64,000 nucleotides of DNA from Mustelus asterias. Taxonomy: Eukaryota. Location of the stretch: positions 109,616,001-109,680,000 of the forward strand of contig NC_135808.1 in assembly GCF_964213995.1 (NCBI RefSeq), given 5' to 3'. A program made the position numbers and the translations under genes. The notes under the pieces are model-generated. The model was not told the DNA's origin. It ran no database searches and saw nothing but the letters and a program-made list of their open reading frames with translations. Numbering within the stretch: position 1 is the stretch's first letter; each line of letters opens with the position of its first letter. This document shows, piece after piece, positions 1 through 64,000 of the stretch.

Positions 1-921
1 GAACACAACATTCAACTCTGGTTAGGCTCAAAGTATTAGTTGCTTTTCTCTTTGCCAACTGTAATCATCAATGAAAAGTATATTTAGTCAATTTCAATCC
101 AGTTCCAAATGGAAGGGCTACATGCATGGTTTGTGTAGAATTTTTAACAAGTGCAGCGATCAGTATTATCGGAATTATATCTGTGAGGTCTGAAATCAAG
201 ATACAGTATTGGGATAAGTAAATTTGTGAAATGCCTGACTTGGGAATGTTGGTTAGATATTGGAAGACAATTGCAACATAGAAAAGGTGAACAATCATGT
301 GCAACTCTAATCATTAACAGACAATGTTGCTTTTCCTTAATTACTTGTGAACAAAACATGCTCTCGATTATCTTCATTTTCCCCAACTAATGCAATAAAA
401 AGTGAACAAGCCCGCTTTTTCCATTACTCTATGCCAAGATATTTAGATCCCAGCAGTACTTTATGGTATTTTTTTTAAATCCTTTACTTGATGTGATTTG
501 TTTTCACTGTAGCAACACATCATTCAGGGTAGCAAATAAAAGCTAAGTGAACACAATCCCATTTCAAATTTGCACAGAAACCTTTGGTTTTAAGTTTTAA
601 CAAATTCAGCATAACTTCTTTGTGCGACTCCAAAACCTAGAGATGTTAAATAGTGAAATAAACTTCTTTGTTCACTGAATTCGAGTTAATGATGGACAAA
701 CGTAACTAATGCCTGCCTGTAATTACTCCAAATTGTCCTTCCCCCATAAAACCCTGAAGTAGTTTCATAATCATTTTACTGGTACCATGGTTCCCTCTCA
801 ATTTGGCCAAGTGGCCATTATATGGAAACCACATAGAACAAATGGTCTTGGGTTGTTGATCAGTGCAGCTGAGTGTGTGGGTTTCCCCATATGTGACATG
901 ACTGTCAGATGCCACTCCGTA

Positions 922-1051
922 ATTAAAAGGGACAAGATGAGATATCTTCATGTCCCACCTTTGTTACAGCAGTGGCAAAGGCATGGAAGCAAATTATCTG
1001 CCTGCCTGATCTCTTGTGAAGTGTGATCGAAACTCAAGGGCACAAAATGAA
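922..1051 (+). repeat. Source copy of a ~130-bp local direct duplication (second copy at 1922-2049)
   Basis: Read directly: about four substitutions and one 2-nt indel between the copies. Confidence 0.95.
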
Positions 1052-1135
1052 GAAGCCAAAAAAAAGGTCTTCTCCCCCTCCAAATACTGATGTTGATATT
1101 CGATCTTTCAAATTTAACTTAATTAGGATTTATAC

Positions 1136-1318
1136 CTGCCGAATGTGACTGGGTAATTGCCAAAGCGTCATTCCTGTGGATCAGAGATGTGCTCGATTCT
1201 TTGTTCTGCCAGTCTGATTTTGCCAAGTGTGTTGTTCGCAGGGCTCCAGTTACTAGAGAGACATCAGTCTCCTCACCATTGAAGGTCTCATCTGGAAATT
1301 CAACATGGCAGCAAGCAC
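1136..1318 (-). CDS. DPH2: DPH2 coding exon 5 (GACCHVEF...DVSLVTGALR...SHSA); terminal exon is outside the window
   Basis: ORF 1119-1355; ttcatag acceptor and CAG|gtataa donor; 183 nt, phase 1-1; DVSLxTG motif. No RSWQGL-type last exon was seen in 1-1135. Confidence 0.92.
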
Positions 1319-1616
1319 CTATGAAGTAGGACAGAAAAACCATTGTGATATACAAGCAGGATTATATTAGTTAATTGCAATCTATCATGCATGCAAGATT
1401 TGATAGTTATTTACAGCAGTATGGATTACAAAGGGGAGGCGGTGGCGTAGTGGTATTGTCACTGGACTAGCAACCCAGAGACCCAGGATAATGCTCTGGG
1501 GACCATCAAGGCAGATGGTGAAATTTGAATTCAATAAAAATCTGGAACAAAAAAGTCTAATGATGACCATGAAACTGTTGCCGATTGTTGTAAAAACTCA
1601 TGTGCTTTAGGAAATC

Positions 1617-1924
1617 ATGATGTGGAGATGCCGGCGTTGGACTGGGGTAAGCACAGTAAGAAGTCACCAGGTTAAAGTCCAACAGGTTTATTTGGTAGCA
1701 CAAGCCACTAGCTTTCAGAGTGCTGCTCCTTCATCAGGTGAGTGGGAGTTCTGTTCACAAACAGGGCATATAAAGACACAAAACTCAATTTACAAAATAA
1801 TGGTTGGAATGCGAGTCTTTACGGGTAATCAAGTCTTAAAGGTACAGACAATGTGAATGGAGAGAGGGTTAAGCACAGGTTAAAGAGATATGTATTGTCT
1901 CCAGCCAGGACAGTTAGTGAGATT
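1617..1924 (-). mobile_element. Penelope-like 3' terminal fragment
   Basis: Reverse complement of the ends of the elements at 11584-13314 and 46270-47386. Confidence 0.85.
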
Positions 1925-2105
1925 AAAAGGGACAAGACGAGATATATTCATGTCCCACCTTTGTTACAGAAGTGGCAAAGGCATGGAAGCAAATTATCTG
2001 CCTGCCTGATCTCATGAAGTGTGATCGAAACTCAAGGGCACAAAATGAAATCTGCCATGCTTACCTGGTCCGGCCTACATTCGAGTCCATGTAGCAATGT
2101 GGCTG

Positions 2106-3847
2106 ACGCAGGAGTAGGCCATTTGGTCCCTCGAGCCTGCTCCGCCATTCAATAAGATCATGGCTAATCTTTTCGTGGACTCAGCTCCACTTCCCCGCCC
2201 GCTCACCGTAACCCTGAATTCTTTAACTGTTCAAAAATCTATCTTTGCCTTAAAAACATTCAACGAGGTAGCCTCAACTGCTTCACTGGGCAGGGAATTC
2301 ACAACGCTTTGTGTGAAGAAGTTCCTCCTCAACTCAGTCCTAAATCTGCTCCCCCTTATTTTGAGGCTATGTCCCCAGTTCTCATTTCACCACCAGTGGA
2401 AACAAACTCTCTGTTTCCATCTTATCTATTCCCTTCATAATCGTATATATTTCTATAAGATCCCCCCTCATTCTTCTAAATTCCAATGAGTATAGCCCCA
2501 GTCTACTCAGTCTCTCCTCATAAGCCAACACTCTCAACTCCAGAATCAACCTAGTGAATCTCCTCTGCATTCCCTCTAGTGCCAGTACATCCTCTCTCAG
2601 GTAAGACCAAAACTGTACACAGTACTGCAGGTGTTGCCTCACCAGCATCCTATAGAGCTGCACCATTACCTTCCTGTTTGTAACCTCCATCAACGAAGGA
2701 CAAAATTCTATTTGCCTTCTTAATTACCTGCTGCACCTGCAAACCAACTTTTTGTGATTCATGCACAAGGACACCCAGGTCCCTCTGCACAGCAGCATGC
2801 TGCAATTGCTTACCATTTAAATAATAGTCCATTTTGCTGTTATTCCTACCAATGTGGGACCTCACATTTACCAACATTGTACTCCATCTGCCGACCCTTG
2901 TCCACTTAAACTATCTATATCCCTTTGCAGACATTGTGTCCTCTGCACATTTTGCTCTACCATTCATCTTAGTGTCATCTGCAAACTTTGATACACTATA
3001 CTTGATCCCCAACTCGAAATCATCGATGTAAATTGTAAACAATTGCGGTCCCAACACTGATCCCTGAGACACACCACTGATCGCCAACCAGAAAAACACC
3101 CATTTATTCCCACTCTGCTTTAACCAATCCTCTATCCATGCTAATACATTACCCGTAATGCTGTGTACCTTTATCTTACGCAGCAGCCTTTTATGCGGCA
3201 CCTTGTCGAATGCCTTCTGCAAATTCAAATACACCACATCCACCGGTTGCCCACTGTCCGCTGCGCTCATAATGTCCTCAAAGAATTCCACTAAATTAGT
3301 TAAACATGACCTGCCTTTCATGAACCCATGCTGTGTCTTGCCAATGGGACAACTTCTATCCAGATGTCTTGGTATTTCTTCCTTGATCATAGATTCAAGC
3401 ATTTTCCCCACTACAGAAGTTAAGCTAACCGGCCTATAGTTACCCGCCTTTTGTCGACCTCCTTTTAAACAGCGGCATCACATTTGCTGTTTTCCAATCT
3501 ACTGTAACTGCCCCAGAGTCCAGCGAATTTTGTTAAATTACCACGAGTGCATTTGCTATTTCCCCTGCCATCTCTTTTAGTACCCTGGGATGCATTCCAT
3601 CAGGACCAGGAGACTTGTCTACCTTTAACCCCATTATTTTACCTAACACTGCTTCTTTAGTGATAATGATCGTTTCTAAGTCCTCACCTGCCATAGTTTT
3701 CTAGACATCAATTTTTGGCATATTATGTGTGTCTTCCACCGTGAAGACCAACACAAAATACCTATTCAATGCCTCGGCTATTTCCTCATTTCCCGTCATT
3801 AAATCCCCCTTCTCATCCCATAAAGGACCAATGTTTACCGTAGCCAC
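2106..3847 (-). mobile_element. CR1-clade LINE, 5'-truncated and degenerate
   Basis: ORFs with [31 protein letters not shown] and LQYCVQFWS. Confidence 0.95.
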
Positions 3848-4134
3848 TTAAATGCCCTCTGAAATGGTCCAGCAAGCCACTTAGTTCCAGGGTAATTAGG
3901 GATGGGCAATCAATGCTGGCCTTGCGAGTGACGCCCATATCCCTTGAACGAATAATAAAAAATGTAAAACTCACTGTGGGACCGGGCAGAGGAGGACTGA
4001 GGATAAAGATGAGAGGAAATGAGGGGATAAAATCATGGCTACATCAATTTGTTTTAATTGAAAATTACAAGTTCCAATTATACACACTTCACCAATGTTT
4101 ACATGCATCCATGAAGTTATGTAGATTTACGCAC

Positions 4135-4848
4135 CTGGAAGCAGGTCCCTGAAGTCAGTAATGTACTCTCCTGTCCATTCCCTTGCTTGATTGCAAGCAA
4201 CCTCCATCTCGAATGGTGTTATAACCGGTCTATAGAATTCACTGGAATCCAGCAGAGAGTTTTCTGGACAGGCTACAAGTACATATATATCCACCTCCAT
4301 GAAATTAGCTAGCTTAGCAGCATTCAGTTTACCCATTACAAAGGTGTAGCTTTTTTTGCCAGCCTGCTTGACAATTGATTTAAGATGTCCAATAGTAGAA
4401 AGATAGTCAGCGACACCAAGAGTCCCCACTAAAATCCCTACAACTTGAGCATCCTTGGCTCTTTCAATCATGTAGTATCGCTTCATTAAAGCCCTGTTAA
4501 CATTCAGGGTTTCACGTCTCCCGACCCCTTTCACTGGATCAAAGGAGCAAAAGGAACACTGATTCCATGTCATCATAAAGTTGGTCAGCGTCAGACTCTC
4601 CTGTCCAACATAGAACATGCTGTAGTCTTTCACGTCACTATTGGCACTGATGGTGAAATGCCGGCCAAACTTAGAAATAACTTGATTGCACGAATGGCTG
4701 CAGGATTTGACGGTAGAACAGGAATCAACATCACCTCCACCAAGGAAGCCATCAGCCCCACATGGATCAGTTGCTTCATTTTGGCCGCTGCAAATCGTTG
4801 AAACGACAAGGTTCTCATAATCTTGGTGAAGAAGTTGCTGTAGCTCTT
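4135..4848 (-). CDS. DPH2: DPH2 coding exon 4 (EELQQ...GILVGTLG...KLANF...ACPEN...DLLP)
   Basis: ORF 4127-4864; ttattag acceptor and CAG|gtgcgt donor; 714 nt, phase 1-1. Confidence 0.97.
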
Positions 4849-5496
4849 CTAATAAAAGGATCAAACAAATGCCTTAGAAAGGGCGTCATAATGGATAGTT
4901 ATATAAAAGCAGAGGTGGAAAACATATGCATTTGTACAGATCCAGTGTATATACCTTTTCAAACAGATGTAATTTTGGGATTAGGATCGTGAAGATAGTG
5001 TTCCTACCCAACTACATCCTACCTAGTTTTATCAATTCCCCATCTCAATCATTCTGGCTGATCTGTTGGCAAATAGGATCAACTGAGTTATTTGAAGCAA
5101 AGAGGTGCAATGGGGTTGGGAAGGAACCAAAGGCCTATTAGTCCTTGCAGCCCACACATGTAGAAGGAGCAACAAGGAGAAAGAGGAGAAAGTAAAAGTA
5201 CAATCCCATCTTTTTAAAGTAATCACTGTGAAAACGATTTCAGTTTCTACAATAAACATTTCATTTTTTAATTCTCATAGTGGGGTTCTGCATTATGAAT
5301 TTCTTCCTGGACAGCTCATAACCTCCAGTTTAGCACAGTGGATTCAATACTGACAATACCAAAGACTGGGATATACAAACAAGTCCGGAAGAATGGTCCT
5401 CATTGTGAGAAAGTCTCTTTTCCAACTGAACAGTGCAAGAAACAAAACGTGTACAGTATTAAAAGAGGGAATGGATTAAAGAGGAAAAGCTCTTAC

Positions 5497-5717
5497 CAAG
5501 CACATACGAGTAGATGACATCACACAGGATTATAACACGCGTACACTTGTCTGGATACAGAGCTCGGAAGGAGGCAACACACTGATGCACATCCACTGGT
5601 TTTTGTCCAAACACGTACATCACCGGGAGTCTTCTGGAAGGACTGAGGCATGCCCTTCCATAATGTACTATGCTGTCAGCTTCAAGGTGCTCAGCAGCTA
5701 CTTCATCCACACAGCAG
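5497..5717 (-). CDS. DPH2: DPH2 coding exon 3 ([10 protein letters not shown]...HYGRACLS...YVL)
   Basis: ORF 5459-5725; tag|C acceptor and G|gtaaga donor; 221 nt, phases match neighbours; CCVD and HYGxACLS motifs. Confidence 0.96.
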
Positions 5718-6978
5718 CTACACAACGGACAAGAGATTTTCAGGGAGGTTTTGGAATAGGTCTCTGACTATGAACTGCACACCACGAAGAAAAATTATTT
5801 ACAGGTACAGTAGCTAGTGGTGATAACTGGACCGGTAACTGAAGTCACTAGTTAAAATCCCACTGCGGAAAATTGTGATTCAATAAATCTGGTAATTTGC
5901 AAGTTGTACTGGCCATGAAAACTGCTGCAACATTGTGAAAAACATAACTAATGTCGTTCAGAGTAGGAAACCTGCCAATTGCATCCAGTTCAGTCAACAC
6001 ACAAATTCAGCTTCACATTAAGTGGTTGACTCTTAATGCTCTTGGGTTAACTAGGAATGGACAATAAATACTGCCTTGCCACTATTCCCCCATTCCAAGA
6101 GGTAAAGATATTGTATTTTGACACAAAGTATGAACATGCAATGCAAATTTGCATCAATAATCAGTCTTAATACCTGTCCTTTGCTTTGAACTCTGGTTAG
6201 CCATGAAAGGATAAAAAAATGAATTCTGATAAGATTCTCTACTTCTTCAGATTTCCTCATGGCGGAGCAAACTCGATGGGCCAAATGGCCTAATTCTGCT
6301 CCTATATCTTATGAACTTATGTACACAGTATTCTCTGACTACCAAAAGCTTCAGGTAACTCACTTTATATTTCTTCTTTCATTTTTAAAATGTCCCTAAC
6401 TTCTAGTCTCTATTTCTCCAAACTGCGTAGTTGATGCTGCGTATTTATAGGTGGTGAATTATGGTCAAGAGCCCATACCCGATTGCTCGGTGGAATATTA
6501 AGATTAAAATACAACACTGCCACCTTTTTTTGCTTTTCGATATTTAGCTGCTGGCATTTGCCCAAATGGAAACTGCATCGACAATGTCCAATATCTTAAT
6601 TGTGAATCAAAACATTAAATTAGAGAGGGTATCCCCCCTAACACTCTCCATCTCAGTCAGTTCAGGCTGGATTCAACCCAACCTTCTAAAAAGGTGAAAA
6701 GATCAGTATGCCCAACTGCTCATATTACCTCATTTCTACAGTAGCCACCAGCAACCCAATACTTAGTCTAATACATCATCTCTTGCAGTAAAAGTACATT
6801 TTGCACTGAAGAGACATTCGCATTTACAATGAAGGTTTGAGTCCAATAGACCCATTAATAATTTATCTTGATAGATGCATTCACAATTTATCCCTCAAAG
6901 AAAGAAACCCACTGAAGCTTAATGTTCATTGTTCAGAAACACATTGTAACAAGCAGCTAATGTCAAATTAATTCATAC

Positions 6979-7091
6979 CTGCCATACGATGTGTCACCCA
7001 ATATGAAAAGTTTGGCAGTGGTGTTTTTCTCCAGTTTTGATGTAATGGCAGAGGCATCGATGAGAAGTTCATCAGGAAACTGGAGAGCCAC
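6979..7091 (-). CDS. DPH2: DPH2 coding exon 2 (VALQFPDELLIDA...FILGDTSYGS)
   Basis: Manual translation; cag|GTG acceptor and AG|gtatga donor; 113 nt; family motifs VALQFPD and LGDTSYG. Confidence 0.96.
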
Positions 7092-7362
7092 CTGTGGGGA
7101 TTGAGAATTATTTTCAGTCTGCTCCCAGATATCAGCAAATGCCTGCTATGTAACAGCCATTAGGAACGGCACACCAATAGCCCTCCGAAGAACAGGTTGA
7201 TTGCTTTTGGAGCTTACTTCCTTTGCACTGGATTATAGGAGAATACATATCGCTGCCTACAATCAGGCTCCTGCTCTGAGTCCTTACTTCTAGGAGTGTC
7301 AGAGTTAAAGTCTCTCAAACAAAAAGAGGGAATGAATTTAGTTAGTGTCAAGCAATACAAAC

Positions 7363-7515
7363 CTTCTTAAAGCCATGATCTGTGATGAAGCTGCAGGTCT
7401 TCTCAATTTCATACACAACATCAGTCTCCTTAAAGCTGGTTCTGCTGGTATTTTCAAGAATACATGTGGACCGCTGAATTGCCTTAGAGCCATCATCACT
7501 GAATGCTGTAGTCAT
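7363..7515 (-). CDS. DPH2: DPH2 first coding exon (MTTAFSDDG...DHGFKK)
   Basis: ATG at 7515; acceptor tttcctttgtag at 7526-7527 implies a non-coding exon upstream; donor AAG|gtttgt; 153 nt, phase 0; peptide resembles the DPH2 N-terminus (VYEIEK..F). Confidence 0.93.
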
Positions 7516-7784
7516 GACGATCCACCTACAAAGGAAAAAAAATGTTAATAACATTTAGCAAGTTTCCCATTGTTAAATAGTTTACCTCAATAGGTCCCAG
7601 ACTTCATAGAAAACACAGCATCAGCTTATCAGTATCTGTGGACAGTTGTATACACATTCAGACTTGCTTTCAGCATTATCCATTTTTTCTCCCCTACTAA
7701 CAATCTGGTTATTGAACAGATTATTGGTAAATTAATGAAAATGGAAACTTATTAGAATGTCATTTAATTCTGTGTTACAAAGGG

Positions 7785-8110
7785 AGGTATTGGATGGCAC
7801 AGTAGTTAGCACTGCTGCCTCACAGCGCCAGGGACCCAGCTTTGATTACGGCCAAGGGTGACCGTCTGTGTGGAGTTTACATTTTCTCTCCGTGTCTGAA
7901 TGGGTTTCCTCCCACAGTCCAAAAATGTGCCGATTATGTGGATTTGGCCATGCTAAATTACCCCTTATTGTCTCGAGATGTATAGTTTAAGGAGATTAGC
8001 GGGGTAAATACATGGGGTTCTGGGGATAGGGCATAGGTGGGATGTTCTGTCACAGAACCAGCACAGACACGATGGGTCGAATGGCCTCCTTCTGCACTGT
8101 AGGGATTCTA
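7785..8110 (+). mobile_element. HE1-like V-SINE with CR1-type tail
   Basis: ggcacagtagttagcactgctgcctcacagcgccagggac head; tail ggcctccttctgcactgtagggattcta. Confidence 0.85.
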
Positions 8111-8689
8111 CTTCAATATCGGCACCATTTTCTCAGTTGCCTTTCATTTTGTTTTTATGTTTTAAAAGTTATTACAGCCAGCATGATAGAAGATTGGTTC
8201 AGAATTAGCTGATGATGTCCCATGTTAACACTCTGTTTTTGGTTGGTCTATTATTATTACTACTTTTCCTAATTACCCACCGAGTGCAAAGAATAAAGAA
8301 AAACTCCCAGTCAGTGGATATTTCAGCCAATTAGCATGGTTAACCAAACCTTTAAAGTAAGCCTTAAAGTGTTGACCCATGAACAATCCTGAATTGTGAA
8401 GCTTTTTGAATATTATCTGGAATAAAAAGTACCTTTGCTTCAAAGGGAAAAGAGATAAAAACAGAAAAAAAAAATTCAAAACGCATCATAATAACAAAGT
8501 AAAAAAAGCCAGTATTCTGTTGCATGCTTCTTTCAAACTCTGTTCACTAATGTAATAAATGGGATTCAACTCAAGATAACCATCAACCTAAATGTATTCT
8601 AAAGCTAAAGTGCTCTCTAGCGGCAGTGAAATGCAAAATATTTCAAACATGCTCCCTATATTTCATTCAAGACCAGGTACAGAGTGCAA

Positions 8690-9780
8690 ACATACAAATT
8701 TGGAGCAGGAGTAGGTCACTTGGCCCATCAAGCCTGCTCCACCTTTCAATAAGATCATGGCTGATCTGATTGTAACTCCAACCCCACATTCCTGCCTATC
8801 CCTGCTAACTTTTTTGCCCCCTTGTTAAATCAAGAATCTATCTAGCTCTGCCTTAAAACATATTTAAAGGCTCTGCTTCCACTGCCTATTGAGGAAGAGT
8901 GCCAGAGATTCACGGCCCTCAAAGAAACAATTTCTCCTCATCACTGTCTTAAATAGTGATCCCTAGCTCTAAATTCCCTGACAAGAGGGAACATCGTCTC
9001 CACATTCACCCTGTCAATACCCCTCAGGAAATGTTTTGATCAAGTTGCCCCTTATTCTTCTAAACTCTAGTGAATACAAACCTAAACTCCCCAATCTTTC
9101 CTCATAAGATAACCCGCCCATTCCTGGTATTAGTCTGGTAAACTTTCTCTGAACTGCTTCTAATGTATTTACATCCTTCCTTAAATGAGACCAATACTGT
9201 ACACAATACTCCAGATGCGTTCTCACCAATGCACTGTACAACTGAAGCATAACCTCCCTACTCCCTACTCAAATACTCCCTATTCAATTCCCCGAACAAT
9301 AAACAATAACATTCCATTATCTTTCCTAATTACTCGCTGAACCTGTGATTCATGTTCTAGGACACCCAGATCCCTCTGCATCTCAGAGCTCTGCAATCTC
9401 CCACCATTTAGATAATAAACTTCTGTTTTATTCTTCCTGTCAAAATGGACAATTACACATTTCTCCACATTATACTCCATTTGCCAAAGTTTTGCCCACT
9501 CACTGGTCTGTAGTTTCCTGCTTTTTGTCTCCCTCCCTTTTTGAATAAAGGAGTTAATTAACCATCTTCCAGTCTAACGGAACCTTCCCCAAATCTAGGG
9601 AATTTTGGAAAATTAAAACCAGTGCATCAACTATCTTATTAGCCTTTTAAGATCTTAGGGTGAAGTCGAGCAGGACTCAATAATTTGCACAATATCACTT
9701 CCCTGGTGACTGTAATTTTCCTGAGTTCCTCCCTCACTTCCATTTCCTGATTTACGGTTATTTCTGGGATGTTACTAGTG
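8690..9780 (-). mobile_element. CR1 LINE fragment
   Basis: ORFs 9014-9250 and 9280-9480 (LEYCVQYWS, MEYNVEKC). Confidence 0.9.
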
Positions 9781-10507
9781 TCAAGTTCGAATACAGTAGA
9801 ACAGTTAAAAGTCAAAAAGTAAATGTAATGGTGGTGGTGTCATGAAAGGATTATAATTTTTATGGCCAAAGTGCATCATACTTTGCATTTGGTAGCAGAC
9901 TCCTTACAGTTTCAATAGTCACAATAAGTCACTACTTGCAGGTTAAGTTTCTCCATCGGCTTTACATTTGAAGTATGTAAATTAGTTCTACAATCATTTC
10001 TACATGGAATGAAAACAAAAATGACCTCAGACAATCATATCTCTCACACAATTTTCACTACCAATCAAAATACTTTGAAATCACAAGACAGCAGCACTTC
10101 TTCCAAACAGCAGTCCAACAGTCTCACTGTGGGGGCAGTAGTAGGGAGTTCTGCGACATTTCACAGGGATATCTTTTAGTCAAGATGAGCACTGTGACAC
10201 TAGAAAGAGGATCCAGATGCAGGCTAGATGGTAGGGAGAGGAACTTATGGATACAGTTAAATGAGCATCCAAGCAGATTGGCCAGCATCACCAATAGGGT
10301 TATGGGTCTTTTGGCATAGGTTTATGTTGCCAGACTAATTATCCACAAACCTAGAGGAACATTCTAGAAAACACAGCAAATCAAATCACACCACGGCAAC
10401 TGGAGAATTTGATATCATCTGAAAAACTTGGAAGTGATCACTTGTTTGCGATAAAAGTTACCATGAGTTTTATTGCAAAAACGCTGGTTTACTAACATCC
10501 TGCCAAG

Positions 10508-11115
10508 GGCAGCATGGTGGCACAGTGGTTAGCTGCACATTCTCCCCGTGTCTACATGGGTTTCCTTCCACAGTCCAAAAGACGTGCTGGTTAGGTGCGT
10601 TGGCCACGCTAAATTCTCGCTCAGTGTACAGACACCAGAGTGTGACAACTAGAGAATTTACACAGTAACTTCATTGCAGTGTAAGCCTACTTGTGACACT
10701 AATAAATAAACTTTAAATCCTTCAAGATAGGAAACTTACCATCTTTAACCTGGATGGTCCATATGTAGCCCCATCCACACATCAAAAGACTGTCTATTGA
10801 AGTAGTGTAACAGGCAATTTAGTGGGGCAACACGGTGCTTAGCACTGCTGTTTCACAGCACTAGGGACCTTGGTTCTATTCCTGGCTTAGGTCACTGACT
10901 GTGTGAAGTCTTCTCCCCATAACTGTGTCGATTTCCTCCGGTTTCCTCCCACAGTCCGAAAGGAATGCTGGTTAGGTGCAGTGCATTGGCAATACTAAAT
11001 TCTCCCTCAGTATACCCGAACAGGCGTCGGATTGTGTCAACTGGGGGATTTTCACAGTAACTTCATTGCAGTTTTAATGTAAGCCTACTGGCAACACTAA
11101 TAAATAAACTTTTAA
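10508..11115 (+). mobile_element. Two HE1-like SINEs with the alternative ...taataaataaacttt tail (10508-10715, 10825-11115)
   Basis: Shared head and body; tail cacagtaacttcattgcagt...aagcctact. Confidence 0.8.
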
Positions 11116-11154
11116 ACTTTAAAACTACAATGAGAGGCTCCTTCTCTTTTCAAC

Positions 11155-11472
11155 TCCCAAAGGTAGGGGAGTCTAAAACTAGAGGGCATAGGTTTAAGGT
11201 GAGAGGGGAGATACACAAAAGTGTCCAGAGGGGCAATTTTTTCACACAAAGAGTGGAGAGTGTCTGGAACAAGCTGCCAGAGGTAGGTAGTAGTAGAGGC
11301 AGGTACAATTTTGTCTTTTAAAAAGCATTTAGATAGTTACATGGGTACGATGGGTATAGAGGGATATGGGCCCAATGCGGGCAATTGGGATTAGCTTAGC
11401 GGTGTTAAAAAAAAGGGCGGCATTGACAAGTTGGGCCGAAGGGCCTGTTTCCATGCTGTAAACCTCTATGAC
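11155..11472 (+). mobile_element. CR1 3' end
   Basis: TRGHRFKVRG...FFTQRV...WNKLP. Confidence 0.9.
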
Positions 11473-11583
11473 TCTAACTCTTGTACATCCCCAACTTGTT
11501 TATCTTACCATTGACAACTACGCTGTCAGTTATCTAGACTTGAAATTCAGTTTCTCAATTTTGCTCTGCCCCTTTAAAACATT

Positions 11584-13314
11584 CTGTCACGACACTACGG
11601 ATTTCCTACAGAAACTCAACGCACATGGAGCAGTTGAACCAGGAGCACTCCTCGTCACAATGGATGTCTCGGCACTCTACACCAGCATCCCCCACGATGA
11701 TGGCATTGCTGCAACGGCCTCAGTACTCAACGCCGACAACTGCCAGTTTCCAGATACAATTTTACAACTCATCCGCTTCATCCTGGACCACAATGTCTTC
11801 ACCTTCAACAACCGGTTCTTCATCCAGACACACGGAACAGCCATGGGGACCAAATTCGCACCTCAATATGCCAACACCTTCATGCACAGGTTCGAACAAG
11901 ACTTCTTCACCGCACAGGACCTTCAACCGATGCTATAGACTAGATACATCGATGACATTTTCTTCCTTTGGCATCATGGTAAACAATCACTGAAACAACT
12001 ATATGATGACATCAACAGGTTCCATCCCACCATCAGACTCACCATGGACTACTCTCCGGAATCGGTTGCATTCTTGGACACACGGATCTCCATTAAGGAC
12101 GGCCACCTCAGCACCTCACTGTATCGCAGCCCACGAATAACCTCACGATGCTCCACTTCTCCAGCTTCCACCCTAAACACGTTAAAGAAGCCATCCCCGA
12201 CGGACAAGCCCTCTGTATACACAGGATCTGCTCAGATGAGGAGGATCGCAACAGACACCTCCAAACGCTGAAAGATGCCCTCATAAGAACAGGATATGGC
12301 GTTCGACTCATTGATCCGACAGTTCCGACGCGCCACAGTGAAAAACCGCTCTGACCTCCTCAGAAGACAAACACGGAACACGGTGGACAGAGTACCCTTC
12401 GTCGTCCAGTACTTCCCCGGAGTGGAGAAGCTACGGCATCCGGAGCCTTCAACATGTCATTGATGAAGACGAACATCTCGCCAAGGCCATCCCCACAGCC
12501 CCACTTCTTGCCTTCAAACAACCGCACAACCTCACACAGAACATTGTCCGCAGCAAACTACCCAGCCTTCAAGAGAACAGTGACCACGACACCACACAAC
12601 CTTGCCACAGCAATCTCTGCAAGACGTGCCGGATCATCGACACGGATGCCATCATCTCACGTGAGAACACCACCTACCAGGTACACGGTACCTACTCTTG
12701 CAACTCGGCCAACGTTGTCTACCTGATAGGCTGCAGGAAAGGATGTCCCGTGGCATGGTACATTGGGGAAACCATGCAGACGCTATGACAACGGGTGAAT
12801 GAACACCGCTCAACAATCACCAGGCAAGACTGTTCTCTTCCTGTGGGGGAGCACATCAGCGGTCACGGGCATTCAGCCTCTGACCTTCGGGTAAGCGTTC
12901 TCTTCACGACACACGATAGCGCAGAGTCGCTGAGCAGAAACTGTTAGCCAAGTTCTGCATACACGAGGACGGCCTAAACCGGGATGTTGGGTTTATGTCA
13001 CACTATCAGTAACCCCCACAGCTTGCTTCCTGAAGTTGCAGAATCTCACTGGCTGTCCTGTCTGGAGACAATACACATCTCTTTAACCTGTGCTTAATGC
13101 TCCCTCCACTCACATTGTCTGTATCTTTAATACCTGGTTGGCTGTAGAGCTTCACATTCTAATCAGTATTCTGTAATTTGATTTTGTGTCTCTGTGCCGT
13201 TTGAGAGCAGATTTCCACTCCATCTGACGAAGGAGCAGTGCCCCGAAAGCTAATGGCATTTGCTACCAAATAAACCTGTTGGACTTTAACCTGGTGTTGT
13301 TCAAACTCTTACTG
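11584..13314 (+). mobile_element. Penelope-like element, 5'-truncated (RT + GIY-YIG, disrupted)
   Basis: MDVSALYTSIP, GTAMG, RYIDD and WYIGET motifs; 13-bp TSD cctttaaaacatt at 11571 and 13315. Confidence 0.95.
13220..13256 (+). ncRNA. Minimal type I hammerhead ribozyme motif in a Penelope terminal repeat
   Basis: ccat-CTGACGA-a-ggagc-agt-gcccc-GAAA-gcta-atgg: stem I, core, stem II (one mismatch), GAAA, NUH. Confidence 0.65.
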
Positions 13315-14014
13315 CCTTTAAAACATTGCCAGGTCAACCATTCAATCTAACCACATAAAGAGGCTACTCCGCTGCTATTCACAAAGACTGGATAGAAACT
13401 GAAGTCAAATTCATGCTGTTATTTATTCAATGCACCACAGGATTCTAAGGAACCTGGCCCATAATGCACATGACTGAATACCACAGTAGACTATCAAAGT
13501 AGCTCTTCCCTGCCAGCTAAGTGTACAAATGCTTGGAGGATAAAGGCAAAATACTGCGGATGCTGGAATCTGAAACAAAAATAGACAATGCTGAAAAATC
13601 TCAGCTGGTCTGACAACATCTGTGGAGAGAGAATCGAGCCAACATCTCCAGTCAGGATGACCCTTCCTCAGAGCTTGTTTGGAAAGGGCTGGAATGTGCT
13701 GCCTGAGAGTGTGGCGAAGGCAGGTTCGATTAAAGTATTCAAAGGGGGAATCAGCCTGCAGTGTTTGAGGGAGAACGGTACTGTGTTCGTTGCTCATTCA
13801 GAGAGTCAAGTTCAGATACGCTGGACGGGCTGAATGGCCTCCTTGTACGCATTCTGCACCAGCTCGAGGTGCCAATCACGAGGCAGGCACCGACATCAGA
13901 AAAATAAGAGCCCGCGTATGATCCTTAATGTCAGGAGCACCCAGTGGTTTACATATAAATCCTGTGCACATGAAACACACTCTCTCCCCCATCAATCCCG
14001 TCTCACTCACTCAC

Positions 14015-14490
14015 CCAACTCCTCGCTGCCATCAGCGCCCTCTCGGTCCTTGACCAATCAGCGGCGTCTCGGTCCTCCGCCAATCAGCAACAACCAATCC
14101 TTAAGCAACAACCAATCCGAAGGGGGGAAAACCTTTGTCAGGACGGGATTGGTTAATAATCTCACCAATCCCACCTCAGCTCCACCCGCCTTCCGCCAAT
14201 CAAGACCGAGCTCTCCTCGGGAGCGCCCCGCGCACGAACGAAGCCATTAACCGGAGAGTTACGTTCAGTATGATCTTGTCTTTATTGATAATTATTTTCC
14301 AGCCGTGTATTACTGCCCCCTCCCCCCCGGGTTTGGATCTTTCAATTAGGATGGGAAAGAAATTGGCGATAGATTTACCGGTGGAGGCCGAGCCGCGCGA
14401 TCCGAGCGGCCAGGACGGCGCATGCGCAGATGAGGAGTTTACGTCAGATGGGTATCGGCTACGTCACAAGGATCGGTGACGTCACCCATA
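14015..14490. promoter_or_regulatory. CpG-rich, probably bidirectional promoter (DPH2 on minus, orphan gene on plus)
   Basis: Seven CCAAT boxes at 14054-14200; NRF1 palindrome GCGCATGCGC at 14418-14427; CRE-like ACGTCA sites near 14441 and 14461; perfect GGTGACGTCACC at 14475-14486; minus-strand donors at 14014 (TGG|gtgagt) and 14378 (CCG|gtaaat). Confidence 0.75.
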
Positions 14491-14582
14491 CAAGTGCGTT
14501 CCAAGTTGAAGATGATCAGACTCAAGACTCAGACTCAGTGCAAACAACTCATAGCTGCAGCTGGAAATATACCCCAGGGTGG

Positions 14583-14598
14583 ATGATAATACCAAATA
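14583..14598 (+). CDS. Putative coding exon 1 of an uncharacterised membrane protein (MIIPN...); in-frame upstream ATGs at 14430 and 14448 are alternative starts
   Basis: Donor ATA|gtaagt at 14599, phase 1, which matches the phase-1 acceptor at 17983. Confidence 0.5.
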
Positions 14599-15079
14599 GT
14601 AAGTATGTAATGCCATTAGGGTTTTGGATCAATAGAAACAGCAACAATTTATATTCAAATTGTGCCTTGAAAGGCAGTTCACAGTGGCAGCATTGCCACA
14701 CAAACTCTTGACACTCCAGGAATATTGTCAGGGTGTTCAATAAAAGCCCGAATCAGAGAATTAGGTTTCAAGCAGTGAGAAGTGGAGAGGTCCAGGGAGT
14801 GAATCCCAGGCTTTCAGTCATAGAATCCCTACAGGGCAGAAGGAGGTCATTTGGCTCATCGAGCCTGCACTGACAACAATCCCACTCATGCCCTATCCCC
14901 ATAACCACATGTTATGTTCCGTGCCACTGTAATCGATGGACCTGATTAAGCAGTTCTAAAGATCTGCAACAAAACAGAAAATGCTGGAAAATCTCTGCAG
15001 GTCTGACAGCATCTGTGGGAAGAGAATAGAGCCAACGTTTTGAGTTTAGATGACCCTTCGTCAGAAGAAGTAAAAATCT

Positions 15080-16770
15080 GCAGCTTGTCTCAGTAAACCA
15101 TGAAATGGAGGAAACAGCATTGTGTGTTGAATGAAGTGTACACATTGAAAAACACCCTGCAATTAGAATCATGGAAGATTTAGTACAACTGTATACAGAA
15201 TGTTTTGATGAGTTGCTTTGAAGATTTTGAGTATCATTGATCCAGGGGAGAAGCCAGTGATTTATCCCCCACATAAAGTACCAATAGACCTAAAAGGAAA
15301 GATTGAAAGCGAGCACCAAGAGATGGAAAAAAAATTAAGTAATTGCCAGAGTCACAGAGCCTGCAGATTGGATAAATTCAATCATGGTAAGAAAGCAGCT
15401 AAATAGACAGCTAAGAATTTATCTGGATCCCAAAGATCTTCGTCAAGTAATAAAGAGGAATCACTACCTTCTTCAACAATAGAAGAGATCACGACAGCAT
15501 TGACAGGGGCAAAAGTTTTCAGCAAGCTCGATGCCAGAAATGGCTGCGGAAAAAAGAAGCTTAATAAGAAATCTTCACTATTGACAACATTCAACGCACC
15601 TTTTGGTCAATATCAGTTCCTGTGTCTGTCTTGTAGCTTTAAAGTGAGCCAGGATGTGTGTCACCAGAAAATAGACAAAACATATAGAGGATATAAAAGA
15701 GCAGTCAACAAAGCTGATGATATCCAGATCTATGGTGGAGATGGAAAAGATCATGACTACCATCTACATGAAACCAATGGAGAGAACCAGAAAAGCTGGG
15801 ATCAGACTAAACCCAGGTAAATGTATTGTGAGGGCGACAGAATGTCAGTTCTTCAGAGTAGTGTTCACATCTGATTTCCTGAAAAAGTCACAGGTATCTC
15901 TGGGATGGAAGAGACAGGAAACAGTTGAGGAGTTTCCTTGGCCATTACGTGAGTTCTTTCATATCTTGCATGTCAGACCACATAGCAAACCTGCTGGAGC
16001 TGGTGAAAGAATATATAGAGTACCAGTGGTCAGAGTCACATGACAGGACTTTCAATAAACCCAAAAAGGTAATATGCCAGGAGACAAGTTTGTCTCCTTA
16101 CAACAGAAATAAATTTGTCACTCTGCAAATGAATGCTTCTACAAAAGGACCGGGAGCAGCCTTGGTACAAAGGCAAAAGCCAATAGCATCTGCAACCTTA
16201 GTTGAGGTTGGATATCCCAACAGAGAGAGCTTTTAGCAGTTGCATAAGGATGTGAGAAATTCTGCACTTATCTCTATTGATAAAGATCATTGTCCACTGG
16301 AGCAGATCTACATGAAAAATCTGTGTACAGCTTCAGCAAGACTGCAGAGATTAATCTTGCTGCTTCAGAGTTATGATTTCACTTTAAAATACAAGCCAAA
16401 ACGATGGTGTTCACAAACGGCCTCTCTCAGTTGTTGCGTCAGGAGAAATATCTAAAAGTTCTGGGTATAAAGATCCATCACTTGGTGAATGCAAGATAAC
16501 CAAAACTCAGTCAAATTAAAGATGAGACCAGCATAGGCGAAGAGTTACAGATGCTCTCGCAGCAAGTGATCAGTCTTGGCCTGATGAGATACAGCAAACA
16601 CAGCCAGCAAATTGGCAGTTCTGGTCTATCAGAGATGACATCTCACTAGAAGATGGTGTTCTGTCAGCCAGAATAATCATACCCAAAACAATGCATAGAG
16701 AACTTCTCCAGAGGATATATGAAGGCCACATGTGAATGAAGAAGTGTAAGCTCAAAGCCAGATCCAACAA
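15080..16770 (+). mobile_element. Degenerate Gypsy/Ty3 pol remnant (RT, RNase H, start of integrase)
   Basis: GAKVFSKLDA, TTFNAPFG, ADDI, LQMNASTKGPGAALVQ and RLQRL motifs, with frameshifts. Confidence 0.9.
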
Positions 16771-17079
16771 GGGAGAATTTAACACCTCTCCTTGGAATTC
16801 GGTTACCATCGTTGAATCCCCCACCATCAATATCCTGAGGTCACCATTGGCCAGAAACTTAATTGGCCGAGTCATATAAAGACTGTGACTACAAGAGCAG
16901 GTCAGAGGCTAGGAATTCAATGCTGAATAACTAACCTCCTGACTCCTCAGGGACCATAATTACCCCTAGACTTTATTACTCCATTGCTCTAACTGGTCTC
17001 TCAATTTGCACACTTGGTAAAATTGAACTCATCCAAAACTCTGCTCCCATGTCCGAACTTGCACCGAGTGCTACACCAG

Positions 17080-17367
17080 GTTGGCACAGTGGTTAGCACT
17101 GCTGTCTCACAACGCCAGGGACTCCGGTTCGATTCCCGGCTTAGGTGACTGTGTGGAGTTTGCACATTCTCCCTGTGTCTGCGTGAGTTTCCTCCGGGTG
17201 CTCCGGTTTCCTCCCATAGTCCGAAAGACGTGCTGGTTAGGTGCATTGGCCATGCTAAATTCTCCCTCAGTGTACCCAAACAGGTGCTGGAGTATGGTGA
17301 TTAGGGGATTTCCACAGTAACTTCATTGCAGTATTAATGTAAGCCTACTTGTGATTAATAAATAAAC
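17080..17367 (+). mobile_element. HE1-like SINE inserted in an L2 3' fragment (~16930-17775)
   Basis: SINE head and tail; the flanking L2-like sequence ends gctatataaatgtaag. Confidence 0.8.
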
Positions 17368-17983
17368 ATTGTGCCTGCTGGCCTGCATTTGCTCCCAGTC
17401 CAGGGGCCCTTTGACTTTAAACTTCTCACCCTGATTTTTATATCCAAGGCTTTTATACTCCAAAACTCACCCAGGCTTACATTCCTTTGAGATCTCTGCA
17501 CTCTTCTAGTTCTGGCCCCTTGCATGTCCCCAATTTTAATCCACCATTCGGGCCACGCCTTCAGCTTCCTAGCCTGAAGTTCTGGAATTTTTTCTCAAAG
17601 CCTCTTTGCCTCTCAACCTCCCTCTCCTCCTTAAAACCTAATTGACCAAGATTTTGGTCATCTGTCCTCATATCTCTTTATGTGGCTCAGTGTTAGGTGT
17701 TGTTTGATGACTCTTCTGTGAAGCACATTGGGATATTTGACTATGTTAAGATGCTATATAAATGTAAGGTCTGGTTGCTTGAAATTAACATTCAGAAATT
17801 AATAAATAATGAGAGAAATTGACCTCTTAATTCACTGAGAGCCTGAGTAATGCTAAAGACAGTAATTCAGGACATACTGATTGCATTTCTCCATAGCATT
17901 GTAGACAAAAATAAGTCAAATTTTAACTCATTTTTATATGTCATGGATATATGTAAAAATAAAAATATTTATTTTATTTTTAG

Positions 17984-18738
17984 ACTGGGTTTGTCCCTTT
18001 TTCATCGCCTTTGGAGCTTGTATGATATTGGCAACTGTTACCTGTTGCCTGTTTCACTTGCGGAAGACCAGAAACCGGAAAAAGGAGATAACAGAATGGG
18101 TGAATGCCATGAAATTTGGGGGGAAAGTGTATCATCCATTATTGCACTGGATTAAGAACAACAGTGATCTATCTATTAAAACTAGAATGTATTGCTCAGC
18201 CAGTGAGGAATGCAAGAAAAGAAAGATTTGGAAAACCCGCACCATATTACCAGTGAGATACAAGAAGATAATGGAGGAACCAAGTGTGCTTAATCGTGAA
18301 GCAGGTGACTGTAATAGCATGCACGTTGGAAACAAGCCTTTTCCCAAACCACCTGTGTATGTCGCCACTGGTGAAGCCAGTTCCCTATATGGTCAGGTTA
18401 ATCATAATGAACAAGCCAAGTGTAAGTCTTCCTTAAATACTAAGAAATCCCAGCAGCAAGTCTTTCCAAACTCTCTTTTTCTGGATGAAAAACGTGTGGT
18501 GGAACGTGACAAACGGCAATCTGTCAATGCCTGTCCAGATGTAAATAGTCCGTTTAGTTCTTCAGAACACAAGGAGTGTTCAGACTCTATTTCAACTAGA
18601 TTATCTGATTTAAAAGTGGAAAAGCATGAAGCTTCAACCATCAGACAGGAGCGCTGTAAGGCACCTGTGTTGTCCGAACCAAACTCAGATACCCAGAAAG
18701 CCAATGTCTATTCTGTCCCTGACACTGTCTCTTTGTGA
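17984..18738 (+). CDS. Terminal coding exon of an uncharacterised single-pass membrane protein
   Basis: 755-nt open frame in non-repeat DNA; acceptor ttttattttatttttag; hydrophobic WVCPFFIAFGACMILATVTCCLFHL followed by RKTRNRKK; TGA ends at 18738; AATAAA at 19051 and 19115. Confidence 0.75.
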
Positions 18739-20879
18739 AAGTTCTCTCTGTTTTTTTTCAGATTCTATATGCCCCCTCCATCTGGCAGTATTCAGATGTG
18801 TTTAACCTGTCAATTCTATTATTATTCTAAGAAATTCTGCACCATTTCAAGATTCCACTATTTTCACACTCTAAATAATCTGCTTGGAATCACTTTCAGA
18901 TCCTATCAAAACTACTGTCTCCAAATTTCAGTTTATAATCTAATAGTTTTGTTATCTATTCCGCATCTGGTGCGGCCTATAATAGAATTGTTTTTCTAAA
19001 CAGCATAAAATAGCTTCACTCTAACACATATGCATAGTTAATTAATATCAAATAAAGGAAATGTCTATTTCAGTGCTGACATTGTGCTTTAAAGTGCAAA
19101 TCTATTGTATGAATAATAAATATAATTCAAATCCTGTTGACTCAAAGCTGAACTGAACCTAAATGCTTAACGCCGTTTCTTTATGATTTTAACATGGTCA
19201 TTGTATTTAGAGATTTGGTTACTTACTCTCCTGGCTTTAATTCCAGGGCAAGTTGACATTTCCCCACACATTTCCGAATCCAGGATAACATTTACCTCCA
19301 GATATGTTACTAATTGATCTTCCAGAGTGAGGAGGTAAAAATTAACTAGGATTCGTGTTTCTGATCTATTTCCAGCAACTCCTACCTAGATTACAGCCAA
19401 GAACTTTCTGCCAAGTTCCACCTGCCGTTAGTAGATATGAACGGGAAATTAGGACGGAATAGCCTATCTTTAATCTTCCCACGCCATCACTGCAGTCAGG
19501 GATCTTCCTCCAACAGGAAAGCTTGCCAGCCATACTTGACCATATTCAACCCAGCCAGTTACTCTCTTTACCACCACTTTCACAGATAAACCCTAGGATT
19601 GATAACAGAAAGTTGGCGGTGCACCTTGACATTGTACCAAGGATCTCACAATGGCCATCGTTGGAAGAGAAAGGCCCAATAGACTGTTACCTCTTCCTCT
19701 CTTCATGCCCTTGACCTGAAGTATGAGCCCCTCATTTAAAGAGAGCCTTTTCTGAGAATTTGTCGCTTAAATCATCTGCAGCATTAACTAATTTTTTCAG
19801 TGTTTATAGGTTTCCACTATGTGTTGGAAATGCTGGCTGGAACCAGCTCTGCAAAATTGATGAGCCCCAAGCAGGAAAATGGCTCAGGACTTCTGCAAGA
19901 TCAACAGAAATTCCACCTTATCCCATCCCTGACAGCAAATCCGCTCCAGAGGAAATTCAGCCTGACACTTGTTTGAACTTCAGTGCAACGTGGAGGCTTG
20001 ATAATGCCTCCTGCAGACAAGTAGTCTGCCCACACTCATAATCAGAGCTCCTGCAGCGCAGTACTGAGGGAGCACTGCAGTTTTTGTGGTGCCATTTTTC
20101 CATGAGGTATTTAACTGAGGCCCCATCTGCCTTCTCATGCGGATGTAAAATGGCACTATTTTGAATAAAAGCAGGGAAGTTATTCCTGGTTTTCTAGCCA
20201 ATATTTATGGTGGCACATTCACTGCTGCTAATCTGGTGATTCTACATTCATCTAGGATATAAGTTTTATTTTGGGCAAGACAGAGGTCAACGATTATAAA
20301 TCAACATTTATCTTCCTACGGATCAAATGCTTGATTGAATTTTATCTGCACTCTGGAGGTGAAATATTGCAGCTGGTGTCAGTCTTAGCGATGGTCTATT
20401 GGAGTCGGAATAAAACATCCAAAACTCATTTCACCCACACTCAGTCATTATACAAGGAGACAGCATTTGTATTTCCATTAATTTGAACTGTTTCCAACTA
20501 CCCGTGGTGAAGTGAACAGTGTTAGCCACACCCTATTTTGTCAACCAATTATTTCCAATAGACGGTTGACAAATTTTGGAACATTATCTAAATTTGTATT
20601 TTATTGGCATCCAATTCCGGTGTGTGCATGATTAATGAGGTGGGAAGCAGATACAGCACAAAAACCTCACCATTGCGGCAAGTGGGAAAAATGTTGTTTT
20701 TCACACCTACTCCTGCACTTAGTGAAATGTGAGAAAAATCCCACACCATAACATTAAAACGAATTATTTGATTATTGCGGTTGTGAAACCTTAATGTTTA
20801 CAAATTAGCTGCCATGTTTCCTGCAATACACTTCAAAACTACTTCATTAGCTGTATAGCAGTTTCGGACACTCTAAGAT

Positions 20880-21512
20880 GTACAAGGCATATTTTTTACA
20901 GAGAGTGGTGGGTGCCTGGAACTTGTTGCCGGGGGAGGTAGTGGAAGCGGATACGGAAGTGACTTTTAAGGGGCATCTTGACAAGTACATGAATAGGATG
21001 GGAATAGAGGGATATCGTCCCCGGAAGCATAGGGAGTTTTAGTTAAGTTGGGCAGCGTGGTCGGTGCAGGCTTGGAGGGCCGAAGGGCCTGTTCCTGTGC
21101 TGTAATTTTCTTTGTTCTTTGTTCTAAGATCATGAAAAGTGCTTCAGAAATACAAGCCTTCCGTTTCAAATAATGGCTATTTGGGCAAAGAACTTTGAGG
21201 GAGACTAAAACTTGGGGACACAGTTTAAAAATAAGAGATCTCCTTTTAAAGACAAAGATGAGGATTTATTTTTCTTTCTCAGAGGGTTGTGAGAGTTGTT
21301 AGTTTGTGGAATTCTCTTCCCCAGAGAGCAGTGAAGGCTGGGTCATTTATTCTGAGTTAGATAAATTTTTGATAGGCAAAGGTGTCAAGGGTTGTGGAGA
21401 GGGCAGACAGGAAAGTGGAGTTGACACCACAACCAATTCAGCCATTATCTTATCAAATGCTGGAGCAAGCTGGAAAGGCCGAATGGCCTCCTCCTATCCC
21501 TAAGTCTTATGT
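20880..21512 (+). mobile_element. Two CR1 3' fragments (20880-21125, 21190-21512)
   Basis: cagagagtggtgggtgcctggaac; (ttctttg)n tail. Confidence 0.85.
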
Positions 21513-21750
21513 TCCAATGTAACTGGAATCTTTTCATGGAATAATAATGCGCAAGCAGTTACCATTTTAAGGAGAGATCAGGAGAAAACTGGCAAGAAAA
21601 AGAACTATGGTCAAATTATGTTGCTTGCTATCCTATGATTCCTTCTGGAATGTGTATATTTATTTTTGGAGGCTAGTTCGGCTATGATATCACATAATCA
21701 AAATGCCAGCAGCAATCTTAATGTCTTAGGCCCAACCATCTTCAGCTGCT

Positions 21751-22905
21751 CATGGCAGACTGGTGCAGAAGGTGAAGTCGCATGGGATCAAAAGTGAGCT
21801 GGCAAGGTGGATACAGAACTGGCTTGGTCATAGAAGACAGAGGGTAGGAGTGGAAGGGTGTGTTTCTGAATGGAGGGCTGTGACAAGTGGCATTCCTCAG
21901 GGATCAGTGCTGGGACCTTTGCTGTTCGGAATATATATAAATGATTTGGAAGAAAATGTAACTGGTTTGGTTAGTAAGTTTGCGGATGACACAAAGATTG
22001 GTGGATTTGCGGATAGCGATGAGGACCATCAGAGGATACAGCAGGATATAGATAGGTTGGAGGCTTGGGCGGAGAGATGGCAGATGGAGTTTAATCCGGA
22101 CAAATGTGAGGTAATGCATTTTGGAAGGTCTAATATAAAGATAGAAAATAAACAGTAAATGGCAGAACCCTTAAGAGTATTGATAGGCAGAGAGATCTGG
22201 GTGTACAGGCACACAAATCACTGAAAGTGGCAATGCAGGTGGAGAAGGTAGTCAAGAAGGCACACGGCATGCTTGCCTTCATCGGCTGGGACATTGAGTT
22301 TAAAAATTGGCAAGTCATGTTACAGCTTTATAGAACCTTAGTTAGGCTGCACTTGGAATATAGTGTTCAATTCTGGTCGCCACACTACCAGAAGGATGTG
22401 GAGGCTGTGGAGAGGGTACAGAAAAGATTTACCAGGATGTCGCCTGGCATGGAGGGCATTGGCTATGAGAAGAGGTTGGAGAAACTTGGTTTGTCCTCAC
22501 TGGAACGACGGAGGTTGAGGGGTGACCTGATAGTAGTCTACAAGATTATGAGGGGCATGGACAGAGTGGATAGTCAGAAGCTTTTTCCCAGGATGGAAGA
22601 GTCAATTACTAGGGGGCACAGGTTTAAGGTGCGAGGGGCAAGGTTTAAAGGAGATGTACGAGGCAAGTTTTTTACACAGAGGGTGGTGGGTGCCTGGAAC
22701 TCGCTGCCGGGGGAGGTAGTGGAAGCAGATACAGTCGTAACTTTTAAGGGGCGTCTTGATAAATACATGAATTGGATGGGAATAGAGGGATATGGTCCCT
22801 GGAAGGGTAGAGGGTTTTAGTTAAGTCGGGCAGCATGGTCAGTGCAGGCTTGGAGGGCCGAAGGGCCTGTTCCTGTGCTGTAATTTTCTTTGTCATTTGT
22901 TCTTT
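21751..22905 (+). mobile_element. CR1 LINE 3' part nested in another CR1/L2-like LINE (21715-23815)
   Basis: ORFs 21763-22158 and 22227-22820; the host element resumes at 22906 (MFADV..., W..KWQVTF). Confidence 0.93.
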
Positions 22906-24582
22906 GCTTCATCAATAACCCTCCTTCCATCATAAGGTCAGATGTGGGGATGTTTGCTGATGTCTGCCCAATGTTCAGCACCATTCACGACTCCTCAGAT
23001 ACTGAAGCAGTCCATATCCAAATGCAGCAAAACCTGGATAATATCCAGGCTTGGACTGACAAGTGGCAAGTAACATTTCCGCCACACAAATGCCAGCCAA
23101 TGGCCATTTCCAACAAGCAAGGATCTAACCATCGCCCCTCGAGTTTCAATGGCATTACCATTGCTGAATTCCCCATTATCAACTTCCTGGGGAGTTACCA
23201 TTGACCAGAAACTGAAACTGGACTAACTATATAAATACTATGGCTCCCAGAGAAGGACAAAGGCTAGGAATCCTGCAGCGAATAACTCACCTCCTGACCC
23301 CCTTGGCCACCATCAACAAAGCCTGGCCACCATCAACAAAGCACAAGTCAAGAATGTAATGGAATACTCTCCACTTGCCTGAATGAGTGCAGGTTCAAGA
23401 ACACTTGAGGAGCTTGACACCATGCAGGATAAAACAGCCTGCTAATTGCTACTCCTTCCACAAGCTTTCAATCCCTCCATCACTGAGGAACAGTGGCAGC
23501 AGTGTCTACCATCTACAAGATGCACTGCAGGAATTCACCAAGATTCCTTAGGCAGCACCTTCAAAACCCATGACCACTACCATCTAGAAAGACAAGAACA
23601 GCAGGTACCTGGGAACACCACCAAGGTTCCCCTCCAAGTCACTCATCATCCTGGCTTGAGAATAGATTGCTGTTCCTTCACTGTCACTTAGTCAAAATCC
23701 TGGAACTCCCACCCTAGTAGTACTGTGGAAGTTCTAGAATGCAGTTCATCACCACCTTCTTGATGGCAACGAAGGAGGGGCAATGCCCAAATCCTGTAAA
23801 ATGAATTTTAAAAATTAAAATGTGTAGGCTAAATTATAGAAAATGGGCAATTGGACTAGACACTAGTCCAGCATGAGTCAACACCTTTAGGAAAGGAAAG
23901 AACTTGGTAAATGTAACGCCCTTGTTATCCTGTCTCACAGAGCATAAGTTCTCAGGTTTGTTTTCTTCTTTATGTTACTTTAAAATAGTGGTCGAGAGAC
24001 CACAATCTGGCTCTGAAACCCTGGGCTGGGAAGTAGTAATCCCATAACTATTTGAAGATGAACAGGAGAATTACCTGCTTCTAGCTAACATTTATCCTTC
24101 AATCAGTGGATCCAAAAAAAAGATTAACCATGGGCATGTATCTTATTTTTGTACCTGAGACCATCCTATGTGCAAACTGGCTACCAGGTTTGCCTACAAA
24201 CCAATAACAACAGCCCTTTAAAAGCTGCAGTTACTACCTTTCTTTGAAGTCAATATTCAAGAAGTTTTACATCAGAAAACCTCAGAAAATGATGGAACTG
24301 AAGGGGCAATGTCACCCCTTTCATTCACTGTAGACTTTCAACCATTTTGTTCTGAGCTAATATTTATTTCTATTCACCACCAGGATTAACTGACATGTTA
24401 TTAACTTACAAATATTGCTGCATAACAGTAATATTTTAAAGTCAGATCGTAAAAGTATGAAACACAGAAAGAGGCCATTCAACTCAACAGGTCTACATCA
24501 GCTCTTTGTTAGAGCAATCCAAAATTAATTGCACTGTTTATTTATCTTAATCCTGCATCTTCTCCAACTTTCTATGCCTATA

Positions 24583-24930
24583 GGATGGCACAGTGGCACA
24601 GTAGTCGGCAGTGCCACCTCACAGCGCCAAGGACCTGGGTTTAATTCCAGCCTTGGGTGACTGTGTGGAGCTTGCACATTCTCCCCACGTTTGCATGGGT
24701 TTCCTCCGGGTGCTCCGGTTTCCTCCCACAGTCTAAAGATGCGTAGGTTAGGCAAATTGGCCATGGGAAAATTGCCCCTTAGTGTCAGAGGGGGGGGGGG
24801 GGGGGGGGGGGCGGCGGGTGGTTAGTAGGGTAAATATGCAGGGTTGCGGGGATAGGGCCTGGGTGGGACTGTCGGTGCAGACTTGATGGGCTAAATGGCC
24901 TCCTTCTGCACTGTTTGGATTCTATGATTC
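24583..24930 (+). mobile_element. HE1-like SINE with an internal poly-G run
   Basis: Same head and tail as the copy at 7785. Confidence 0.85.
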
Positions 24931-24989
24931 CATTGTTATGAAATTTGCCTTTAAAATAATAAATCAGTGGTACTCAAACGTAATGTCAT

Positions 24990-25320
24990 GAAGAAAAAAG
25001 ACTTGCATTTGTATAGCACCTTTCATAACAGGACATCCCAAAGATGCTTTACAGTCAATGGTGCTGTTTAGAAGTGTAGTTGCTGTTGTAATGTAGGAAA
25101 TCCAAAAGCTAATTGGCACACGGCAAGCCCACAAGCAGCAACGTGATAATGGCCAAACAATCTGTTGTTTGCAATATTGATAGAGTGATAAATATTGGCC
25201 AGGATGCTGGAGATAACTCCCCTGCTTTTCTTCGAAATAGTGCCGTGGGATCTTTTGGGTCCACCTGAGAGGTCAGGCGACACCTCGATCAGTTTAATAT
25301 CTCACCCAAAAGACAGCAGT
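24990..25320 (-). mobile_element. Deu-domain SINE; related copies near 20030, 26300, 55190, 55850 and 59695
   Basis: aaaagatcccacggcactatttcgaagaaaagcaggggagttatc...cctggccaat resembles the Deu domain. Confidence 0.7.
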
Positions 25321-26756
25321 AGGCTGCATTTATTTGCGACACAACACTCAGGGGGAACATCCCTGAAAATGCACGGAGTGTCACGTCGTAGTGAATCAGT
25401 CTCTGACTGTTTAAATTGCGAGATGCTTTAAGTGCAGCTGGTGTCTTAGAACTCATTTTGTCATTTGCAACTAGACAGGCAGCCTGAATTAATTTATGAG
25501 CTGCAAATTGAAACCTGGTATTAGAGAGTAAATTAAAACAGAATCACGCTCGGGTTAAAACATTCCCTTCATTTGCCAGTCATGATTAAAATTCTCAGGA
25601 AATACTCCAGGGTATTTTTTTTTAATTGGATTTTTTGCAAATGTTATTAATAAGATTTTGAAAAGCATCAAAATATATGGGCTTACTCCAGCTTGCATTA
25701 TTTATTAAATTTTATTATTTTCTACAAATGAATGGATTTTTTAGTAGCTGGGCTCTTCTGGGAAGCCCCTGTTCACTCTTGGTAATTCTCGTATTTGCAA
25801 CAAGGACCTTTCTTCACCCAAACTCTTCAGCGTTTTGAACTAAGCAATATTATTTTTTTTTAATCATCACAAGACTCAAAAAACAGAGCATGCTGGAAAA
25901 TCTCAGCAGGTCTGACAGCATCGTCTGAGCCCACTGTCATCCAGACTCAAAACATTAGCTCTCCACAGATGCTGTCAGACCTCCTGAGATATTCCAGCAA
26001 TTGCTGTTTTTGTTCCAAGTTCCAACATCCACAGTAATTTGCTTTTACCTTAATGCCTCAGAAGACTTCTTCTAATAATTCAATAATTCATTAAATCATA
26101 ATTTCCATTTTGTGTATCTCGATGCATTGAAAGTTCAACATATTTATTCCCATAATAAGAAGTCTGGAGTGGGACTTGATGCTTCTGCCGTTGACTGGAA
26201 AAGCATCAGGATCAGTTGTGCATGCACCTCCACCTGAGTGCAACAATTCTTGATGCATTTCCAATCAGCTGCAGGAATTAAAGTGAAGATAACATCTCGA
26301 ACAGTGCAGCATTGCCTTGGTATGGAGTGCAAGTCTTCATTTTTGCACTCAAGTCCTGGAGTGGAAGACTTGAATCCACAGTCTTCTGACTCCAAGGCAG
26401 GACTGCCACAACTGTCGCATACCTGACACACACACACACTCTCCATAGAGAGTCCAAGGAAAGACTAGGGTTAGGACCCAGGTTACCAAATAACAAAAGA
26501 AAAATAGAGGAATATTGGAAACAAACCATGACAATTGTGTGTGGTAAAATGTAAGGGGTAGGCCAACTAAAGTTCATACACCAACATACCACACCCCATA
26601 TCAGCTCCATAGAATCCACCCCTCTGGACAGCTATCTAAGCTAAAGATTAGGCGATCCCCTAGTTCCACTTCCATTCTTATAGACTCTATGACCAAGAAT
26701 TGCTGCTAATGAACAACTACACAACACTCACTCAACACAAAACATGTCTTTCCCCC

Positions 26757-27045
26757 TAGTGGTTAGCACTGCTGCCTCACAACGCCAGGGACCTGGGTTT
26801 GATTCCAACCTTGGGTCACTTTCTGTGCGAAACCTGTGCTTTCTCCCCATGTCTGCGTGGGTTTCCTCCGGGTGCTCCGGTTTCCTCCCACAGTCCAAAG
26901 ATGCAGGTTAGGTGAATTGGCTGCGCTAAATTCTCCCTCAGTGTACTGGAACAGGTGCCAGAGTGTGGTGATGAGGGGATTTTCACAGTAACTTCATTGC
27001 AGTGTGATTGTAAGCCTACTTGTGATTAATAAATAAACTTTAAAC
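26757..27045 (+). mobile_element. HE1-like SINE, alternative tail
   Basis: Head and tail as at 17080. Confidence 0.85.
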
Positions 27046-28913
27046 TTTTTTACTCTCTTAACCAATGATGAAGCTTCACATTCAGAATAAGCACCTGTGA
27101 AGCATATCAATAGAGCATAATGTCCACTTTCTGTCCAGACCAAGAGATTACTGAGTAGTCTAGAGGCCTATATAAGAGATCCAACCACTTTATCAACCAC
27201 CTAAGGCTTCTTCGCAGTAAAGACCAGGCAGATACAGTGGGGAAGATGGAAATACAGCAACATTTATTGTAGGCACCACTTCACGGTAGGTTACTGTGGA
27301 AGTGGAAACATTCCTGCTTCTTGACTGTGATAGAAAGACTCAACAAAATTTGTTCCGACTAAATAACTAGTCTTTATTTACAAAAGACTGCATGCAGTAG
27401 TGGCAGTAACTTGAGTTTAGAGAGCAGTTGTTACAACTTGCTCATTCCTTCTCAAGTTCGACCTCACATAAAGAATCAGTTCATTATTTATACATAATCA
27501 TTATCAGTTTGCGTGACTAGAGCTTATTCAGGAATTCGATCAGTAATAGAATCATAAGCAATGTCATAAATCATGGCACAACCTGCTGACCTCCTAGAAC
27601 TCTTTGTCTCATCATTCATGCCCTTATTTTGTCCTTTGAAAGAACAGAAAAAGGTCGGTGACTCCTTCATCCCGGACCTTATCTTGTCTTACTCATACAG
27701 CCCTAGGTTATGCGGAGTCAGCCTTATCAGGTCTTACAGGGGTCAGGCATTTTGGAACAGCTTGGTCAGCTTTCCTTATATTGTACCAAATAGTTGACCA
27801 ATTTTCCCATCATGCCATTACTTAATTCGTACAACTGCACATACTCTCTGCTCACCTGTTATTCTGAGGAACTGATGATGGCAAGTAACCATCTATTCTG
27901 AAATCTATAGATCCGTTTTATTGATATAGGTATGTAAATAGATTCACGAATGAATGAGTGCTGCCTCAATGTACTACTTCACTAATATACAATCCAGCAT
28001 TTTCTGATCAAAAATTGACATTTATTTTCATTTGTTTGTACACATTAGAGTAACTGTAATTCCAACTACATTTGTGATTTATTGATCACTATCATTCATA
28101 ACAAGACATTAGAATTATTTATTAAAATTAGTTTTTAAAATTATAAATCTTTAGACACAGACTGCAAAGCATCTCCTGCTCAGATAAATTAATCGTAATC
28201 ATTAGCCAGATTTGGATGTCTCCCGCGTTCTGTTCAAATGGAACACATCCTACTGAATGCCCATTGCCCAGCTGGTGTCCCAACTGTCTCGCTAAATATC
28301 TGAAACTAGCTACACTAACAAAGCAGAAAATGCACCAGAAACACACACACATATTTGACTACTTTGTGTGGGGGTAATAAAAATATATTTTGGTGATTCT
28401 AGACAAAATAAGTCAAGGTAAGGATCAGGATGTTAAAATGATGGAAGCTGCCTGAGTTGTGACACTTCCATGTTAAAACAACCAATAGTCTGAAACCACA
28501 AAAGTGAGGTATTTGAGGATTGTTGCAACCCATAGAATTCAATCTTAACACAGTCCACTGCCTTCAGAAAAGAAGGGGTAAGGGGAAATCAGTGTGTATT
28601 TGAATGTAATCAGAGTCTCCAACTCCACTCATTAATCTGGGACATGCCACATGGATGTGGCAGTATTTCTTTATAGGTGGAAAAATAATAGAGCAACTAA
28701 TGCACACACCTCAGCATTGTCTAACGGGTATGTATAAGAATTATTGGGAGCTGACTTGCTGCCATAACCCTAGTTGGCATGGGTGATATGGATAAACTGA
28801 CCAATGGTGTGATACCGAAAAGTGGAAGCAAAAAGGGGAATTATTTTGGGAAATTGACAAATATTTCGGAATTAACACTGCTAACCTGAGGTAATCATTT
28901 GTTTTGTGCATTA

Positions 28914-29678
28914 GGGGCGATCTTGAGCCCACATTCGCCATTTGTGCGAATACTGCCAGGGCTCCAAGATTCAGAAGTCATAGATCTCCCAGGCGACGTA
29001 ATCAAGTTCATGCCCATAATCAATTGTAAATGTCAGTGCGGTGTCAATTGGCCGCTGCATATTGACACTGCGCTGATGTTTACAACAGATTCACACAGAC
29101 ATGAGCCTCCCCAGAGGCACAAAGGTAAGTATTGCCCCTGGCACAAATTGGCACCATGCCCGTGCCAAACTGACACTGCCAGCATGTACCAAGGGTAGGC
29201 CCCAATGGGAGCCTCATGGGGACGGGGTGGCATGGATTCATTTGGATGTGGTTGCAGCTGGGAGTGGATGGAGGAGCTGGAGATACCATTAATGGCCTTT
29301 GGTGGGGGAGATGGGTGCCAGCTCAGACTGTGGCGGGGAGGGATGGCCGATGTTCGGCAGCAGGGAGAAGGGACCAATGATCTGTTGGGGGGGGGGAATT
29401 GAGGGATCCCCTGACACCTTCGTGGTGGGCTTGGTGGGAGGTTTATACAGGTTATGATCAGGGCACCTTTGAAAGATGGCATCCTGATCTCAGTGCAGCC
29501 AGGCTTTGCCAGCATGTTTAGGCCCTGTACCCTGTGTGGCGGTGTGAAACACGCCCCCTTGAATTTTTTTTGGCAGAGTGTCGTAAGATCTGAAGAGAAA
29601 ACCGACCTGTTTCTCTGGAAACACGCTGGTTTTCTTCTTGGAAACAACACTCTGCCATTTTTTGGTAAGATTTAGCCC
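28914..29678. mobile_element. Non-autonomous DNA transposon (MITE-like)
   Basis: Imperfect TIRs ggggcgatctt / aagatttagccc bound a GC-rich block in AT-rich DNA. Confidence 0.5.
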
Positions 29679-29999
29679 TGAGTTATAGAGTTCCAATTAT
29701 TTTCCAGTGAAAACAATTGAATACAACAGATGAGAACATTTCTAAAGCAGAATAATTGTACTGTATACTTTCTCTTTTGAAAGTATCCTGACAGCCTATC
29801 ATCAGCCAAAAGCTTTTTATCTTTGCAGTGTCTGCAAGTCATGAGGAACTAATTCGAACCAAAGATTTAATTGAGCACATGAATGCCCGAGAAAAGACCC
29901 TCACTGATTAACAAATTAAGGAAATGCCAATATTTTCATTGTACCATTAAGCCATCAGGAATTTTCTGTGATAAGGGGGCAGTACTCCAATTCCTTTAA

Positions 30000-30308
30000 T
30001 AGAATCATTGAATCCCTACAGTGCAGAAGGAGGCCATTCAGCCCGTCGAGTCTGCACCGATCACAATCCCACCCAGGCCCTATTCCCGTAACCCCACATA
30101 TTTACTCTGCTAATCCCCTGACACCAGGGTCAATTTAGGGCCTATCAACCTAACCTGCACATCTTTGGACTGTGGGAGGAAACTGGAGCACCCAGAGGAA
30201 ACCCATACAGACATGGGGAGAATGCAAACTCCACACAGTGAGTCGAGGCCAGAATTGAACCTGGGTCCCTGGCGCTGTGAGGCAGCAGTGCTAACCACTG
30301 TGCTACCA
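30000..30308 (-). mobile_element. HE1-like SINE
   Basis: Reverse complement of the HE1-like consensus. Confidence 0.85.
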
Positions 30309-30928
30309 ATGGATATTCATACAATACTTTTAGATGAAATACTCAAAACATGCAATAAACTATTTTTAATCACAGTTTTTTAATCCATACATTTCCCTCA
30401 GTCTTTCCAAACGATCCTCTGTGTTCTTCCGCAGAAGGCCAAAATGTGTATTGTTGTCCATCCTTGATTGCTATTCTCTACCTGTCTCCCAAGTGAATGC
30501 ATGAGAACAGATTGGAGTCAACTCATGGTGATTACTCCACTACTGTCTCCACACCCACAGCAGCAACTGGAGTGGGAAATGCCTTTCAGCCAAATGCACT
30601 TTATTGTGAGTCCAAAATCAATGGTTACCAGCTCAGGGGGCAATATACTGAGATATTTATTTCAGTTCCCATTTCAATCTTGCCTTTAGTGGTTTTACTT
30701 GTTAAATTGTAATCCTGAGACTCCTTTATCAAAAGAACATTTGACAATAATACAAAACAGTACTTGTTATGGGAGGTGCCATATATTACATCCCACAATT
30801 AAAAAGATGGTTCCAAATTGTTAATATTAAACCAGGATTTGTTTTTGATAAGTTGTAATTATTAAGGTTGATGCTGGCAGTTGTCCTGTGCTTGCCAGTT
30901 ATTTTAACTCTCTTTCCTGATGTTTCTT

Positions 30929-31165
30929 CTATGCCCATTCCGATCTCCAAGTATCGTCACTCTCCAGATTTCCATCTTGGCTGTTATTGAAATGATGTGG
31001 ATGGATAGCACTTGGAGCCAGGTTGGGGTCAGGACTGAGTTTACTAGATTCATGCTGTTGTGCTGGTCGAATTGTTAGATTTTCATAAGCCGGACTTGTC
31101 AACAAACTTGTGGTGTTAGATTGAGTAAAGTTTGCCTTGTAAGTGGTAGTGATATTTTTCTCTGC
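30929..31165 (-). CDS. SELENOP2: SELENOP2-like terminal coding exon (AEKNITT...WRSEWA*)
   Basis: ctcttgcag acceptor, phase 0 matching the previous exon; TAG stop; AATAAA on minus at 30656-30661 and 30600-30605. Confidence 0.75.
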   Translation of the reverse strand, partial: AEKNITTTYKANFTQSNTTSLLTSPAYENLTIRPAQQHESSKLSPDPNLAPSAIHPHHFNNSQDGNLESDDTWRSEWA

Positions 31166-31171
31166 CTGCAA

Positions 31172-31830
31172 GAGCAACAACTTATATTTATATAGCACCT
31201 TTAATGTCATGAAACTTCACAGGAACATTATAAAATAAAGCATGACACTGAGTCACATATGGCAGTATTAGGTCAGATAATCAAAAGCTTGGTTAGAGGT
31301 AGGTTTTAAGGAGTGTCTTAAAAGGAGGAAAGCAAAATAGAAAGGCAGAGAGGTTATACAGAGGGTTTTCCAAAGCTTGGGGTCTAGATAATTGAAGGTA
31401 TGGCCATCAGTGGTGGAGCGATTAAAATTGGGGATGCACAAAAGACTAGAATTAGGGAGGCACAGTTATCATGGAGGGTTATGAGGCTGCAGATTACAGA
31501 GAAAGCAAGGAGCAAGGCCATGGGGGATTTGAAATCATGGGTGAGAGTTTTGAAATAAGATATTGCTTGACTGGGAGCCAATGTCAGTCAAGGGTGATAG
31601 GGGAACAAGACTTGTTACAGGTTAAGGCACAGGCAGCAGAGCTTTGGATGAGTTCAAGATTATGGGTGACAGAATATTGGCGAACAGCCAGGAGTGTGTT
31701 GGAATAGCCGAGGCTAGAGGTAACGAAGGCATGGATGAGGGTTTCAGCAGCAGATGAGCTGAGACAAGGGCAAAGTCCAGTATTGTAACTGAGGTGGAGA
31801 TAGGCGGTCATAGAAAAGGCACGAGTATGA
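31172..31830 (-). mobile_element. L2-clade LINE 3' fragment
   Basis: AETLIHAFVTSSLGYSNTLL...LIQSSAA; 3' end ggtgctatataaatataagttgttg. Confidence 0.85.
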
Positions 31831-31955
31831 GGTCGAAAGCTTACTTCTATTTGCTTGAAGACAAATGTCTGAGCTATACTGATGCCACAAACATTACATT
31901 TTTGCTATAATATGACCACTACCAAGCATCTCTTTGGCCTTTCTGAGATTGAGAA

Positions 31956-32160
31956 CAGTAATAAGTCTCACAACACCAGGGTAAAGTCCAACAAGTTTAT
32001 TTGGTATCACGAGCTTTCGGAGCGCTGCTCTTTCATCAGGTAATGAAGGAGCAGCGCTCCGAAAGCTCGTGAAAACAAATAAACTTGTTGGACTTTAACC
32101 TGGTGTTGCGAGACTTCTTACTGTGCCCACCCCAGTCCAACACCGGCATCTCCACATCAT
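31956..32160. mobile_element. Fold-back mini-element made of two inverted Penelope ends
   Basis: About 80-bp inverted arms; TSD tgagattgagaa at 31944 and 32160. Confidence 0.85.
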
Positions 32161-32207
32161 GAGATTGAGAATGCTAAGTAACACTAACAAATAACACTAA
32201 CAATTAC

Positions 32208-32334
32208 CTCAAGACTGCCGTTGCTGCAATTCCCGCAGACATCCTTGCTATATGTAGCCCGGATTGCTGCTTCAGTGTACCGAAAATGGAGGTAGCTATA
32301 TGGTAATACGATGTGAAAGGTTAATTTACCACAT
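32208..32334 (-). CDS. SELENOP2: SELENOP2-like coding exon 3 (CGKLTFHIVLPYSYLHFRYTEAAIRATYSKDVCGNCSNGSLE)
   Basis: Manual translation; ccctag acceptor and GAG|gtaatt donor; 127 nt; matches the SelP N-terminal domain. Confidence 0.95.
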
Positions 32335-33090
32335 CTAGGGGAAAAGGAAAATCACAAAAATGGGATTAAATACCTTGAAGTGACATGTGAGTTTCATTGT
32401 AAACCCCAGCCCAATTCCTTGAAAATCATACCTTGCAGATGCCGTTAGAAGATAAACCGTTGAACAACTGCTCAATTTTGAAGATTGATAGCTAGTATCA
32501 CAGTGGATAAAAAATATCATATTGTGCAGCATTGAACCACACAGGCTAGAAGGACTCCTAGTTTTGCCTGTAGCCTATTTAGTTCTCAGTTGGAGATGGC
32601 TATAATTTGACTCAGTCAGGTGACCCAGGAATATAGAAAGGCAAATTTCTGAAGCATCAACCAGGACTCTTCCTGATGTTTGTTGTTTGGTGATTCCTGT
32701 TAGAAAGCACATCTGTGTATGCACATAAGGACTGGATCAGGCTTGCCTATAATGGCAAAAGTGTTCACACATGGATGCTTGAGCAAACTATAACCAATGA
32801 CTATTGCCACCATCTAATCATAATGTCATATTTCAACACAAGCACCTTCTTGATAAAAGGGCAAAAATTGGCAGGGAATAACTTTTACTTATTTTGTAAA
32901 ATATTTCAATAGTAAAAGCAGCAAGGTTCTGCTACTTTGTTAGCACAAAACAGGGTGCTAGAATAAATCATTCCTTATTCCTACTTTCCCAGTGATGCTA
33001 ACTACTGTTGTGCACAAATAACCGAAGGAGGAAGAATCTGTTCAATAGCAATAAATGGTCTACTCAGTGTTACCATTTAAAGTAACCAAC

Positions 33091-33303
33091 CTGTCATAAA
33101 TGAGGAAGTCGTCCTTGTTACCCTGCAGAATGCTCCAGATATCATGTTGAAACGGTGACTGTTGGTAGACAGGGATATTCTTAGGAACATGCCGTTGGAG
33201 CTCCCAGAACATGGCCCTTGATTGGGGTGTTTTCTCATTCACTATCATATAGCGTACATCCTTCAGGTCCTGATGATCAAGCTTGTCTCGCAAGCTGCCT
33301 AAT
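33091..33303 (-). CDS. SELENOP2: SELENOP2-like coding exon 2 (LGSLRDKL...SRAMFWEL...IPVYQQ...KDDFLIYDR)
   Basis: ORF 33060-33293; 213 nt, phase 2-2; the KDDFLIYDR signature; SRAMxWEL resembles the SelPb paralog. Confidence 0.96.
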
Positions 33304-33494
33304 CTACCAATGCAATAAAAGTGACGACTGTGAACAGCATTACTTAGACGGTATTTCTGCAGATCTGAATATGCAAACAGGACATTTCAGATTGGATATG
33401 ATTTCATTAAAAACCATGGAGATAACTTATAAACTGATGGTGTCATTGAAACATTGGATTGGTTCACACCAACATTGCCAACACTTGTACCAAA

Positions 33495-34710
33495 CCAAAA
33501 TACCATGGATGTTGGAAATCTGAAATAAAAATGGAAATATTCAGCAGGCCAGGCTGCATCTGTTTCAGGTCTCTGACCTTTCATCAGAACAGGGTCAAGT
33601 TAGAAAGGTTACAGGAATTAACAAGTCAAAATGGTGGGGGGAGGATGGGAAAAAGAACAAAAGGGTGGGTGGAAGACAGGAGAAATTAAATGACAAATGA
33701 GTTGATGGTACAAGGCCAAAAGGAGTGATAACAGGACAAGTAAAGAAAGAAAAGATGTGTTTAGAGGAGCTGTGAATGGCAGAATGATGAACAGCTGCCA
33801 TTCAAAAATGAAAATAAGAGAAAAATGAGAGTAAAACCAAAACCTGTAAAGAAAGAGGAAATAAATGGCAGCAAGGATTACAACCCATAACTGTTGAACT
33901 TAATGTTGGACCGAGGAGTCTTCAAGTGCCAAAGCAGAAGAAAATGTGCTTTTACTTGAGCTTACATTGGAACGGTGTAAGGGGACCATCTACAGAGAGG
34001 CAAATGCGAAAGCCAGGTGGAAAATTAAAATGTAATAAGGACCTTAAATTTACACTTGCTGACTGAACAGATGTTTAACGCAAGGCAGTCACCCAGTCTG
34101 TGTTTGGTCTCCCCAGCGGAGAGCAAATTATATTGTGAGTAATGAATACAGTACTAGGTTGGTTAAGATCAAGCATCAGATCAAGCCCAAGAAGGGGTGC
34201 AATGCCTTTTCTTGTCAGCGTGGATCTTGTATGTCTCTCTTGTGGGGACCATGACTTGGATTCAATTGGAATTATGTTTTTGGAACAAGCAAGGAGATGA
34301 GTTTGTGCTTTCCCGGTCTGTTCTGCACATTGTAACTTTAAGAATGGAGTAAAAATTTTAAAATGAAACTAGATATAAAGAAGTGCACATTAATCGGCGA
34401 TTCATCTGGAAGGAGTGTTTGTGACCTGAAATGATGAGGAGAGAGGGGGTTAAAGAGTAGCTGCATGCTGGGAAGGTGCTGTCATAAGGGGAGGGGATGC
34501 TCAGATGATTGAAGAGTGGACCAGGGCGTCGTGGAGAAGAATGCTGAAAGGAGCAGAGCAAGATGGATTTGATGGTGGCGTCACACTGAAGGTGGCAGAA
34601 ATCTGTTGAATGTGGAGGTTGGTGGGAGAAGGTAATGACAAGGGAACCCCTATCATATTCGTGTGAGGTCGGGGAAGAGGTGAGAACAGAGAGTGAGAAA
34701 TGGAATGGAC
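33495..34710 (-). mobile_element. Degenerate second-family Penelope-like element; may resume at ~36890-37060
   Basis: Its end resembles the short repeats at 13540, 14970, 25880 and 50500; CTGATGA...GAAA core at 33563-33590. Confidence 0.5.
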
Positions 34711-36890
34711 TCAGACTACAATGGGATGAGGGGGGAGTTGGCTAAGGTAGACTGGGAGCAAAAGCTTTATGGTGAGATAATTGAGGAACAGTGGAGGACT
34801 TTCAAAGTGATTTTTCACAGTGCTCAGCAAAAGTATATACCAGTGATAAGGAAGGACAGTAGAAAAAGAGATAATCAGCCATGGATATCTAAGGAAATAA
34901 AGGAGGTTATCAAATTGAAAGAAAATGCATACAAAGTGGCAAAGATTAGTGGGAAACTAGAGGATTGGGAAATCTCTAAAGGTCAACAGAAAGCCACGAA
35001 GAAAGCTATAATGAAAAGTGAGATGGATCATGAGAGTAAGCTAGCTCAGAATATAAAAACAGTTAGCAAAAGTTTCTACAAATATATAAAATGAAAAAGA
35101 GTGGCTAAAATAAACATTGATCCTTTAGAGGATGAGAAAGGGGATGTAATAACTGGAAATGAGGAAATGGCTGAACAGGTATTTTGTGTCGGGCTTCACA
35201 GTGGAAGACACAAATAACATGCCAAAAATTGATGACAAGAAGGTTATGGCAGGTGAGGGCCGAGAAACTATCATTATCACGAAAGAGGTAGTGTTGGGCA
35301 AGCTAATGGGGTTAAAGGTAGACAAGTCTCCTGGCCCTGATGGAATGCATGCCAGGGTACTAAAAGAGATGGCGGGGGAAATAGCAAATGCACTAGTGGT
35401 AATTTACCAAAATTCGCTGGACACTGGGGTGGTTCCCGCAGATTGGAAAACAGCAAATGTGACGCCACTGTTTAAAAAAAGGAGGTAGACAAAAGGCAGG
35501 TAACTATAGGCCAGTTAGCTTAATTTCTGTAGTAGGGAAAATGCTTGAATCTATCATCAAGGAAGAAATAGCGAAACATCTGGATATAAATTGTCCCATT
35601 GGGAAGACGCAGCATGGGTTCATCAAGGGCAGGTCATGTTTGACTAATTTGGTGGAATTCTTTGAGAACATTACGTGCACAGTGGACAATGGGGAACCTG
35701 TGGATGTGGTGTATCTGGATTTCCGAAGGCATTTGACAAGGTGCCGCAACAAAGGCTGCTGCATAAGATAAAGGTGCAGTGTTACGGGTAATGTATTAGC
35801 ATGAATAGAGGATTGGTTAACTAAGAGAAAGCAAAGCGTGAGGGTAAATGGGTGTTTTTCTGGTTGGCGATCAGTGACTAGTGGTGTGCCTCAGGGATTA
35901 GTGTTGGGACTGCAATTGTTTACGATTTACATAGATGATTTGGAGTTGGGGACCAAGTGTAGCATGTCAAAATTTGCAGATGACACTAAGATGGGTGGCA
36001 GAGCAAAGTGTGCAGAGGACGCTGAAATAGATAGTCTAAGTGAGTGGGCAAGGGTCTGGCAGATGGAGTACAATGTTGGTAGTTGTGAGGTTATCCATTT
36101 TGGTAGGAATAACGGCAAAATGGACTATTATTTAAATGGTAAAAAAATTGAAGCATGCTGCTGTGCAGAGGGTCCTGGGTGTCCTTGTGCATGAATCACA
36201 AAAGGTTGGTTTGCAGGTACAGCAGGTAATTAAGAAGGCAAATGGAATTTTGTCCTTCATTGCTAGAGGGATGGAGTTTAAAAACAGCGAGGTGATGTTG
36301 CAGCTGTATAAGGTGCTGGTGAGGCCACACCTCGAGTAGTGTGTGCAGTTTTGGTCTCCTTACTTGAGAAAGGATATACTGACACTGGAGGGGATACAGA
36401 GGAGATTCACGAGGTTGCTTCCAGAATTGAGAGGGTTGGCTTATGAGGAGAGACTGAGTAGACTGGGGCTATACACTTTGGAATTCAAAAGAATGAGGGG
36501 AGATCTTACAGAAAACATCTAAGATTATGAAGGGAATAGATAGGATAGAAGCAGGGAAGTTGTTTCCACTGGCAGGTGAAACTAGAGCTAGGGGGCAAGG
36601 CCTAAAAATAAGGGGAAGCAGATTTAGGACTGAGTTGAGGAGGAACTTCTTCACACAAAGGATTGTGAATCTGTGGAATTCCCTGCCCAGTGAAGCAGTT
36701 GAGGCTACCTCATTGAATGTTTTTAAGGCAAGGATAGATAAATTTTTGAACAGTAAAGGAATTAAGGGTTATGGTGAGTGGGCAGGTATGTGGAGCTGAG
36801 TCCATGAAAAGATCGGCCATGTTCTTATTGAATGGCGGAGCAGGCTCGAGGGGCCAGATGGCCTACTCCTGCTCCTAGTTCTTATGTTCA
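34710..36890 (+). mobile_element. CR1 LINE, 5'-truncated and frameshifted
   Basis: [28 protein letters not shown] and WNSLP motifs. Confidence 0.95.
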
Positions 36891-37064
36891 GCCAAGGGCC
36901 CTGTCAACTACAGTGGCCGGGGCGCACAATCTTTAGGGAGGGAAAAGGAAGTCATTTCAGAAGTACTGGTTGCACCATCAAAGCAGATGCAACAGAAATG
37001 GAGAAACTGGGAAAATGGAATGGAGTCCTTGCAGGAAGCTGGTTATGAGGAAGTGTAGTTATAG

Positions 37065-37782
37065 CATCATACAATCCCGACAGTGGAGAAGGAGGGCATT
37101 CAGCTCATCGAGTCTGCAATTCTAATAACAATCCCACCCAGGCCCTAGCCCTGTAACCCCATGCATTCACCCTGTTAATCCCCCTGACACTAAGAGGCAA
37201 TTTATCATGCCCAATCCACCTATCTTGCATATCTTTGGACTGTGGGAGGAAAACATAGCACCCAGAGGAAACCCATGCAGCCATGGGAAGAACATGCAGA
37301 CTCCACACAGTCACCCGAGACTGGAATTGAACCCAGATCCTTGACGCTGTAAGGCAGCAGTGCTAACCACTGTGCCACTCTACTCAAGGTAGCTGTGGGA
37401 GACGGTGCATTTATAATAGACATTGATGGATCGTGAAAATGTTTTATTTTCCCCCAGTAGAAGGGAAGGAAAAATCAAGTTAATTTTTCACACTTCACCC
37501 CTCCTGTGGGGCGGCAGTGGTTAGTACCGCTGCCTCACAGCGCTAGGGACCCAGGTTCAATTCACGGCTTGGATCACTGTCTGTGTGGAATTTGCACTTT
37601 CTCTCCATGTCTGCGTGGGTTTCCTCCGGGTGCTCCGGTTTCCTCCCACAGTCTGAAAGATGTGCTGGTTAGGTGCATTGACCCGAACAGGTGCCGGAGT
37701 GTGGTGACTAGGGGATTTTCACAATAACTTCATTGCAATGTTAATGTAAGCCAACTTGTGACAATAATAAATAAACTTTAAA
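37065..37782. mobile_element. Two oppositely oriented HE1-like SINEs (37065-37378 minus, 37507-37782 plus)
   Basis: Consensus head and body on each strand. Confidence 0.85.
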
Positions 37783-37911
37783 CTGTGCTTCACTTAATAG
37801 CTAATGATAGAATAGAATTCCAGTCTGTGTTCTTGAATGGAGAAAGTTTATAGCATTGTGGAGATTACATAAGCATGAAAGTGGAAAATAATTTTGGAGT
37901 GCAATGCTTAC

Positions 37912-38120
37912 TTAGTTGCCTGTGTCAGACAGAACCGGCAGCTTGCTTTCAGAAGGGCCACCACCACGACATGTCCAATCTGTTCCTCCATGGGGCTCTG
38001 GTTGGCAATCTCCCAGTGAGGGGCCACCTTACAGATTCTGCTTTCACTTCCTGCTGCTGCTGCCACGGTAATTGTTAGGCCCAAAACAATAGAGAGTAAA
38101 GGCATCTCCAGCCCCATCAT
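37912..38120 (-). CDS. SELENOP2: SELENOP2-like coding exon 1: signal peptide + SRICK..W...VVVVALLKAS-C-RFC
   Basis: ORF 37908-38120; acceptor at 38137-38138; donor AA|gtaagc; the codon at the Sec position (37938-37940) is TGC. Confidence 0.96.
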
Positions 38121-38665
38121 GATCTCTTACACATCCCTACAATTTGGGAGTAGATGAACAATAAATTATGAACATTTTGTAAAAGAAGCAGAAAGCTAAA
38201 AGCCCCTATAAGTATTGTGGAAAAGACAACAAACGATTGCAGATTTTCTGGTGAGGGCGAAATTCTGAACACCGGGGACTCATTCAGTATATTTTTCTGC
38301 AAAGCTCTACACTTTAAAAATGTTGTTGACTTGTTTGCACAGTGCCGAAATTAAGCAATCGGCGATTTGTGCTGCAAAAAAAACGCAAAGACAGAACAAA
38401 TAAAAACTGATAATATACAAGTATTTTAAAAAAACACTGGCGAAAGCGCATGCAAAGTGTCCAGACACAATTGTAACATGAGTTTGTTGCAATTTCGATG
38501 AGAGGTTTGGAGACTTTTGAACTCTACAAATACAATCGCAATGGATTGAATTCGGACATTGAGAAAAGGTTTAGCAAGGCTACGTCTGAAACCAATACAA
38601 TTCAGATGATGAACATGGAAAAATTTCTTTGAGCTGTTAGGGGCAAAATACATCATCACTTTTAC

Positions 38666-38900
38666 CTTTTCGCTGAGTTTCACTCTTTTGTCTCCCTCTG
38701 GGCGTCCGATCCAAGCTCTGGTCTCCTTGCTTCCTTGCTTCCTCCCCAGCTCTCAGCCACAGGCTATCTCCCGGATTGCAAACGACTTGTTTGTGGAATG
38801 TTAACTCTTTAAGGACGGAATGATTTTTATCCCTCTTTCTGTTCTGGGTAAACGTGGGGAAAACAGTGAGTGGTGGTTCCTGCATTGCTCTGCTTAAATA
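38666..38900 (-). promoter_or_regulatory. Putative SELENOP2 core promoter and non-coding exon 1
   Basis: TATTTAA on minus at 38894-38900; Inr-like CTCACT about 33 nt downstream (~38867); donor AAG|gtaaaa at 38665. Confidence 0.5.
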
Positions 38901-39194
38901 CAGCTAAAGTAGTTGATGCAATAGTGGCCATCACTTATTTGCAACTTTTTCTCCCTTAAATGGCACTAGACAAAATTCTGAGCTCACGCACCAACCAAGT
39001 CAAGAACAGCTTCTCCCCTGCTGCCATCAGACCTTTGGATTGACCTACCTCGTATTAAGTTGATCGTTCTCTACACCCTAGCTATGACTGTAACACCACA
39101 TTCGGCAGCCTCTTCTTTCCTTCTCTATATACTGTATACTTTGTATAGCGCACAAGGGCCTTTTGGTTAAGATCAAGTGTAGTATCGACATCCT

Positions 39195-41967
39195 ACAAAG
39201 AACAAAGAACAGTACAGCACAGGAAACAGGCCCTTCGGCCCTCCAAGCCTGTGCCGCTCCTTGGTCCAACTAGACCAATCGTTTGTATCCCTCCATTCCC
39301 AGGCTGCTCATGTGACTATCCAGGTAAGTCTTAAACGATGTCAGCGTGCCTGCCCCCACCACCCTCTGTGTAAAAAACGTCCCTCTGATGTCTGAGTTAT
39401 ACTTCGCCCCTCTCAGCTTGAGCCCGTGACCCCTCGTGATCGTCACCTCCGACCTGGGAAAAAGCTTCCCACTGTTCACCCTATCTATACCCTTCATAAT
39501 CTTGTATACCTCTATTAGATCTCCCCTCATTCTCCGTCTTTCCAAGGAGAACAACCCCAGTCTACCCAATCTCTCCTCAGAGCTAAGACTCTCCATACCA
39601 GGCAACATCCTGGTAAACCTTCTCTGCACTCTCTCCAATGCCTCCACATCCTTCTGGTGACCAGAACTGGACGCAGTACTCCAAATGTGGCCTAACCAGC
39701 GTTCTATACAGCTGCATCATCAGACTCCAGCTTTTATACTCTATACCCCGTCCTATAAAGGCAAGCATACCATATGCCTTCTTCACCATCTTCTCCACCT
39801 GTGTTGCCACCTTCAAGGATTTGTGGACTTGCACACCTAGGTCCCTCTGTGTTTCTATACTCCTGATGACTCTGCCATTTATTGTATAACTCCTCCCTAC
39901 ATTATTTCTTCCAAAATGCATCACTTCGCATTTATCCGGATTAAACTCCATCTGCCACCTCTCCGCCCAATTTTCCAGCCTATCTATATCCTGCTGTATT
40001 GCCCGATAATGCTCTTCGCTATCCACAAGTCCAGCCATCTTCATGTCATCCGCAAACTTGCTGATTACACCAGTTACACCTTCTTCCAAATCATTTATAT
40101 ATATCACAAATAGCAGAGGTCCCAGTACAGAGCCCTGCGGAACACCACTGGTCACAGACCTCCAGCCGGAAAAAGACCCTTCGACCACTACCCTCTGTCT
40201 CCTATGGCCAAGCCAGTTCTCCACCCATCTAGCCACTTCTCCTTGTATCCCATGAGCCTTAACGTTCTTAACCAACCTGCCATGTGGGACTTTGTCAAAT
40301 GCCTTACTGAAATCCATATAGACGACATCCACGGCCCTTCCTTCATCAACCGTTTTTGTCACTTCCTCAAAAAACTCCACCAAATTTGTAAGGCACGACC
40401 TCCCTCTTACAAAACCATGCTGTCTGTCACTAATGAGTTTGTTCCGTTCTAAATGCACATACATCCTGTCTCTAAGAATCCTCTCCAACAACTTCCCTAC
40501 CACGGACGTCAAGCTCACCGGCCTATAATTTCCTGGGTTATCCCTGCTACCCTTCTTAAACAACGGGACCACATTCGCTATCCTCCAATCCTCAGGGACC
40601 TCACCCGTGTCCAAAGAAGCGACAAAGATTTCCGTCAGAGGCCCAGCAATTTCACCTCTCGTTTCCCTGAGCAGTCGAGGATAGATGCCATCAGGCCCTG
40701 GGGCTTTGTCAGTTTTAATGTTCCCTAAAAAACCTAACACTTCCTCTCTTGTAATGGAGATTTTCTCTAACGGGTCAACACCTCCCTCCGAGACACTCCT
40801 GGTTAACACGCCCCTCTCCTTCGTGAATACCGATGCAAAGTATTCATTTAGGATCTCCCCTATTCCCTTGGGTTCTAAGCATAATTCCCCTCCTTTGTCC
40901 CTGAGAGGTCCGATTTTCTCCCTGACAACTCTTTTGTTCCTAACGTATGAATAGAATGCCTTAGGATTCTCCTTAATCCTGCCTGCCAAGAACATCTCGT
41001 GACCTCTTTTTGCCCTTCTAACTCCCCGTTTGAGATCTTTCCTACTCTCTCTGTATTCCTCCAGAGCTCCATCTGTTTTCAGTTGCCTGGACTTAACGTA
41101 CGCCTCCCTTTTCATTTTCATCAGATCCTCAATTTCCCTGGTTATCCACGGCTCTCGAATCCTACCTTTCCTATCTTTCCTTTTTACAGGCACATGCCTA
41201 TCCTGCAGCCTTATCAATAGTTCCTTAAAAGACTCCCACATGCCAGACGCGGACTTACCCTCGAACATCCTCTCCCAATCAACATCCACCAATTCCTGCC
41301 TAATCCGGCTATAGTCAGCCTTCCCCCAATTTAGCACCCTGCCCGTAGGACAGCACTCATCCTTGTCCATTACTATCCTAAAGTTAACAGAGTTGTGGTC
41401 ACTATTTGCCACATGTTCCCCTACCGAAACTTTGACGACCTGACCGGGCTCATTTCCCAGAACTAGGTCCAGTATAGCCCCCTCTCTAGTCGGGCTATCT
41501 ACATACTGTTCCAAAGAACCTTCCAGTACGCATTTTACAAATTCCTCCCCGTCCGGTCCCCCAGCTCTAAGCACTTTCCAGTCTGTGCCAGGGAAATTAA
41601 AGTCCCCCACTACAACAACCCTATGTTTTCTGCACCTATCCAGAATCTCCTGACATATCCTTTCCTCCACTTCCCGTGGGCTGTTGGGTGGTCTGTAGTA
41701 CACCCCCAGCATAGTGACTGCACCCTTCCTGTTTCTGAGTTCCACCCACAGCGACTCAGTACATGACCCCTCTAAGTTGTCTACCCTCTGCACCGCGGTA
41801 ATATGCTCCTTAACTAATATCGCTACTCCCCCACCATTTTTAGCCCCTCCTCTGTCTCGCCTAAAACACTTATACCCCGGAATATTCAGCTGCCAGTCCT
41901 GTCCTTCTTTTAACCAAGTTTCCGTCACCGCAACCACATCCAAATTCCGCACAAGCATTAAGGCCCT
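39195..41967 (-). mobile_element. Young CR1 LINE with a 791-aa open APE endonuclease + RT frame, 5'-truncated
   Basis: VTETW, YRPPN, GDFN, SDH and FADD motifs; (ttctttg)n tail; ccta at both junctions. Confidence 0.97.
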
Positions 41968-42036
41968 AATTGGTTGAAGTCATGAGGTTACACTAAGGCT
42001 TCATTTGAAGCAATTTTTTAAAGCAGCATTTCAGCC

Positions 42037-42229
42037 TTTTTTTTATACTTTTCCAATTCAATCAAATCAAATCCAATTCAGAGTCTCAACAAGTTGAGAC
42101 ATTTCAGATCCAGGCTGACAAGACAGGGCAAGCGACCAAACCACCCTGTCCTGGGCCTGATCTACATGAGCCAAGCTGTTTGGAGAAGGGGGAGGTTCCT
42201 CCTCCAAGACTTGAGCTCATTTGCATCTT
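42037..42229 (-). mobile_element. U2-SINE-like family, 5'-truncated copy C, antisense inside copy B
   Basis: Reverse complement of 43081-43274, including the A tail (T8 at 42037-42044). Confidence 0.9.
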
Positions 42230-42397
42230 TTGGCTAAGATGCAAATGAGATCAAGCCTTGGAGAAGATGCAATGCCTGCTCCAATCAGCTTGGATCATGT
42301 AGATCAAGCCCAGGACAGGAAGTGAGAGACCTGTCTTGTCAGCTTGGATCTGACAAGCTCTACACTTTAAAAATGTTGTTGACTTGTTTGCACAGTA

Positions 42398-42752
42398 ATC
42401 CTTTCCTATGCTTTCATACCCTGCTTAAGGGTGCTGTAAGAGTTTTAACAACACCAGGTTAAAGTCCAACAGGTTTATTTGGCAAATGCCATTAGCTTTT
42501 GGAGCCCTGCTCCTTCGTCAGATGGAGTGGATATCTGCTCCCAAACGAGGCCAAATGTGTATCCCTCTGACACTAGGGTCAATTTAGCATGGCCAATCTA
42601 CCTAACCTGCACATCTTTGGACTGTGGGAGGAAACCGGAGCATCTGGAGGAAACCCATGCAGACACGGGGAGAACGTGCAGACTCCGCACAGACAGTGAC
42701 CCAAGGCCGGAATTGAACCCGGGTCCCTGTCGCTGTGAGGCAGCAGTGCTAA
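42398..42752 (+). repeat. ~355-bp duplicate of 43925-44282 (LINE/Penelope/SINE composite)
   Basis: Both copies share the same inter-element junctions. Confidence 0.92.
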
Positions 42753-42941
42753 ATGGGTTGAATAGCCTCTTCTGCACCATAGGGATTCTATGAGAATCTT
42801 TTAAAATGCAACATTTCTCCTCGCTCAGCATTTCCTTAACAACATTAATGCCACCAGTAAGCAGGGACCCTGATTGAAAAAAAAGGTGCATATACTCCCC
42901 AGTTAAGGGTCCCTCTAATAACATGAATGATTAATAAATTA

Positions 42942-43274
42942 ATCGCTTCTCGGCCTTTTGGCTAAGATCAAGTGTAGTATGGAGAGGATGCTGCACTTGG
43001 TTGAGGTCATTAGGTTACGCTGAAGCTTCATATGTTTCATATGAAGCAATTTTTTAAAGCGGCATCTTGGCCTTTTGGCTAAGATGCAAATGAGCCCAAG
43101 TCTTGGAGGAGGAACCTCCCCCTTCTCCAATCAGCTTGGCTCATGGAGATCGGGCCCAGGACAGGGTGGTTTGGTCGCTTGCCCTGTCTTGTCAGCCTGG
43201 ATCGGAAATGTCTCAACTTGTTGAGACTCTGAATTGGATTTGATTTGATTGAATTGGAAAAGTATTAAAAAAAA
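42942..43274 (+). mobile_element. U2 snRNA-headed SINE-like retroposon, full-length copy A
   Basis: U2 nt 1-39 at 42942-42980, then a non-U2 body and an A8 tail; 17-bp TSD aacatgaatgattaata at 42920 and 43273. Confidence 0.9.
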
Positions 43275-45319
43275 CATGAATGATTAATAGATTTCATGTT
43301 TATGAATGGAAAGTCCTGGACGAAGGGTGAGAATCACATATACACAGAATCGGATTGGTACAGCACAAGGAGGCCATCTGACTTTCCGGTCTCGCTCGCC
43401 CCGAAACCAGAAAATACCATCCAAGGTCAATGGAACCTTTCCATGGTCCACCCCTTGCTCACTCCAATTCCCGTGGTGGGCAGGACAGGAAAATTCACCC
43501 GTCATGTCTGTGCGGCTCTCGGCAAGAACTCAACTAGGTCTACTGCCTCGCCTTTTCCTCATAGCCCTGCAACTTTTTTCTCTTCAGATCTTTCTCCAAT
43601 TCTCTTTTGAATGCCTGAATTGAATTTACGTCCACCACACTCTCATACAGTGCATTCCAGATCCTAACTGCTTATTTCTTCATGAAAAGGTTTTCTTCGT
43701 GTTGCTGTTGCATCTTTTGCCAATCACCTGAAATCGGTGTCCTCTGCTTCTCAATCCTGACACCAAAGGGAACAGTTTCTCCCAGTTTCTGTCCAGAGAC
43801 CTGCTGATTTTGAACATCTCTTTTAAAACCTGCCCTTAATCTTCTCTTCAAGAAGAACAACTTCAGCTCCTCCAATCTATCCAAGCTCTTCAACTCTAGA
43901 ACTACTCTTGTGAATCTTTTCTGCATCCTTTCCCATGCTTTCATACCCTGCTTAAGGGTGCTGTAAGAGTTTTAACAACACCAGGTTAAAGTCCAACAGG
44001 TTTATTTGGTAGCAAATGCCATTAGCTTTCAGAGCCCTGCTCCTTCGTCAGATGGAGTGGATATCTGCTCCCAAACAAGGCCAAATGTGTATCCCCCTGA
44101 CACTAGGGTCAATTTAGCATGGCCAATCTTCTGAACCTGCACATCTTTGGACTGTGGGAGGAAACCGGAGCATCCGGAGGAAATCCATGCAGACACGGGG
44201 AGAACGTGCAGTCTCCACACAGACAGTGACCCAAGGCTGGAATTGAACCCGGGTCCCTGTCGCTGTGAGGCAGCAGTGCTAACCACTATGCCACCATGCC
44301 GTTGAGTATTTTCACATCTGATCTTTTCTTGTCCTGCTCCGTAACTACTCTAAACCTATTGATATCGTGATTGCTGTGTCCCAAATACTCCTCCACTGAA
44401 ACTTCAGATCTAGTATTGCACCTGTCCTTGTTGGGCTGGAAACATACTGATCAAGAAAACTCTCTTGTACAACTTTTACGACTTCTTCCTCATCTTTGCT
44501 CTTTACATTTTTATTCTTCCAATCTGAATTAGCAGAATTGAAGTCCCCTATTATCGGTGCTCCAAAGCTCTTCCACCCTTTTTGCAATTTGCCTGAAAAT
44601 TTCCTCATCTATCTCCTTTCCACTATTTGGTGCCCCATGTTATGCACCCAGAAGCATAACAGCTTCTCCATTATTCCTGAATTCAAATGGATTCGGTCTT
44701 TGACCCCCTCAAGTACATATCCCTTTCCAATGCTATAATAGTTTCTTTAATCAATAGTGGCACTCCAACTCCTTTTCTTCCCTACTTTTTCCTGGATAAC
44801 TTGTAACCAAGGTGTTCTTAATCTCAGCTTCTTTGGGCTCAGTCCTTGTTTTTGCCACTACATCATAATCCCATTAGATTACATGTGACTGCAACTAACC
44901 AACCTTATTCAACATGCTGCATGTATTTACATATTTGCATTCCAAATCCATCTTACACTGCCTTGGATTATTCCTCCATCTGATTGTTTCTTTAGGTGAA
45001 CTACCTTTTGTTCTAATGGTATTTGTCTCTCACTGTCCTGCCAACATGTTGTCAGTTTAACTCAGTTGGCTGGACAGCTGGTTCATAATGCCAAGTGACG
45101 CCAACAGTGTGGGTTCGATTCCAGAGGTAACTTATGAAAGCCTACCTTTTTTATCTTACCCCTTGTCTGAGGTGTGGTGATCCTCAGGTAAAATCACCAC
45201 CAGTCAGCTCTTCCCCCTCAAAGGGGAGAGCAGCCTATGGCCATCTGGGACTATGGTGACTTTGTGTTTACATATTGTATCTCCTCTCGAATGCTACATT
45301 CTGGTGTCTGGCTCCTTAT

Positions 45320-45830
45320 CAAAGAACAAAGAACAAGAACAAAGAACAATACAGCACAGGAACAGGCCCTTCGGCCCTCCAAGCCTGCATCGCTCATGTG
45401 CCCAACTAGACCATTTGTTTGTATCCCTCTATTCCCAGTCTGTTCATGTGGTTATCCAGATAAGTCTTAAACGATCCCAGTGTGTCCGCCTCAATCATCT
45501 TGCTTGGCAGTGCATTCCAGGCCCCCACCACCCTCTGTGTAAAATACGTCCCCCTGACATCTGTGTTGAACCTTGCCCCCCTCACCTTGAACCTGTGACC
45601 CCTTGTGTTCGTCTACTCCGACCTGGGAAAAAGCTTCCCACTGTTCACCCTATCTATGCCCTTCATAATTTTATACACCTCTATTAGGTCGCCCCTCATC
45701 CTCCGTCTTTCCAGGGAGAACATCCCCAGTTTACCCAATCTCTCCTCATAGCTAAGACCCTCCATACCAGGCAACATCCTGGTAAACCTTTTCTGTACTC
45801 TCTCCAAAGCCTGTTGGTCCTTCTGGTAGT
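45320..45830 (-). mobile_element. CR1 3' fragment
   Basis: ORF 45613-45807; acaaagaacaa tail. Confidence 0.92.
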
Positions 45831-46269
45831 GTGGCCTTGGGAATGTGTCTAGTTTAGGCTAGTACCCAGTTAGTTTCAACCCTCCCCCAGAGTGCTAGTT
45901 AATGCCCCACAAGAACATTGATCGCAAACCTGTTGAGGTGCAATCCATCTATTTTGTACTGGTCCTTCCAGCCCCAGAAGTGTTTCATGATTAGAGGCCT
46001 TTCTTTGTACACCACTGCTGCAGTCTTGTGTTAACCGGTCTTACTTTACAGTCCTCGGCTTTTTACCACATGATAGGGGAAGTAATTCAGACATTGCCAC
46101 CTTTGGGATCCTGCTCTTTAAACTTCTCCCTAGCTCCTGAAATTTCTGTCTATAGGACCTCAATCCTATCTTTCGAATGTTACTGGTTTCAACATGGAAC
46201 ACAAATTCTGGCTGATCCTCATTTCTGAAGAAATTGTTTTGTGCATGTTATGAATGTCATAAGTTCATA

Positions 46270-47386
46270 AGAAGTCTCACAACACCAGGTTAAAGTCCAA
46301 CAGGTTTATTTGGTAGCAAATACTATAAGCTTTCGGAGCACTGCTCCTTCGTCAGATAGAGTGGAAATGTGCTCTCAAACAGGGACACGGTGGATGGGAC
46401 ACGGTGGACGGAGTACCCTTCATCGTCCAGTACTTCCTCGGAGCGGAGAAGCTACGGCATCTCCTCCGGAGCCTTCAACATGTCATTGATGAAGACGAAC
46501 ATCTCGCCAAGGCCATCCCCACACCCCCACTTCTTGCCTTCAAACAACCACACAACCTCAAACAGACCATTGTCCGCAGCAAACTACCCAGCCTTCAGGA
46601 GAACAGTGACCACGACACCACACAACCCTGCCACAGCAACCTCTGCAAGACGTGCCGGATCATCGACACGGATGCCATCATCTCACGTGAGAACACCATC
46701 TACCAGGTACACGGTACCTACTCTTGCAACTCGGCCAACATTGTCTACCTGATACGCTGCAGGAAAGGATGTCCCGAGGCATGGTACATTGGGGAAACCA
46801 TGCAGACACTACGACAACGGATGAATGAACACCGCTCGACAATCACCAGGCAAGACTGTTCTCTTCCTGTGGGGGAGCACTTCAGCAGTCACGGGCATTC
46901 AGCCTTGGATCTTCAGGTAAGTGTTCTCCAAGGTGGCCTTCACGACACACGACAGCGCAGGGTCGCTGAGCAGAAACTGATAGCCAAGTTCCGCACACAT
47001 GAGGACGGCCTAAACCGGGATGTTGGATTTATGTCACATTATCAGTAACCCCCACAGCTTGCCTCCTGGGCTTGTAGAATCTCACTAGCTGTTCTGTCTG
47101 GAGACAATACACATTTCTTTAACCTGTGTTTAATGTTCCCTCCACCCACATTGTCTGTACCTTTAAGACCTGGCTGGCTGTAGGATTCGCATTCTAATCA
47201 GTATTCTGCAACTTGATATTGTCTGTTTGCACTCTTTGAGAGCACATTTCCACTCCATCTGATGAAGGAGCAGTGCTCCGAAAGCTTATGGTATTTGCTA
47301 CCAAATAAACCTGTTGGACTTTAACCTGGTGTTGTGAGACTTCTTACTGTGTTCACCCCAGTCCAACGCCGGCATCTCCACATCAT
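46270..47386 (+). mobile_element. Penelope-like element with an open GIY-YIG frame and an inverted 5' partial terminal repeat
   Basis: ORF 46404-47048 (IVYLIRC...WYIGET...RMNEH...GLN); 46270-46380 is inverted relative to 47235-47345; TSD tcataagttcataaga at 46257 and 47383. Confidence 0.95.
47255..47291 (+). ncRNA. Minimal hammerhead motif; inverted partner at 46323-46359
   Basis: ccat-CTGATGA-a-ggagc-agt-gctcc-GAAA-gctt-atgg with perfect stems. Confidence 0.7.
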
Positions 47387-47389
47387 AAG

Positions 47390-47730
47390 TTCATAAGACA
47401 TAGGAGCAGAATTAGGCAATTTGGCCCTCCGAATCCTCTCTGCTATTCGATCATGGCTGATATGCTCCTCATCCCCATTTTCCTGTCTTCTCCCCATAAC
47501 CCTTCAACCCATTACAATTAAAAATCTGTCTAATTCCTACTTAAATTTACTCACTGTTCCAGCATCCACCGCACTTTGGGGTAGTGAATTCCACAGAGTC
47601 ACAATCCTTTGGGAGAAGTAATTTCTCCTCAACTCTGTTTTAAATTTGCTACCCCTTATCCTAAGACTATGATCTCTCGTCCTAGAATGTCCCACCAGCG
47701 GAAGCATCTGCTCCATGGCTACTTTATCCT
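47390..47730 (-). mobile_element. CR1 3' fragment
   Basis: Similar to the CR1 3' ends at 2106 and 62010. Confidence 0.8.
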
Positions 47731-49429
47731 TAGCTTGACACCAGGGAGGCTACACACCATGTGAGACTCACATTTGTGGTTGCATAAAATGTCCATCTAG
47801 CAAACCCCCCCCCCCCCCCCCCCTCCAACTCAACCATTAAATCCTTCATAACAACTGCATTTCTATGTGTTGCTGTGGCCAACCATGTATTCATTTGCAA
47901 TGGCTGTGCTCTAGATTAAGATCACCCACACCAATATTCAATACGATATGCAGAATGAGTTTGAGTGCCACACTTCCAGAGGAATTTTGTAATGCTCGGA
48001 TGTGTGATTCAGGAAATTTTCAGTCTTCCAAATGTCCTGCAGTGCCTTCAGCTGTTCCTGAAGCTCAGACACCTTGAGCTTAAGTTCAGTCTTGAAGTTG
48101 CCATGTAGCTCGGGAATTGCAGGCAATTATTCTCAGCAAAGGCAATACAGCAATTTGCACTATTACTACAAACGTTTTAACTCACATTTTGCCTTTCGCT
48201 AAAAATGGTAAGCCTTTAACTCTGCTTGTATTAAGCATGAATTGGCATCCATAACGTGTATGGAGTTTCATCAAAATCACTTTCTGCCCAGCCCGTAACT
48301 TAAAAGCCTTGGAAGAACCAATGAGGCACAAGCATGCTCTCTTCAAATCTGCTGATGGTAACATTTGAAGTTTGACCAGTCAGAAATGAATCTCTCAAAA
48401 TCAAAACAAAGGTTCTAAACTATCATTTACATATACAGAGAATGTCTGAAAGATCTATCTGATAGATGTTACCAACAAATCCTTGTCATCTAGTTGCAAA
48501 TTCCTTTAGTCTTAATAAACCATCTGCAATCACTGTGTCAAATAGTTCACTGCTGAAGAACATTCCGCTCTTGACAAATTATGTAAATGTATTTGCATTG
48601 GGGTAATGCCTTGTCTATTTATCTTGTTTACAGCAGATAGTGTATTTCAAGCTAAATACTAACTGTGGCAGTATTCTTAGATAATTTCCTATTTGCCACT
48701 TTAGGAGTTATTGTCTATATAGGTAATTTTATGGTCTCTTGACTGTGGCTGGGAGGTAGTTTTACATGCGGTGGAGTAAAATCAGGCGGTATGGCATGGA
48801 ATGCAGTGCCCATCATTTTCCCCTTTGCTGTACTTTGTCTGAGGTGGGATAGATGGTGGTGGCCCACCCCCCTCCCTCCCCTCCCCTCTCCTTGGGCCAA
48901 CTGAGGTGCTTAATGACCACTTAAGGATCTCTTCCTGCTGCTGCCTATAAAAATTCAGTCAAATGCCAGTTTCCTGTCAACAACAATCTTTTTTGTGCAC
49001 CAAAGGAAAAGGCCGCACCTGCAGCGTACAGTCCGGTACTCACCTAGGGACCTACAACTCGAGTCCAGGTAAAGTTACAGGTTTAAAAACCCACACTGGC
49101 TGCTTCCCATTGGTCAAGCCTCCACTCGTTCACTAAAGAAGCTCGTAGTCCATGAAGCCCATGGATAGGTCTATTGATGATCTCCTGTGGCCTTTGTGGT
49201 CGTCATAACAACGCCAATGTTTTACCAGTGGGTGGATGGGCATCTTGCCACATGAGTTGGACACCCAGTAAAACATGGCATCCTCCCAGTTGGATCCCTC
49301 CTGATTGGACACCCTGTGGTCCATGGAGGTCGCCGTCCAGGGGCAGGGGCCTCTCCCACTGGAAGAACCACCCTAACAATTGACCACCTCCTCCCCATGC
49401 ACCCCCCCCCCCCCCCGCCACTTCACTTG

Positions 49430-50110
49430 TGTAGTACAAAGAGTTAGCAAATGGAATATGCTAAAATATGACATAAATGATGATGTACCATTGACATTAG
49501 TCAGTCACGTGTTAGACTCGTGAGAGGTTAGAATCATGTCTAGGAACAACATGCCTATTCTATAGCCTGTTTGAATGTACTACCAATAAATAAGTGTTAA
49601 GCAGATACCAGAGTATATTTGTAGACTGTCTACTAACCACGTTCCATACCTGGATACACACATAGAAGGACCATGTTAGAACATGGTGGCTGAGAATACT
49701 GTGGGAGATTGAATCCACCAGGACTGTGACTTGGGGAGGGGAAAAATGGGAGTTGGGTGGAATCTATAGTGGTAAGAAGGGAGATGCAGAAATGCAATGT
49801 TAAAGGTTAAAGACAAAGATTCATGTTGTTAAAAAATAAGATAGTATGCCTGTGGGAAGATGTAGAATAAAAGATAGCAGATGGGATATGCTAATGTATG
49901 ACCTAAATGATCATGTATCACTGACGTCAGTCAGTCACATGTTAGACTGTCATGAGAGACAGCTTTGAGTCATGCCTCGGAGCTACATGCCTACTCTGTG
50001 ACCTCTTTAGACGTAGCACTTATAAACAAGTGTTAAGCAGATACCAGAGTACGTCTACAATTTGTATACGAACCAAGTCTCAGGACAAGATAGAAAGACC
50101 ATTTAAATCA
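49430..50110 (+). mobile_element. Miniature LTR element: LTR 49430-49683, short internal region, LTR 49861-50110
   Basis: Two diverged ~250-bp TG...CA direct repeats; TGGTGG after the first and a purine run gggaaga before the second. Confidence 0.7.
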
Positions 50111-50278
50111 GAAATGTACCTCTTGATTGGCCCTGGCATGTTCCCAGCTTTTCCTGTTATATCCATAGCTTAAGTTCCTCATCCCTGGAACCATTCTGGT
50201 GAATCTTTAATCTAACTCTTATCTAATTCTTTCACTGACTGGCAGTCAGGGTTCTCCTTTACTAACATAAAAGAAAAG

Positions 50279-50488
50279 TCATGATGTGGAAATGCCAGCG
50301 TTGGACTGGGGTAGGCATAGTAAGAAGTCTCACAACACCAGGTTAAAGTCCAACAGGTTTATTTGGTAGCACAAGTTTTCAGAGCGCTGACTGGTCACTC
50401 ACCTGATGAAGGGGCAGCGCTCAGAAAGCTCGTTCTACCAAATAAACCTGTTGGACTTTAACCTGGTGTTGTGAGACTTCTTACTGTA
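50279..50488. mobile_element. Fold-back Penelope mini-element
   Basis: Inverted arms as in 31956-32160. Confidence 0.85.
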
Positions 50489-50799
50489 CAAAAGTAATTA
50501 AGCAAAATATGTTCTGGATGCTGGAAATCTGAAAAAAACACAATTTGGAAATACTCAGCAGGTCACGAAGAATTGATGAGAATAAAACAGAGTTAACGTT
50601 TTAAGTTGATGACCTATTTTAAAGTGGTGTTGATTTGATTTATTATTGCCACATGTTTTGGTATACAGTGAAAAGTATTGTTTCTTGTGCACTAGATAAA
50701 GCACACCGTTCATAGAGTACACAGGGGAGAAGGAGAGAGTGCAGAATATAGTGCTGCAGTTACAGATAAGTGAAGAGAAAGATCAGCTTAATATATGGT

Positions 50800-51122
50800 A
50801 GGGCGGCACGGTAGCACAGTGGTTAGCACTGCTGCTTCACAGCTCCAGGGTCCTGGGTTCGATTCCTGGCTCGGGTCACTGTCTGTGTGGAGTTTGCACA
50901 TTCTCCTCGTGTCTGTGTGGGTTTCCTCCGGGTCCTCCGGTTTCCTCCCACAGTCCAAAGATGTGTGGGTTAGGTTGATTGGCCAGGTTAAAAATTGCCC
51001 CTGGGATGCGTAGGTTAGAGGGATTAGCGGGTAAATATGTGGGGGTAGGGCCTGGGTGGGATTGTGGTCGGTGCAGACTCGATGGGCCGAATGGCCTCCT
51101 TCTGCACTGTAGGATTTCTATG
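50800..51122 (+). mobile_element. HE1-like SINE nested in a LINE 3' fragment (50630-51200, minus)
   Basis: Near-consensus SINE; the host fragment encodes RTDQLKNSFFPAGIR, like 38985-39155. Confidence 0.88.
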
Positions 51123-51239
51123 GTCCCTTCATTCAAAAATCTGATGCCAGCAGGGAAGAAGCTGTTCTTGAGTTGGTCGGTACGTGATTTCAGGCTTTTG
51201 GGACCTAACTCTCTCTCCCCACAGGACCCCACCTCCTTT

Positions 51240-51480
51240 ACCGCTATGGCGCTGAGGGCCCTCACCAATATGGCGACGGGGAACCCTCATTAAGATGGCG
51301 GTGGGGAGCCCTCACCAAGATGGCGACGGGGGCGGCCCTCATTAAGATGGCGGCGGCGCGCCCTGACCCACCTAAACCACCATGGCGGCTGGCCATTGCG
51401 TCACCTCCGGTGGAGTGGGCGCGGCTACTCTCGGCGAAGTAGGAACCGGAAGCAGGTTCCTGTCAACATGGCGCCGAGCG
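51240..51480 (+). promoter_or_regulatory. USP24 CpG-island promoter with tandem YY1-type sites and an ETS site
   Basis: ATGGCG cores at 51246, 51270, 51295, 51320, 51347, 51382 and 51468; CCGGAAG at 51446-51452. Confidence 0.75.
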
Positions 51481-51672
51481 GCCCAGATCCGGTGTCAGAG
51501 TTTTAGTTCAGCAAAACTGACAGGCCGGCAAAAGGGATTGTGCGTTCACATTAGAGTGAGAGGGAACGCGGCTGCACCGCTGTGCCGACAGTCACCCCCC
51601 AGGCCGGAGAGTTGTGCGGGGACAAGTCTCTATGGGAGAAGAGGATTGAAGCGACAGGCTGTGTCTGCCAGG

Positions 51673-51999
51673 ATGGACGTGGAGGAAGAGCACATGACGA
51701 CGCTGCTGTGCATGGGCTTCTCGGAGCCCGCCGCCATCCGCAAGGCGCTCCGCATGGCCAAGAACGACATCAACGAGGCTGTGGCCCTCCTCACCAACGA
51801 AAGCCCCGGCCTCGGCTACGAGCCGATGGAGAGCGGCGATCGCCAGGTGGGAGGAGGTGGAGGAGGCGGTGGCACCGGCTCCCGTGGTGGAGGAGGCGGC
51901 GGAGGTGGAGGGAGTGGAGGTGGGGGAGGAGGAGGAGGGGACTACAACCGGAGTGGCTTCGACCCTCCACCCGCCTACGATGAGGTGGTAGAGGTGGAG
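51673..51999 (+). CDS. USP24: USP24 coding exon 1 (UBA-like domain + Gly-rich linker)
   Basis: MDVEEEHMTTLLCMGFSEPAAIRKALRMAKNDINEAVALLTNE...GFDPPPAY; donor GAG|gtaaga; 327 nt. The rest of the window is intron 1. Confidence 0.97.
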
Positions 52000-52699
52000 G
52001 TAAGATTTACTGCAGTAATGAGAATGCGGGCTTGCACTCCCTAGTGGCTTCAAGGCACCCGTGGAAACAAGTGGCTTTATACTAGCTCTCATTTGATAGT
52101 CCGGCAGCTTATTTTTTTAGGCTCTATTCTTTGAATCGTGTCCTCAGTCATTGAACTGATGAATTAAAAACTCAGTTCTCTCCTTATTACATAATTGTGG
52201 AGTCCAATGTTACCTGTCACTTTCACAGAAGTGAAGACATACTGAGACAAGAATTCTCAAGATGATTTTTGCACTACTGTGATGGTACGCTGAGGAAGTT
52301 GCATATTTGTATATATTTTCGAAGGATCAAAATCTAAAGTCTTAATTTTGAATTTTCTATAGACTTGACAATTTTTTACAATTGGAAGTAGCCATGCTTT
52401 TTTTTTGCTGCAATCTTGCACTGGATTTGTTGATATCAGTGAGACAACAGGGAAAACATGCCACACAACTGTTTTTAAGCTCATAATACTTTTTATCGCC
52501 CCCGGATCAAACGATGAACAGCTTGTGACTGTTAATTTTCTCTTTCAGAGTACTCTCTCATGCTGAGATATAATTGTATAGGTGCCGGCAGGCTAGCCCA
52601 TAAACTTGTTTTTGTATATGAGCATCAATGCAAAATGTTGGCAAGTTCTATTAACCTAGTAGATTAAGAATGTGCTTTGGTGGCACACATTGGAGGTGT

Positions 52700-54000
52700 G
52701 AGACGCAGCATGGATTCATGAGAGGAAAGTCGTATTTGACGAACTTACTGGATTTTTATGAAGATGTGACTAGTGCGGTTGACAGAGGGGAACCGGTGGA
52801 TGTGGTGTTTTTAGATTTCCAGAAGGCATTCGATAAGGTGCCTCACAAAAGGTTGCTGCAGAAGATTGGGGTACACGGAGTTGGGGGTAAGGTGTTGGCG
52901 TGGATTGGGGATTGGCTATCTCACAGGAAGCAGAGAGTTGGAATAAATGGGTGCTTTTCTGGTTGGCAGTTGGTCACCAGTGGCGTGCCACAGGGATCGG
53001 TGCTGGGGCCTCAACTGTTTACCATTTACATAGATGATCTGGAGGAAGGGACTGAGTGTAGAGTATCAAAGTTTGCTGATGACACGAAGATGAGTGGGAA
53101 AGCGAATTGCGTGGAGGAATCGGAAGGTCTGCAGAGAGATTTGAAGAGGATGAGTGAGTGGGCGAGGATCTGGCAGATGGAGTATAACGTTGACAAATGA
53201 GGTTATTCACTTTGGAAGAAATAATAGCAAATTGGATAATTATTTAAATGGAAAAAAAATTGCAACATGCGACTGTGCAAAGGGCCCTGCGGGTCTTTGT
53301 GCATGAGTCGCAAAAACTCAGTCTGCAAGTACAACAGGTGATCAAGAAGGCAAATGGGATGTTGGCATTTATCGCGAGGGGGATAGAATATAAAAGCAGA
53401 GAAGTCTTGCATCTGTACAAGGCATTGGTGACGCCGCAGCTGGAATACTGTGTGCAGTTTTGGTCCCCTTACTTGCGAAAGGATATATTGGCCTTGGAGG
53501 GAGTGCAGAGAAGGTTCACCAGGTTGATACCGGAGATGAGGGGTGTAGATTATGAGGAGAGAGTGAGCAGATTAGGTTTGTACTCGTTGGAGTTTAGAAG
53601 GCTGAGGGGTGATCTTATAGAGGCATATAAGATAATGAAGGGGCTGGATAGGGTAGAAGTGGAGAGATTCTTTCCACTTAGAAAGGAAACCAGAACGAGA
53701 GGGCACAGCCTCAAAATAAAGGGGGGTCAGTTTAGGACAGAGTTGAGGAGGAACTACTTCTCTCAGAGGGTGGTGAATCTCTGGAATTCTCTGCCCACTG
53801 AAGTGGTGGAGGCTACCTCGTTGAATATGTTTAAGTCACAGATAGATGGATTTCTGATCGGTAGGGGAATTAAGGGTGATGGGGAGCAGACGGGTAAGTG
53901 GAACTGATTCACTTCAGATCAGCCATGATCTTATTGAATGGCGGGGCAGGCTCGAGGGGCTAGATGGCCGACTCCTGCTCCTATTTCTTATGTTCTTATG
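52700..54000 (+). mobile_element. CR1 LINE 3' half
   Basis: ORFs 52670-53200 and 53248-53907. Confidence 0.95.
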
Positions 54001-54225
54001 TGTAATGGAGCACTGATGAACAGGAATCTTCCCCTCGTCCAGGGCCATAAAATCCAAATGCAAAGACTGAATTAACATCCCAATGAGTATGAGCTAATTC
54101 AGTATAGACCATCGAATACACCTGTAAATTCTGTGTCTGCATCACCTTAGACGGAGTATTTAGCTTCCAATATAGATGGGATAGGCACTTTTGTTTGTGC
54201 ACCCTGAAATTTGTTCCTGTTAAGA

Positions 54226-54417
54226 ATGTGGCGATGCTGGCGTTGAACTGGGATGGGCATAGTGGGAGGTCTCACAGCGCCGGGTTGAGGTCCAACAGGT
54301 TTATGTGGAATCACAAGCTTTTGGAGCGCTGCTCCTTCATCAGGTAAGTGATCAAAAGCTCGTGATTCCCAGTAGACCTGTTGGACTTTAGCCTGGTGTT
54401 GTGGGACTTCTTACTGT
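54226..54417. mobile_element. Fold-back Penelope mini-element
   Basis: Inverted arms; TSD tgttaagaatg at 54218 and 54415. Confidence 0.8.
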
Positions 54418-54607
54418 TAAGAATGGTGATGTAAGTGATCGGAATGGCTTGCAACATTTACCCATGAGGTTAACAGTCACTAAGATTGAAATTTCAATGT
54501 TATGTTTCAGGATATTGTATCCTAAGATAGTAATTAAACAAAAGGCATACATTGATAATAGCACCATTCACAGCTTCTGGGTATAAGCATTTTACAGCTA
54601 ATTAAAT

Positions 54608-55186
54608 ACAAAGAACAAAGAACAGTACAGCACAGGAACAGGCCCTTCGGCCCTCCAAGCCTGTGCCGCTCCTTGGTCCAACTAGACCAATCATTTGTAT
54701 CCCTCCATTCCCAGGCTGCTCATGTGACTATCCAGGTAAGTCTTAAACGATGTCAGCGTGCCTGCCTCCACCACCCTACTTGGCAGCGCATTCCAGGCCC
54801 CCACCACCCTCTGTGTAAAAAACGTCCCTCTGATGTCTGAGTTATACTTCGCCCCTCTCAGCTTGAGCCCGTGACCCCTCGTGATCGTCACCTCCGACCT
54901 GGGAAAAAGCTTCCCACTGTTCACCCTATCTATACCCTTCATAATCTTGTATACCTCTATTAGATCTCCCCTCATTCTCCGTCTTTCCAAGGAGAACAAC
55001 CCCAGTCTACCCAATCTCTCCTCATAGCTAAGACCCTCCATACCAGGCAACATCCTGGTAAACCTTCTCTGCACTCTCTCCAATGCCTCCACGTCCTTCT
55101 GGTAGTGAGGCGACCAGAACTGGACGCAGTACTCCAAATGTGGCCTAACCAGCGTTCTATACAGCTGCATCATCAGACTCCAGCTT
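54608..55186 (-). mobile_element. CR1 3' fragment, near-identical to 39195-39734
   Basis: ORF 54691-55173. Confidence 0.95.
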
Positions 55187-56339
55187 TTGAAACGTCGCTA
55201 CTCTAAGTAGGAAATGCAGCAGCTTATCTGCATATAGCAAACTTGGTTCAGGTGATCTGTTTTCGTGATGTTGGTTGAGGGATAACCATTGTGCATGACA
55301 CGGTGGGAAATTTCCCCAGTTCTCAGAAACAGTGTTGTGGATTCTTTTGCATCCACCTGAGGAGTCATGGCTTAATGTCGCATCTGTATGATAGTATCCC
55401 TGACAGTGCAGCAATCCCTCTACGTACTGGACCTTTACTGTAGATTTTATACTCGAGCCTTTGGAATGGGATTTGAACCTACCACCTTCTGGCCTCGGTT
55501 TGAGTGCTACTATGACAACAAATGTTTGTGCCTGTGATGTCCCAGCACAGTGAGTGTCCAGTTCCCTCCATACTGTTTTTACTCATTTTGGGAATGGAAT
55601 TGGGTAAATCACACTCAAGTATCCTTTTTCTTATTCCACCAAAGATAATTGTGCAAATGATATCCATGGTTTTCCCCATTTATGATGAAAGTAGGGCATG
55701 ATAGTAGAGTTAAAGATATATTGGGGTAACATAGAAGAACTGTCATTATCTAACCTATACTTGATAATCAGTGATGGTAAGTGGGGAAATATTTAATTTC
55801 TTGTCAATTAGATAATTGAGCATAAAGCTAATCTTGAAACAGAGGTTCCAGGGACGTGAGCACATAATCTGAGCAGATTCTTCACAATATTGAGGAATAC
55901 TTCACTATTGGGAGATGTCATAGTCAGATAAGACCTCTGGTGCACCTGAAAGATCCTACAAAACAATTGAAAGAAGAGTAGGGGGTTTCTTCTGGTGCAC
56001 TGGCCAATACTTATCCCTGAGCCAACATTTTAAAATAAAAAATACTTGTTCATTGCTGTTTTGTGAGAGAAGGCTGTGTGCAAATTATCAGCAGCATTTG
56101 CTTATTTAAGGGACTACATTTCAAAACCACTTAATTGCTGTGAACACTTTTGGGACATTCTGAAATAATGACAGGTGCCATATAAATCCAAGTTTATTAC
56201 TTGAGACAGTTGTGTTGGAATATAACAAGGGAGCCCTGGAAGTTTTGCCAGGTGGCTGTAATATGTTAAGTTAAGATAGCCATGGCAATAATTATGCACT
56301 TCCATTCAGTGTAAATCTTGTGATTTTTACTGGAAAAGC

Positions 56340-58740
56340 TCTATCCCTCTCTGTCTCTCTCTGCTTGTAATTCCCCTGCCAGGAAATTTGCTGTCATGGT
56401 ATATTAGTGCCATCCTCTCGCATCCACTGTAACTTGTCTGCAACTATTCTGTGATGTCAATCATTCAACTATACCTAGGTCAACCTCTCTTTCGCCTGCC
56501 TCCCACTTTACCCTCTACAAGAGATCTCTGGCTTTTCAGCTCTGATCAAATGGTCAAAATACTGACTTTTTCTTTTACTCTTGAATTTGGAATTTCAAGC
56601 ATCTCTTCGTTTGACTAATGGTCTGCGGGTGGAATTTTAAGCTTACGTCTTAGCTTCCATATCCAAAGGCACCTTTTTTTTCTTCCACAGATCCATTTCT
56701 GAGGCATATAAGAAAGTGGGTAGAATGTAGTATTTTGAGTTTTTTTTCCTTGTTACATGTTTGAGTTTTCTTGTTAACACATCCTTCATCTTCACAAATT
56801 ACTTCTGGCTCTCTCTATCCTTTTAACTTCAGCATCACCTCTGCCATCTTCTGTTATCATTAGTCTTAAATAGATAAATCTATCTAATCGTTCTAGTGTG
56901 GCACCATCCATTTCAATCTTCAATCTAGTTTCTTCTAATATATTCCTTCTAACTCCCATTGTTGGTATCTTTTTGGTGTTCCTACTCGATCCACATTCTA
57001 GGCTTCTAGATTTTACTTGATCTACCAAATTTTGTAGAGCCTTTTCTGATTCTGCAAATAGCACTATGTAATCACCATACCATAAATTTATGTTCTTGCC
57101 TCCAATTTATACCTGTAGAAGTACATCTAATTCTCTGAAAACTTGTTTTTGTATACAGATTGAATAATTTTAGCACACAGCCTCGTTGTCATCTCTTAAA
57201 ACATATCTGATTGTCCACCTTCTCGCCAGATGCTCGCTATTTGGTCCCGGCATAAACTCTGGATAAATCTCATCTCTTTACTGTCAATGTCACATTTCCG
57301 CAATGTGTCTATTAGCTTTTAGTGATAAACATGAGCAAATGCTTTCTGATGGTCTGTGAAGCATATGTAAATGTTCTTGTTTACTTCTAGGTATTTATAG
57401 ACGATTGTTCTTAGGTTCCACATTCCCTCTTTAGTTCAGATTCCCTTTCTTAATCCAGACTATTTCCCCAATTCATGTTTCAGTTGTGCTATAATTTCTT
57501 TCTATTATGATTTTCAAGATTATATTAATGAGATAACCCATTCAGTTTATGCTTCTAAAAAGATTGTACTTCATTCATTGCTTTAGGTTGGTTAGATAAC
57601 TTGATAATGAATGTCTCCTATCACTTGTAATGTATCCTTTGGTATGTATTTGGTCACAAATTTCTGCTATCACTTCTAATTCAGTTTCCCTAAGGGCTTT
57701 TGGATGGTCTGTTGTTACAGAAGCTTTTCCAGGACTCAGCAATTTCAAAGTGTACTTCTAATATCATAATGTTTGGACCATTGTTTGCTTCTATACCTTG
57801 AGGGAACCCCGATTTCGATCATCGTATAATTCAGTTATATATTCTGCCAAATATTTGTTTGAGTATTGCTGAAAAGAGTCTTTTGTCAAAGTTTTTTTTG
57901 TCTTGGACTCATCAGGACATGTGCAAGAATGCAATGCAAGGGAAATCAACAAATTTATATTGGGAAGGAAGTGCTGATTGGTTGGCAAGTGGATTCTGGT
58001 AGAAGCATTGCTATGGAGAGTGCACTATTTGATAGTCACTAACAGTCAACTGCCAAGAATTGTTTGAAAATTAAACCAGGAGCTTGATTCTGGTCATGAC
58101 ATTGCCTCGAGGAATGAACCAATGAATGGCTGTCACTTTTTTTTTAGCTGAAACAGGCACAATGTGTGTACCTGTTCTTTCTGTCTGCAAAGAACAGGGC
58201 CCTGTGTATTCATATATGTAGCTTTCAGAGAACATGTGCCACACAGCCATCAGCTGGTACATTCTTAACGGCAATGCCTCTCCAAATCAGAGTCTACTTG
58301 CCAACCAATCAGTGGTCTCTTGTCATACAGTAATTTGTTGATTTCCCTTGCATTGTATTCTTGCGAATGTCTTGAGTGCAAGATGAAAAGCTTCAGGAAG
58401 AAATGTCTCTTTCAGCAATATATTTTGTCCATCAAAGATTTCACCTCCTGGTGTGCATATTGCATTTTGAGATTTCCTTCGAGCTCCAATATATCATGCA
58501 TCGTGTAATCCCATTTCTCTTCAACCTGTTTACATACATTATTTTCTTTTCAAATTCTTCATACTCTGGCGTGTTTCTTTTCTTTCCTATTTCTATCATC
58601 ATTGCTAGTATCTCATCTGTCATCTATTCCTTGTCTCTTTTTCCATATTGATAATACTTGCTTTGTATGCTCTTTCATTTTTTAAATTTGTTTTTTTATG
58701 TCTTGTTCTGAGACCTCTATATAATCTGTTCCCTCAATCC
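56340..58740 (-). mobile_element. Degenerate RTE-clade LINE
   Basis: LFAESEKALQNLV...FIYL..MITEDGR.DAEVKRIERARSN. Confidence 0.75.
57864..58420. mobile_element. Element with ~150-bp imperfect inverted arms, inserted in the RTE
   Basis: tgcaagggaaatcaacaaatt / aatttgttgatttcccttgca and ctgattggttggcaagt / acttgccaaccaatcag. Confidence 0.75.
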
Positions 58741-59694
58741 TGAGGCATTCATACTAATTTTTTACTTTTTACGAGTGACTGTCCCTCTGATATTCTCACC
58801 ACAAAAAGCAGATGGGCTTTAAAGTGCATCGGGAAACAGTTCTGAATCTGTAATTAATCACTTAATTAATAAGGGGATCAGGGGTTATGGGGATGAGAAA
58901 AATATCAACCATGATTGAATGGCGGAACAGACTCGATGGGCCGAGTGGCCTAATTCTGCTCCTATCTCTTATGGTCTTATGTAGTAGGGCATCAAGAGCC
59001 CATGGATCAGATAAGGTATATATAGGGTGTTATGCTACATGCTGAACATGTACTTAAAAGAAAGGCATGTGCTGAAAGGAAAAGTAGTTATGGATTATTT
59101 TCCCTAGTCTGATAGACTCCTGATTTTTATTTTGTTTCTATTGGACAGATTTGTTTGCATTAAATATAATAGACCTATAGCCCAGTGGATAAAGACATAG
59201 CTTGGAGTATTCACACATCAGAAGATTGAGGTTTTATTGCCGGTTTATGCTGAGTTAACGTGTCCTGTGGGGATGTTACATTTGGACTCAGTAACGTGGT
59301 TCAAGAAGGTTTCTGATTGCTGAACAGTCACTTGTGATGAGGATTTGTGATAAAATTGCTTGTTAGTGTTCGCTGTCTTGGCCACAGATGAAGAGCAAGA
59401 GTTTCTGTGGGGTATTAGTACCGAAGGAATTGTGCTTGAGATCAGTGCCTCGAGCAAGCATGTCTAAACAATGACCCGTGGGCTATTTGCAGCTAGAAGC
59501 TCTGATCAACCCCAAAATTTGTAGAGACTCACATTTTTTGCTTCCTAATTTTGTAATCTGTTTGAACTCCGTGTGCTTGTGGTTTGGGCTGTAGCACAGT
59601 GACGTCATTAGTGGATAAATCAATCAATGCCCAGATTTACTGTTCATTGTTGCTTGCCATTTATGTAAATTAATGGAGCAACTTGAAGTGAAGT

Positions 59695-60090
59695 GTCAGC
59701 CGTGGCTCAGTTGGTAGCACACTTATTCCCAGTCACAAGATTTCAGGCTCAAATCCCACTCCAGGTCTTGAAGACAAAAAACAATGTTGCCATTCCAGTG
59801 CAGTACTGAGGGGATTTGGATGAATCATTAAACAAGGTCAACCTGTTTGGGTGGATGTAAAAGATCACGGCACTATTTTAAAGTGGAGGGTCTTTCCCTG
59901 GTGTCCTGCCAACGTTTATCCCTGAATTAACATTACAGAAAAGAAATTACCTGGTCGTTATTGTATTGCTACATTTGAGAATTTGCTGTGTGTAAATTGA
60001 CTGCTGTATTTCCTGCACTACAACAACGACAGCACTTCAGAAGTACTTTGTTAACTGTAAAGCACTTTGAGAGGTCTGGTATTAAGGCCA
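59695..60090 (+). mobile_element. Deu-domain tRNA-headed SINE
   Basis: tggctcagttggtagc head; ggatgtaaaagatcacggcactatttta...ggtgtcctgcc. Confidence 0.75.
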
Positions 60091-62009
60091 GTCTTACTTT
60101 CTGTATGCGGCCATAAAATTCCATGATATACAAGCCAGTTGCTCACGAAAACAAACTGTGAGGTATCACCATGGCTCATTTAGTTACATTACAGTATTTA
60201 GGCTCCAGTCCAGAAGTTCAGTGTGTAATCTAGGGAGACAAGTGAGTGCAGATCTTGGTGATATTTTGGAAAAAAAAAATTTTTCCCTCCAGGTTCATTC
60301 CGTTCAAGAAAGATGATTCAAGAAAGAAAGCAACAAATCCATTTCAAATTCTTTGTCTTCATGTGGTGCACTTTTGCTTGTGGTTGAAAAGGTCAATCCT
60401 TGAGAAGCCGGTTCCACCACAAGTGCCACACTTGAAGCTATCAAGTATTGTTGTGGATTGTTTTTGGCATTGGCATCTTTTGCCACGTCGCTATAGGCAC
60501 TGGTTATCATATTGATGCTCCCCAGCCCACAGGAGGTTGATATTTTCTTCTGTCATCAGCTAATGGTACCCAGGTGCAATAATCGGTGTCTAGGACCTGG
60601 CAAGCATCATTTTCTTAACATCCAATTCTGCGTAAGTTGCTTTGGAGTCTGCTACCATTACATAATATGGCAATGATAAAAAGAATGCGGAGCTAATTAC
60701 AAAGAACAACATCTTGTATGCTCTCAACGGCTTTTATCAACTTGTCCAACCACCTTCATGTATTTGTGAATTTGCACTCCCTGGGCTCTCTCTGCTCCTG
60801 CACCACCCATTCATCCATCATCCCTCCTTTAAAATAGTACCATTAGACATTTGGCGGTACTTGGGCAAACCACAAGTCTCTGCGATTATTTTGCAGTATA
60901 AGTATTGATTGCTTGCTGTAGAAGGTCTCAGCTGACAGGAAATCTATTGCTATCTTTAACTAACTCGGTGAGATCCTTGAAGGGGTGGTGATCTCCAGCT
61001 TGTCGCACTGATCATTGAACAAGGCCACTTGAGTCCGTGTGGTGGCTGCCATCACCCCATGTCCCCACTTCCATCCCTGGGCTTCCTCTACTGTCTATAA
61101 CTGTTACATAAAATTACTGTACTCTGAGAATCCTTTAATTCAGCCAACAGATGAGTAAAATCAGCAACTGAGTAATTCAGTGGATAACTAAAACCCGCTT
61201 TTTAAATCCTGTAAGTTGCTTTTGAAATATAACTTCTCTTTGATATGTTCCCTCCTTTCCAGTACATCTTCAGTTTTTTTTAAAAATGTCTTGAACAAAT
61301 ATTTCCTGTCCACGTCAGGCCATGCATTTGAATAAACTGATTTGTCCAGTCAGTCTGCATGGCATAGTTGTACTATTGGCATACATGCATTTTGCTAAGA
61401 AACCACCAGTCTAATTGAGACCTATTAGAAATTGAAGTTTGGAAATTACCATGCATTTGTGAAATATTTTGATTAGACATCTTAATATCTTGCCATACTT
61501 TAGTGATCTGATTCGCATCAGTTGTGCTTGTTATTTAGCACAGCCTAGAGATTAATTGAATTTGGTTGGTGCTGATGAGTCATGCATCCTTAATGTGGAT
61601 TGCAATGCTGTTTTAGTTCACTTTCCCACTTCCCCATGTGCTTCCGAGAATTGCATTGCCTGCATTTGAGAAGGCAGCTGCTGCTAGTCCCGTGACAGTG
61701 TTGTTAAACAGTTGAAAAGAAAGCAAATCTCAGGTCGTGTTTCCTTAACACCAACCCTCACCACAAAACATGCTAAAGGCTAGAAAGGAAGCTCAATTTT
61801 CCCCACCCTTTTCACCAGAAGGCACAATACAAACTATTGATAAGGTATCTTCAGTCTCCCATAACCAGTTCTGGTAGCACGTGCAGGCCCAGAATTGTTT
61901 CCCAAGATTTGGTATCACAGGGTTATTAAAGATGTACTTTTTGTCAAGCTCTCCCCTTCTCCAAACAGGTTTTTATTATTACTGTGTTCTGGTGTGTTTG
62001 GAATAAAAA

Positions 62010-62362
62010 CATGAATAGGAGTAGGCCCTTGAACCCACTCCACCATTCAGTGAGATCATTGTTGATCTTCCACTTCAACGCCATTTTCCTGCGCTATCCC
62101 TTGATGTTTTAAAATGTGGAAATCTTTTGATCTCAGTCTTGAACATACTCAACAGTTGAGCATCTGCAACACGCTGGGGCAGAGAATTCCAAAGATTTAC
62201 CACCCTATGAGTGAAGAAATTCCTCTTTATAAATGGTCTGCCCCTCTTTCTGAGGCTGTGTCCCTTGGTTCTAGACACCTCAGCCAGGAAGACATTCTTT
62301 CTGCATCTACCCTGTCGAGCCCTGTAAAAATGTTTGAATGATATCGCCTCTTATTCTTCTAA
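62010..62362 (-). mobile_element. CR1 3' fragment
   Basis: RTKGHSL...FFTHRVVNLWNSLP. Confidence 0.9.
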
Positions 62363-62364
62363 AC

Positions 62365-64000
62365 ACCAGAGCTGTGGTTTCCAAATAGTCAATCACGATC
62401 GGTAGGTTGATCCTGGATTGTCATTGGCTGCTGAACCGCTGCCGGCAATGCACAGGAGTCAGGCTTTTCGAATTGAGAAGGGAATGAGCTCATTGACTGC
62501 CAAACCGCTGCCGGAAATGTGCGAGACTTGGGCTTCGTGTGATGACGAGGGAATCAACTCATTGACAGGTGCCAAAATGTGGACTAAGCTGGGTGAAGAC
62601 AAAATGATGAGCGAGGAGCCAGGGACCACAAAGAGGGCAAAAAGCTACCTTTCCCAACTGGAATGGGAAAGGCAAGACCATTTATCAACATAGCTTAACC
62701 TTGAGTAGAAGAGGTAATTTGGAAAGGCATCACAAGACAATGCATGCAAAATTTCAAGAAAATTTCCCTTTAAATAATGGCATTCGGACAAAGAAAGTTT
62801 GGGGAGTTAAAGGGAATGTTGCAAGCTCAATATTCACTGTTTTCAAAACCTGTGGCTAAAGGCAAGGTGAGCAAAGAGGCGTCTTTTTGCATTAGCCATC
62901 TGCTGGCCAAACTTGAATAACTGTTCACCGATGGCAAAGTTATGAAGGAGGCTATAATGGCTGCTGCCGACACCTTGTTCATGACTTTAAAAACAAAGAT
63001 GAAATAATGACAGTCATCAAGAACATGTCGCTTGGTGCTTTAACAGTAGCCACAAGGGTAGAATTTTGTCGGAGGATGTATCTCAGCAAATACACCAAGA
63101 CTTATCAGGCTGAGAGTGTTTCTCACTGCGGTTTGGTGAGTCCGTGGATATGATGAATATGGTCCAACTGTTTTAATTTGCCTGGCATTCAAAAATGCAA
63201 CAACAAGGAGCACTTCCTCACTCTTTGCCACTGAGAGAACAAGAGGCGAGGATGTCTACAATGAATTTACAAGGTATGTGACTGAGAAAAACATTCCAGT
63301 TGAGAAACTGGTTTCAATCACCAGTGAGTGCACTGTCAATGCAGGCTTTGTTGCACTTTGCAGAAGTGATCCTGAATTTCCCTGCTTTGTCAATTACCAC
63401 TGTAATTATCCATCAAGTTCAAGTGAGTATGGTTATTGATCTTTCTCATGTAGTGACAGTTGTTGTCAAGATCACCAACTCAATTTGTGGCAGAGCTTTT
63501 CAACATCGCTTGCTCAAGTAGTTACTCGAGCTTGATGCCACCTATATCTTTCATGCAGATGTGAGTGGTCAAGATGAGGAAAAGTCCTCCAGAGATTTTT
63601 AGATCTGCTCCCTGAAATTGTCACCTTTCTTAAATCAAGAAATGAGGTGTACAGCTAGCCGTCAGATAATAAATACATGGTTGCTAGACTTGGCGTTTCA
63701 TACGGACATAAGTGCAAAATTGAATGAACTGACTGAACTGCAGGGGAGAGACAGATACTTGATCGGTGCAGTGAATGTGTTCAAGTTGAAACTGGGCCTG
63801 TGGGTACTCCCAAGTTAAAGAATAAAATTACTGAGCACCTCCCAAATCTGGAGAAAATCCCACAAGAGATTGAACAGAAAGGGTTCCATCCAAATCAATT
63901 CTGTGACCAACTGAACAAATTGGAAAAGGAATTCAACAGATGATTTCAGGAGTTAGCCAAGATGGAACAAATCAGTGTTTATGTCAAATCCTTTTCTTCA
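62365..64000 (+). mobile_element. Degenerate hAT DNA transposon (GTF2IRD2/SPIN-like transposase), runs off the window
   Basis: WLLDLAFHTDISAKLNEL.ELQG...VNVFKLKL and FTDGKVMKEAI fragments, with many stops and frameshifts. Confidence 0.8.

Follow-up and report, generated by a model that had tools for sequence, protein, structure and literature searches.

The 64-kb window analysed here, a continuous stretch of the genome of the shark Mustelus asterias, harbours on its minus strand a SELENOP2 gene in which cysteine (Cys) stands at the selenocysteine (Sec) position. The gene has four coding exons with a total of 786 nt, corresponding to 261 aa and a TAG stop codon (Table 1). On the minus strand, positions 37949-37929 read AAA GCA AGC TGC CGG TTC TGT, encoding K-A-S-C-R-F-C. 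The catalytic position does not carry UGA and a SECIS could not be detected in the 3'-UTR; the gene is a Cys homolog and not a selenoprotein.

Gene structure and confirmation of the TGC codon

All three coding introns have GT-AG ends and are in phases 2, 2 and 0, and the spliced product is identical, letter for letter, to the NCBI protein 'selenoprotein Pb-like [Mustelus asterias]' (P0002). It matches the Pfam family SelP_N (PF04592) with 255 bits (E=5.9e-76; curated cut-off 23.2). The N-terminus is hydrophobic, with the top 15-residue windows beginning at residues 6-9, and eight N-glycosylation sequons are present. The six Cys of the domain are all kept, and identity to five other sharks is 82-89%. 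In the tail encoded by the last exon there is neither an in-frame UGA nor a Cys. The first-pass annotation, made from the sequence letters and without naming the strand, had proposed an intact 261-aa frame with intact splice sites and a Sec to Cys replacement in the motif. Both proposals hold. The match is no product of chance: besides the SelP_N score, the codon aligned in this genome's SELENOP1 paralog is TGA (see below).

Table 1. Parts of the Cys-type SELENOP2 gene, in positions of the window
Feature	Position	Strand	Evidence and remarks
5'-UTR exon, non-coding	38666..38771, upper end approximate	-	GT donor 38665-38664; continuation of the spliced contigs X20, X21 and X1 (near 38668)
Coding exon 1: predicted signal peptide and start of thioredoxin-like domain	37912..38136, ATG at 38120 (coding 38120-37912)	-	
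C61-R-F-C64 motif	37929..37940	-	Cys61 TGC 37940-37938 at the Sec position; Cys64 TGT 37931-37929
Coding exon 2	33091..33303	-	AG/GT ends; exon 1-exon 2 junction in three contigs; SelP_N match
Coding exon 3	32208..32334	-	AG/GT ends; SelP_N match
Last exon, coding part	30929..31165	-	Thr/Ser/Pro-rich tail; N-glycosylation sequons; stop TAG
3'-UTR	30353..30928, end approximate	-	No detectable SECIS; ATTAAA at 30384 and 30370

The TGC codon at 37938-37940 was found unchanged in all four public Logan contigs compared over 37800-38330. One of them, X22, spans this region unspliced and may be the source of the assembly. The other three (X20, X21 and X1) match 37912-38138 only; on one side their loose ends run on into exon 2, on the other into a non-coding exon located upstream, which shows that they are spliced. 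X1 stems from a different organism and a different study, and differs by three bases and one inserted codon, none of them within the motif. Thus, the codon is real and the gene is spliced; the confirmation comes from assembled contigs rather than raw reads, so that a rare or heterozygous TGA allele could escape, and three of the four contigs belong to one study, possibly the source of the assembly. The runs are not recorded as RNA.

The extent of the 5'-UTR exon was deduced from the lengths of the loose ends (91-104 nt). The lengths of the contigs give a weak hint that the 3' end lies near 30353-30279, just past the ATTAAA at 30370. For the junctions past exon 2, the basis is the splice signals and the NCBI model.

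The gene is the SELENOP2 paralog

Two genome searches, in which only the best candidates were scored, revealed two SelP loci in M. asterias. The locus outside the window (contig C6, 144729070-144739124) has TGA at the aligned codon (QAS-TGA-HFC) and 18 further UGAs in its last exon, which amounts to 19 in-frame UGAs and therefore identifies it as SELENOP1. Its intron phases, 2, 2 and 0, are those of SELENOP2. At its exon 2/3 junction the protein reads D-S-C where SELENOP2 proteins carry D-R-C.

A maximum-likelihood tree was calculated from 27 rows, picked for domain coverage from 136 proteins, and the C6 gene. It was rooted at the midpoint and holds no invertebrate outgroup, and its SELENOP1 rows are from sharks only. 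The four SELENOP1 rows separate with 100/100 support, and the protein from the window falls into a 13-row chondrichthyan SELENOP2 group (96/93), within which the order among the elasmobranchs is left unresolved. The frogs fall outside the fish group, and the terminal branches of the sharks are short. In addition, the protein has no C-terminal tail rich in Sec, and a separate, multi-Sec SELENOP1 exists in the same genome. This supports the view that the Cys-type gene is the single SELENOP2 (SelPb) of this shark, in agreement with the paralog assigned in the first-pass annotation, for which a tree had been recommended.

No SECIS is detectable behind SELENOP2

The Rfam model SECIS_1 gave no match at E<=10 behind SELENOP2, neither in 30250-31000 nor in 20000-33000. 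Behind SELENOP1, which served as control, it matched two hairpins, of which the first has a GUGA core; their scores of 20.9 and 19.4 bits are both below the gathering score of 35, and at that score Rfam reports no SECIS at either locus, the control included. A first pattern scan resulted in five unconvincing matches in 10 kb. In a stricter scan of our own, which recovered just one of the two control hairpins, there was no match in the SELENOP2 UTR and one poor match in 5.9 kb, compared with 0-1 in shuffled sequences. With both control hairpins below the gathering score and one of them escaping our own scan, a divergent or fossil SECIS could be overlooked, but the SECIS of SELENOP2 has likely been lost. 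Taken with the absence of UGA from the reading frame, and with the two sub-threshold hairpins of SELENOP1 as comparison, this supports the selenium independence that had been predicted from the sequence alone.

Distribution of Cys and Sec at the motif

Cys was found at the Sec position in the full-length annotated proteins of all 11 named shark species (Mustelus and ten others, from four orders), a count that is biased toward Cys, since the collection apparently omits records with U (0 of the 283 fetched proteins carry U or X) and Sec-bearing sharks therefore could not surface under a name. The motif is C-R-F-C in M. asterias, Scyliorhinus torazame, S. canicula, Carcharodon, Cetorhinus and Heterodontus, and C-G-F-C in Rhincodon, Stegostoma, Hemiscyllium and two Chiloscyllium species. 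All 11 are galeomorphs. We also considered that the shark Cys could originate from a conversion of U to C in the database, and rejected this on three grounds: the count of 0 of 283; the zebrafish cluster, in which only truncated forms or read-through forms with Trp (W) are present; and the Logan proteins P0132 and P0144, where W stands for TGA, as the zebrafish and SELENOP1 controls show.

SELENOP2 records of squalomorphs were found neither among the named shark matches nor in the accessible part of the Fig. S22 text of PMC13134290, which would fit retention of Sec in this group or plain absence from the collection. A search of representative proteins (584 matches) added nothing on sharks among the 150 listed, and a literature search on selenoproteins of squalomorph sharks gave nothing relevant among the matches listed. 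At the Sec position, W is found in two proteins of chondrichthyan type: P0009, which is placed as sister to Callorhinchus (99/97), and P0010. As W stands for a TGA that was read through, other cartilaginous fishes still carry Sec.

Three further species deserve mention. The protein recorded for elephant shark (Callorhinchus milii; P0008, UniRef A0A4W3HTY3) reads KAS-C-QFC, while its sister in the tree, P0009, reads W; the Cys could reflect either a separate conversion or an artefact of the record. In mud carp (Cirrhinus molitorella), P0013 and P0120 from two GenBank assemblies read KAS-C-HFC and their cluster mates end at LLKAS, the point of the TGA, which makes a Cys-type SELENOP2 possible in this fish. 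SelPb of the swordfish Xiphias gladius (P0011, RefSeq XP_040000374.1) has Trp at the Sec position, which may go back to a genuine TGG codon or to an error in the sequence.

All three named frog records have Cys as well: CRFC in Bombina, CSFC in Rhinophrynus and CGFC in Pristimantis. The residue following the Sec position is Gln or His in TGA-type records, Arg or Gly in the Cys-bearing sharks, and Arg, Ser or Gly in the Cys-bearing frogs. This change could be a redox retuning, or it could simply have become permissible once the UGA-C context that recoding requires was no longer needed; two independent origins are too few to decide between these readings. A far-reaching reading, which we consider doubtful, is that Sec was lost from SELENOP2 later and more frequently than published, in galeomorphs and not at the root of the sharks, and separately in elephant shark and mud carp, and that sharks and frogs convergently retuned U-Q/H-F-C to C-R/G/S-F-C, resulting in a selected, selenium-free plasma oxidoreductase.

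Predicted fold and possible function

The AlphaFold2 model of SELENOP2, based on a 15-row alignment, is of medium quality, with a mean pLDDT of 57.6 (the other four models score 38-43) and a pTM of 0.51. It shows a compact domain at approximately residues 27-178, with 107 residues at pLDDT 70-90 and none at >=90; the tail (residues 179-261) is below 50. In the model C61 opens a helix (62-80) after a strand (52-57), and the CxxC is thus placed at a helix start following a core strand, as in thioredoxin folds. With Foldseek, 285 matches were obtained at E<=0.001, the best at 3.5e-6; those listed have a thioredoxin fold (Sco, TlpA/ResA/DsbE-like, peroxiredoxins). A sequence search of the PDB found no solved SelP structure, with a single, unrelated match at E=0.77.

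From the hydrophobic N-terminus and the predicted fold we infer secretion and redox activity. We consider it probable that SELENOP2 is a secreted thioredoxin-fold protein which uses C61-x-x-C64 for thiol-disulfide chemistry or for a slow reduction of peroxides, in either case without selenium. A single TGA to TGC change in a shark ancestor would have ended the need for UGA recoding; the SECIS would have decayed afterwards, and translation would have been freed from selenium supply. The protein would be secreted and glycosylated, C61 would attack a peroxide or disulfide, C64 would resolve the intermediate, and an outside reductant would recycle the pair. The transport of selenium would fall to SELENOP1, where 19 UGAs and two SECIS-like hairpins are retained.

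Against this reading, Sec enzymes are as a rule much slower in a Cys version, and an extracellular CxxC may be in the oxidised state. In its favour, mouse SELENOP shows peroxidase activity in its UxxC motif upon reduction via thioredoxin reductase 1, according to the portion of PMC5133445 available (citing Kurokawa 2014). In the same source, however, mice without the equivalent Sec (U40S) have no obvious clinical defect. By analogy with these mice, the role of the motif in SELENOP2 may be minor.

Secreted proteins traverse an oxidising compartment, and C61 and C64 could therefore form a stable, redox-silent disulfide in a non-catalytic protein that binds, for example, a surface, heparin or metal. 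Sco-family copper-binding proteins head the Foldseek list, and the heparin-binding site of SELENOP lies in this domain (available part of PMC5133445). Nevertheless, we regard a silent disulfide as unlikely: the model places the motif where thioredoxins have their canonical active site; Ser, likewise reachable from TGA in one step, occurs in no shark or frog record, all of which (11 of 11 and 3 of 3) have Cys; and the His-rich tail is reduced to four His past residue 180, compared with 15-20 in two teleost-type proteins.

Improbable to a greater degree is that the conversion reflects relaxed selection and drift toward loss, with little function left. SELENOP2 was lost in Eutheria (10.1101/2025.05.29.656587 and PMC3316567, as far as their texts were accessible), so that the shark gene might be on the path taken by placental mammals; its C-terminal tail is poorly conserved, and strong expression cannot be read from contig depth. 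However, the proteins are full-length in 11 shark species of four orders, the domain identity of 82-89% and the short terminal branches argue against decay, and spliced contigs exist from two organisms. Finally, an assembly error at the TGC codon, or a surplus, unexpressed copy of the gene next to a normal Sec-SELENOP2, as considered in the first-pass annotation, was rejected: although the evidence consists of contigs only, three of four from a study possibly underlying the assembly, and the genome searches score best candidates only, TGC is present in all four contigs, including that of the other organism and study, three are spliced, neither search found a second SELENOP2 locus, and Cys is found in ten other sharks, in line with the published conversion (PMC13134290, in its accessible part).

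Comparison with known SELENOP2 and SELENOP1 genes

The first-pass annotation could not tell whether the conversion had been described in sharks. It is already known: Ticó, Lozano-Fernandez and Mariotti 2026 (PMC13134290; bioRxiv 10.1101/2025.05.29.656587) reported it for Selachii, and our statements on this and the other papers cited refer to the parts of their texts that were available. Gene, conversion and lineage are identical to the case described here. The text of Fig. S22 names Scyliorhinus canicula, Rhincodon, Hemiscyllium and two Chiloscyllium species, with Mustelus not among them in the accessible part. In the parts of the paper available, the shark conversion is treated in one sentence, and SECIS, codon and function are not addressed. 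Mustelus thus adds one shark species to a published conversion. In the same work only five of 21 reported vertebrate conversions lie outside tetrapods, shark SELENOP2 being one of them, and it runs counter to the trend of selenium retention in aquatic animals.

In Anura the same residue was converted independently (10.1101/2025.05.29.656587; PMC13134290, both in part). The frog genes have a separate origin from that of Mustelus, as indicated by their position outside the fish group in the tree, and share 59% domain identity with it. In bony fishes, rays, birds and reptiles, the Sec-containing SELENOP2 or SelPb shares with the Mustelus gene the SelP_N domain, the short tail without a Sec cluster and the location of the motif in the first coding exon, but it keeps UxxC and one SECIS (salmonids, PMC6301783, in part), whereas in the Mustelus gene the motif is CxxC and a SECIS was not detected. 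SELENOP1, represented by the C6 paralog and the mammalian protein, belongs to the same domain family; in contrast to Mustelus SELENOP2 it has retained UxxC along with 18 other UGAs and two SECIS-like hairpins, and it transports selenium. Mustelus SELENOP2 holds no Sec and so cannot transport selenium in this way.

With their Cys-type SELENOP2 proteins, sharks and frogs provide naturally occurring sulfur forms of the N-terminal domain of SELENOP. Such proteins could be produced without the Sec machinery and could aid the study of a domain for which we found no solved structure.

Genomic neighbourhood

Downstream of SELENOP2 and on the same strand, the window contains a diphthamide-synthesis gene (PF01866; 4130-7554, minus strand), which we take to be DPH2-like. 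Between these two minus-strand genes lies a stop-free frame of 277 residues with a hydrophobic start (17905-18735, plus strand); its minus-strand counterpart has no Pfam match. Head-to-head with SELENOP2 there is a GC-rich first exon (51676-51990, plus strand) that encodes Gly repeats and a UBA-like domain (E=1.2e-4) and is presumably USP24-like. Just upstream of SELENOP2 we found an open endonuclease/reverse-transcriptase frame of 798 aa (39583-41979, minus strand), which we assume to be LINE-type, and repeats derived from U2 snRNA (42942-43137, plus strand, and about 42100-42330). A similar U2-derived element lies upstream of SELENOP1's first coding exon (L007:6507-6706).

Follow-up and report, generated by a model that had tools for sequence, protein, structure and literature searches.

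A probable SINEU-like retroposon family, largely derived from U2 snRNA, in the shark Mustelus asterias

A fragment of U2 snRNA joined to a non-coding body, an A tail and a target-site duplication (TSD) lies in a 64-kb stretch of Mustelus asterias DNA (contig NC_135808.1, positions 109,616,001 to 109,680,000; the window, throughout). Is this a single chimera or one copy of a retroposon family, and where did its body come from? The answer that we hold with reasonable confidence is a SINEU-like, non-autonomous shark retroposon family, almost wholly derived from U2 and probably mobilised by a Tx1-type LINE, whose growth history we infer from the forms of its copies.

Four copies within 9.1 kb

Family members were found by blastn and nhmmer within the window. 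There are four (A-D), of three structural types, all inside 9.1 kb (Table 1). The outer head of copy A scored 51.8 bits against the Rfam U2 model (gathering score 46) and, compared by eye, is identical at 39/39 positions to the U2 printed in bioRxiv 2021.08.01.454689. The TSD of this copy is exact (17/17) and its 17-mer is present only twice in the window; exact 14-mer pairs 300-400 bp apart number 18 in the window, four of them from this TSD and 14 from one other repeat. The A run at the 3' end is short (8 A, 43267-43274), the last two bases belonging to the TSD. The head, TSD and tail reported in the first-pass annotation of this locus are therefore upheld. No open reading frame of at least 150 aa lies over copy A. 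Five extra bases (42937-42941) separate the left TSD from U2 +1 and resemble the adjoining target sequence. A functional U2 gene, with full U2, Sm site, stem-loops III/IV and an upstream promoter, is seen neither in copy A, in which the U2 3' half is absent and the TSD lies 5 nt before +1, nor in copy D, which is 5'-truncated, decayed and unseen by Rfam.

Table 1. Copies of the family, modules of copy A and the LINE within copy C (positions in the window)
Feature	Position	Strand	Description
Copy A	42942-43272	+	331 nt; outer head to A tail
Copy A, left TSD	42920-42936	+	17 bp; identical to 43273-43289
Copy A, outer head	42942-42980	+	U2 snRNA nt 1-39, which spans the branch-point recognition sequence; Rfam U2 alignment
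Copy A, anti-head	42988-43026	+	Degenerate copy of U2 nt 4-39 in inverted orientation; a 7-nt loop precedes it
Copy A, hairpin and T6	43025-43055	+	10-bp hairpin, then T6 run (43050-43055)
Copy A, inner head	43062-43092	+	Inner, older U2 head (nt 4-33), now a perfect 11-bp hairpin
Copy A, hairpin unit 1	43091-43143	+	Tandem duplicate of unit 2
Copy A, hairpin unit 2	43147-43203	+	3' arm probably modified U2 nt ~31-62, judged through copy D
Copy A, terminal hairpin	43210-43227	+	Small; putative U2 stem-loop IIb position, from its collinear place in copy D
Copy A, 3' end	43228-43272	+	Short AT-rich repeats, ATTAAA hexamer (43264-43269), A tail
Copy A, right TSD	43273-43289	+	Identical to 42920-42936
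Copy B	42037-42229	-	Young, 5'-truncated; 180/186 identical to copy A
Copy C, part 1	39157-39196	+	Outer head (U2 nt 11-40), spacer, start of anti-head
LINE splitting copy C	39197-41969	-	Unrelated, 2.8 kb; Pfam RVT_1 and Exo_endo_phos
Copy C, part 2	41970-42040	+	Remaining anti-head, hairpin, T6, inner-head left arm
Copy C, part 3	42228-42355	+	Inner-head right arm, two hairpin units; 3' end lost
Copy D	34158-34367	+	Old single-hairpin-unit form; nhmmer E 4.8e-07 to copy A

Two more copies within 4 kb had been annotated, one with the same head-body fusion. Copies B and C do exist, copy D had been missed, and the likeness of the fusions is approximate: the U2 match reaches nt 40 in copy C and nt 39 in copy A, with spacers of 4 and 7 nt, respectively. 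Against copy A, 41970-42040 of copy C gave 61 matches, 10 mismatches and 9 gap columns, and 42232-42351 gave 96, 24 and 8. Copy B sits in reverse inside the TTTT loop of the inner U2 hairpin of copy C, flanked by a 4-5 bp duplication, and has thereby created a new fold-back (42196-42268, fold z -7.8). A single twin-primed insertion producing both B and C was ruled out, since both span the same segment yet are 97% and 76% identical to A. The insertion targets of the four copies differ, and A, B and D have unlike flanks and their own duplications of 17, 4-5 and 5 bp, that of copy D (34153-34157 and 34368-34372) accompanying a decayed A-rich tail. Modules are common to A, B and C, and copy D has one such unit, as judged within the window. 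A non-autonomous, poly(A)-primed, SINEU-like family in a shark is supported, in line with the earlier proposal of a SINE-like family and not a one-off chimera. Copies A and B, 97% alike, are young, and the family has probably been active recently.

The LINE inside copy C, which we take to be CR1-like, still has a 798-codon open frame (39583-41979, minus strand), so its insertion is recent and copy C is older than it. At 42356-42752, in place of the 3' end of copy C, there are 42 nt that duplicate about 38302-38343 and then ~355 nt that duplicate 43925-44282 (95.5%). This looks like templated multi-jump repair adjoining the B/C fold-back.

The surroundings of the family, among them host genes, were also recorded. 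A DPH2 exon (4127-4873, minus strand) is 94% identical to the Cetorhinus and Scyliorhinus proteins, at most 87% to those of other sharks and 81% to that of Callorhinchus, in agreement with a galeomorph shark as host. An ORF at 17905-18738 (plus strand) matches THEG4 of Pfam weakly, and a first exon with a UBA domain, presumably USP24-like, is found at 51376-52044 (plus strand) in a GC-rich region. Two related repeat copies (46329-47048 and 12375-13314; 91%) have a weak GIY-YIG Pfam match and are presumably Penelope-like. Long self-inverted repeats at 31955-32124, 50319-50485 and 54266-54410 are ends of a common repeat family. The flanks of copy D (33950-34157 and 34368-34620) read by eye as one broken, GIY-YIG-like minus-strand frame; the label of Penelope remnant was not confirmed for them, blastp and Pfam having found nothing.

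The outer head, its possible renewal and mobilisation

Of the 36 head bases in U2 nt 4-39, 31 can pair with the anti-head of copy A, and seven of these pairs are G·U. The duplex has a free energy of -41.6 kcal/mol, a strength reached by 0/12,524 50-mers of the window and 0/3,000 shuffles, whereas scoring the anti-head against the head by plain identity gave only p = 0.04. Six changes between anti-head and head are wobble-compatible transitions, none are incompatible transitions and seven are transversions. Since the head is identical to U2 at all seven G·U pairs, the change lies on the anti-head side. The heads of A and C are 28/29 identical and the remainder 157/191, a borderline difference (Fisher p 0.056). 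The head of copy C pairs weakly with the part of its anti-head beyond the LINE (-13.6 kcal/mol). A possible likeness of the end of the anti-head to U6 was not supported by Rfam.

The outer heads end at U2 nt 39/40, which is where the 3' flanks of the U2-targeting LINEs Keno and Utopia begin (nt 39; PMC4640811); the first-pass annotation had these LINEs inserting near this U2 position. The source of the head that we rank first, though tentatively, is a set of master copies lodged in real U2 genes at nt 38/39, which would use the U2 promoter. Each insertion into a U2 gene would then renew the head, and the copies in the window would be promoterless off-target products. Reverse transcriptase (RT) switching onto U2 seems to us a less probable source, as does a fixed head combined with some other flanking promoter. 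U2 from nt 39 onward is absent behind A, B and D, and the 3' end of C is lost, so that U2-gene masters and RT switching both stay proposals. The annotated birth in a U2 gene, with transcription from its promoter, is accordingly compatible with a U2-identical head ending at the Keno/Utopia site, but A, B and D lie outside U2 genes and template switching would account for the head just as well.

A specific form of switching, a sub-model of the same SINEU-like family, would use the anti-head as a guide. The master RNA would start at the anti-head and pair in trans with nt 4-39 of cellular U2, and at nt 39/40 the RT would jump to the bound U2, giving each insertion a new head. We consider this unlikely overall, although several observations fit it. 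The head still agrees with U2 at each of the seven G·U pairs, the trans duplex (-40.1 kcal/mol) is far stronger than the head's own fold (-10.4), and the spacers of A and C are unlike. Repeated 5' additions with variable junctions have been described for SINEU-2 (PMC4494074), and snRNA template switching is not L1-specific (PMC4476161). On the other hand, the window holds no headless full-length copy, the anti-head of copy C pairs weakly and just two junctions are observed. Moreover, U2 nt 4-39 are protein-bound in snRNPs. A still bolder version, doubtful in our view, is an independently evolved shark retroposon made of U2 only, in which the 39-nt antisense would pair in trans with the U2 snRNA or U2 gene of the host and guide head capture or targeting of the Keno site. 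If true, it would be an antisense-guided parasite of spliceosomal RNA, possibly active and able to titrate the U2 branch-point region.

Returning to the SINEU-like family as a whole, a T6 run would terminate Pol III. Rfam searches gave no match to tRNA, 5S, 7SL, U1, U6 or ribozymes, and the T6 run together with the lack of a tRNA, 5S or 7SL head argues against Pol III. The element RNA is probably a Pol II transcript started from a promoter outside the element; Kojima likewise argued against Pol III for SINEU (PMC4494074). As for mobilisation, the TSD, the A tail and 5' truncation point to target-primed reverse transcription, which would be carried out by a Tx1-type LINE. A whale shark paper reports that sharks have Tx1-type repeats but no full LINE1 (PMC8455134), which makes Tx1 a likelier mobiliser than L1, and crocodilian SINEU have been attributed to Tx1 elements related to Keno (PMC4494074). 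The L1/Tx1 mobiliser proposed earlier is thus better narrowed to a putative Tx1 one; no Tx1/Keno element or partner LINE was recognised within the window. Keno itself would at most be the mobiliser of the masters.

Folding and the source of the body

The body had been described as ~285 nt of non-U2 sequence, which is probably wrong. Besides hairpins, it holds the antisense head and a second copy of U2 nt 4-33, the inner head, matching the outer one in 27/31 columns; the copy A hairpins probably trace, via copy D, to U2 nt 24-84. An Rfam search of the inner part of copy A detected U2 nt 7-26 only (E 0.065), and the inner-head hairpin has a fold z of -7.3. The 43228-43272 segment has neither an Sm site nor the U2 3' half, and copies A and B both end before the Sm site. 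The RNA of copy A folds at -146 kcal/mol (z -10.3; 0/100 shuffles as stable), and just one of 256 sampled 334-nt windows, the B/C junction, beats it. Across seven hairpin units from A-D, 95.9% of cells are paired, compared with at most 54% in slid controls. Six of 14 pairs have changed on both sides and covariation is above that of all 500 shuffles, although the number of doubly changed pairs was reached by 57/500 shuffles and the rows are related to each other. Matches to miRNA and snoRNA families in Rfam fell far below gathering scores and were taken as generic hairpins; identity as an H/ACA snoRNA was dropped by eye, the hinge being too short.

Copy D would link these units to U2. It is collinear with U2 nt 17-181, with an insert of ~23 nt at nt 31, in a hand alignment made and counted by eye against the non-shark U2 of bioRxiv 2021.08.01.454689. 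The matches are 13/14 over nt 17-30 and, after the insert, 32/54 with one gap over nt 31-84, 9/9 over nt 100-108, 8/8 over nt 111-118, 19/33 over nt 120-152 and 9/15 over nt 167-181, in total 90 of 132 columns, with 31 transitions and 11 transversions (p 1e-7). U2 nt 85-99, 109-110, 119 and 153-166 stand outside this column count and were charged as gaps or mismatches within the scored chains. Copy D retains what we take to be the Sm-site region and remnants of stem-loops III and IV. Under HOXD70 scoring, with the 5' block excluded, the score of the chain over nt 31-152 was reached by 2/10,000 random sequences; for the middle block alone the count was 16/10,000 and for the 3' half alone 185/10,000. 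At the nt 100-108 region copy D also matches a Xenopus primer (PMC2199211) at 11/11 positions, allowing for its two engineered Sm changes. A lenient gap scheme gave only p 0.01-0.04 for copy D vs U2, and the 3' half of copy D folds no better than shuffles (z 0.04). Upstream of copy D a promoter-like word was noted and then set aside, given that this copy carries a duplication and a tail of its own and that the flanking sequence looks like another repeat.

The body of copy B alone is not significantly similar to U2 (its score was reached by 5,679/10,000 random sequences), and cmscan with Rfam did not detect U2 in the copy D region, so the U2 origin of the copy A units is judged through their homology to copy D. 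On this comparison the family body is probably reworked U2. The alternative, that a U2-headed SINE carries a body unrelated to U2, for example a Tx1/Keno 3' UTR as in the anatomy first annotated, draws on these two results, on the restriction of the U2 match in the inner part of copy A to nt 7-26 and on SINEU-1, whose body is of no known source (PMC4494074). We regard it as improbable, since copy D has derived sequence in common with A, B and C and six further blocks of it follow the order of U2, with transitions in strong excess. Nor did the body match any other repeat or LINE end in the window, which goes against the 3' UTR reading; the best nhmmer match outside family pieces (E 0.95) was an internal self-match. 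Plasmid and phage matches were likewise absent, and the body pattern had 0 occurrences in bacterial and archaeal genomes, which has no bearing on sharks.

An octamer motif, which we take to be an snRNA distal-element/Oct site, lies in the inner U2 head of A (43084-43091), C (42239-42246) and B (42219-42226) and is absent from D. Octamers are not enriched in the window (7 vs 5.0 expected; 22/100 shuffles). This motif, the strong conservation of structure and the Sm-site region kept by copy D would suit a domesticated variant U2, or another functional shark ncRNA gene, as the source of the copies, which would then be retropseudogenes. That origin is very unlikely, as the copies in the window have TSDs and tails and lack an intact gene context, their branch-point region has either mutated or been sequestered, the several diverged types suit mobile subfamilies and the octamer count is near expectation. 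Least probable of all are independent U2 retropseudogenes or U2/LINE chimeras multiplied by local duplication, with no true family: U2 retrocopies abound and many are 3'-truncated (PMC5322556, PMC4476161), and the four copies lie close together with a local rearrangement at the 3' end of C, but A, B and D differ in flanks and duplications, the same multi-module structure is seen in A and C, which are about 82% identical, and there are compensatory changes between units.

Under the preferred reading of a largely U2-derived family, the copies suggest three steps. Mobility would have come first to a nearly complete U2 that carried a short insert at nt 31, by which its branch-point region was folded into a hairpin (type D). 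The hairpin would then have been duplicated and stem-loop I perfected, the Sm site and 3' half being replaced by a poly(A) end in the A/B line. Finally, a new U2 nt 1-39 head with its inverted copy behind would have given types A/B and C. The resulting RNA would be a chain of hairpins locking up each U2 segment, which may keep it from disturbing splicing or the 3' processing of snRNA, or may stabilise the RNA.

Relation to known elements and implications

The family has a U2-derived head, a length below 500 bp (331 nt), a non-coding sequence, a 3' A run, a compound structure common to its copies, an internal oligo-T (T6) and no Pol III-type head, as SINEU do. Our verdict is that it is a SINEU variant by function, a likeness to the crocodilian elements drawn from their published description. 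SINEU-1 is likewise short and poly(A)-tailed, with a U2 head and internal oligo-T, is described as having grown by repeated 5' U2 additions and partial duplication, and has no known LINE with the same 3' end (PMC4494074), as none is found here in the window. The shark family differs in its host, in the lack of any visible U1 part, in a body apparently derived from U2 where that of SINEU-1 is given as of unknown origin, in its antisense head copy, unmentioned in the main text on SINEU-1, and in the youth of A and B, SINEU-1 being extinct (PMC4494074). SINEU-3 is a monomer that resembles a modified U2 broken near nt 32, and Kojima likened it to monomeric Alu (PMC4494074); copy D plays this part here. 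However, SINEU-3 has ~50 nt deleted after nt 32 and a unique 3' 40 nt (PMC4494074), whereas copy D keeps a diverged nt 31-84, has ~23 nt inserted and reaches nt ~181; in addition, no target like Mariner-N4 was recognised for the shark family.

The outer head ends beside the U2 insertion site of Keno (Tx1 clade) and Utopia (PMC4640811, PMC6136364), but the shark family has no RT or endonuclease coding and A, B and D lack the downstream U2 sequence. It resembles snRNA retropseudogenes and snRNA/LINE chimeras in its 3'-truncated U2 at the 5' end, TSD and possible template switch (PMC4476161, PMC5322556), and departs from them in that the downstream part is no recognisable LINE and the compound structure is common to copies. 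Kojima in 2015 found no SINEU outside crocodilians (PMC4494074). Among the literature matches listed, in a search whose scope excluded most subscription papers, there was no report of a shark SINEU; the family may already be catalogued in Repbase or Dfam.

A further and apparently young lineage in sharks would mean that SINEs headed by snRNA arise repeatedly, with the 7SL SINEs of hagfish as a precedent (PMC7245038). Kojima did not settle how SINEU, lacking an internal promoter, come to be transcribed (PMC4494074), a question made testable here by the invariant head, which stops at the Keno/Utopia site. The series from D to C to A would trace a route from a spliceosomal RNA to a mobile element in which each U2 segment has been hairpinned, and its structure suggests a testable way in which SINEU-like elements may be transcribed and keep their U2 head fresh.
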